A stretch of DNA of 63,710 nt, counting the filler, from Octopus bimaculoides (lineage: Eukaryota), in NCBI RefSeq assembly GCF_001194135.2. It is 8 parts of 8 records of this genome, joined end to end, with 100 filler letters (N's around TTAATTAATTAA, not from the genome) between each part and the next. Parts side by side here need not be neighbours in the genome. Positions count along the whole stretch, not along the records: positions 16,464 to 42,384 come from NC_068985.1; 7 more parts are not named here. One strand, 5' to 3'. Numbering within the stretch: the stretch's first letter is position 1; each line of letters starts with the position of its first letter. The notes below the pieces were generated by a model. The model worked only from the letters and a program-made list of their open reading frames with translations, made no database searches and had not been told where the DNA came from. The position numbers and the translations under genes are program-made. This document shows positions 1 through 63,710 of the stretch, one piece after another.

Positions 1-12892: not shown

Positions 12893-13334
12893 TATTTATT
12901 TACTTTTATATCTTTAATTTTCGACATTACTTTTATTCTATTTGATTTTATCAATCACAATTACCACAACTGCCATCAATTTACTTTTGAACTACTGACT
13001 ATTCTTCGAAATCAACATCCCGTTCATAAGATACCTTTCCTTTCTTCTATTCATTTTAACTGTCATTGCATTTCATTTATTTTTATTTATTTATTCATTT
13101 ATCTATTTATACCTTTTAATGTCACTGGTCCCAAAGTTCACTCATCTGCTCATCGAGCAACGAAAATTATGACACCATATTACAAACAACAAATTTTTAA
13201 GTCAACGGTCTTTGTGTGTTTCTGAACGGCAAACTTGTGTCTTCTACATACGGCTTCAGATCGAAACATTTGTCATGCAATTACATCTCCGTATTCCTAC
13301 ATACATACATACATACATACATACATACATACAT

Positions 13335-13925
13335 AAGGCTATGTCATGTTTCTGTGGAAGACATCACGCATGTGATTAGCAGCTGTTCTAAAATGTCGTC
13401 ACGGTACTATCTCCCTCTGCGGCACTTTGTTGTCGCTAAAACAATTTACAATGCCATCCGCAAAAAGACTGTCCTGAAATAAACTTCGAAAATTCCTCTG
13501 TTATGGAATATATTCATAAACACCAACTCAAGGAATACTGGAGGAATATTCCCATCAAAACTTCTGTCAAATGTAAACATAACAGGCCGGATATTGTTGT
13601 TTGGGACAGAGGGGCAGAGGTGTGTACCGTCATAGAGGTCAGCTGCCCTGCAGATATAAATATTTCTTTGAAAATCAAAGAAAAAGGCGATATCTATGGA
13701 CAACTGCTTCGAAACCTCCAGCTTCTATATCCAGACTATGGATTCATATTCATACCAATAATAATTGGAGCACTAGGTTTTGTTAGTAAATGTTTAAAGG
13801 AGAATCTGGATAAACTGGGATTTTCAGAAAGAGAAATCGACCGGTTAATTCGGACATTACAAGTGCAATCTGTGAGTGGAACAATAAAAATAAGCAAAAC
13901 TTTTCTCAAGTTCCAAATGTGAATT
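13335..13925 (+). mobile_element. Non-LTR retrotransposon 3' fragment with a restriction-like endonuclease (R4/Dong/NeSL-like)
   Basis: Zinc-knuckle remnant EDITHVISSC..RH, then HNRPDIVVWD..IEVSCP..KEKGDIY..L..IIIGALG. Confidence 0.9.
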
Positions 13926-14095
13926 TGTGTTAACTATAGTAAGATGGAGCCTTGTATCTTTGTTGGAAACCGGCTGCGTCCTCAGTGGAAGATTTATAAT
14001 GATTAAAAATAGAAGAGACATACATACATACATACACTGACTCTCTCCCTGCCATCTCTCTCTCACACATACACACACATATATGCATATATTTA

Positions 14096-14135
<40 letters not shown>

Positions 14136-14433
14136 ATATATATATATATATATGTATATATATCATATAAATAATATACAAATATATGCATGTATCCATA
14201 CATACATGTACATACCTACATATATATGTATATATACATGCATATATGGATACAGGACATAAAAAAAAACGTTGAACACAATGATAAACGAAGACATAAA
14301 AACAAAAGCATAGAAAGCGAACTTTTTTTTCGAACAACGAAAAAAATAAACAGAGAAACGAGACATGCAACATAAAGAGTATACTCTTTCGTCAGTTGTC
14401 CCTGTTTCATCTACTCTGCGTTTCGAAGGCAAG

Positions 14434-14472
<39 letters not shown>

Positions 14473-15578
14473 ATTAATAAATTCAAAATAGGATAAAAAT
14501 CTTTCTTTTGAGGGTTGCTTTCCTCGCATTCGGTACTAAAATGTGTTTATTTGGGAAGTCTGTTGTGTGGCATTATTCTGTAGTAATGCTCTTATATAAA
14601 NNNNNNNNNNNNNNNNNNNNNNNNNNNNNNNNNNNNNNNNNNNNNNNNNNNNNNNNNNNNNNNNNNNNNNNNNNNNNNNNNNNNNNNNNNNNNNNNNNNN
14701 NNNNNNNNNNNNNNNNNNNNNNNNNNNNNNNNNNNNNNNNNNNNNNNNNNNNNNNNNNNNNNNNNNNNNNNNNNNNNNNNNNNNNNNNNNNNNNNNNNNN
14801 NNNNNNNNNNNNNNNNNNNNNNNNNNNNNNNNNNNNNNNNNNNNNNNNNNNNNNNNNNNNNNNNNNNNNNNNNNNNNNNNNNNNNNNNNNNNNNNNNNNN
14901 NNNNNNNNNNNNNNNNNNNNNNNNNNNNNNNNNNNNNNNNNNNNNNNNNNNNNNNNNNNNNNNNNNNNNNNNNNNNNNNNNNNNNNNNNNNNNNNNNNNN
15001 NNNNNNNNNNNNNNNNNNNNNNNNNNNNNNNNNNNNNNNNNNNNNNNNNNNNNNNNNNNNNNNNNNNNNNNNNNNNNNNNNNNNNNNNNNNNNNNNNNNN
15101 NNNNNNNNNNNNNNNNNNNNNNNNNNNNNNNNNNNNNNNNNNNNNNNNNNNNNNNNNNNNNNNNNNNNNNNNNNNNNNNNNNNNNNNNNNNNNNNNNNNN
15201 NNNNNNNNNNNNNNNNNNNNNNNNNNNNNNNNNNNNNNNNNNNNNNNNNNNNNNNNNNNNNNNNNNNNNNNNNNNNNNNNNNNNNNNNNNNNNNNNNNNN
15301 NNNNNNNNNNNNNNNNNNNNNNNNNNNNNNNNNNNNNNNNNNNNNNNNNNNNNNNNNNNNNNNNNNNNNNNNNNNNNNNNNNNNNNNNNNNNNNNNNNNN
15401 NNNNNNNNNNNNNNNNNNNNNNNNNNNNNNNNNNNNNNNNNNNNNNNNNNNNNNNNNNNNNNNNNNNNNNNNNNNNNNNNNNNNNNNNNNNNNNNNNNNN
15501 NNNNNNNNNNNNNNNNNNNNNNNNNNNNNNNNNNNNNNNNNNNNNNNNNNNNNNNNNNNNNNNNNNNNNNNNNNNNNN

Positions 15579-16060
15579 TCCTAACCATATGGTACTGCAT
15601 GGTACCATGTTTTCTACAATAGCCTGGAGCCGACCAAACCCTTGTGAGTGGGTCTGGTTAATAGAAACTAATGAAGTAAAGCGGCGAGCTGGCAGAAACG
15701 TTAGCACGCCGGCGCAATGCTTAGCGGTATTTCGTCTGCTGCTACGTTCTGAGTTCAAATCCGCCGAGGTCGACTTTGCCTTTCATCCTTTCAGTGTCGA
15801 TAAATTAAGTACCAGTTACGCACTGGGGTCGATGTAATCGACTTAATCCCTGTCTGTCCTTGTTTGTCCCCTCTATGTTTAAGCCCTTGTGGGCAATAAA
15901 GAATTAAGAAACTAATGAAGCTCGTCCTATATATATGTATATGTGTATGTGTGTGTGTATGTGCGTGTGTATGTGTCTGTATGTGTATGTATACGCTGTG
16001 TGTGTGTGTGTTTAACCCACACCACCGCTTGGCAACTAGTGTTGGTGTGTTTGCCTTCCA
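15579..16060 (+). mobile_element. SINE family B copy interrupted by a young SINE family A copy (15677-15906)
   Basis: The family A insert is flanked by a 14-bp target-site duplication (TSD), AGAAACTAATGAAG, at 15663-15676 and 15907-15920. Confidence 0.85.
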
Positions 16061-16061
16061 C

Positions 16062-16363
16062 AGTCACATATAGAAAATTAATAAGTAAAAGCACAATAAA
16101 TAAGTATAATATAATACAAAGTAAATATCATGAGATAATGATAATAAAACGACTACACGTGTTTCATAACCAAATTTTCAAATAGAAAAAATATTCAAAT
16201 CGATTAAAACTATCGAAAATCAATTCTATTCAAAAATATAGCTAATCTTCAGGTCAAATTACAACAATAATAATAATGAAAGAATATATATATCAACCAA
16301 CAATAAATAACAAATGAATGTATATAAAATACTTATTATATTAAGATAGAAAAATATTATTAA
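16062..16363 (-). mobile_element. Penelope-like terminal repeat fragment carrying a hammerhead motif; paralogous to 26515-26789
   Basis: About 300 bp alignable by eye with 26515-26789, and it contains the hammerhead motif. Confidence 0.65.
16150..16256 (-). ncRNA. Minimal type I hammerhead ribozyme motif
   Basis: TGAC-CTGAAGA-TTAGCTA...TGGTTAT-GAAAC-ACGT-GTA-GTCG. Core intact, palindromic CACGTG in loop III, 4-bp stem I, T.T mismatch at the base of stem II. Confidence 0.6.
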
Positions 16364-16463
16364 NNNNNNNNNNNNNNNNNNNNNNNNNNNNNNNNNNNNN
16401 NNNNNNNTTAATTAATTAANNNNNNNNNNNNNNNNNNNNNNNNNNNNNNNNNNNNNNNNNNNN

Positions 16464-16510
<47 letters not shown>

Positions 16511-17049
16511 AAGAAAGAAAGAGAGAAAAAGTAAAAGTGAGAAGGAATATGTGTGTATGTGTGTGCGTGTGCGTGTGTCTGTGTTGAAGCATAAACGTTT
16601 CCAATACAATGGATTAGTTGCACACATTTGTTTACATGGTGAATCTTCTAGAATCAGAATATTGTGAGTGTGAAAATCAAAGAGAATATTCAATGAAAGG
16701 TAAACATGCGAATGGAAGAGGACAAAAAAGAAAAAGAGGGAACGAAAGTTAGAAACCAACAAATACATTGACAAAGAATGAAAGAAAAAAAAAGAAAATA
16801 TATATGCATGAGAGACTGACAAATAAATAATGAATGAGTGAATGAATGCCAAAAGAAGATAGAAAGAAGTTAAATGGAAACCACCAGTGGGTTTTCTCTT
16901 CCTGAAGCTAAAATTTAATTCGCAGATTTAAATTAATATGAAATTTCTGGACTGTTAATCATATCTTTTATGTGTCTTCGTTCTATATTATACATTTGTG
17001 GATTTGCTCTCAGATTGTCTTCACGTGTCTTATTTATATATTTAGAAAC

Positions 17050-17250
17050 ACCCCTAATGCTGTATGTCAATGCCCGTGTCGTAACGGTTTGTGTTTTAAT
17101 ATTTTATTGTTTTCTGCCGAGGTAGACTTTGCCTTTCGCCCTTTCGAGGCCGATAAAATAAGTACCAATCCACACCGGGGTCGATGTAATCAACTTATGT
17201 CCTCCAGTGTAATCAACTTACGACTGACCTTGTGCCAGAATTTGAAAGCA
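17050..17250 (+). mobile_element. SINE family A copy
   Basis: Core GAGGTAGACTTTGCCTTTCGCCCTTTCGAGGCCGATAAAATAAGTACC. Confidence 0.8.
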
Positions 17251-17785
17251 ACATTTTGTTATGTAGTAGAACAGCTCAGTCTTCTTGCTGTCTTTAAAAT
17301 GAGCCTTGAAGATGCATATCTAATGTTTGTCTTTAGTGAGATCTACTACCTGTTGTTGATGACAATCTTGTTAACTAGTTCACTAATCCAGGTTCTAAAA
17401 TACTTTCATGCTTGCAAAGATCGGTTCAGTTTCCAGTAACCAACCCCTTGCCTTTCTCTTTTGTCCTGTATATGTCACGAATTTAAGGTTGTGCAGTCAC
17501 TTCTTCAAAGCTGCGGACAACGTACACAACATCTAACGGTTAAGCTGAAGAAACTAATTCTATGTACGATCTCTGGATGACCTACTGCGCTTTGTTTAAA
17601 CCACAAAGGCGCACGCTGTAAAGAATACATTATTCATTTGTAACATAATATAGCAGTATGTGTTCAAATGTCTTATTAAATAAATTTCAATACAAATATA
17701 GCAAAACACTTTTTGCTATATTTGTATAGAAAAAGAGGAAGGGTGAGAGAGAGGGTAGAGAGAGAGAGAGAGGAGAAAGAGAGAA

Positions 17786-17840
<55 letters not shown>

Positions 17841-19009
17841 AGAAAGTGAACGAGATAAAATAGCGAATAGCTGATTGGTTATGACAAGAATTCTGTAGAA
17901 TGAAGCTATTTATAATGTAAAAGGTAAAGAAAGACCCACTTTAATATAGAAATAAATACTCGTTGTTGGGATTTTCGGGAAAGCAAGAAAAGTTGCATTA
18001 ATGGAAACAAATCAAATATTGAAAAGGATAACGGAGATGAGAGAAAGATTTGTATGAGTAATTTAACACATGTTTGAATGACTTATTTGACAATGGGATC
18101 CCTGGTGGTCGGTTTTCTCGGTTCCAGTATGGTGCTCATTGAAGGAGTTTACGAATATCTGGTTGACTAAAAGCGAACGACTCAGCCTAAGGAGGACATT
18201 CAGCAAATGAAATAGCTTGTGATGAGCAGTTGTCGGCACCTGTGATTAGGCATCATTTAGCTATTAAAGACTAGTTTCAAAATATCTCCTACATTGTTAC
18301 GTACGATTTCCGAGAAAAATTGGAGGTCATATGGAAAAAGGTAGTCGTGGATATACACTGTCTAAAATAGGGGTAGGGTGTTTACAGTTTGAATGTTTTA
18401 GATCATCATCATGAACCACAATAGCAATAACATATATGGCCACTTTAGTAGCGATGTGATCTTCATAGCTGCCAATCGTACAGTCACCATGCACAAAATG
18501 TCTGATTTTGTCAAACCAATAAAATGACTGATGTTACTTTTGCTACGCTTAAACAGTATGTCACACTCTATGTCAAAATACTTGTTGAACTTTTAAATCA
18601 ATCCTTCTCTCTCTACAATGTTCACTCTCAATCTGTGCTAAGACGTTAAAGCGTCTCCAAAAGAAGCAATCACACCCATCTCCAATATCTGAAAGAGACA
18701 AATAACTACCTCTTCTCAAATCTTTTTCATTTCTCTGTAATGATCTGTACTATTTTCGTAGAGTCATGTCTATTAGAGATATTTTTAAATGGCTAATTCA
18801 GATGAAAGCCAGTGTGTATGACCTTTTTCAAGGCCTCCGACATTGGCAGAAGCGAACGGAAGTTATACTCAGGGTCAGGTAAATGGTGTTAAACCGGGCA
18901 ATCATATATGTTTGCCATTCAAGGAACTGTCCCTGCGACTGCTTCACTCACAAAGTTTTGCTTGACTCGCGGCTATAATACACAATACATGTTCAAGCTG
19001 TCGGAAATA

Positions 19010-19137
19010 CAATGTGTCCGGAAAGTCATGGTGAAATTTCAAAACTATTTATTGAAGTAATTTGCGATGCTACATAGTGTTGCAAGTTACATCAATGAAT
19101 AATTTTGAAATTCCACCATGATTTTATGGATACACTG
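19010..19137. mobile_element. 128-bp Tc1/mariner-type MITE
   Basis: TA-flanked. Imperfect ~35-bp TIRs CAATGTGTCCGGAAAGTCATGGTGAAATTTCAAAA and (reverse complement) CAGTGTATCCATAAAATCATGGTGGAATTTCAAAA. Confidence 0.8.
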
Positions 19138-19229
19138 TAGTTGTCTTCCTAACCGATATTTCATACCAGCAGCATCTCTCTTCCTCCTCCCGCTTTGTTT
19201 CACTTTCTCTTATTTTTCTTCTCTCTTAA

Positions 19230-19780
19230 GAACTAAGGAAAAGGCAATTTTATTGCCTTTGATATCAGCAAAGCCTTGAACCGTGTTTAACAAGAATCTT
19301 TAAGCTAGTTTACACGCTTTAGATCTGCATTTGTCACTTATTTCCTTGGTCAAATGTTACATGAGCGGCAACATACGCTGAACCACCTTCTATCAACTAA
19401 GTTGTCTCCAAATGTCACTCCAAATCTTCTACCAGTACAGCTATGTTGTTTCTTCGAACCACATACACTTCACAACAAAGAATACCTACCGTCTTAACAT
19501 TGCATACACAAGCATAATTTACTTAGATCCCAGATACCTCACGCCTGCTAAATATGTAGCCTTCATGATCAAAGGCCTCAAAAGCATATCCCAATACAGG
19601 CAGCAAAGCCTAGCTTCAAAGGTACCGTTTAAAATCCATATGTCGACAAATGAAAGCCACTGTAAGTGCTAAACCTGAAAGCCTCGACTATCTCTAGTTG
19701 CGACTTTCTGTATATGTCTTTACTATAAATGTATCTCACAAAACAAAGTTTCATCCCTCAGGATTAGAAAATACTTCAGC
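19230..19780 (+). mobile_element. Highly degenerate LINE reverse transcriptase (RT) fragment
   Basis: IAFDISKALNRV*QESL resembles the RT motif xxLDISKAFDRVxH; stops and frameshifts present. Confidence 0.4.
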
Positions 19781-19929
19781 TCTGATCAGTTGCTGATTGT
19801 CAACGATGATAGAGTGCAAGTGGCAATGGACAGCTATGCATATAATTAGGTTGATACTGCTGCCTTCTTCACACACAGACGTCGTAAAACATCATTTGAC
19901 TGACTGATACTTTTATTTATCAATGTTAC

Positions 19930-20145
19930 TTTCAAGTTTTGGCACAATGCCAGCAATTTTGGTGGTGGGAGGTGGGATAAGTCGATTACGTCGAACCCCA
20001 GTATGCAACTGGTACTTATTTTATCGACCTCGACAGGATGAAAGGCAAAGTCGACCTGAGCGGAATTTGAACTCAGTACATAAAGCCGGACGAAATGCCG
20101 CTAAGCATTTCGACCGGAGTACTAACGATTCTGCCCGCCCGCTCG
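19930..20145 (-). mobile_element. SINE family A copy
   Basis: Full head, core and TGTGCCAAAA..GAAA tail on the minus strand. Confidence 0.85.
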
Positions 20146-20934
20146 CTGCATTATTTAGTTACCAATATTGGACACCTATTCTCTTAACTGTGGTGATGGT
20201 TCTGCAGCACGCACAGATATAAATTAACTTTTTACTAAGTACCACAAAATCATTTACCAATATCGGAGAACTGTTCATTTATCGGAGTGAATGCTGCTGC
20301 AACAAACACAGCCACCATAAAGCACTATTTGACTGAATAGCACCAAATTCATCCCCTAGCACTGAACAACCGCTCACATATCTGCGACAACGTAACTGCC
20401 GCACACACACATAAACATATCCAGATATCACAAACCAACCCTAAACTGATTGACGCAAACACTTCCATCACATGCATAAGACTTCACTCTGACATTCTGC
20501 TTCAAATGATAATAGAAGGCTTCTTACGCTTTTCAAGCAAGTCCACCTAACACCCCTATCGTTCCACTCCTCATCGACATGACTGCATTTTATCATTCAG
20601 ATTCGCCAGTTACCATTCTATGCAATCCTTGCATCACATTAACCCCCCTTCACACCCATGATTTATTTTCCAGCCTATGTTCATTCACAGAAGGTCAAAT
20701 ATCCCTTATCGGTCACATTAAACAGGAAGACCTACAAATGTTAGAAGCACATACCCTTCTCGGATTAATTAATAAACAGTGTCGGTTGTAATTTGAGGGA
20801 AATTTAGTTACTGTTCCTGCTACACCTGGAAGATGGAATGCTTAGGGATGGAGTGTCTTTGATTATAAACATGGCCCAGCAGATTAAATGACAGCCCCCC
20901 CTCCACTACTGCTGCTACTACTGCAAGCCATAAT

Positions 20935-21480
20935 AACTGCTAGAAATTTTGCAACAAGACTGGCAATTCTGAGAGGAAGGTGAAGCCGGTGCAAAACTGA
21001 CAATAATTTTATCAACCTCAAAAGGATGAAAACAAAAGTCAACCTTGGCGAAAATTAAACACATAGCGTAAAGGTTCGGAAGAAATACCACAAAACATTT
21101 TGTCCGGCGCAGTAACAATTCCGCCAATCTGTCGCTCTGAAATCATTTCTTATATAGATACAGTCACAACTTCGGAGAAGTTTAATTGTTGAAATTGACC
21201 CTAGTACTTGAAGGTTAGTTAATTTTATGAAATTCGAAAGTAATGTTGACCTTGGTGAAACTTTATAACAATAATAATAATCCTTTCTACTATAAGCACA
21301 AGGCCTCAAATTTGAGGGAAGGGAGCAAGTCGATTACATCAACTCCAGTACTTGACTGGTACTTAATTTATCGATTTCGAAAAGATGAAAGGCAAAATCG
21401 AAGTCGGTGGAATTTAAACTCAGAACGTAAAGACGGGAGAAATACCGGTACGCATTTTGCTCGGCGTGCCAACAATTCTA
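20935..21480 (-). mobile_element. Cluster of three SINE A-related copies
   Basis: Copy at 20935-21135, degenerate copy at 21140-21260, and a subfamily copy at 21290-21480 with an (AAT)n tail. Confidence 0.75.
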
Positions 21481-21485
21481 CCACC

Positions 21486-21523
<38 letters not shown>

Positions 21524-21773
21524 CAATGATCAAATTGAAAACATTAATTCCATTCTACAACTCATTTGTGTTTTAAGTGAGGTTATATTGAATACATTTA
21601 ATCCAGAATTAATTTAATATCTTGTAGTTGTCGAGACATATTCATTACATTGCACTTGTCTCAGTATTTGCTTGAAATTTACGTGGTTTTAATTAATTTT
21701 AATTAATGATGTACCGAGTTGGTTGTAGAAGCAACAGAGCTAGACCTGTAGTTTAGTAACTAAAATCATATTC

Positions 21774-22158
21774 GTGGAGGCGCAGTGGCACAGTGGTTAG
21801 GGCAGCGGACTCGCGGTCATAGGATCGCGGTTTCGATTCCCACACCGGGCGTTGTGAGTGTTTATTGAGCGAAAACACCTAAAGCTCCACGAGGCTCCGG
21901 CAGGGGATGGTGGCGAACCCTGATGCATTCTTTCACCACAACTTTCTCTCACTCTTACTTCCTGTTTCTGTTGTGCCTGTAATTCAAAGGGTCAGCCTTG
22001 TCACACTGTGTCACGCTGAATATCCCCGAGAACTACATTAAGGGTACACGTGTCTGTGGAGTGCTCAGCCACTTGCACGTTAATTTCACGAGCAGGCTGT
22101 TCCGTTGATCGGATCAACTGGAACCCTCGACGTCGTAAGCGACGGAGTGCCAACAACA
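21774..22158 (+). mobile_element. Full-length tRNA-derived SINE family D
   Basis: A box TGGCACAGTGG, B-box-like GGTTTCGATTCCC, (AAC)n tail, imperfect TSD AAAATCA(T/C)ATT. Confidence 0.8.
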
Positions 22159-22724
22159 AAAATCACATTTAAATTCCATCGCGTCTGACTTCGGCTCTTT
22201 CTCCCTCAAACTCAATAAAATACATAAGTGAATATGTTACTGTTCAATAACCTATTGTAATTGTGATAAATCTATTGGACCACAATCTATTGGATCACAG
22301 AAGAAAAACCAGGTTCATGTACTTTTGGAGGTAGTCATCCTAGCGGATTTTATCCATGTTCAAGGGTGTTGTTGTTTTTGCTGCTGCTGCTGCTACCAGT
22401 GTTGTTTAATCTCAAATTTGTTCTGGTCGAAGTGACTTTCAAATGAATAAAATACATAAAAGTAATGGTGGCTTCAGCTTATATTTTGAAGAATAGCGTT
22501 TTCACGAACTACATTAACTAATGAGTGCCTTTTAAAGACAGTAAGGACAGTAATTCCAAAACAGTGTGACGTAGTACATAAGTGTGCCGCGGTATGACAC
22601 TATGTACGTCGCAAAAATGCAATCATATTTGAAAAAACGTGAAAAATAAAAGCTGAAATTCTAAATGAAAATCTTTTAGAAGTTTGTTTCATTTATTGAA
22701 TAAAGAAGTAATTAATATTTTTTA

Positions 22725-23090
22725 GGCGTGGCTGTGTGGTAAGAGCCTTGCTTCCCAACCACATGGTTCCGGGTTCAGCCTCACTGCGTAGCATCTTGGG
22801 CAAGTGTTTTCTATTATAGTCTCGGGCCGACCAAGGCCTTGCGAATGGATTTACATATGTATATATCTATGTATGTGAGAGTGTGCTTGTATTTGACCAT
22901 CCAACACCGCTTGACAACCGGCGTTGGTGAGTTTACGTTCCCGTAATGTAGCGGTTCGGCAAAAGATACCGATAGAATAAGTACAAGGCTTTAAAAAGTG
23001 AGTCCTGGGGTCAATTTGTTCGACTAAAATCCTTCAAGGTGGTGCTCCAGCATGGCCGCAGCTAAATGATTGAAACAAATAAAAGAGAAA
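22725..23090 (+). mobile_element. SINE family B, near full length
   Basis: GGCGTGGCTGTGTGGTAAG..GGTTCCGGGTTCAG..TCTTGGGCAAGTG.., an internal (TA/TG)n tract, and 3' GGTGCTCCAGCATGGCCGCAG. Confidence 0.85.
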
Positions 23091-23624
23091 GATTTAAAAC
23101 TATAGATAGCAAATTGGCGGAGCTTTTATTACGAATACTCTGCAGTATTTGTATACATTCTTTGTGCTCCAAGTTCGAATCCTGTCGGGGTCAACTTTGA
23201 CTTTTATTGTTACAGGGTAACAATGCATTGTTACAGGGATAATGCATTGGCAGAACTGTTAGAGGTCGGATGAGATGTTGTGCAATATCACTTCCAGTTT
23301 TTTGCGTAATGATAGCAAACTTTGTAACGACACCTCTGTTAACTTGTCTCGGCCTTAAATGTTCCTTAAATATTCCTTGAATAAACATTGGTGTTGCGGA
23401 GAGAGGAGACTTGTTTGAATAATTAAATTGCTAAATTTCTTCATAAAATCTTTTCCAGCTTAAACATAGTTGTTGAGATGATAATCATTGATGACTGACA
23501 GATGACCCTTACCTTTATAGGATAAAATATAAAAAAAAAACAAAGACATTTTCATACAGGTTTTGAATTTATGCACTAAATGCATCAAAATAATTTTGTT
23601 TCAAATTACATAAAAAATACTTGA

Positions 23625-23840
23625 AAAGGCGCAAGTGTAGCTTTGTACTAAGAAGCTTCCTTCTCAACCATATGGTTCTGGGTTCAGTCCCACTGCGTAG
23701 CACCTTGGGCGGGCTGATCAAAGCCTTGTAAGNNNNNNNNNNNNNNNNNNNNNNNNNNNNNNNNNNNNNNNNNNNNNNNNNNNNNNNNNNNNNNNNNNNN
23801 NNNNNNNNNNNNNNNNNNNNNNNNNNNNNNNNNNNNNNNN

Positions 23841-23926
<86 letters not shown>

Positions 23927-24095
23927 CTCAACACTGCTTGACAACTGACGTTGTTGGTGTGTTCACGTCCCTCGTCAGGATAAGTGCTCGGATTAAAAAA
24001 AAATAAAGCCTGGGGACGATTTGTTCGGCTAAAATTTTACAAGGTGGTACCCCAGAATGGCCGTAGTCAAATCACTGAAACAAATAAACGATAAA
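23625..24095 (+). mobile_element. SINE family B copy spanning a gap
   Basis: Head, CACCTTGGGC, internal microsatellite and 3' GGTGGTACCCCAGAATGGCCG. Confidence 0.75.
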
Positions 24096-24879
24096 AGATA
24101 AAATATATTGTGTGTTTGAGGAAGATTTTGCTGTTACTTGTAGCAAGTCGAGTGATAAATGATGCAATTCGCCATTAACTCGAATCCGCTGAAGTCAATG
24201 TCTAGTTAGAAGAATAGAGCTGAGCCCCGAGTATTATAGAAACATTCATCAGTTTCGCAATACCTTTGATTTCTCTCACTCTGCTAGGTACACAGTCATA
24301 ATAACCCACCCAGAAATTAAATGTTAATGTAAACGTCCGGTAGTAGTCGAACTAATATAATCTAGAAATACCAAAATAAAATAGTGTAATGCATTTCAGT
24401 ACGGTGCTTTCAGGATCGATATCAATACGAATAATAGGTAGGATACAACCATTGAAAAATGTAGAACAGAAAGCAACAACAAAACAACATAGCAAAATAT
24501 AAAAAAAAAGGTGGGGTGGAGGGCGAAAAGTATATATGTAATGTAATTTGGTTATGGATTATATATAATTTTCTTCCCTCTGCCAAAAGTGATTATATTC
24601 ATATCATCGCTTTTCTGAATAGGCCTCCATTAAAAAAAAAGAACCTATTTGAAATAAATCCTATAGACGCAGTTATTTGTAGTCAGCATTTCTTTTTTTT
24701 TTTTTTTCATTTTGACAAATCTAATAAATGAGTAAAGTAACATGAAGAAAAGAGAAAACGGAAAATAACAAACATAAAAATGGAGAGAGAATAGATGAAA
24801 CACAAAAAGAGCTTGTCATATGTATGTCTGTCTGTCTGTATGTATATAAATGTATGTCCTTCCCTCTCTCTGTCTCTCT

Positions 24880-24979
<100 letters not shown>

Positions 24980-25051
24980 TTATGATTTATATGTAAACTT
25001 AAACAGATATATGTTCAGGCCGTATATAAGACAACATATATGGATTACACA

Positions 25052-25123
<72 letters not shown>

Positions 25124-25158
25124 GCGCGCGTGTGCGCGCGCATGTGTGTGCGTGCGTA

Positions 25159-25190
<32 letters not shown>

Positions 25191-25519
25191 CATACAGATG
25201 TAGCTATGTATATAGATATACGTATGTGCAGGTATGTTTGTGCGAATGCGTATAATCGACTCGAAACCTACTACACTTCTTCATAGTTTACAATATCAAG
25301 TGATCTGCGTTCTGTTAGCGACAGTATATTTTGAACAACTACATTTCTGTAGTTCTGTGACGACGAGAGTACTTATCGTTTATCTTTTTTTTGTGACAGC
25401 TATTAGACTGCAGCCACGCTAGGGCAATGCCTTGAATGAGTTTAGTCGAACGAATCGTCCCCCGTACCTATTTAAAAAAAATTAGTTAATAGAAACATAC
25501 TTGTATCCACAGTTATACT

Positions 25520-25925
25520 TATTGATTTCAAATTTTGGCACAAGGTCATCAAGTTCGGAGAAGTGAGCCGATTAACCGACCCCAGTGCTCAAATGATACT
25601 TATTTTATTGACACTGAAAGTATGAGATGTAATGTCGACCTCTGTGGAATTTGAATTCAGAGCGTAAAGACGGACGAAATGCCGCTAAGCATTTTGCCTG
25701 GCGTGCTAACGGTTCTGCCATCTCGCTGCCTTAATATCAGCTGATATACTGGTTTCAAATTTCGGCACAAGGCCAGCAATTTTGGGAGAGATGGTAAGTC
25801 GATCACATCGATCCTAGTAATCAACTATTTATTTTATAATCTCCAAAATGTATTTGAACTCGGAATGTAAAGGTGAACGAAATGCTGTAAAGTATTTTGC
25901 TCAACGTGCTAACAACCCTGCCAGG
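25520..25925 (-). mobile_element. Two tandem SINE family A copies
   Basis: Both show the TTTCAAATTT(T/C)GGCACAAGG tail and the head on the minus strand. Confidence 0.8.
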
Positions 25926-26091
25926 TAAAAGTAAGATCCAAGGATCCAGGTGAAGGACGTTAGTAAGCTTCGAGAAGTCTGAAGAAGGTAAAAAGATACT
26001 TTCAGGAACAATAATGGTTTATTGGCATACAGGGATGTAAATTTTCCCATATCGAAGTTCGATGAGACTAAGAAAGCCCACCGTTAGCAAC

Positions 26092-26126
<35 letters not shown>

Positions 26127-26245
26127 GAATAATAATAATAAATGGAGCAAAACGCATATTAATCAATAAGTTCCTTCAGACAGACAGACACACACAAAAG
26201 TTGATAAATAATGCAAAACGGAATAAACGACATTTTATATTGATA

Positions 26246-26348
26246 AATCACTACAATAGTTTCGACACATTTTTACACTTGTGATACACTGGTTAGATGT
26301 AATCATTATCATCCATCCAACGTGTAAGATGTGCCTCCTCAGGTGATT
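26246..26348 (-). ncRNA. Minimal type I hammerhead ribozyme with intact core and extended stem II
   Basis: AATCAC-CTGAGGA-GGCACAT...ATGTGTC-GAAAC-TATT-GTA-GTGATT. 6-bp perfect stem I, canonical G10.1:C11.1 pair, predicted GUA cleavage between 26252 and 26251. Confidence 0.75.
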
Positions 26349-26606
26349 GTTTAAGTAAGTCCATCGTTAGATCCTGCCGTCGTTTCACTGTGAGAATGCA
26401 TACCCAAAGTAATACCATTTTCAGGAGTTTACAAGCCAAACTAAATAAATTATATATATATATATATAGTTTTAGGGAAAAGAACCAAGGTTCATGAACT
26501 CATCGATGAAAATCCACTGTCACGTTTAGAAAAATTAATAATTAAAAGCACAATAAATGAGTATAATATAATCCAAAGTAAATATCATAAGATAAAGATA
26601 ATAAAA

Positions 26607-26722
26607 TGACTACACGTGTTACATAACTAATTTTCAAATAGAAAGGAAATTTAAATCGATTAAAATCGATTAAAATTATCGAAAATCAATTCTATTCAAA
26701 AATACAGCTAATCTTCAGGTCA
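26607..26722 (-). ncRNA. Hammerhead motif with mutated core (GAAAC to GTAAC); paralogue of 16150-16256
   Basis: TGAC-CTGAAGA...GTAAC-ACGT-GTA-GTCA. Confidence 0.5.
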
Positions 26723-26728
26723 AAATAC

Positions 26729-26760
<32 letters not shown>

Positions 26761-27339
26761 GTATATATCAACCAACAATAAGTAACAANNNNNNNNNNNN
26801 NNNNNNNNNNNNNNNNNNNNNNNNNNNNNNNNNNNNNNNNNNNNNNNNNNNNNNNNNNNNNNNNNNNNNNNNNNNNNNNNNNNNNNNNNNNNNNNNNNNN
26901 NNNNNNNNNNNNNNNNNNNNNNNNNNNNNNNNNNNNNNNNNNNNNNNNNNNNNNNNNNNNNNNNNNNNNNNNNNNNNNNNNNNNNNNNNNNNNNNNNNNN
27001 NNNNNNNNNNNNNNNNNNNNNNNNNNNNNNNNNNNNNNNNNNNNNNNNNNNNNNNNNNNNNNNNNNNNNNNNNNNNNNNNNNNNNNNNNNNNNNNNNNNN
27101 NNNNNNNNNNNNNNNNNNNNNNNNNNNNNNNNNNNNNNNNNNNNNNNNNNNNNNNNNNNNNNNNNNNNNNNNNNNNNNNNNNNNNNNNNNNNNNNNNNNN
27201 NNNNNNNNNNNNNNNNNNNNNNNNNNNNNNNNNNNNNNNNNNNNNNNNNNNNNNNNNNNNNNNNNNNNNNNNNNNNNNNNNNNNNNNNNNNNNNNNNNNN
27301 NNNNNNNNNNNNNNNNNNNNNNNNNNNNNNNNNNNNNNN

Positions 27340-27370
<31 letters not shown>

Positions 27371-27479
27371 TATGGAGCATGGGTTCCACATGCTTTAAGT
27401 TACTACAACAAAAATCAACGAGTCACAATCTCTTTCTGAAACTTCGCTGGATTACTTCAAGATCCACTGTTAATTTTAC

Positions 27480-28240
27480 ACTGTTGGGTGACCATAGCTA
27501 GGAGGAGTAATCCAGGCAGCTGAGGACGAAAGTCCTCCAGTGGACCCATATGGTTTCATTTTCTCTGGTTCTGAACGTTCTCCGGATCCTACCAGCCAGT
27601 CATCTGCACTTTGTCGCTATGCTGGTAATGTGCACTTGGAAAGTGCTATCATCACTCATGTTGGTACCCAGGTCCCTCACTGATTTAGGCTCTGGGATTG
27701 TAATCCCCTGTGGACCAGTGTACCCTGTAAGTTTTATATTCAGTTTTGGACGCTGGTAGAGCAGGGCCTGGAATTTTTCAGCATTAAGCTGCGTATTATT
27801 ATCCTCAGCCCATCTATAAATTGAATCCATCTCCTGCTGCAGGTGTGCAACATCGCTAGGGTTCTGCATTTTATGCGAGACTTTCGTATCTTCTACGTAG
27901 CTAGCAAGGGTGGCTATCTAGGCAGTTGAGGGCATATCTGAGAGGGCCACTATGAAAAGCAGTGGTCCGAAGACAGTACCCTGTGGAACACCACTCACTA
28001 ATTCTGTTTTCATTGAGGTGGCTCCATTGGCCACTACTTCTGACTTTCAGAAAGTCATGTAACGACTATCCAAGTTTTCCAGCCATGCCGAGATCACGCA
28101 GTTTGTGGTATGTCATACCATGATCCACTTTGCCAAAAGCTTTTGCAGAATAAAGGTATATTACGTCTACATTTCAGTTGTTGCGTAACTGCTCCAACAC
28201 CCAGTCAGGGTGTTGAGGCAGTTGGTCATCATTTTTTTAG
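27480..28240 (-). mobile_element. LINE RT fragment (CR1/L2/Jockey-like)
   Basis: AKAFGKVDHG, SGVPQGTVFGPLLF, YVEDTKV, LQQEMDSIYRWAEDN, VRDLGTNM; frameshifts and stops present. Confidence 0.9.
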
Positions 28241-28357
28241 TCTGCAGTGAAATAGCTAAAATTTGCTCTGTTTATAGTTATACCACATTTTACACACACA
28301 CACACACACAAACATATATGCCAAATGGAAGATGGAATATACGAGAATTAATTATTA

Positions 28358-28427
28358 ATCACAACAATTGTTTCGACACATCTAGTTCAGGAGTATCCGG
28401 CAGTACAGATGTATCTCACCGGGCGAT
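28358..28427 (-). ncRNA. Degenerate hammerhead motif (core CCGGTGA), same family as 26246-26348
   Basis: ATCGC-CCGGTGA-GATACATCT...AGATGTGTC-GAAAC-AATT-GTT-GTGAT, with palindromic CAATTG in loop III. Confidence 0.5.
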
Positions 28428-28789
28428 AAATAGACGCAACTCGTTAAAATAATAGTCCTGCAAAATAACTTCTTGTTTTGTAGAATGAAAAGCAGCCAGA
28501 CGGAGGAAATATCTTCGTTTACATTGAAGAGCAAAAATAAGATCACAGATGGTAGAAAGAGAAACGAACACGCAATTCAGCAAGAAAAGTATTAGAAATA
28601 ACAGTTAAAAAATATGGATGTATAAACGCCCTCGGGCAAGCTGCATGACGTGAGTACACTCGCTCATAGAAGCATCCGCGAAAATGTGGGCATACGCACA
28701 CGTGACGTTTGGTGCACTCATGATCACAAAGAGAGTTAACTATCTACTTGGTGTTTGTAAAAATGGGGAGGTTAAAAGTAAACTTAAGT

Positions 28790-29165
28790 CATCCATACCT
28801 TAAAGTAAATTGTGCTAACAGTTACCCAAAATTCATTGTGCGAAAGTGCCTTTGTATGCTTGTAGGCATCTCCAGAGTCTTCCAGAAATTCTATTAATGC
28901 TTTCATTAGTCTACAGAATAGACAGATTCCTTGGAGCAGAGACTGCATCTCCTGGAAATTATATTGCATGGTTTCACGTGCCTTACTATGGACCACTTTA
29001 TGCTGTACTTCATTTTATCCTTCAGTCGCGATACAAAATCGGCCAAAGATATTGAATGTCTTTTATTGATTATCTTAAAGCTGTCGACATGGTTACGATA
29101 ACGATTCTTAAATGAATCAGCCGTCTGCCCAATGTAAACATACGGACCCCACCACCGCTTGTGTT
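28790..29165 (-). mobile_element. Penelope-like element GIY-YIG endonuclease remnant
   Basis: YIGQTADSFKNRYRNH..F..SLADFV..LK..YSIKWSIV..C.LC..E is the typical C-terminus of a Penelope GIY-YIG domain. The AT-rich 29.3-30.8 kb stretch may be the decayed RT. Confidence 0.85.
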
Positions 29166-29168
29166 CAC

Positions 29169-29210
<42 letters not shown>

Positions 29211-31723
29211 AGATTTGTACTCATACAAAGATCAATGGACATTTTGATTTTTCTCTGCATTTATGAGCATTTATCGTATTTATTTGTATATAAGGTGATA
29301 TATTTGTATACAAGTTAACCTAAAAAATTCAGATATAAAGGTTTCTTCGTTTGCTATACATGGAAGATGATTTAACACAGACGTCTCTTATGTAGCTCTA
29401 CATATATTTCAAATATGGTTTCAGTAAAATACCTAAAAATTATTCTGTCGAGGGGTTTCAAATGGTGGGCTTGTCACTACTGGTGTTAATTTTAAACCAT
29501 TTGTATGAAGAACATGTAAAGAAACAAGCAACAATCCTTTACTGACATCATTTTATAGTCTTGCTTATGGGGAATTTTGGTAATCTACACAATTGATTTG
29601 CATTGCATTTCAAATAAAGTTCACCAGAATCACGTAGCCTTTAGTAATTATTTCCAAAATAGTTTCTCCTTTAATTATTTCTAAATCCTTTCTCCCATTA
29701 TTATTTTCAAACATGTTTCTCCCGTAATTGTTCATTGCTCGTTGTGAAAACTGATTAATCCTCGATTTAGATGTTTCTCTACTTCACAACAATTGGTTTT
29801 ATTTCCTTGAGTGATTTGTAAATCTGTATATAGATTGGTTTCTGTTAAATTCAACTTTCACATTTCCGTTGAACATTACTTCGGTATTTCTTATGAATTT
29901 CTAAAGCTCGATTCATCTTGTGTTTATTTTACGAATTCTGTATAAAACACTATTTTAGTTTTAATTTTTCATGGATGTATTTTCCGAAGAATAATCTTCT
30001 TGAAAGTTCTTTTTGCAACTCCAAAAACGATTATCACTTTACTTTAATCATTGAAGCGAAATAATTTCCTTGTTTTCACATTCTTCTTTCCATTTTTCAC
30101 AGATATTTTCAACAGTGTGTCTTTTGTACTATCTTGGATACTTCAATGAGCATTTCTTCATCAATAGTAGCTCTATTCTATTCTGAAATTTTCTAGAGCT
30201 ATTCTTTAGATGTTCTGATTCGTCTTAAACTGGTTTGATATATAATTTTCTAACGAGAATTATCGGTGTTAAATTAATCCATCTTTCAAATATGCCAACT
30301 TTATAACTATCTTCACTTATTTCAAACTGAAAATATGCAGTAATGAAGGTTCATGTTTTAGACGAGGCTAATATGGCTTTAATTGTTGACCGAGTTGCAA
30401 TCTCATTTCTTATGACGGTTGTCTATGTTTTTGTTGAAATTCTTGATTCATGAATACATTCCGAAAAAGTTCTGCATAAACGACATAAATTCACACTAAT
30501 TTACTTAAAATTTATTCTCTTTTCCTCTTTATTAACTTCTCTAGCAAAGTAGTGTAGCTTTTCTTTTTCGGCTATTGACAAGTTTCGAGCTAACTGCAAT
30601 CGGTTCTTTTAAAATATTTTCATTTGTTGCTTTTTAGATTTGTTCATTTTTTTTTACACATTTTCTTTCCTTCTTTGGTAGTTAATACAAAAATATATAA
30701 AATATAGATCGCAATATATAGAAAAATAAAATATATAGAAAAATGTTATAAAATGAAGAAAATGAACAATTCTTTTTCTATGACAATTAACTGAATTATT
30801 CTAAAATACATTATTAAAATCAAATTGTTGTAAAAATACATTATTAAATACCGGTTTCACTTCTTATGAGAGAGTCATTATTATGTCCATGTATAATGTC
30901 TGCATCTTAGCGTTCATTTATGATAAGATATACTATAGTTTACCAAGCCCCGTTATTTATATATATATAATGTGTGTGTGTGTGCATGTGCGTATGTATA
31001 TGAAAAGATGTTTTCCTAGGCTTAAAATGCAGTAACATAGTTCTGTATAGAACATCCACGTTATAGTGGCAAAAAAAAACACTACTATCTAGTACCGTTA
31101 CTACATATATCTCTTTTAGAGATTTTAGAACTAGCTGCTTTGCTCGCACGCACGCACACACACACACACACACACACACATGTATGTATGTNNNNNNNNN
31201 NATATATATATATGCATTTTGAGCAATCACCCTATTTCTATTTCCTCCTGTCTACTTAAATATGTGGTTACTTTTAGAAATGTATCACTTTTTCAACTTC
31301 AAGTTCAGCGCAAGTCAAGATTTGAACTTCTTTAATCCACAAACAGACGGCTGACCTTTCGTTGCGATGGTTGGTGCATCACACTATTCTGCGACAACGA
31401 AGTACCGCTACTTCTACAATTTTATTGCACCAGGGGCTTCGTTCAGACAGGATCAGTTACGAATCTTCTGTCCCCTGCGCGGTTGCTTCCGGCGTCAATG
31501 CCGAATGTGAAAAGACGAATAACAACAAACTATAAAATGAAATAATTCAACTACGAGTTGACAGCCATATTATTATATATTATTAGTTCAAGTGTACGAA
31601 CAAGTAAACATTTGCTGATACAAAGTTCTGGAAACTAAAATTAAAATAATAAAAAAATTATCGAACAAAGCTGAAATACATGAAGATTACAATTTTAATA
31701 TACTTTCAACTAACCATCAAGTA

Positions 31724-31931
31724 ACGAGGAGGTGCTGAAAAGTTCCTGGCTTTGTGGCGTCACGAAAGGCCTGGTTGGAGGCTCAACCTTTCGTGTTCTT
31801 TTATAGAGCTGAGAAAAACTGAAGGCTGCTACAATAAGTGTATAAATCTGAAAGGAGTATATATTGAATAAAATCATAATCAGCTTTATTTTCTCTTACT
31901 CAAAGCCAGGAACTTTTCAGCACACTCTCGT
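31724..31931. mobile_element. Mariner-type MITE family M, copy 2 (complete)
   Basis: TIRs ACGAGGAGGTGCTGAAAAGTTCCTGGCTTT / AAAGCCAGGAACTTTTCAGCACACTCTCGT, TA-flanked. Confidence 0.85.
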
Positions 31932-32454
31932 ATTCTTATTGTTTCTCTTGACTTTGGTTATAGTCTATTTTCGATTAAACTAGACTGACGCAGTTTATTT
32001 CCGACTTGTGTATACTTACTCTTCATGAAGTGTGTTAGGTTATGCTTGCTTGATAAAGTATATCCTTCCCAACGGACAAGTTGTAACTAGCACTGTACAC
32101 CAACAAATTATTCAAGGGTTTCGCAGTGTTATCGCTGCGTACAGAATTGGGGCGTTCTTTTGCAACAATATCTACTTAAGTTTATGCGGACTGAGCCATT
32201 TAAGATGAAATATACTTGATAAAGAACAATGCAATCCTCGTGGCTATTTGTTTTGTGCTCTATGAACTCAGTTGTGTGATAAACCTATATCCTCTTACCG
32301 AATATTATTAGCTAGAACTTACGACGCAGGATGGCCAAATGGTTAAGAACTTAGTGTCATGATCTTGAGGTATCGGATTCAGTCCTACTGAATGGTATCT
32401 TATACAGTTTGTTTTTTATCAAGCCGCTTTAGTGAAATGGTGTGGATCGGAACA

Positions 32455-32521
32455 AGCTAGGAAGTCTTTAGCTGGGAAGTCTTTTGCTGGGAAGTCTTTA
32501 GCTGGGAAGTCTTTAGCTGGG
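32455..32521. repeat. 15-bp minisatellite (AGCTGGGAAGTCTTT) x about 4.5
   Basis: Units start at 32455, 32470, 32485, 32500 and 32515 (partial). Confidence 0.9.
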
Positions 32522-33344
32522 TCGTCTCAATGATTCAAAGATGCAAATTGTAATACATTATGTTACCCAAATTTTGCTTGAGAATTAGGTTAAAGGTATT
32601 TTACCTGTGGAATATTCAGTTACTGATACGGAAATCTAAATAAGTAGGTAATTCAGTTGATCGAATAACTCAACCCCATCATCGGAACCGATGGAGAACC
32701 ACTCACTATCTAGAATGAGATTATCTAATGTGCACCTTGTTAAAAGATGGGTAATTGCTACTTGCGAAACATTAGACCCTTTCTTCTAGTAAGTCAAACG
32801 ATATTGTAGAAGAAGCTCCACCCAGGGCAAACTGAATTCAAATTATAGCTAAATGGTATTACTGAAATTACAATTGGAATGGAATAACAGAATTATCGGC
32901 GGATCGACGGAGAAATAATAATTTTGTGATATTTGGTTATATCACTTTGCGTTGTGTGTTTAAATACCACTGAAGATGACTTTGTAGCTCATCTTACCGG
33001 GATCGATTAAGTACCAGTGAAGTGCCGTTCGTCAATTTAATGAATTACCATTTTCCCACAAGTTTCTGACCTTTTATTGATGTTAGAAAAAAATTAAGGG
33101 CGCCGAATTAACAGAGTCGTCAGAGAATCGGAGGAAACATTTGAAATCCAAGTTCTGAGTTGAAATCTCGCTGATATACAATTTGACTTTCATTCTTCCG
33201 GAGTTGGAGGCTCACTTAAAATTTTTGACTGTGTATGTGTGACATAAATAATTGTCAAATATTTGTAAAGCAATGATTAAATTTTGCAGTGGAATGGTCA
33301 GATCAGTGATAGGATATAAAATTAGTAGTTCTGTGATATTTAGT

Positions 33345-33712
33345 TAAATTCCACTGAGGACGACTTTGCCTTTCATCTTTCTTAGATCGTAAAACAAGCA
33401 CCTGTCAAGCACCGAGAGTATAAGTAATTGATAACTACCTACTTCCAAATGTACTGCTTTAAAGAAAGTATTATAAAGTTTTGCGTGAAAGACGGTGAAC
33501 CACAGAATTAGCGGGATAAAAATCATTTGGTCCGGTGCGGTAACGATTCCGCCAATCTATCGCTCCAAACAATGTCTTATATAGATACAGTCGTAAATTT
33601 GGAGGAGAGATTTAAACGTGGAAATTGAACCCAGAACCTGAAAAGGCAGGTTATTTTATCGAACTCGAAAGTGATGTTGATCTCGATGAGACTTGAAGTG
33701 AGGACGTGATGC

Positions 33713-33749
<37 letters not shown>

Positions 33750-33860
33750 CCTTTCTACTGAAGGCACAAGGCCTTGAAATTTTGGGTACTCAATTTATCG
33801 ACCCCCCCACCGGGGGTTAAACATAGAGGGGCAAACAGAACATGTGAGACATAAAACATA
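33345..33860. mobile_element. Cluster of SINE A-related fragments
   Basis: Plus-strand core at 33345-33440. Minus-strand head and degenerate copy at 33481-33700, then an (AAT)n tail and a subfamily 3' end. Confidence 0.65.
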
Positions 33861-34640
33861 TAAAAATAAAATGAATGTTATAACGTAAAAAATGGAAATG
33901 GAACCACTCGCCTCACTTACGAATGGCCTCATTTTCTTCTTTTTAAATCCTGAACCAGGGTTAATTTATTAACAGTTAAAATTAGTAGAATTTACTCAGT
34001 ATACCATTCGTCTTCCTTCCAATAATTGGTTATTACCATCATTAAAAAAAAAGGAATCCTTATAATAATACTTCTTATGTAGATAGCTGCAGAGTAACGT
34101 AGCGAACCATGTTCTTTAGATATTTTTTGTAGCAAACATCTTATATAAGTAACTCATTATTTATATTTCCTTTTTACCTGATTTTAGAAATGGTTTAATC
34201 TGTCTTAAAATAATGGAATTGCCACCAGTAACACTTATATAGCTATCTTTCTGGTGGTTTTGTATTTTAGTAATATTTTACAAAATAACCTATGCAATAT
34301 CGATAAACAAAAACGAAACAGCTTGACAATTCCTTTAATGTAATTATAACAAAAAAGATACAGACATTGTTTGTTGCTAAAAATAAGCCTCCTTTTGTAT
34401 AAAAAGGTAATTCGAGAAAAAAACAACAAAAAAAAAAAGACACTGCTAGCTGCCTCGGTATTGGAAATTTATTGAGTAAGTACCGAGCTGTTTTGTTTTG
34501 GTTGTACAAAATAGTTGATTGCAAAGATGGGTTTCCGGAGATGGTGTTAATACTGTTGTGGAAGTCGAGTGTTTGTTTCAGAAAATACTTTTATGCAAAA
34601 CAAACCAATTAACCAGATACCCCACCCCCACCGGTAGAGA

Positions 34641-36851
34641 ATGTCGAAGTCGCTACTGAATGTTTATAAACAGCAAAACCCGGACGCATCTTGTCAACTA
34701 AGTAAATCGACTCTTGGCTGTGTTCCTAAATTAAATAACAGAAACAATGACAACTTCGAACAGGATAATGGAAGCGATGGCTCCGTTGGTGATCGGTTTC
34801 GTAGTCATACAATTGGTGAACGAATTAACGAAGCCATTTGGGAAAATTGTCGAAGAAGTATTGGTGAGCCACTAAACAATTCCAGGGTTACTGACAGAAG
34901 CAGCAACTATGGTTCAACAAACTCGAGAACATTGTATGGGAAAGCATATGTCGACAAAAATCCTTCGATCCCAACAGCGACAGAATCAAAACAATCAGGG
35001 ATAACTACTAAACATATATGTGAACCTAAGACTGAACCTTCAGTAGAGCAAACCGATCGGCCAGATCGTTTGAATATCAATAATTCGCAAACAGAAATAT
35101 CTCCCCTAAATGCAAACACAAAGGAAGAAATGCAGTCAATCAATCGGCATTTTGCTCCTAATATGTTACAAAACACTGTAGCCAATAAAACTGCAGCCTT
35201 ACCTGATGTCGGGTTAGCCGAGTCGAAACGTTTCCCTTCCGATGATCCCGAAAGCAGCCAAACACTACATGTGGTCCTACTGGATGTGTCTAACCCTAAT
35301 ACGCATCAGAAAAAGAGAGAGATGAAAGATTTTAGCAGTCTTACGACAGCTGGTCCGAATTTGTTAGAACACCAATCAGACTCACAATCGAACGGGAATT
35401 TAAATAATGTGTCAAAAGATCCGAGTGAGCAATTCATTAGATCCAGAAAATGCGTAAAAAATATCGAACACAACAACAATAACTATAATAATTTTCAAAG
35501 AAGTGAGGATAATGAGAAAAAATTCAACGGTGATTTAAAACCTGGAGTTGAATATGGAAATAAGACGTCCTTTAATATGCCTGCTGTATTTATGAATTCT
35601 TCATCTACTAGTAGAGGGGACAATGCTGGCCCGTCTAATTTCTGGCAGCCTGATTTAGTTGCAATGCAAGATGATCAAACGTTAGAGCAAGTTCCTATCA
35701 ATAAAAAACCACGCCAAACGGTTAACGATCAGTTTAGTGTCTGTGTACCTTCTCCAGCTCGCTCACCTTTCAAAAGTGTGTTGCCAAGCAATAATTTGCA
35801 AATCGAGCCAGTAATGAAGAAAGCTACCGTTTCAGTAACTAATAAAGAAGCTATTGCTGTCAAAGAGTCTATGGAATGCACTACAGTTGGATATCGGTCA
35901 GTGCCATCGGGCAATTTCACCGCTTCTCAAACTGGAAAAAACCCAGCTATTTCAGGAAATTCAGCATTCAGACCAAACCTGGTTACGTATCTGGTTTTAA
36001 ACCAAGAGAATAAAGCTGTCATGAGTAACTGTATTTTGCCGCAACCAGATAATTTATCTCAAGGTTTAAATTTTCCTTCGCAAGAAATGCATCGTCAGTT
36101 AATAGAACACACGGGACAAATACAGACGAATCCAGTACAAAACTATCTAACTGTGGCTAAAACAGATCAACTGATTCCGTGCATGGTAAGTCGTCCAAAT
36201 GTGTTCCAAGGTGTTTGTAGGCAAGCGAATCAAGCTAATAGTTTGAGTCACTGTAATGGAGAGAATAATTTGATACAATTTCGAAACCAAATATTATGGC
36301 AGCATCTGCAAGAGCTGCATAGAAAACAGGCAATCGAGTGTCAACTACCGTCATGTCACTATAGCCAAAACACTCAGGACTCAAATGCTTCACATGTCGA
36401 ACCATGTAACGAAATAAAGAATCCTATAAACGCACGATCACCACATGTTTCTGATAGTAATTTTATTAAAAAATTTCGGATCCTATTTCCGACTTTGAAA
36501 GCGTCATTGCGTAAAGTATTTAAAACTTCTTCTGAAGCAGTCTCTCAGAATATTGCAGGAAATCATTCGGAGAAAATGTTTATAAAGGACTTTGAAAATT
36601 CCCTTGAAGATTTAATGGGAATTTTGGATAGGGCTGAGATTTATTTGCAATCTGCGAAAGAAATCCAGATGCAGTCATTTCATGATACCTGGTTTACGCC
36701 TTACAAATGTCAAGACCAAATACCGTCTAAAACCTACTCGGACTACTGCAATGTGGCGATCAAGCAAATTAAGGTCGTCCAAGAAATCCACGATGCTATG
36801 TTATTTTTGAATAGTTTCAATAATAATAATGATAAAGAACTGAACAAATGA
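34641..36851 (+). CDS. MED29-like: Intronless 736-aa protein: ~600-aa low-complexity N-terminus plus a C-terminal MED29/Intersex-like domain (aa ~605-721, nt 36453-36803)
   Basis: Three colinear blocks match remembered human MED29: DSNFIKKFRILFPTLKASLRKVFK..QN vs DFDPVQRYKMLIPQLKESLQTLMK..QN; FENSLEDLMGILDRAEIYLQSAKEIQMQS vs FDKCLEEFYALCDQLELCLRLAHECLSQS; YSDYCNVAIKQIKVVQEIHDAML vs YPQYLAVIKAQISCAKDIHTALL. An in-frame TAG lies two codons upstream of the ATG. Possible 5' UTR intron at 34476-34581. Confidence 0.8.
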   Translation: MSKSLLNVYKQQNPDASCQLSKSTLGCVPKLNNRNNDNFEQDNGSDGSVGDRFRSHTIGERINEAIWENCRRSIGEPLNNSRVTDRSSNYGSTNSRTLYGKAYVDKNPSIPTATESKQSGITTKHICEPKTEPSVEQTDRPDRLNINNSQTEISPLNANTKEEMQSINRHFAPNMLQNTVANKTAALPDVGLAESKRFPSDDPESSQTLHVVLLDVSNPNTHQKKREMKDFSSLTTAGPNLLEHQSDSQSNGNLNNVSKDPSEQFIRSRKCVKNIEHNNNNYNNFQRSEDNEKKFNGDLKPGVEYGNKTSFNMPAVFMNSSSTSRGDNAGPSNFWQPDLVAMQDDQTLEQVPINKKPRQTVNDQFSVCVPSPARSPFKSVLPSNNLQIEPVMKKATVSVTNKEAIAVKESMECTTVGYRSVPSGNFTASQTGKNPAISGNSAFRPNLVTYLVLNQENKAVMSNCILPQPDNLSQGLNFPSQEMHRQLIEHTGQIQTNPVQNYLTVAKTDQLIPCMVSRPNVFQGVCRQANQANSLSHCNGENNLIQFRNQILWQHLQELHRKQAIECQLPSCHYSQNTQDSNASHVEPCNEIKNPINARSPHVSDSNFIKKFRILFPTLKASLRKVFKTSSEAVSQNIAGNHSEKMFIKDFENSLEDLMGILDRAEIYLQSAKEIQMQSFHDTWFTPYKCQDQIPSKTYSDYCNVAIKQIKVVQEIHDAMLFLNSFNNNNDKELNK

Positions 36852-37119
36852 ACATATCTGAATCAATGTTAACTTTTTTGTTTAAAGTTTTTATTATAAC
36901 ATTTTGGTTTTCGTTATTTTCCAGATCAATCAAACAATATTAGTAATATTGATCTGCTGAATGATAGTAATATTGGTGTATCTTGATAGGATCATTTTGC
37001 CAATGAGAAACACACGCACTGACAGAATATTCATCCCAATACACAGAATCTACTTTAATACCCGATTTCACACACGAAAAATAAACTTGCAAAACTCCTA
37101 CAAAAACTAAGGTAATATT

Positions 37120-37485
37120 GATTTCAAATTTTGGTACAAGGCCGGCAATTTTGGGGGTAGGGTAAATCAGCTGGCACGTATTTTATCGATCCCGAAAAGA
37201 TGAAAGGCAAAGTTGACCTCGGCGAAATTTGAAATTGGAACGTACAGACAGACAAAATGCCGCTAAGCGTGCTAACAATTCTACCAGCTTGACGACTTCG
37301 GGGAGAAAAAGGTAATGTTAGTAATGCTTGGTGGCATTTTGTTCGTCTTTGTTCTTTGTTCAAATTCCACCGAGGTCAACTTTACTTTTCATTCTTTTGG
37401 GGCCGATAATATAGATAGCAGTTGAGTACCGGAATCGATGTAATCGATCTACCTCTCCCCCCGAAATTGCTGGCATTGTGCCAAT
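37120..37485. mobile_element. Two SINE family A copies in opposite orientation
   Basis: Minus copy at 37120-37290 and plus copy at 37320-37485. Confidence 0.8.
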
Positions 37486-38066
37486 ATCGTGAAAAAGAAA
37501 GTATCTGGGATTTATGCCAAAAATACCACTCCATTTGTTTACTGAACTAATAAAAACGTGTTAATGTTGAATGAAACTATGCCTGCATAATATCTAAAAT
37601 TATTGATTTTATTACCTAAGGTTGGTATATTTTTGAGAAAACTAGTCTGTTACCTACTTGTATTTATTTATACAATGTCTATGGCTGATTTATAAATGAA
37701 CATTTCTATTTTATTAGGAAAAGGAAACCTAACATTTTTTTATAAACGAATAAAATTTAAGTTTGAAAATGTCAACCAAAATACTAGTCTTTTTTCGTTT
37801 TTCCTTATTTGCATTTGTTTTGCTATTAATGTGATGTAGGAGACTGGCTTCCAGTAAGATAAATAGTTTACTATCCTGTTTAGATTGACTGGGGAAGTCA
37901 ATTGATTCTGAGAGATACTTTACAAATGTATGCCCTTTATCCTAATTAAACGCAAATACTTCTGTCACAGTTTTCTGTCAATTGAAATTTGAAAAAAAAA
38001 AAAAAATATATATATAGTCGACGTGAGAAGTTATAATTGCTCCGGTTGTTAAACTTTAACTATTGG

Positions 38067-38269
38067 TTTCAAATTTGACACAAGGCTAGCAACTTCGTGG
38101 GAGAGAGTAAGTCGATTATATCGCCCCCAGTACCAACTGGTACTTATTTTATCGTCACTGAAAGGGACGAAAGGAAAAGTCGGTGTATTTTGAACTGAGA
38201 ACGTAGCGGCAGACGAAATACTGCTAAGCATTTCGCCCGGCGTGCTCCCGATTCTGTCAGCTGGCCGCC
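38067..38269 (-). mobile_element. SINE family A copy with a 21-bp TSD
   Basis: TTGTTAAACTTTAACTATTGG at 38046-38066 and 38270-38290. Confidence 0.9.
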
Positions 38270-38974
38270 TTGTTAAACTTTAACTATTGGCAATATAATT
38301 CAACACGTCAGCTATGTTCTACCAAGTAATTATAAGACGATCTGTACCAATGATATCTTCAATTAGAAAGATTTTGACAAATAAAAAATTCGTTTATATA
38401 TATGAAAATAACTTGGACCATCTAATTGTTGTAGGGGCGCCGTCGTGGCACATGGGTACCTTTAACGCTCTGGGACCTGATACAGCCTGTCCGACATCAG
38501 ATTCCTTCCAGAAGAGAGAAATTCATGCCGGAAGAGAGAAGATTCGACTATAGTTGATAGTGGGATTTGAACTTGCAATGTAGCGAGCCTGAACCATTAC
38601 TGTAAGGCAATTTATTCGAATCAGTAAAGCCTCTGCCAATCGGACTTCCTATATGTATGTTTTCGTATATGCGTGTGTCTAAATACATGTGTGTGTGTGT
38701 CTGATCAACTAATTTTACATTCATACACAGATAAATGAAACATGCTTATATATGTATGCGATTTAAAGAGAAAATGTAGAAAAAATTTAAATAAGGAATT
38801 TGATTAATTTCAAAAATGCAAATTTTATTTCCTTTGAGAAGTTTTGCAGTCTTGAAATCGCCATAGAAATTCTGTCTTTTCCTTTACATTTTCTTTCTTC
38901 TGTCTGTTCCTACATTCAGAACTGGGGAGGCCTGAAATGAAGTTGATTATCAAAATATAGCTCCGTATTAACTA

Positions 38975-39268
38975 TTAGTTTCAAATTTTGGCACAAGGCC
39001 AGCAATGCCAGGAGAGGAGTGAAGTCGATTACAACTGGTACTTATTTTATCGACTCCGAAAGGATGAAAGGCAAAGTTGACCTCGGTGGCGTGTTGACTC
39101 TGAATATTAACACGCACGAAATGCTGCTAAGCATTTTGTCTGACGTGTTAACGATTCTACCAGATCGCTGTCTTCTCCATACTAAATATTGATTTGAAAT
39201 TTTGGCACAAGGCCAGTAATTTGGAGCGAGGGGGTAAGTCGATTCTGTTGACACTAGTATTCAACTGG
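38975..39268 (-). mobile_element. SINE family A copy plus a 3' fragment
   Basis: Core and TTTCAAATTTTGGCACAAGGCCAG tail, the tail occurring twice. Confidence 0.8.
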
Positions 39269-39545
39269 GGATCTTTTTTAAAACGGGGGCCACATTTTTC
39301 ATTAACGAAACACTTTGAAACTTGGAACACTGGTAGAATGTGTCATATAAAACATCTTTTTCTCTTAGTCTTCTTTAAAAAAAAAGAAATCTCTAAGTTA
39401 TTCCATGTTAAAGTTGTCGTATTTCTGTAATTTCAACCAATCACTGACGTCCATTCAGCCGATATACATTAAGTGCCGACTACATAAACAAACGATTCTG
39501 AAACAGTTCTATCGGTGATAGGGTTAGGGTTAGGGTAAAACAGCA
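39268..39545. mobile_element. Interspersed repeat shared with 63592-63710, containing (TTAGGG)n
   Basis: AAACGGGGG..TTAACGAAACACTTTGAAACTTGG.ACACTGGTAGAATGTGTCATATAAAACAT is present at both loci. TAGGGTTAGGGTTAGGG at 39519-39535. Confidence 0.7.
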
Positions 39546-40195
39546 AATTTAAAAAGAAAAAAAGCAAAACGAAGCTATGGAAATTAAATACGCTTTACAC
39601 TGCTTAATCAGCCAAAGGAGTAAATATAANNNNNNNNNNNNNNNNNNNNNNNNNNNNNNNNNNNNNNNNNNNNNNNNNNNNNNNNNNNNNNNNNNNNNNN
39701 NNNNNNNNNNNNNNNNNNNNNNNNNNNNNNNNNNNNNNNNNNNNNNNNNNNNNNNNNNNNNNNNNNNNNNNNNNNNNNNNNNNNNNNNNNNNNNNNNNNN
39801 NNNNNNNNNNNNNNNNNNNNNNNNNNNNNNNNNNNNNNNNNNNNNNNNNNNNNNNNNNNNNNNNNNNNNNNNNNNNNNNNNNNNNNNNNNNNNNNNNNNN
39901 NNNNNNNNNNNNNNNNNNNNNNNNNNNNNNNNNNNNNNNNNNNNNNNNNNNNNNNNNNNNNNNNNNNNNNNNNNNNNNNNNNNNNNNNNNNNNNNNNNNN
40001 NNNNNNNNNNNNNNNNNNNNNNNNNNNNNNNNNNNNNNNNNNNNNNNNNNNNNNNNNNNNNNNNNNNNNNNNNNNNNNNNNNNNNNNNNNNNNNNNNNNN
40101 NNNNNNNNNNNNNNNNNNNNNNNNNNNNNNNNNNNNNNNNNNNNNNNNNNNNNNNNNNNNNNNNNNNNNNNNNNNNNNNNNNNNNNNNNNNNNNN

Positions 40196-40243
<48 letters not shown>

Positions 40244-40963
40244 GATAACATACGTACCAGACTAGACTAGGATCAATGTATTCAAACAAAAGATATTGAT
40301 TTTGTTTTAAAACATACTTTTTTAATAATCTCCTTGGTCAGGCTGTTGTATAACATTCGAGCGCTCAGCTAAAATCAGAGAGATGATATCCATCCTTAAA
40401 TCAGTCAGTTTCAAAGTGGAGACTACTGCGCTTATGCTTTTGGGGATTGTTTAAGGGGCCGATCGTAGTGAAAGTATTTCATACGTAATGCAGGTTTTAC
40501 TATTGCTCTAAATTATTTCTATATTGTTTATTATCTTCTTTCAGTGTTGTATTGTGTAGTGTAAAAGTGTGAAACGTTGAACAAATGAGCAGTTTTTTTT
40601 AAAACGTGTATAAAATATGGTTTTATTTACTATCGTTTATGTTAACGGTGCACCAAGTGGTAATTGCTAGCAATTCCAAGAATTAATTTTGGGCTAAATT
40701 TAAATCCTTCAGAAAAGCAACAATTTGAGCAGAATTGCTAACAATTTCTGCTAGACTTTTTTTTCCTCCTCTTTCAGTTGGAGAAATTTGAATAAAGAAT
40801 TTATTATATAAGGTATTTAGTACACCCCAATTAATCTAATACATAGAAACACGCATGCGTCCGTACATACATACAAACCACACACACACATATGTGTGGA
40901 AAAGAGGATTGTGCACAATTTTCGTCTACCTCTTTCATTCACGATGTATTAAATTACTTACTC

Positions 40964-41001
40964 TCCCCTCTATGTTAGCCCGCATGGGTAATAAAAAATC
41001 A
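40964..41001 (+). mobile_element. 38-bp 5'-truncated SINE A tail with a 21-bp TSD
   Basis: GATGTATTAAATTACTTACTC at 40943-40963 and 41002-41022. The insert matches the tail of the copy at 15677-15906. Confidence 0.75.
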
Positions 41002-41160
41002 GATGTATTAAATTACTTACTCAAGGTAATAATCGAACCCGAAACAGACGGCTGCAAAGCAAACTTCTTAACCCCTCGGCTATGATTGCGCACTTGCATT
41101 ATACAAAAGAAATATATATTTAAAAAAAAGCCAAAACAAAACAAAAACAATTATACTTAC

Positions 41161-41372
41161 TCAGGTCCTTCCAACAATAAGTTGCATTTACCAAACGGTA
41201 TTTGTAATTCCTCTTCCAAAGTTTCGTACCAATCAAAAATAACTTCATTAATTTTATCGAACATATCAGTCGGTTTGTACCAAGAAGCTAAGGTGCTATC
41301 TTCCTTTTTCAATTTAAATGCTGCATTTAAAACAGTTAAGGTCCTTCTCTGTGATAAGCCCATTTCCTCGAG
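41161..41372 (-). CDS. Internal coding exon of an unidentified gene (212 nt, phase 0 to phase 2)
   Basis: Acceptor TATTTTAACAG|, donor |GTAAGT. Open frame LEEMGLSQRRTLTVLNAAFKLKKEDSTLASWYKPTDMFDKINEVIFDWYETLEEELQIPFGKCNLLLEGP has globular-protein composition. Confidence 0.7.
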
Positions 41373-41475
41373 CTGTTAAAATAGATTCAGAAGAATATTC
41401 ATGTAAATAAAAAAGCAAACAAAAAAAAAACATTAAGGTAATAAAACGACCATGCAAAAGAATTATCAGAATCTA

Positions 41476-41696
41476 CGAGGGGTTGCTGAAAAGTTCCTGG
41501 CTTTGGGTAAAAGAAAACACTAGTAGATCAGTTAATTATGATTTTATTCAACATATTTCTCTCTCAAATTCACACACTTATTGCAGCGGCCCTTCAGTTT
41601 TTCTAAGCCCTGTAAAAGAACACGAAAGGTTGGGCCTCCAACCAGGCCTTTCGCGAAACCCTCAAAGCCAAGAAATTTTCACCACCCCGCTCCTCA
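41476..41696. mobile_element. Mariner-type MITE family M, copy 3 (complete)
   Basis: TA|CGAGGGGTTGCTGAAAAGTTCCTGGCTTT ... AAAGCCAAGAAATTTTCACCACCCCGCTCCTCA|TA. Confidence 0.85.
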
Positions 41697-41824
41697 TATA
41701 TTATAATAAGAGTCATTTTCCACGTTCGTCACACTATCTTCATATTGTGATGATTTTCAAGTAATTTATGTAGAGAGCTGAAACTAGATCAAATCAACTC
41801 AAATCACACATATATATAAATTTT

Positions 41825-42278
41825 CAAACGCAGGATAATGCTAATAATATAGCCTGAAGAGGCCAAACTACCCCTATCTTGCAGAAAAAAGTGTAGGCGG
41901 TTAGCTGTAGGACTCTAACTCACATCTCCGTGATTACGCGTCACGATGCTCTGAGCGATTGAGCTAAACTCCCCCACTACAGACTCCTTTGCAAATTTAA
42001 GATGCATAGAAATCTCGCTTTATGAGACGCTATCATATGTTAAATTCAAATTACGATGAACATATACAAACAAACGAAGTTTGCTTTTAGAAGCGTTGAG
42101 TTGTCTTAGAAAGTTAAAGAAGTGATTTAAAATTCTCAATCGCAGGATAATGCTAAAAATATAGCCTGAACACGGAGATGTGAGTTCGAGTCCCACAGCT
42201 AATCACCTACACTTTTTTCTGCAAAATAGGGGTAGTTTATCCTGTTCAGGCTATATTATTAGCGTTATCCTGCGTTTT
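41825..42278. repeat. About 105-bp inverted repeat plus a 30-bp direct repeat enclosing a tRNA-like sequence
   Basis: 41828-41932 is the reverse complement of 42171-42275 with few mismatches. CGCAGGATAATGCTAA.AATATAGCCTGAA recurs at 42142. Confidence 0.85.
41899..41973 (-). pseudogene. tRNA-like sequence (CGT/Thr anticodon position); pseudogene or SINE head
   Basis: TAGCTCAAT..GAGC D-arm, perfect CGTGA/TCACG stem with loop CGCGTAA, T-arm GTGAG-TTAGAGT-CCTAC (TTCGAGT in the inverted copy). Acceptor stem only 5/7 paired; TTTTTT follows 3'. Confidence 0.6.
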
Positions 42279-42484
42279 TGAACTAACCAGCTGTATAGAT
42301 GCAAACACAATTCCATCTTCCTTGCTTCCTTCTTTCTTTCCTTCTCTTTTCCTTTCACACTCCTTTCAGATACACAGGCACATANNNNNNNNNNNNNNNN
42401 NNNNNNNNNNNNNNNNNNNNNNNNNNNNTTAATTAATTAANNNNNNNNNNNNNNNNNNNNNNNNNNNNNNNNNNNNNNNNNNNN

Positions 42485-42755
42485 TGAGATCGTTGCCAGT
42501 GCCCCTGGACTGGCTTGTGCGGGTGGCACATAAAAGACACCATTTCGAGCGTGGCCGTTTTCGTGCGGGTGACACGTAAAAGCACCCACTACACTCTCTG
42601 AGTGGTTGGCGTTAGGAAGGGCATCCAGCTGTAGAAACTCTGCCAAATCAGACTGGAGCCTGGTGTTGCCATCCGGTTTCACCAGTCCTCAGTCAAATCG
42701 TCCAACCCATGCTAGCATGGAAAGCGGACGTTAAACGATGATGATGATGATGATG
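42485..42755 (+). mobile_element. SINE family C, 3' part with (GAT)n tail
   Basis: GGTTGGCGTTAGGAAGGGCATCCAGCTGTAGAAA..CCCATGCTAGCATGGAAAGCGGACGTTAAACGATGATG. CpG-decayed copies lie at 43940-44170 and 47695-47880 (minus). Confidence 0.8.
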
Positions 42756-42945
42756 ATATATATATATGATATATATGAGTGTAAGTGTGTGTGTGTGTGT
42801 GCACATGAGCATGTATGTGTGCATGTGTGTGTATCATTAAAGATGTAAATATTGGTGAGGAGATGAAATTAATTGATGCTACTCAAACGAAGTCTCCAGC
42901 AGTGTTTGCTTCTGCATTAATTAAACAGAGTCATATCACTCTCAC

Positions 42946-43015
42946 TGTTGGATATATAGGGATCTTCTCTTTGGCCCATTGTAAACCAGTAAATAATGTC
43001 ACAATTGTATATAGG
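42946..43015 (-). CDS. Candidate 70-nt coding exon of the minus-strand gene
   Basis: Acceptor TATTTTATATTCCAG|, donor |GTGAGA. The frame LYTIVTLFTGLQWAKEKIPIYPT ends in phase 0 and would join the 41372 exon. A second frame is also open. Confidence 0.45.
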
Positions 43016-43249
43016 CTGGAATATAAAATACCAAATATTTTAGTCAAGGAAACTTCCTTTCACAGAGAATTTAAAAAACAAACCAAATAAAAAGAAATTA
43101 AAAAAAAACATTTCATGGAATGTAAAATGAATGTCTTTAACACATGACATAAGGATTTTAGGATGGTAATGCAATATAAGCAGTTATATATTTGTCCCAA
43201 GAGCAATTTTAAAGAACATCTTGGAAATCACACACACAAGCATACATAT

Positions 43250-43605
43250 AGGTGCAGGCATGGGAGCTTGCTTCTTAACAACATGGTTCCGGGTTCAGTT
43301 CCCCTGCTTGGCATCTTGGGCAAGTGTCTTCTACTACAGCCTCAACCGACCAAAAGCCTTGTGAGTGGATTTGTTAAATGGAAACTGAAAGTAGCTCATT
43401 TATATGTGTGTGTATGTTTGTGCATGTATCTTTGTTCACCACCACTGCTTGACGACCAGCATTGGTGTGTTTATGTCCTTGTAACTTAGTGGTTCAGCGA
43501 AACAGACTGATACAATAAGTATTAACCTTAAACAAATAGTACTTGGAACAATTCTTTAAGGTGGTGCCCCAGCATGGCTGCAGCCTAATGACCGCAGCAA
43601 GTAAA
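43250..43605 (+). mobile_element. SINE family B copy, CpG-decayed
   Basis: Same blocks as 22725-23090, with many CG to TG/CA changes. Confidence 0.8.
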
Positions 43606-45109
43606 AAATAAGAAGAAAGATTTGCTCACTTATATTATATACAGTGACATAGAAAATAGAGTCATGAATAATTACAAATGTAGATGAACTGAGAAATAGA
43701 AAAGAAGATACAAGAAAAGAGAAAAAGTTGAATTAGAGGAAAAGAGGAATAAATAAATATGATGATTTTATTTTCTAATAATAATTGTTATTGTTTCATT
43801 CTTTTATTTGTTTCAGAAACTGGTCTGTAGTAATACTGGGGCACAGTCTTCAAAGTTCAGTTGATCAAATCTATCTGAATATTTATTTTAAGTTTGGTTT
43901 TTATTCTGATGGTTCCTTTTTGCCAGAGTGCTGACAAACATCATCATCATCATCATCATTATTTAACATCTGTTTTCCATGCAGGCATGGGTCAGATAGT
44001 TTGACTGGGACTGGCAACCCAGAGAGCTGCACCAAGTTTTTGTCTTCTGTTTTGACCTGGTTTCTATGGCTGGTTGCCCTTCATAATGCCAGCCACTTTA
44101 CAGAGTGTGGACTGGATGGTTTCTACATGTCACTGGCCACAACCACGATTTCACTCAGCTTGACATGTCTTCTCAAGTACAAAAAATTGCCAGAAGTTTT
44201 GGTCACTTGTTACCTTCATAAGGCTCAACAACTGAAGATCATATTTTACCACCCCATCCTAGGTCTACCCCTTCCACAAGTTCCCTCCACAATTAGAGAT
44301 CAGCACTTCTTCACTCAGCTGTCCTCATCTATATGCATCACATGACCATACCAGAGCTGTCTTCTCTCTTGCACACAACATCTGATGCTTCATATATGCA
44401 ATTTTACTCAACATTAGTTGTCACATGGTGATGGGTAGAAAACACAACTCCAATGATGCACCCACCCACTCACTTTCATACTCACAGTGTATACATGCAC
44501 ATACATACATGTCTATATAAATATATATCATAAAGCATTGATTGGCCCAGGACTAAAGCAGAAGGTGCTGCATGGGAAGTTCTTAAACACACAGCTACTC
44601 TTTTACCAAAAGTTATTAATACCTCAGAACTTAAGGTAATTACTTCATCTCATATTTCAGTAAAATATTAAAAATTCATGCATTAACAATTCTGAGGCTT
44701 ATTTTCAATAGCTAAATTTAAAAGATACTCACAGTCTTTGCTCAACATCTCATTCTTTGGAATTTGATTCTTGGCAAAGCCAACAGTTCATGCTTACAGG
44801 TATGCAATTGTTGTTATTATTACTGTGTCCTCCACCACCTCATCATCTCTAATCAACAAACCTACTGCATGAAGATAACTTGTTATTATTGTTGTCGTGG
44901 GTTTGTTTATTCTTAAGTTGACCCTGACCAAGCAAACCTATGATAAAAGACCTTCAATCTACGAATCTCTCATATGTTTCTTTTCAGTAAAGGTATACTT
45001 CAGACTATATTTCTACTAAAGATTTGCTTCTTTAAGACAGTAAGAGAAATTTGGCTGACATATCTAACTCGTGGAGTACCAGCCATGTAAACTTTTCCTC
45101 ATTATTTCA

Positions 45110-45305
45110 TAAGGCAGAATTGTTAGTGCACCAAGCAAAATGCTTAACAATTTCATCCCACTTTATGCTCAAATTATGATGTGGTTGACTTTGCCTTTCT
45201 ACCTTTCAGGGCTTTATAAAATAAGTACCAGTTGAGTACTGGAGTCAATGTAATCAACTTCTCCATTCCTGAAAAATGCTGGCCTTGTGTCAAAATAAGA
45301 AAATA
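45110..45305 (+). mobile_element. SINE family A copy, CpG-decayed
   Basis: GGCAGAATTGTTAGTGCACCAAGCAAAATGCTTAA..GTTGACTTTGCCTTTC..ATAAAATAAGTACCAG. Confidence 0.8.
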
Positions 45306-46788
45306 TCATTTCAAAGGTCATCAACCTAATAACTTGGTGTAATTCACAGAATTTTTATTTCCAGTGTACCACTCCACTGCCAAACTGAAGACCACACTGC
45401 CATACTCTGACATGAAGTGGTTAATTGTATGGGAAGCAGTTTAAAAGTCTGGACATGTTGTACTTTTTCCACTCTCGAGACTATTTCTGGAGAATTATAT
45501 TCCCTGACCCCGTATTCTTTTACCATTGTCTCTGTATCACATGAAAAAACTTATTCTATTGCATTTATCTACTTGATTTCTTATTTATTTATTTATTTTA
45601 GTCTTCATGAGATTCCTACTCAATTTCTGTGTGAATCGCCATTTAAAGTTCTGAAATACCATTTTTCTCTAGTCTGCTCAAACAACTTAGATTTACACAA
45701 TGGAGTTAGCAATTTTACCATCAGACTTCTGAGAGAAAATCCCATGCTTTGGAATTTATGAAATAAATAAATAAATTTAAAAAAAAAATGAAAATGTTGA
45801 ATTTAGATAGCTAAATAGGTCAAATAGATATCTGAGTAGATCTAAATGCTTTTTAAGATGCTGATGTGTAAAAGAGATGACCTTTTAGATATTTCAGTGA
45901 ATCCAAGGGTCCTTTTGTAATTGCTTTGTTTTCAGTAAAATGGTAAACTGGTGAGAAACATTTTTAGAGATTTGTATTTTCTATTTTTCTCATTCATCTG
46001 TAGAAAATATGTAAAAACTAATTCAGGTGGCAAAAGTCTCTCCCAATTTTAGTTTTCTTCCCATGTCGTCTGGTAATCTTCTATTTAATATCAATGTCTT
46101 ATTATAAATGTTTCCAAACAGCTACCCTCTCTTAAATTATTGCTCAAATTGTTTTCTCTAATATCATGGAGATGAAAAGCAAATTTCTTTGTCGCAAGAC
46201 TCTAGTCTATTGTCTATAAACATTCCCAGATTATATATATTATATATANNNNNNNNNNNNNNNNNNNNNNNNNNNNNNNNNNNNNNNNNNNNNNNNNNNN
46301 NNNNNNNNNNNNNNNNNNNNNNNNNNNNNNNNNNNNNNNNNNNNNNNNNNNNNNNNNNNNNNNNNNNNNNNNNNNNNNNNNNNNNNNATATATATATATA
46401 TACACACACACGTGTGCATGTGTGAGTGTGTGTGTATACATATAGTTGTTATCTATTGAACCACAACTATATAAATTAAGAAAATGAAGCCTTAAATGTC
46501 AGAAATAAGCCAAAACATTTACGGTAGGTTTGAACTTCTGACTTCAATAAGTCAACAGTTTGACACTTCATTGGATTCTTCACTAAATATCTGTATTTTG
46601 TTAATTGCCTGTCTATATGATGAATCTATTTTCATTGACCTGATTCATTATATGATTCATTCACATTTTAGATATTTTACTTAACTTGGGGTAACCAGAT
46701 GAAAAAAAAAATCAAGCACATTTTATAATTTAGGTACTTGCTTAGTGTGGACTCCATTAGCCAACATATTGTACATGAAACCACTCAC

Positions 46789-46908
46789 GAAAATAATCAT
46801 TGATGTAGCACTTATGAATCCATGTAGATGGCCAAGCCAGTTAGAAGTTTGCTTCTCAATTGCATCAAGTTCTGGAATCATCCTTACAACAGACCATTTT
46901 GGTGTCTT
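46789..46908 (-). CDS. Candidate 120-nt coding exon (phase 0 to phase 0)
   Basis: Acceptor CTTTCAATCACTAG|, donor |GTGAGT. Only one frame is open: KTPKWSVVRMIPELDAIEKQTSNWLGHLHGFISATSMIIF. Confidence 0.55.
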
Positions 46909-48101
46909 CTAGTGATTGAAAGTTAACCAGATGCTAACCAGATGCCTTGGCTTGCATTATCTAATATTTCCATTGCTTTTTTAAAATTTAAACTGTGAAA
47001 TTTAAGGGAGATTTGGCTACAATTTCTTGTAGGTAATACTATTCCCTCATGTATACTTAGACACAATGAAATTTTAATTTGAAGTGATATAGCTTGGCTA
47101 TTTGAAATTTACTAGTGAAATAAACATCAGCCTTACCCCATGAAAAAACTATAGGAACTATTCAGAAATATTGCAAGCTTCAGTGACTAAAGCCATTGGA
47201 ATGTCAGTAAAACTTCAGTATCATCAGCAGGTATCTTAGGCTCACAAAAATTTTGTTCCTTAAAATGTGTGTCTCACTTGAGTGGAGCAGAAAGGACTAA
47301 GTTAACCTTCACCCACAGAAGGGTTCCATATACAACCTCCTGACAACCACACCTTCTTAGTTGATTAAATTGACACCAGAACTTATTTCAGTTTGGTATA
47401 TGTTTTATTATTCATTATTTGTCACACCCCCAACAAATGGAGTAGAAAATGATACATAAACAAGGACTACATTTTAGTTTATATACATATAAGTATTAAT
47501 GCAACTGTAGACAGATTCACTCACATGATTACATACACACACACATACATGCATACATACATACATACATGCATGCACTCATGCATTCATACATACATGC
47601 ATACATACATACATGCATACATACATACATGCATACATACATACATACATACATACATACATACATGCATACATACATACATACATACATACATTATCAT
47701 CAATTAACATCCTCTTTCTAGTATGATTTGGATGGTTAAATGGGTCCTGGCAAGCCAGATGTCTGTGTCAAGCTGTCCTGTCTTCTTTGGAATGGTTTCT
47801 ACAGCTATATGCCTTTCCTAGTGCTAATCACTTTAAAGAACATAATGGATGTATTTTTTTACATAGCCCCAGCACCAGTGAATAACCTGCAACATAAGAC
47901 CTCTTAGCTGAGGTGGGGAGTAGTATTGCGGGAAGTGACTTTGTGCCAGGTGATGATTAGGATTAAAATATGAATAGAAAGGGATTGAAAAAAGGGTCTG
48001 GCTGTAGAGGAGATATTTTCCAAATGTGCAACACAGTAGAATTAAATCTCTAGTTTACCTGGCTAAAAAACAAACTTCTTAACCATGCTTGTGCTTCAAT
48101 A

Positions 48102-48137
<36 letters not shown>

Positions 48138-49515
48138 GTGTGTGTTGCATGCTTACATGTTGTGGATGTGTGTAATCTAAAACATATGGATTTGGACCAG
48201 CCTTCTGAAAGTTTGACCCAGAAGTTCTTGGAAATAAATAATAATTTAAAATTATGCAGACTTAATATTTGGTTTATCTGTGTCTAGACATAGAAATCCT
48301 ATTTTGCAGAGAAGTGGAAACAGAATGTTATAAATGATGCATTTTGCCAACAGTAATGGTGTGAGTAATGCCAAATAGCTTTTCGAATGAAGATGTCATA
48401 TTGTAGAATTAATTATGGAAAATTGGTGTTTTAAAAGAAAGAGATTATTGTACATAATTAGCCATTAATTAATTTTTAGACCATTTCTTACTTTCTTCAA
48501 AATTCTTCAGTGATGGACAGTAAACAAAGAGATAAAAGAATTATGATGAATTTGTTTCGACTTCAACATGGGTCTTTTGAGTGCATCTGAAAAGAATTAA
48601 CTTATTTATTGCTGAATAGAATTTCGCTTAGGAAATGAAGTGTGCAGGTCAGATTGGCTTACAATATTAAATTTACTAATGTTCCAAATTCAACTCCCTC
48701 AGAGGTCGTTTTAGTATTTTATCATTCAAGTGTCAATATGATAAGTATGCATTAAGTATTAACATTAACTTCATCAAATCATCCCTTTCCTAAAATATCT
48801 GTTCTTGAGCATACATCAGAAGTCACTAGAACTATGGCATTGCTTGCCCTTTTCTGATTTTTGTTAGTTCTTCCCTTGCAGAGCTCTAAGGTAAATAATT
48901 CCAACTGTGACCATCCTAACTGTTTTGAAACTGTGTATCTAAAAACCAACATCTAACGAAACCCCTATTTTCCACCTTGAAAAAGAAAGATGGGAAAATA
49001 GAAATGGATAAGGAGTAATATGAGGAAGATTTAGTTACTATATTTGTTATTGTTATTTAGATCTGTTTGAGCAGACCTATGACTACAAACATTTCAGCTG
49101 GGTCCATTCCATAATTTTGATAATCACAGACTAAAGAAATTGCGGTGCCTCTAATTTTTAATTCTAAGATAGCAGGTTGTGGTTCATAGGTAATTTGGCT
49201 GCTATATCTAGCTGATCAGATGATCATGTAAAGCATCTTTTATGGGTGTGTATATTTAGTATAGGAACATGTGTGTGTGTTTGCATGTCTTCAAAGTTTC
49301 ACAGGATTAGCAAGCCAATCCAGAGAAACTTTGAAATCATACTTGTCTCAGTTTTAGTATTTATTTACGTTCTACATTTGGTGAAGCAAAATATATTTTA
49401 GTTAATATTTCTGGCAACTTTGAACATGAAAACACACACTTTTAATATATATATGTATATGTAAAAGAATGTGTGTATGGATATATATAGTGAGTGAGCA
49501 TATGTGTGTGCATGC

Positions 49516-49572
<57 letters not shown>

Positions 49573-50073
49573 GTATATATAAATAGATATGAATACATGT
49601 GTGTGTGTGTGAATATATGTATTAATTCCTCTCAATTCCTGACAGTCAAAGAAGAGAAAATAAACAAAAGACAGACATATGTAGAAAGCTCCACGCATGT
49701 GTAGCTTGCATGTGGCGAATAGTATTATTTTAGTCAATGTTATTATGAAGAAAACTATTTTTCTAATGAATATAGTTCGCTTAGGGCAAAACTATTTCTT
49801 GATTCTGAAGAGATCATAGTCTCTTTGAAGCAGGTTTTCAGGGTTTTAGAATAAGTTTTAGGCTTGTGAGTGAGGTTGTACACGCATACACACATATATA
49901 TATATATATACAAACATATACATACACACACGCACACACATATATGTATGTGTGTTTATATGTATGCATGTATATATGTGTATATATATATATATATATT
50001 CACATGCACATATATGTACATATACATTCATATACAAACACTTATATATATATGTGTATATATATATGTATAT

Positions 50074-50143
<70 letters not shown>

Positions 50144-50243
50144 NNNNNNNNNNNNNNNNNNNNNNNNNNNNNNNNNNNNNNNNNNNNTTAATTAATTAAN
50201 NNNNNNNNNNNNNNNNNNNNNNNNNNNNNNNNNNNNNNNNNNN

Positions 50244-51200
50244 CTGGTTCCACTTTTCCTCTGATCCATCGGTTAGTGGTCCTATTGCCTTGAACTTGAT
50301 TTCAAGTTTAGGCTGGAACTCTTGCTGGTATTTGGCTGAAAGGAGTTTATGTTGAAGGCAAGTCTAATAAGCTTTGGGCACTTGTGGTGCTGGGGAACCG
50401 TATGGATGTTGAGCATGGCTCTTATGAGTCTATGATCTGTCCAGCACTCTGCTCCATGCATTGCTTTGGTGATGAGGATATCACTGCTGTCATGCTGGTG
50501 GGTGATAATGTAATCAATGTGGTGCCACTGTTTTGAACGTGCATACATTCATGATGCCTTATACTTAATCAGCCTGCCAGAAGTTGGTGTTGGTAATCAG
50601 CAAGTTGTGCTCAATGCATCTGCTCAGCAAAAGAAGTCCATTGCTATTGATTTTCTCATTTCCCTGCTTCCCTATAACTCCTCTCCACTGCTCCTCATCT
50701 CTGCTGACTCTGGTGTTGAAGGTGCCTAGTATTACAAGCTTGTCATTACCAGGCATGTCACATAGAGCAGCATAGAACTGCTCTCTGATCTCTTCTGTGC
50801 ACATCGTTGCTGGGACATACACACTCATGATGATAATGAAGTGTTTGTTGCTGACAGGGAGGCAAAGTTTCAGAAGCCTTTCATTTACACCAGTGGGAAG
50901 ACAGGGAATCTGTTTTAAGAGACTGGACTTGATGGTAAATCCAACCCCATGTATTCTGTCCTCATGTAGAGCCTTACCTTTACAGAAGAATGTATAGCTG
51001 CTATCTGATTCTGTCAGCGATCCTTCCCTGGCCTGTTGAGTTTCAATAATTGCTGCTATGTTGATATTGTACCAATAACTAGGTTTTCCTTTCTCAAGTT
51101 GAACTGACCACAAATGGATAAATCTATCAGCTTCAGTTAACTGGCCAGAACTGTTTAGAGCAAGTTTTCATCAGGCCACCTTTTCTAGGCCCTCCCTTAC
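50244..51200 (-). mobile_element. RTE-clade LINE, AP-endonuclease region
   Basis: INIAAIIETQ..GVGFTI..NERLL..SVYVP..LVILGTFNTRV..NSNGLLLLSRC..HNLLITNT; HIDYIIT..WTDHRLI. Confidence 0.9.
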
Positions 51201-53423
51201 TAGGATGAGCAGTGCTGTTCTGAAGAAGCTACTCACCCACCAGGGAAGCTGCCGAAGTTCTCTGCTGTCCAATACAAAGAACAGCAACCATGCAGGCTTG
51301 TGACTAAAATTTCTAGTGGTCACCTTCAGCTGTCCCTTTCACCACTTTTCCATTGCCACAGGACTTGAGGTTGACAGTTGGAAGGCTGAAAAGCACAGAC
51401 ACCTGTGCATGAAGTCGTTTTAAGTGGGAGATCCATTGCATAGAGGCCAATACCACTTGCTCAGCAGAAAGAACCTTGATTCAGGAGCACAGAAAAGTGT
51501 TACAGCTGGAGACCCTTCCTGCTGTAGTGGATGACCAGGGTTATATAGTGTTTTGTCATGTTCTAGGCACTCTACAGCTGCTGCTGGTACTGCCTTTCTG
51601 TCTTTTGGACCTCACTGGGGGTTTCCTCTACCCAGTATGCCAGAACCAGTCTTCACATGCATGGGTAGACAAGGCTGTATCTCGCTGAGGGTTTGAGACC
51701 CATAGGCTNNNNNNNNNNNNNNNNNNNNNNNNNNNNNNNNNNNNNNNNNNNNNNNNNNNNNNNNNNNNNNNNNNNNNNNNNNNNNNNNNNNNNNNNNNNN
51801 NNNNNNNNNNNNNNNNNNNNNNNNNNNNNNNNNNNNNNNNNNNNNNNNNNNNNNNNNNNNNNNNNNNNNNNNNNNNNNNNNNNNNNNNNNNNNNNNNNNN
51901 NNGAAGCATGACTAGCCCCTCCCACTAGAGGTACTATCCCTCCCTCAATGCCCCAAGGGGATATAAAAGGAATTATATATATGTATAAATATAAATATAA
52001 AACAATAAAAGGAATATAATAGAATATGAAAATATTAAAATAAGAATATAAAAAGAAATATAAAAATATAANNNNNNNNNNAATATGAAAATATTAAAAT
52101 AAGAATATAAAAAGAAATATAAAAATATAAACATAAAAAGAAGTTTTAAAATATACAATATATATACCTACATTCACACACACACACACACNNNNNNNNN
52201 NNNNNNNNNNNNNNNNNNNCACACTTGCACATATTGTTGAATGGCAATGCACTACTCATAGGTTCTTTCACCTTTTGGTGGGTCTTACTTTTTGTCCTAC
52301 AGGGTGTCCAAAAATGACCCTCTTCACCAAGCNNNNNNNNNNCTCAGTGCCAGTTTAGTTGCCAATAAACCGACCTTGTGATAGGTTGTATTGGGTTACA
52401 TGTCACCAGCAGGGCTCAAGTGCTGACATAAGTATGTAATATATATATACATAAAAACAAGCATGAGGAAATAACTGAAATGAAAAAAAGATACATTGTA
52501 ACCTAAAAACATGGCATTGTAAAGTGCATTTTTCTCTCCTCATAGCTTGTGGGTGACTGAAGTTACAGAGATGTAGGCACTTCTCTGTGTACCTGAAGCA
52601 GTTTATATATTGCCAGATGTTTATTTTCCAAAATTTACTCTTATTAGTTATNNNNNNNNNNGTTATAGTGTGTATAGATATGGCAATTAATTATAATAAT
52701 TACAGATAATGGTCATGTTTGGGCATAATGGTAAAATGCAGGGATCAATTTTCTGAAGAAACTGTAAATGATAGAATAATTTTGAAAATTTTNNNNNNNN
52801 NNAATTTTGAAATCAGAAGGTAAAAATCGATCAGTTTCACCCAGTACATGAGAGACAACTTTTCGGTTGTAGACCTGTGAAATTAATAAATAGAAGATTG
52901 AGGATAATTTCTGGAATTTTCAGTCTGCCAATCTAATGATTCTAGTATTTCATCATCGTTACTGTCAGCTGAGAACCATGCCCCACCCTTTTGAAACACA
53001 TCATTATCATTTCCCATTTAATATCTTTAATTCTCAACAGTTACCAAGTTATTCTCTGAATGTTTGCTCAAATTCTTACTGTTCTTACGATCACTTGTAA
53101 ACAATCAATGTTTTAGTCTTTTGGTAAAGGTAGTGTTCAGGTGTGATAAATTTCATAGTTGAAAAATAGGTAAAGTGCTTAAAAACTCATAAAACAGCAT
53201 TATCTGCAAACAAACATTTGTAAACAGCCTAATTATGCCCCAACCACATAACTTTATTTTCAGTTTGACTAGATTTTCAACACAATTCCTACCAATTTGG
53301 TTGAATATCAAGTTGGAAATTCCNNNNNNNNNNNNNNNNNNNNNNNNNNNNNNNNNNNNNNNNNNNNTTAATTAATTAANNNNNNNNNNNNNNNNNNNNN
53401 NNNNNNNNNNNNNNNNNNNNNNN

Positions 53424-53585
53424 ACGATATTGAAACTGTAAGTCACGACTGGTATGGCTAGAGCATTGATCGCTTCGATCCTGTTTCTCGCGTTCAGCTC
53501 TGTCTTCAGTATTGCTCTCACCCTGCGATAACATTCTCTTCTGATCCTTTCCCTCATCACTGAGTGCTTGATATTGTCCCCTTCA
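53424..53585 (-). mobile_element. R4/Dong-like LINE, post-RT fragment
   Basis: RRECYRRVRAILKTELNARNRIEAINALAIPVVTYSFNI. Confidence 0.85.
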
Positions 53586-53664
<79 letters not shown>

Positions 53665-53749
53665 TCATATACACACAACAGATTAGACTGTTGCAAAAGA
53701 AAAAATCCTGACACCGGGCTACAAGTAACCTTAGAGGCCAAGAACCCTT

Positions 53750-54783
53750 CTAACTATCCTAGCTATCCCTAATAACATTGTTTTCAGGAGCTGTACTAAA
53801 CTGGGTTTTATGCCTATTTTCTCTATCCATTGTACAAATCCCAATGCACCTATAACTACTGAGATACATTTTACCCGTACTTTCCATTGTCTCTGTAATT
53901 CAATAGCTAAGTCCTGGTACTTTATCTATACCTCTCATATTGATTTTTTTCATCATTTGGGACCGTAAGGTCAATTCTCTGGCACTTTCTATTCTCTTTA
54001 TCTACTACTACTAAATCAGGCCTCCTAGCTTTTATTACTCTGTCCGTCTGAATGTTAAAGTCCCACAACATCTTATATTTCTTACTTTCTGGTACTTTAC
54101 TAGGTTCATATTGATACCATTTATCAGTATGTTCAAATCCTAGCTTTCTATATAACTCCCAGTGGATTTCTCTAGGTTATCATGTCTTTTCTTGTATTCT
54201 TTCTGTGCCAGCATGCTACATTCACTTACTATATGAGTAACGCTTTCCTCTTTTGATTTGCATAGCCTACATTGCGAATCTACTTCGTTTTTGTCTATCT
54301 TGGCTTTTATCCAATTAGTCCTTAATGCTTTATCTTGTGCTACTACTAGCAAACTTTCTGTCTCCCTTTTCAGCTTTTCTTCCTGCAACCATAAGCATGT
54401 CTCACTACTACTATCTGCTGCAACTATCTTTGGGAATCTACCATGCAACGCCTTTCTCTGCCAGTCAGATAATTTCTGTTCTTTTTTCTGATTTTTAACT
54501 TTGCTTAGGTTTTTGGTTTCCCTATGTCTTGCTGTGACTCTAGCAGCTTTTAATAAACTTTATTCTCTGCTACCTACATAGGAGTCTATATCTACTCTAG
54601 CTAACTCCACACAGTCTTCTACTGATATTAAACCGCTTCCACCTTCCTTTCTAAGTAAGTATAATCTTGCTACTCCTGCTTTTGGCTGGAGTCCTCCATT
54701 CATATTAAATTCCTTCTTAGTTCTTCTGTCTAGATTCTGTCCAATCTACAAAAGCTGCTGAGTATATGAGTGATGACACTGCC

Positions 54784-54785
<2 letters not shown>
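53750..54785 (-). mobile_element. R4/Dong-like LINE C-terminal fragment (zinc knuckle and restriction-like endonuclease)
   Basis: LHGRF..LKRETESLLVVAQDKALRTN..CRLC..ESVTHIVSEC..YKKRHD, then WDFNIQTDRVIKARRPDL and IVIGALG. Confidence 0.9.
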
Positions 54786-54839
<54 letters not shown>

Positions 54840-54842
<3 letters not shown>

Positions 54843-55329
54843 GAGTTAAAGAGCAGCGCATGCCATCAAACTGACACTGGGGTAAAATATACGAAGCCCT
54901 TATCGTCTGATAAGGGTGCACCAGGCACATGCATCACAACCATATGTGCGCGACATAGTGATCTCATATCAAGATAAACAGTACATGACCTTTCAGGTAG
55001 GACCCAGTTACAATTTTCTTCAGGTCGAGTAGCCCATCCCGCACAAAAGATCCCTGAATAAGGATTGTTTAAGGATGTTGAACAAAACAACCACGTTTCC
55101 AAAGGTGAATTATCTAAACCCCAAAGAATTCCTCTCAACATATGGCTATGATGCACATACCGTCAGCCACTAAGGGACATGCTCAACTGGTTAAGGTCAA
55201 GCAACTGACAAGCAAACCTGTGGTATTGAGCAGAATATTTGTTGTAGCCCATCTTATATACCAAGACATAACAATGTACAAGATAACACTTCCAATCAGT
55301 TAAGATTAGATGCCATGTGAGCCACTACC

Positions 55330-55330
<1 letters not shown>
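54840..55330. mobile_element. Unclassified interspersed repeat bounded by (ATT)n tracts
   Basis: Complex, non-coding-looking 490-bp block between two trinucleotide arrays; family not recognised. Confidence 0.35.
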
Positions 55331-55396
<66 letters not shown>

Positions 55397-55691
55397 GTTG
55401 TTTTTTTTTCTTCTTTCTTCAAATTTTCTTCCATTTCTCGCCGAGTGTTTTCCGTACACCTAGGGCAGAGAAACTCGTTGTATGCATTCCCAGTTCACAC
55501 ACGCAAATTCACAGGTAAAACATGTATTTAAGAAAAGAAAAAGTTCATGAATGGATGTTGTTTTCACAGCGATAATGCTCTTCTTAGTACANNNNNNNNN
55601 NNNNNNNNNNNNNNNNNNNNNNNNNNNNNNNNNNNTTAATTAATTAANNNNNNNNNNNNNNNNNNNNNNNNNNNNNNNNNNNNNNNNNNNN

Positions 55692-56900
55692 AAAGCCTCT
55701 TTCTCTCTATCCTGAAGAAGCAATCCGGGTTTTTTTTCTAGTGTTTGCCTTCATTACCGGTCGCAAATGTTTGGTGAACTATATCTGTCAATATTATGAA
55801 GTAACTTCGAGCCCATAGAAACAGCTGTCTGATTTATAACACCATAACTTCTCCCCTGTAATTCTCTGAGTCTATGTAATGTTACATACATACATACATA
55901 CATACCTACATATATAGCAACTCTAAATCTTCGGCCAGCACAGCCACCGTCAGACTGCAATGCACTGAAGTTAATCTTGGCTTCATATAGTCTCTGATGA
56001 GTTAAACTCTTCCCTGTGTATGTGGATTTGTGTGGGGTGGTAAGGTGCGTTTTAATGGTAAGGTATTTTGGAGAAACTTTTATTAAGTTGGGGCCATTTT
56101 ATTGTTCAGAATTTATTTATGCATGTAGAACTTTATAAACAAGAGTGTATATTTAGATGTCCTCGCTTCAGGTCATGGGATGGATTTTTTTTTCAGTGGT
56201 TCACAAAAAGGATGTAGGTAGGCATAAGAAGATTTTGATCGGCATATGTGCCAATAGTTGTATCGGTTTTCAGTTTTATTGGATTTAATCCTTTGCTTTG
56301 ACAACATAATGGTCAAAACTTCAAAATTTAGACTAGTATCTAAAAACTTAGTAAATTGGCGTGTCAACATTTTTTAATGGAATTTTTTAAAGGGTCACAA
56401 TGAATTGAAGTAGGTGGTATGTTTTAGCAGATCAGTTTCTTTACTTGTTGTTATTGTTGTTGTTATTTACAGTACTTGTATGTATTTGGAAGGTGGATGT
56501 TAATAATGGGGCATGTCATGGTGTTGTTAGTTTAGAAATATGCTTTTATTTTGTGCTTCGATGTTCACAAGTAGATGTGGGTAAGTATAAAGGTTGTCGA
56601 TTGGTATATTTTTTTTTACGGGTTCATTGGTCTATAAGCACCGTGATTAATATGTAGAAATTTTAAACTTTGTGTTTTATGGAGGCAGAATATGTGGAAT
56701 ATGTGCTCATAAACATTTCTTCAATTTTTGTTTTAAACGTGTGCACTGTGTAATATATTGCTCCGTATAATATAATGCTCCATTTTCGCATACATCCATA
56801 GGCCTAAAATAATATACTAAAAAATACACTTTCAAAACAATATTGCAGAAATATTTATAAACACATGTATGTATGTATATATATATAAACTTACTTAGTA
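55692..56900 (-). mobile_element. Possible heavily decayed Penelope-like element
   Basis: Weak remnants (QPLYL, IHCDPLKNSIKKMLTRQFTKFL) resembling the Penelope RT C-terminus; many stops. Confidence 0.3.
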
Positions 56901-57978
56901 ATGGATGCGTCGCGTTCAAATAAATAATAAATAATATATATNNNNNNNNNNNNNNNNNNNNNNNNNNNNNNNNNNNNNNNNNNNNNNNNNNNNNNNNNNN
57001 NNNNNNNNNNNNNNNNNNNNNNNNNNNNNNNNNNNNNNNNNNNNNNNNNNNNNNNNNNNNNNNNNNNNNNNNNNNNNNNNNNNNNNNNNNNNNNNNNNNN
57101 NNNNNNNNNNNNNNNNNNNNNNNNNNNNNNNNNNNNNNNNNNNNNNNNNNNNNNNNNNNNNNNNNNNNNNNNNNNNNNNNNNNNNNNNNNNNNNNNNNNN
57201 NNNNNNNNNNNNNNNNNNNNNNNNNNNNNNNNNNNNNNNNNNNNNNNNNNNNNNNNNNNNNNNNNNNNNNNNNNNNNNNNNNNNNNNNNNNNNNNNNNNN
57301 NNNNNNNNNNNNNNNNNNNNNNNNNNNNNNNNNNNNNNNNNNNNNNNNNNNNNNNNNNNNNNNNNNNNNNNNNNNNNNNNNNNNNNNNNNNNNNNNNNNN
57401 NNNNNNNNNNNNNNNNNNNNNNNNNNNNNNNNNNNNNNNNNNNNNNNNNNNNNNNNNNNNNNNNNNNNNNNNNNNNNNNNNNNNNNNNNNNNNNNNNNNN
57501 NNNNNNNNNNNNNNNNNNNNNNNNNNNNNNNNNNNNNNNNNNNNNNNNNNNNNNNNNNNNNNNNNNNNNNNNNNNNNNNNNNNNNNNNNNNNNNNNNNNN
57601 NNNNNNNNNNNNNNNNNNNNNNNNNNNNNNNNNNNNNNNNNNNNNNNNNNNNNNNNNNNNNNNNNNNNNNNNNNNNNNNNNNNNNNNNNNNNNNNNNNNN
57701 NNNNNNNNNNNNNNNNNNNNNNNNNNNNNNNNNNNNNNNNNNNNNNNNNNNNNNNNNNNNNNNNNNNNNNNNNNNNNNNNNNNNNNNNATATATATATAT
57801 ATATATATATATACATAATATATATGTATATGTACTCACTCACACACACAGACATATATTTTACAAAAAGATTGGTGAGTGTCTTGAAATTTCGGCCAGC
57901 TAACCTTCATCGGACCGTAAATGTATAATAAACATTACCTCTACAAATAGTTGTGAGTAACCATTTGCTTAAACATTA

Positions 57979-58042
<64 letters not shown>

Positions 58043-58944
58043 GTCTGTCTGTCTATCTACCTATCTATCTATTTATCTATTTACTATAGTTGTTCCGATA
58101 ACCAGGATTATAATTATCTCCTCAATCTATGTATATATGTATACATACATACATATATACATACGTGTATATATATATGTTCACAAACACACAGACTTAT
58201 ATATGATATATGTACATATTCACATATATATTTAACTATATCATAGTATTGATTTCTAACTTTGGCACAGCATTAAGTCACTATTTTCCTTTTCTTTTAA
58301 GGAAAGAAGCAGTTATTTAAGGGCGTAGTTATTTAACCGATGGAGTCGACCCCTTCATCTGACTTGCTCCCCTGAAACTTATATCATGTTACCAAGAGTG
58401 GGATGAAAGTTGATGGTCGATCAAAACAGAATTTGAAATTAAAACCTAAGAAGTTACAGATTATTTGAAAGAGAAATTAAAAAAAAGAACAACGATGGAG
58501 AAAACAGATATCACAAGGCATTATATAGCCTTATAATGATTTTAATCTCCCTAGCCGTACTGCACGTCCTCAACTCCGACCCAAGCCATGCCACACTTAT
58601 ATATCCATGTCTAATGTGGGTGAGCACGTGAACGAGTATGTCGGCAGACAGTCAGCCAGTAAACCAGCCAGCCCGCCCGCCAGACAGTCAGGCAGACAGC
58701 CACAGCCTATTGATTTGACCAGTCAGTCGTACGCAGTGCGGCGAAGTCCATGTAGAGCGATAAGAACAGCAGTAACAAGTGATATATATATATATATATA
58801 TANNNNNNNNNNNNNNNNNNNNNNNNNNNNNNNNNNNNNNNNNNNNTTAATTAATTAANNNNNNNNNNNNNNNNNNNNNNNNNNNNNNNNNNNNNNNNNN
58901 NNTATATATATATATATATATAAATACATACAGTGTACATTTAA

Positions 58945-59290
58945 CACATAAGAGAGATGTCCAAACGGGACGACCAAAGTGGGTGGAATTGGTAAACTGA
59001 AACGGAAAGAAACCCGTCGTGTATATGCGTGTATGCATGTATGTATGTATGTATGTATGTATGTATGTATGTATAGATATTTGCGTTTCCTCCCCACCAC
59101 CGCCTGACAACCGCTGTTGATCTATTTACGTCCCAGTATCTTACCGGTTTGGCAATAAAGTAACTGATAGAACAAGTCTCAGGCTTAGAGCAAAAATAAA
59201 TATTGGGGTTAGTTTCTTCGACCAAGACTCTTCAGGGTAGCGCCTCAGCATGGATGCAGTCTAATGACTGAAACAAATAAAAGATAAAAG
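58945..59290 (+). mobile_element. SINE family B copy
   Basis: GGTAAACTGAAACGGAAAGAAACCCGTCG, internal microsatellite, CTGACAACCGCTGTTGATC..CAGCATGGATGCAGTCTAATGACTGAAACAA. Confidence 0.75.
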
Positions 59291-60174
59291 ACATACATAC
59301 ATGCACACATGCACACATGCATACATGCATACATGCATACATGCATACATACATACATACATGCATACATACATACATACATACATACATACATGCATAC
59401 ATACTTGGATCTAAAACATATGCCACATCAATCTTTATTTTACTAAACATAAATACAAAGAACATAAAGGGGAAACATTCTAGAAGATCATATGAACAAT
59501 ACAAAATACATAAAATAATAATAATAATAATAATCTGTGTTGCGTGTACGTGTACACGTGTATGGGTACCACTGTACGTTTATATTGCCTATTTACCAGT
59601 TAATTTTATTTTTCTTTGTTTTGTTCGTCTGTGTTTGGAATGCCTTCCTCTTTATTGTTTCCTTTTGTATAATAAACAATAAATATTGTTGTGGAATGTG
59701 TTGTTAAGAAATTATTATCTTTTTATGAGGAATAACACTGAGACATCAAAGGGCTCAATAAACTGAATGATCAGCAATGTTTAAATTCCTGGTTGGAAGC
59801 AACTACGCTTTATTTAAATCAACATGATAGTGATTTCCTCTATTTTTTGTAATATCATAGGTTGCACATTCCAGTAACGGAAATGATAACAACCGTTCAT
59901 ATAGACAGCTCTGTAATATAATGGTTGTACATTCCAGCAAAGGAAATTACTAGTAGCCATCCCTATTGACGGTTTCAACCTTATTTTCTTGATAAACTGG
60001 GATGGTTTGTTTTTACTGATGGCCTACTGAATTTATTGTTCATACGCTGTGGTTTTCTTCTTCAAGTTTTCCCACACTTATTTACCATTTAGAATAATTT
60101 CACACATTTCACACAATTTCAGTCAAGCCCCGGCGTGTAAACAATGCTTAATGACAATGTCGATGTTATAATTC

Positions 60175-61281
60175 TCAAGCTTTTTTCTTTCTAGATGATT
60201 TCGGAGCAAGTTTATGAAAACGTGATATTTTAAATCGGTTACTTCCACGGGATACTTGAATTTCTTGCATACGTCTAGTCATATCCTGAAGTATGATTGA
60301 CTGCCTTGCAGAGATCCTCGAAGCAGCTGACCATCCATGCGTTACCACTGCGCTAAACATTTGTAATCTGTTCAAGACATCTTTTCTCAAAGCATTGCTT
60401 AACACATTTTCAAAGTGTGAAAGCTGAAGTAAAATACGAAGCTCTTGTCGGTCACGACCAGACAAATATCTGGAATCTAATTTTTGCTTTACATACGTTG
60501 ATAAAGTTTGGATATTGGAGAACTGATGCCCTACTTTCTCCTGGGTTTGTGGGGATCCCTGGCCACTTCCATGCTGAACAGATGAACCGTAATGAATTGT
60601 CTGATTTCGGTTAAGACTCGACTTTTGGCAAAACTGAACTGACAAACTTGACGAAGGCCGACTGCCATGACTCGGAGAAGGAGAGTTGGGTTGACTGGTT
60701 TCCGAGCTGTACAATGCCATACTGTTGTGCCCGGTTTGGCTCTCTTCTTGTGCCTGAATATTCGATGACTCAATCGGTGTTGATGGCCGCGAGTCCAGAC
60801 GAGCAGTGACTGGAGGAGAATTTGTTTGGTTGCTTAACAGCCATTCATATTTTATTTGATTAACGGCTGAACGATCATAGCAAGTGGTTCGAGATTTTAT
60901 CGGAGTTCTGTTGGTCCCTGTTGAAAGCTGGCTACTACTTTGCTGAATAGTTCTACTCGTTGATGTAGTAGCGTCAGTACATATTGAGTCTGTGATTGAA
61001 TCTCTTCGATATTGCACTCGATCAATACTTTGTCTAACGATATGTCGGAAAACTTGGTCTAACTTAGATTCCAGAGAAGAGAGGCGGAGCTGCTGGATAG
61101 GGCTCAAGTGTATTAAAACACGGTCTAACTTACCCTCTAATGCCGTCAGTCGAACTTGTTGAATAGGGTTAAGACGTTGAAGAACTTGATCAAGCTTTGC
61201 TTCTACATTGGATAAACGAATATTGGTTTGAGCTTGTTCCTCTTGTAATTCAATAATCCGGGATACCTCAGAATACGACAT
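60175..61281 (-). CDS. Intronless 368-aa orphan: three 22-aa coiled-coil repeats, S/T/Q-rich linker, helical C-terminal domain, basic tail
   Basis: Uninterrupted 1107-nt ORF. Repeats RLSNVEAKLDQVLQRLNPIQQV / RLTALEGKLDRVLIHLSPIQQL / RLSSLESKLDQVFRH have a 66-nt period and mostly different codons for identical residues. Strong acceptor at 61592-61593 with in-frame stops before the ATG, so 61282-61591 is likely 5' UTR. Confidence 0.75.
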   Translation of the reverse strand: MSYSEVSRIIELQEEQAQTNIRLSNVEAKLDQVLQRLNPIQQVRLTALEGKLDRVLIHLSPIQQLRLSSLESKLDQVFRHIVRQSIDRVQYRRDSITDSICTDATTSTSRTIQQSSSQLSTGTNRTPIKSRTTCYDRSAVNQIKYEWLLSNQTNSPPVTARLDSRPSTPIESSNIQAQEESQTGHNSMALYSSETSQPNSPSPSHGSRPSSSLSVQFCQKSSLNRNQTIHYGSSVQHGSGQGSPQTQEKVGHQFSNIQTLSTYVKQKLDSRYLSGRDRQELRILLQLSHFENVLSNALRKDVLNRLQMFSAVVTHGWSAASRISARQSIILQDMTRRMQEIQVSRGSNRFKISRFHKLAPKSSRKKKA

Positions 61282-61322
61282 TATGATAATATTGTTGTTG
61301 ATGTTGTTGTTCTTTTTGCTGC

Positions 61323-61356
<34 letters not shown>

Positions 61357-61801
61357 TTTGTTGTTAGTGATAGTGCAGTTGGTATGGCTGTTGTAGCAGT
61401 CGTAATGTTAGTGCTACTTCTGTTTCACTGGTAGCCTTGTTGCTATTCATACATCAAGAGTCATTACTGTAATTCTTACAGATATTCTGTCAATTGTTAT
61501 GTTTATAGTTGTTGCAGTAGTAGTTGCTTCTGATGCTGTTATGGCTCTGTGTTTCTGTTGCAGTTGTCTTTCTCGATCTCTCAGTTGATGTCTGTAAAAG
61601 ATAAAACAAAAGTTTATTTTAGAGAAAAAAAAAAACCAACGTAAAACTATAATCCAATGGGCCAGAGCGGTAGATTACTCCAGCAATCCACAGTACACCT
61701 CTCTGCTCTATGTGTAATATCTGACATGACGAAGGAAGGGTATTATAATCTGTATTAAGTCTTCTCGTCTCATATAGATATTAAACTCATATCTGTACTA
61801 G

Positions 61802-61837
<36 letters not shown>

Positions 61838-62570
61838 NNNNNNNNNNNNNNNNNNNNNNNNNNNNNNNNNNNNNNNNNNNNNNNNNNNNNNNNNNNNNNN
61901 NNNNNNNNNNNNNNNNNNNNNNNNNNNNNNNNNNNNNNNNNNNNNNNNNNNNNNNNNNNNNNNNNNNNNNNNNNNNNNNNNNNNNNNNNNNNNNNNNNNN
62001 NNNNNNNNNNNNNNNNNNNNNNNNNNNNNNNNNNNNNNNNNNNNNNNNNNNNNNNNNNNNNNNNNNNNNNNNNNNNNNNNNNNNNNNNNNNNNNNNNNNN
62101 NNNNNNNNNNNNNNNNNNNNNNNNNNNNNNNNNNNNNNNNNNNNNNNNNNNNNNNNNNNNNNNNNNNNNNNNNNNNNNNNNNNNNNNNNNNNNNNNNNNN
62201 NNNNNNNNNNNNNNNNNNNNNNNNNNNNNNNNNNNNNNNNNNNNNNNNNNNNNNNNNNNNNNNNNNNNNNNNNNNNNNNNNNNNNNNNNNNNNNNNNNNN
62301 NNNNNNNNNNNNNNNNNNNNNNNNNNNNNNNNNNNNNNNNNNNNNNNNNNNNNNNNNNNNNNNNNNNNNNNNNNNNNNNNNNNNNNNNNNNNNNNNNNNN
62401 NNNNNNNNNNNNNNNNNNNNNNNNNNNNNNNNNNNNNNNNNNNNNNNNNNNNNNNNNNNNNNNNNNNNNNNNNNNNNNNNNNNNNNNNNNNNNNNNNNNN
62501 NNNNNNNNNNNNNNNNNNNNNNNNNNNNNNNNNNNNNNNNNNNNNNNNNNNNNNNNNNNNNNNNNNNNNN

Positions 62571-62639
<69 letters not shown>

Positions 62640-63156
62640 AACAAAAAAAACAAAGGTACACTCAAAAACAGAAAACAACTATTTTTGAATTATAGAAATT
62701 ATCTTCTCTTCGAGAGGACCTAAAAAAATATAGGAAGAAAAATGTGATCGAATGCAAAGGTGAGATAATTAGCGAATCAAATATTCTCCAGAACAGACAT
62801 GCTATTATGAAAACGACCGACTGGATTTTTTAGTTTTATTTCTTTAGTTACTGAGGCGAGCGGGTAGTCATGGACACGTGTTTTCACTTGAATAGTTGTC
62901 TCACACACGTGTTATGCATTGTAAAATTTATTGTCTCCTACAGTATATTATGCCACAACTACTACCACTACCGCCATCTTCACCTAACTAATTTGTTACT
63001 TTTAATACAAACCAAACCACAAAGAAAAAACACTTTACAGTCTTAACTCTTCATACTCCTCAACTAGTCTCAAAGCCATGTTTTTTTATACAACCTCGCC
63101 TTTAAAATACATACTCGCGCCGGACAAAATTCTTAGCAGCATTTCTTCCGGCTTTA

Positions 63157-63312
63157 CGAGGGGTGCTGAAAAGTTCCTGGCTTCAGGGGTGTCGCGAAAG
63201 GCCTGGATGGAGGTCCAACATTCAGAGTTCTTATACAGGACTTAGAAAAACTGAAGGTCCGGTACAATAAGTCTGTGACTCTGAGAGTGGGAGTATATTG
63301 AATATAATCATA
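63157..63312. mobile_element. Mariner-type MITE family M, copy 4 (interrupted)
   Basis: TA|CGAGGGGTGCTGAAAAGTTCCTGGCTT, colinear with the 31.7 kb copy until 63312. Confidence 0.8.
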
Positions 63313-63590
63313 AACAAGAGCACTCAGAGAGCGCAAACCTCCGCCAGGGCAGCACCAACGTCCTCTCAGCGATTAGCCAGGGATGATTTTTAAAATGAGA
63401 ATATCTGAAATAAACTCGACTGTTCTCACAAACGAGAATACTAATAATGAACCTGATCGCTCTCAAGAATTAAGTAAAAAAAAAACAAACAGGTAAAATA
63501 ATCCTTGTCCGGTACCGGATCGTTCCCAAAATTTAATCAGTTTGTGCCAGTCACGAGGCCAAACATCCCTGAAAGTTTCGGATCTAGTTC
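63313..63590. mobile_element. HINE/DINE-1-like non-autonomous Helentron-type element end
   Basis: Begins ACAAGAGCACTCAGAGAGCGCAAACCTCCGCCAGGGC and contains CCGGATCGTTCCCAAAATTTAATCAG..CATCCCTGAAAGTTTC. These motifs are recalled from such elements. Inserted at an AA/TT site. Confidence 0.5.
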
Positions 63591-63710
63591 AAAACGGGGG
63601 CGCCAGTATTTTCTTAACGAAACACTTTGAAACTTGGGACACTGGTAGAATGTGTCATATAAAACATTTTTTTCTCTTAGTCTTCTTAAGAAAAATTATT
63701 ATATTGCAAC

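What the first reader, a model, noticed from the sequence alone, without database searches (positions are those of the whole stretch)
34641..36851. Divergent, intronless MED29/Intersex paralogue: candidate lineage-specific variant Mediator subunit
Seen: a 2.2-kb uninterrupted ORF in a stop-rich genome, whose C-terminal ~120 aa reproduce the three helical blocks of MED29 with correct spacing but have lost usually invariant residues (CDQ to LDR, EC to EI). Known: MED29 is a ~200-aa metazoan Mediator subunit, generally single-copy; its Drosophila orthologue Intersex is the cofactor of female Doublesex. Inference: a retroposed, fast-evolving duplicate that could build a tissue- or sex-specific Mediator, or compete with canonical MED29. 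The ORF track or a whole-protein search could easily leave it as uncharacterised.
Basis: partly seen in the sequence, partly recalled or inferred. Interest (0 to 1): 0.85.

Follow-up and report, generated by a model that had tools for sequence, protein, structure and literature searches.

The report
Octopus-only long MED29 paralogue gene
Octopuses carry, besides their normal MED29 gene, a second, fast-evolving but selectively maintained copy. It fuses a MED29-type three-helix domain to a 600-residue disordered arm, so it may be a variant subunit of the Mediator transcription complex, though its expression and partners are untested.

Summary
Window 34641-36851 (+) is one 736-codon ORF in Octopus bimaculoides chromosome record CM046605.1. 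Residues 609-721 match Pfam Med29 above the curated cut-off (42.4 bits, E=1e-10) and match canonical MED29 in a profile-profile comparison (hhalign 99%).

It is a paralogue. A canonical 159-aa MED29 lies on another chromosome record (CM046609.1), and Argonauta hians also has both genes.

The long gene is intact in O. vulgaris at the syntenic locus, in a third octopod (five haplotypes) and in Argonauta. All 18 indels are in frame, against 10 of 34 in the flanks. dN/dS is about 0.5. Between Octopus and Argonauta the domain's dN is about 5 times that of canonical MED29.

The C and Q of the CDQ motif, invariant in 15 canonical sequences, are L and R/K in all four paralogues.

"Intronless, therefore retroposed" does not follow. 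The canonical cephalopod MED29 CDS is also a single exon, whereas a limpet and a chiton have three introns inside the domain.

The sex- or tissue-specific role, expression and Mediator binding are untested. Nothing was found outside Octopoda. This is a real, moderately interesting new variant of a known family.

The parts
34641..36851 (+). Complete single-exon CDS of the long MED29 paralogue (736 aa plus TGA)
   Evidence: ORF. (called gene in O. bimaculoides GCA_001194135.2 CM046605.1, Pfam Med29). Intact orthologous ORFs in O. vulgaris, a third octopod and Argonauta.
34635..34637 (+). In-frame TAG two codons upstream of the ATG; it fixes the start of the CDS
   Evidence: Sequence read directly. 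The same TAG-NNN-ATG arrangement is in the third octopod contig L003.
34570..34581 (+). Candidate 3' splice acceptor (TGTTTGTTTCAG) 60 nt upstream of the ATG; if used, an upstream exon would be 5' UTR only (inferred, no RNA evidence)
   Evidence: Sequence. The TTTCAG|AAAATAC junction is also present in L003, but the whole flank is about 84% conserved, so conservation alone is not informative.
34641..36440 (+). N-terminal extension of about 600 aa, rich in Asn/Ser/Gln, predicted disordered, absent from canonical MED29
   Evidence: No Pfam or PDB match. AF2 pLDDT below 35 throughout, from a shallow 4-sequence alignment. Composition. dN/dS 0.49-0.57. Aligns with the Argonauta protein from about aa 148 onward.
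35223..35345 (+). Most conserved block of the extension (aa 195-235, FPSDDPESSQTLHVVLLDVSNPNTHQKKREMKDF), a candidate short linear motif plus basic cluster
   Evidence: QTLHVVLL-VS-P is invariant in all four octopod proteins including Argonauta. The surrounding window aa 151-300 has the lowest dN/dS, 0.19-0.28.
36255..36341 (+). Predicted helix aa 539-567 (NLIQFRNQILWQHLQELHRKQ...) just before the Med29 domain, partly conserved in Argonauta
   Evidence: AF2 secondary structure, at low pLDDT. Conserved L544 Q546 F547 Q550 L552 Q554 Q557 K562.
36465..36803 (+). Med29 domain (aa 609-721), three helices
   Evidence: Pfam PF11568 at 42.4 bits. hhalign 99%. AF2 helices at model residues 15-46, 51-92 and 106-141. 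Foldseek top hits are MED29 chains.
36561..36683 (+). Helix 2 of the domain. It holds LDR (aa 662-664, nt 36624-36632) in place of the canonical CDQ, plus a cluster of paralogue-specific fixed residues (N653 M659 G660 L662 A665 Q670 K673 Q676 M677)
   Evidence: these residues are identical in all four paralogues and never seen in 15 canonical MED29.
37549..37554 (+). Candidate polyadenylation signal AATAAA about 700 nt after the stop (another at 37080-37085); inferred only
   Evidence: An ACTAATAAA motif is also seen at the matching place of L003. No transcript data.

Best explanation
This is a functional protein-coding gene: an octopod-restricted paralogue of Mediator subunit MED29 (Intersex in Drosophila, Med2 in yeast).

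Origin. It most likely arose by duplication of a cephalopod MED29 gene that had already lost its introns. This happened before Argonauta and Octopus split. The copy now lies on a different chromosome record from the canonical gene.

Architecture. It gained a largely disordered N-terminal arm of about 600 aa that carries a few conserved short motifs. It kept a C-terminal three-helix MED29 domain. The hydrophobic and structural core of that domain is retained (P617, L619, K620, S622, L623, F651, E656, D663, E666, L669, A672, Y699, Q709). Helix 2 has a re-modelled surface that is itself conserved among the paralogues. Helix 3 is relaxed.

Proposed mechanism (inferred, not shown). The C-terminal domain docks into the helical bundle that MED29 normally forms with its Mediator neighbours (MED27/MED28/MED30). 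It either replaces or competes with canonical MED29. The long disordered arm then gives a subset of Mediator complexes a new surface for transcription factors or cofactors. This resembles the Candida albicans TLO (Med2) paralogues, which pair a Mediator-anchoring domain with variable extensions.

How sure. 'Selectively maintained MED29 paralogue': about 0.95. 'Acts by entering Mediator in MED29's place': about 0.45.
For: Identity: Pfam Med29 above the gathering score; PDB MED29 hits; hhalign 99.0%, E=3e-18; AF2 three-helix model whose best PDB matches are MED29 chains. The only non-self hits of the paralogue profile among 1.84 billion representatives are MED29-type proteins: those that carry a source name are called MED29, and the rest align as canonical MED29.

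Paralogy: canonical 159-aa MED29 is at CM046609.1 against the window's CM046605.1. Argonauta hians has both, on different scaffolds.

Origin within cephalopods: in the sample aligned, LEDL and FTP are shared only with cephalopod canonical MED29, as is the loss of all three ancestral introns (against 52, 53, 59). In the NJ tree the paralogues are monophyletic at 100% and group with cephalopod canonical MED29 at 56%.

Selection:
- The ORF is intact in 4 species and in 5 haplotypes of the third.
- 18 of 18 ORF indels are multiples of 3, against 10 of 34 in the adjacent flanks.
- dN/dS is 0.47-0.51 overall, with z = 4.0-6.2 against neutrality.
- dN/dS is 0.20-0.59 in the Med29 core and 0.19-0.28 in aa 151-300.
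- 44 positions of the C-terminal alignment (aa 595-736) are invariant among the paralogues. At 13 of them the residue is never seen in canonical MED29, and 10 of those 13 cluster in or next to helix 2.

Precedent: C. albicans TLO/Med2 paralogues are incorporated into Mediator (PMC9713401). Bourbon 2008 equates Med2 with MED29 (PMC2475620).
Against: - There is no expression or interaction data of any kind.
- C662 and Q664, invariant in every canonical MED29 sampled, are replaced. Six of 27 highly conserved domain positions are lost in all paralogues.
- Helix 3 is only 17% identical between Octopus and Argonauta paralogues, against 87% for the canonical gene. The Mediator interface may therefore be gone.
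- The Pfam score is 30-42 bits against 123-130 for canonical MED29, and the Argonauta paralogue gets no Pfam hit.
- The nucleotide identity of the ORF is barely above that of the flanks.
- The 90% cluster of the O. vulgaris protein has no O. sinensis member, although the canonical O. sinensis MED29 is annotated. This weakly hints that NCBI's evidence-based annotation did not call the long gene there.
- The disorder call for the N-terminus rests on a 4-sequence alignment.
Confidence: 0.45

Rival explanations
1. A neofunctionalised MED29-derived protein that no longer sits in Mediator. The three-helix domain has been re-tuned to a different partner (or titrates a MED29 partner as a free decoy), and the gene's function lies outside the core complex.
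For: Invariant C and Q of CDQ are lost. Ten paralogue-specific fixed residues lie in or beside helix 2, and helix 3 is very poorly conserved. The domain's dN is 5 times that of the canonical gene. Pfam scores are weak and the Argonauta protein has no hit. Some C. albicans TLO-gamma proteins were not found in Mediator (PMC9713401).
Against: The core positions that define the fold and the first two helices are retained over the whole octopod radiation. hhalign still gives 99%. No alternative partner is suggested by any data.
Confidence: 0.35
2. A sex-specific cofactor in the manner of Drosophila Intersex, which partners Doublesex.
For: Only the family relationship: Drosophila IX is MED29 (PMC2475620).
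Against: There are no expression data. The gene is on the 127-Mb record CM046605.1, whereas the O. bimaculoides Z is chromosome 17 (PMC10925132). The canonical MED29, which would be the IX orthologue, is present and highly conserved.
Confidence: 0.05
3. A non-functional retrocopy or decaying pseudogene whose ORF is open by chance.
For: ORF nucleotide identity is similar to that of the flanks. dN/dS in some windows is near 1, for example aa 451-600 between O. bimaculoides and O. vulgaris at 1.13. No expression evidence.
Against: The ORF is intact in four species that span a saturated dS of at least 1.3 and in five haplotypes of one species. 18 of 18 indels are in frame against 10 of 34 in the flanks. 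Overall dN/dS is significantly below 1 (z = 4.0-6.2).
Confidence: 0.03
4. It is the only MED29 of octopus: a derived orthologue, not a paralogue.
For: None.
Against: Canonical MED29 (159 aa, Pfam 130 bits) is encoded at CM046609.1 in the same assembly. It is also present in O. sinensis and Argonauta.
Confidence: 0.01

Closest known systems
Canonical metazoan MED29 (Drosophila Intersex; human MED29, PDB 7EMF chain 2; O. bimaculoides XP_014784275.1)
   Same: C-terminal three-helix Med29 domain with the same order and spacing. Retains P617, L619, K620, S622, L623, F651, E656, D663, E666, L669, A672, Y699 and Q709. In the sample aligned, it shares LEDL and FTP only with cephalopod MED29. The CDS is a single exon, like the cephalopod canonical gene.
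   Different: 736 aa instead of 159-240. A 600-aa disordered N-terminal arm. 27-34% identity in the domain. The invariant C and Q of CDQ are replaced. dN is 5 times higher. It lies on another chromosome record. Pfam scores 30-42 bits against 123-130.
Candida albicans TLO family (Med2 paralogues; Med2 is the fungal counterpart of MED29)
   Same: A lineage-specific duplication of the Med2/MED29 subunit that pairs a conserved Mediator-anchoring domain with a variable, partly prion-like or disordered extension (PMC9713401, PMC2475620).
   Different: [quoted passage not shown] Here there is a single old copy (dS with Argonauta is saturated), the Med29 domain is C-terminal, and the divergence is strong. 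Mediator incorporation has been shown for the TLO alpha and beta groups but is untested here.
Other animal Mediator subunit paralogues (MED12/MED12L, MED13/MED13L, CDK8/CDK19, nematode Med1 and Med27 pairs, fish Med30 pair)
   Same: Duplicated Mediator subunits thought to build alternative complexes (PMC2475620).
   Different: That survey of 20 animals reports no MED29 paralogue. Those paralogues keep the parental length and architecture.
Retrogenes (intronless mRNA-derived copies on another chromosome)
   Same: Lacks all three ancestral introns of the Med29 domain, and lies on a different chromosome record from the canonical gene.
   Different: The canonical gene in the same genome lacks the same introns, so the absence of introns cannot be attributed to retroposition of this copy. 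No poly(A) remnant or target-site duplication is recognisable.

Membership tests
MED29 (Pfam PF11568 Med29) | Sequence match to the family profile above the curated threshold | tested here: met
   42.4 bits against a cut-off of 25.2, E=1e-10, aa 609-721. The O. vulgaris and third-species orthologues score 30.6 and 37.5 bits, and Argonauta has no hit. hhalign against a canonical profile gives 99.0%.
MED29 (Pfam PF11568 Med29) | Three long helices in canonical order and spacing | tested here: met
   AF2 model with helices 15-46, 51-92 and 106-141, pLDDT 78. Foldseek ranks 1-3 are MED29 chains 8t9d_X, 8t1l_X and 7emf_2, with TM scores 0.51-0.62.
MED29 (Pfam PF11568 Med29) | Family-invariant residues, including the CDQ motif of helix 2 | tested here: not met
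   Of 27 domain positions conserved in at least 85% of 15 canonical sequences, 12 are kept in all four paralogues, 9 are kept in some, and 6 are lost in all. C662L and Q664R/K are among the losses, while D663 is kept.
MED29 (Pfam PF11568 Med29) | Small protein (about 160-240 aa) consisting of a short low-complexity N-terminus plus the domain | tested here: not met
   736 aa. The 600-aa extension has no detectable homology.
MED29 (Pfam PF11568 Med29) | Physical subunit of Mediator, bundled with MED27/MED28/MED30 | not testable with these tools
MED29 orthologue (single-copy gene of the species) | Being the species' only MED29, or the MED29 at the ancestral position | tested here: not met
   Canonical MED29 is on CM046609.1 in the same assembly. 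Paralogues and canonical sequences form separate clades at 100% and 95%.
Retrogene | Absence of the parental gene's introns | tested here: inconclusive
   All three introns seen in Patella and Liolophura MED29 are absent. They are equally absent from the canonical cephalopod genes.
Retrogene | Poly(A) remnant and target-site duplications at the insertion | tested here: inconclusive
   No flanking direct repeats bracket the gene. The A-run at about 37992-38006 is 1.1 kb past the stop, next to SINE-like repeats. Given the age of the gene, erosion is expected.
Retrogene | Location unlinked to the parent | tested here: met
   CM046605.1 against CM046609.1 in O. bimaculoides. Scaffolds 40 and 18 in Argonauta.
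Expressed, selectively maintained gene (as opposed to pseudogene) | ORF conservation, frame-preserving indels, dN/dS below 1 | tested here: met
Expressed, selectively maintained gene (as opposed to pseudogene) | Transcript evidence | not testable with these tools
   The Logan contigs that carry the third-species ORF are genomic: they end in (TA)n at both ends and are colinear with the window's flanks. No RNA data were accessible.

The most novel reading that the evidence does not exclude
Octopods build a second form of Mediator. In it a dedicated MED29-like subunit, maintained since before the Argonauta-Octopus split, anchors a 600-residue disordered arm to the position MED29 occupies in Mediator and recruits lineage-specific regulators in particular tissues, neural or gonadal. 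This would be the first MED29 paralogue described in an animal, and an animal counterpart of the Candida TLO system. A connected possibility is that the whole cephalopod MED29 repertoire descends from a retrocopy that replaced the ancestral four-exon gene.
Probability: 0.25. Interest if true: 0.6.

Novelty: new variant of a known kind. Interest (0 to 1): 0.45.

Why it matters
The Mediator core and tail subunits are mostly single-copy in animals. The 2008 survey of 20 animal genomes lists no MED29 paralogue (PMC2475620).

An old, constrained MED29 duplicate with a new 600-aa disordered arm would be a natural experiment in how a general coactivator gains lineage-specific input surfaces, in a clade known for regulatory and neural novelty. 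It also gives a concrete test case for whether the MED29 position in Mediator tolerates a variant subunit.

The side result has practical use. Cephalopod MED29 lost all three ancestral introns, so "intronless" cannot be used as a retrogene criterion in this family.

If the protein turns out not to bind Mediator, it is simply a fast-evolving orphan-like gene with a recycled helical domain, which is of modest interest.

Tried and rejected
1. The word-indexed protein search with the full protein and with a 4-sequence profile returned only the three Octopus-type proteins. Argonauta was found only by the exhaustive HMMER search.
2. A scan of JGI metagenome contigs for host-derived cephalopod DNA that encodes the paralogue found 338 pattern matches, none confirmed.
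3. I tested whether PAF1 lies next to MED29 in cephalopods, as it does head-to-head in Patella. A tblastx of the Patella Paf1 5' region against the window, L002 and L004-L007 gave nothing, but it also gave nothing against the Liolophura locus L009, so the test has no power.
4. Homology of the N-terminal 600 aa: only sub-threshold, chance-level Pfam hits (15.7 and 12.7 bits, well under their cut-offs) and nothing in PDB. These were disregarded.
5. Rfam on the whole piece gave no match.
6. Literature: no paper holds both MED29 and cephalopod.
7. The absence of the exact O. bimaculoides protein from Logan assemblies is not evidence against expression. The exact canonical O. bimaculoides MED29 is also found only in the NCBI assembly.
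8. The first NJ bootstrap with Biopython's calculator timed out. It was redone with my own distance code.
9. The ORF at 28906-29211 (-) looked GIY-YIG-like by eye, but it has no Pfam hit.
Full report
**1. What is in the sequence**

Window 34641-36851 (+) is one uninterrupted ORF of 736 codons, with an ATG start and a TGA stop. It is the only long ORF in the 26-kb piece. Every other ORF of 100 aa or more is either about 100-160 aa or runs through assembly gaps or microsatellites. At about 38% GC roughly one random codon in fifteen is a stop, so 736 open codons cannot be chance. An in-frame TAG lies two codons before the ATG, so the complete CDS is in one exon. A pyrimidine-rich ...TTTCAG at 34570-34581 could be a splice acceptor for a non-coding leader exon. 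That is inference only.

An exact-sequence look-up places the window in Octopus bimaculoides assembly GCA_001194135.2, chromosome record CM046605.1 (127.5 Mb), at about 119.57 Mb.

**2. Is the C-terminus really MED29?**

Yes.
- Pfam Med29 (PF11568) matches aa 609-721 over model positions 6-131 of 139, with E=1e-10 and 42.4 bits against a gathering score of 25.2.
- The only PDB sequences matched are human and mouse MED29: E=3e-5 with the single sequence and 3e-9 with a four-species profile.
- A profile of the octopod C-termini aligned to a profile of 15 canonical MED29 gives hhalign probability 99.0%, E=3e-18, over 119 columns.
- AlphaFold2 on a 21-sequence alignment gives three long helices at mean pLDDT 78. 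The three best Foldseek PDB matches are the MED29 chains of 8T9D, 8T1L and 7EMF, with TM scores 0.51-0.62.
- The exhaustive HMMER search with the paralogue profile over 1.84 billion representatives returned 15 proteins. Apart from the paralogues, those that carry a source name are called MED29, and the rest align as canonical MED29.

C and Q are invariant in all 15 canonical sequences I aligned, and they are L and R/K in all four paralogues; D is kept. "EC to EI" is not the loss of an invariant residue, because that Cys is A, T, V or M in mollusc MED29.

**3. Paralogue or orthologue?**

Paralogue.
- O. bimaculoides has a canonical MED29 (XP_014784275.1, 159 aa, Pfam 130 bits) on another chromosome record, CM046609.1.
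- O. sinensis has the canonical protein (97% identical). So does Argonauta hians (85%), and so do two unnamed cephalopod sources (67%, probably decapodiform by my inference).
- The long gene is present in O. vulgaris: 734 aa, 87% identical, at a syntenic locus with colinear flanks of about 86-92% identity and a neighbouring minus-strand gene in the same position.
- It is present in a third octopod known only from Logan genomic contigs: 669 aa, with five slightly different haplotypes, all intact.
- It is present in Argonauta hians (GAB1604838.1, "hypothetical protein"): 675 aa, a single ORF, on a different scaffold from its canonical MED29.

The duplication therefore predates the Argonauta-Octopus split. 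Synonymous sites between the two are saturated, with dS at least 1.3.

Nothing comparable was found outside Octopoda. This is a soft negative, because squid and Nautilus genomes could not be searched directly.

**4. Where did it come from?**

In an NJ tree of 123 domain columns the four paralogues are monophyletic (100%). The five cephalopod canonical sequences are monophyletic (95%). The two groups join each other with weak support (56%).

Two motifs, LEDL and FTP, are shared by the paralogues and cephalopod canonical MED29 and by no other MED29 in the alignment.

Patella vulgata and Liolophura sinensis MED29 have four coding exons, with three introns at the same positions inside the domain. 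The canonical MED29 CDS is a single exon in O. bimaculoides, Argonauta and the unnamed cephalopod.

All ancestral introns were therefore lost in cephalopod MED29 generally. This happened either by cDNA-mediated intron loss in place or by a retrocopy replacing the parent. The simplest history is that it happened before the duplication. The long copy's lack of introns is thus not evidence that it was itself retroposed. Its position on another chromosome record fits retroposition but also fits other mechanisms. No poly(A) or target-site remnants are visible.

**5. Is it under selection?**

Yes, although the selection is relaxed and uneven.
- Nei-Gojobori dN/dS is 0.50 (O. bimaculoides against O. 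vulgaris), 0.51 and 0.47 (each against the third species). pS exceeds pN at z = 4.0-6.2.
- The lowest values are in aa 151-300 (0.19-0.28) and in the Med29 core (0.20-0.59).
- ORF nucleotide identity (93.4% and 84.7%) is hardly above that of the flanks (85.7-92.3% and 80.6-84.3%). However, all 18 indels in the ORF are multiples of three, against 10 of 34 in the flanks.
- Between Octopus and Argonauta, dN is 0.38 in the paralogue's domain and 0.66 in the N-terminal arm, against 0.076 in the canonical domain. The paralogue's domain therefore evolves about five times faster than the canonical one.
- By helix, Octopus-Argonauta identity in the paralogue is 64% (helix 1), 57% (helix 2) and 17% (helix 3). 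The canonical values are 94%, 78% and 87%.
- Thirteen positions are fixed in all paralogues with a residue never seen in canonical MED29. Ten of them lie in or beside helix 2: N653, M659, G660, L662, A665, Q670, K673, Q676, M677, D682. This pattern points to a re-modelled but constrained surface, not to decay.

**6. The N-terminal 600 residues**

There is no Pfam or PDB homology. The composition is Asn/Ser/Gln-rich. AF2 pLDDT is below 35 throughout, but that prediction used only four sequences.

A few islands are conserved as far as Argonauta. The clearest is FPS..P..QTLHVVLL(D/N)VS.P followed by a basic cluster (aa 198-229). Others are RP.LV...L.QE (aa 444-456) and a predicted helix NL.QF..Q.L.Q..Q (aa 543-557). 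I read these as short linear motifs in a disordered arm. What they bind is unknown.

The Argonauta protein lacks the first 147 or so residues. It adds a 115-aa Asn/Asp-rich tail after the domain.

**7. Mechanism**

*Shown:* this is a conserved coding gene whose C-terminus has the MED29 fold and core.

*Inferred:* the domain still docks where MED29 docks, in the helical bundle with MED27/MED28/MED30 (established from the mammalian Mediator structures whose MED29 chains were matched). The disordered arm then supplies a new interaction surface and yields a variant Mediator. I put this at about 0.45.

The main rival, at about 0.35, is that the altered helix 2 and the loose helix 3 mean a new partner or a decoy role outside the complex.

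A Doublesex/Intersex-type sex role is unsupported. The Z chromosome of O. bimaculoides is chromosome 17 (PMC10925132), while the gene is on the 127-Mb record CM046605.1. Its chromosome number was not verified.

The pseudogene and sole-orthologue readings are refuted (sections 3 and 5).

**8. Comparison with what is known**

Bourbon's survey equates MED29 with yeast Med2. It lists animal paralogues for Med1, Med12, Med13, Cdk8, Med27 and Med30, but none for MED29. It also notes 14 Med2 paralogues in Candida albicans (PMC2475620).

Those TLO genes pair a Mediator-anchoring Med2 domain with variable extensions, some of them prion-like, and the alpha and beta types are found in Mediator (PMC9713401). 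That is the closest functional analogue. It differs in being recent, multi-copy and subtelomeric, with the domain at the N-terminus.

Databases already carry the O. vulgaris protein under an automatic MED29 name in UniRef. The library holds no paper with both MED29 and cephalopod.

**9. Verdict**

The retroposition argument is invalid as made, one of the two "lost invariant" motifs is wrong, and the functional proposals are untested.

I file this as a new variant of a known kind. It passes the sequence and fold tests for MED29 membership. It fails on the invariant residues and on architecture, and the defining biochemical property, being a Mediator subunit, could not be tested. Interest is moderate (0.45).

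Noticed in passing
L004:10001-10480 (O. bimaculoides CM046609.1), L007:3001-3486 (Argonauta), L006:3001-3486 (unnamed cephalopod, ENA ERZ21867824), compared with L008:2001-7579 (Patella) and L009:2001-8258 (Liolophura): The canonical cephalopod MED29 CDS is a single exon. The limpet and chiton genes have four coding exons with three introns at shared positions inside the Med29 domain. Cephalopod MED29 as a whole may therefore descend from a retrocopy or from cDNA-mediated intron loss.
   Followed up: partly
L008:1-1694 (-) and 2001-7579 (+): In Patella vulgata MED29 lies head-to-head with a Paf1 gene about 300 bp away. From memory the same two genes are neighbours in human. No Paf1 was detected within 10 kb of either octopus MED29 gene, but the test had no power.
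   Followed up: partly
window 37104-37430, 38040-38280, 38961-39250, 33346-33394; also about 19922-20142, 21269-21486, 25520-25837: A dispersed SINE-like repeat of about 170-290 nt (core TTTCAAATTTTGGCACAAGGCCAGCAAT ... GAAAGGCAAAGTTGACCTCGG) occurs in many copies and both orientations around the gene, including an inverted pair in the presumed 3' UTR. No copy lies inside the ORF. There is no Rfam or tRNA-type match at gathering score.
   Followed up: partly
window about 38916 to the end of the piece (minus strand); L001:14276-22211, L002:14250-22205: The downstream neighbour is a multi-exon gene on the minus strand (547-aa product, faint cNMP_binding hit). A minus-strand gene is called at the same relative place in O. 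vulgaris. In Argonauta the neighbour is on the + strand and was not shown to be the same gene.
   Followed up: no
L005:10001-12028 (Argonauta hians BAAFZT010000040.1): The Argonauta paralogue starts at the position that aligns with Octopus residue 148 or so. It carries an extra Asn/Asp-rich tail of about 115 aa after the Med29 domain, and it gets no Pfam Med29 hit at E<=0.01 although it aligns clearly.
   Followed up: partly
window 23733-23840, 26789-27339, 31192-31201, 39630-40195: Assembly gaps (runs of N) flanked by (TA)n, (CA)n or (TC)n microsatellites. They produce spurious long 'ORFs' full of X in the ORF list.
   Followed up: no
window 21534-22150 against L002:3547-3946 and 7580-7811: Upstream of the gene, the order of some conserved blocks differs between O. 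bimaculoides and O. vulgaris. Segments at 21.5-22.1 kb match places interleaved with blocks that map to 29-33 kb. This suggests insertions, transposed segments or assembly differences.
   Followed up: no
(protein clusters): The 90% cluster of the O. vulgaris long protein has no O. sinensis member, although O. sinensis canonical MED29 is annotated. The long gene may be unannotated in that RefSeq genome.
   Followed up: no
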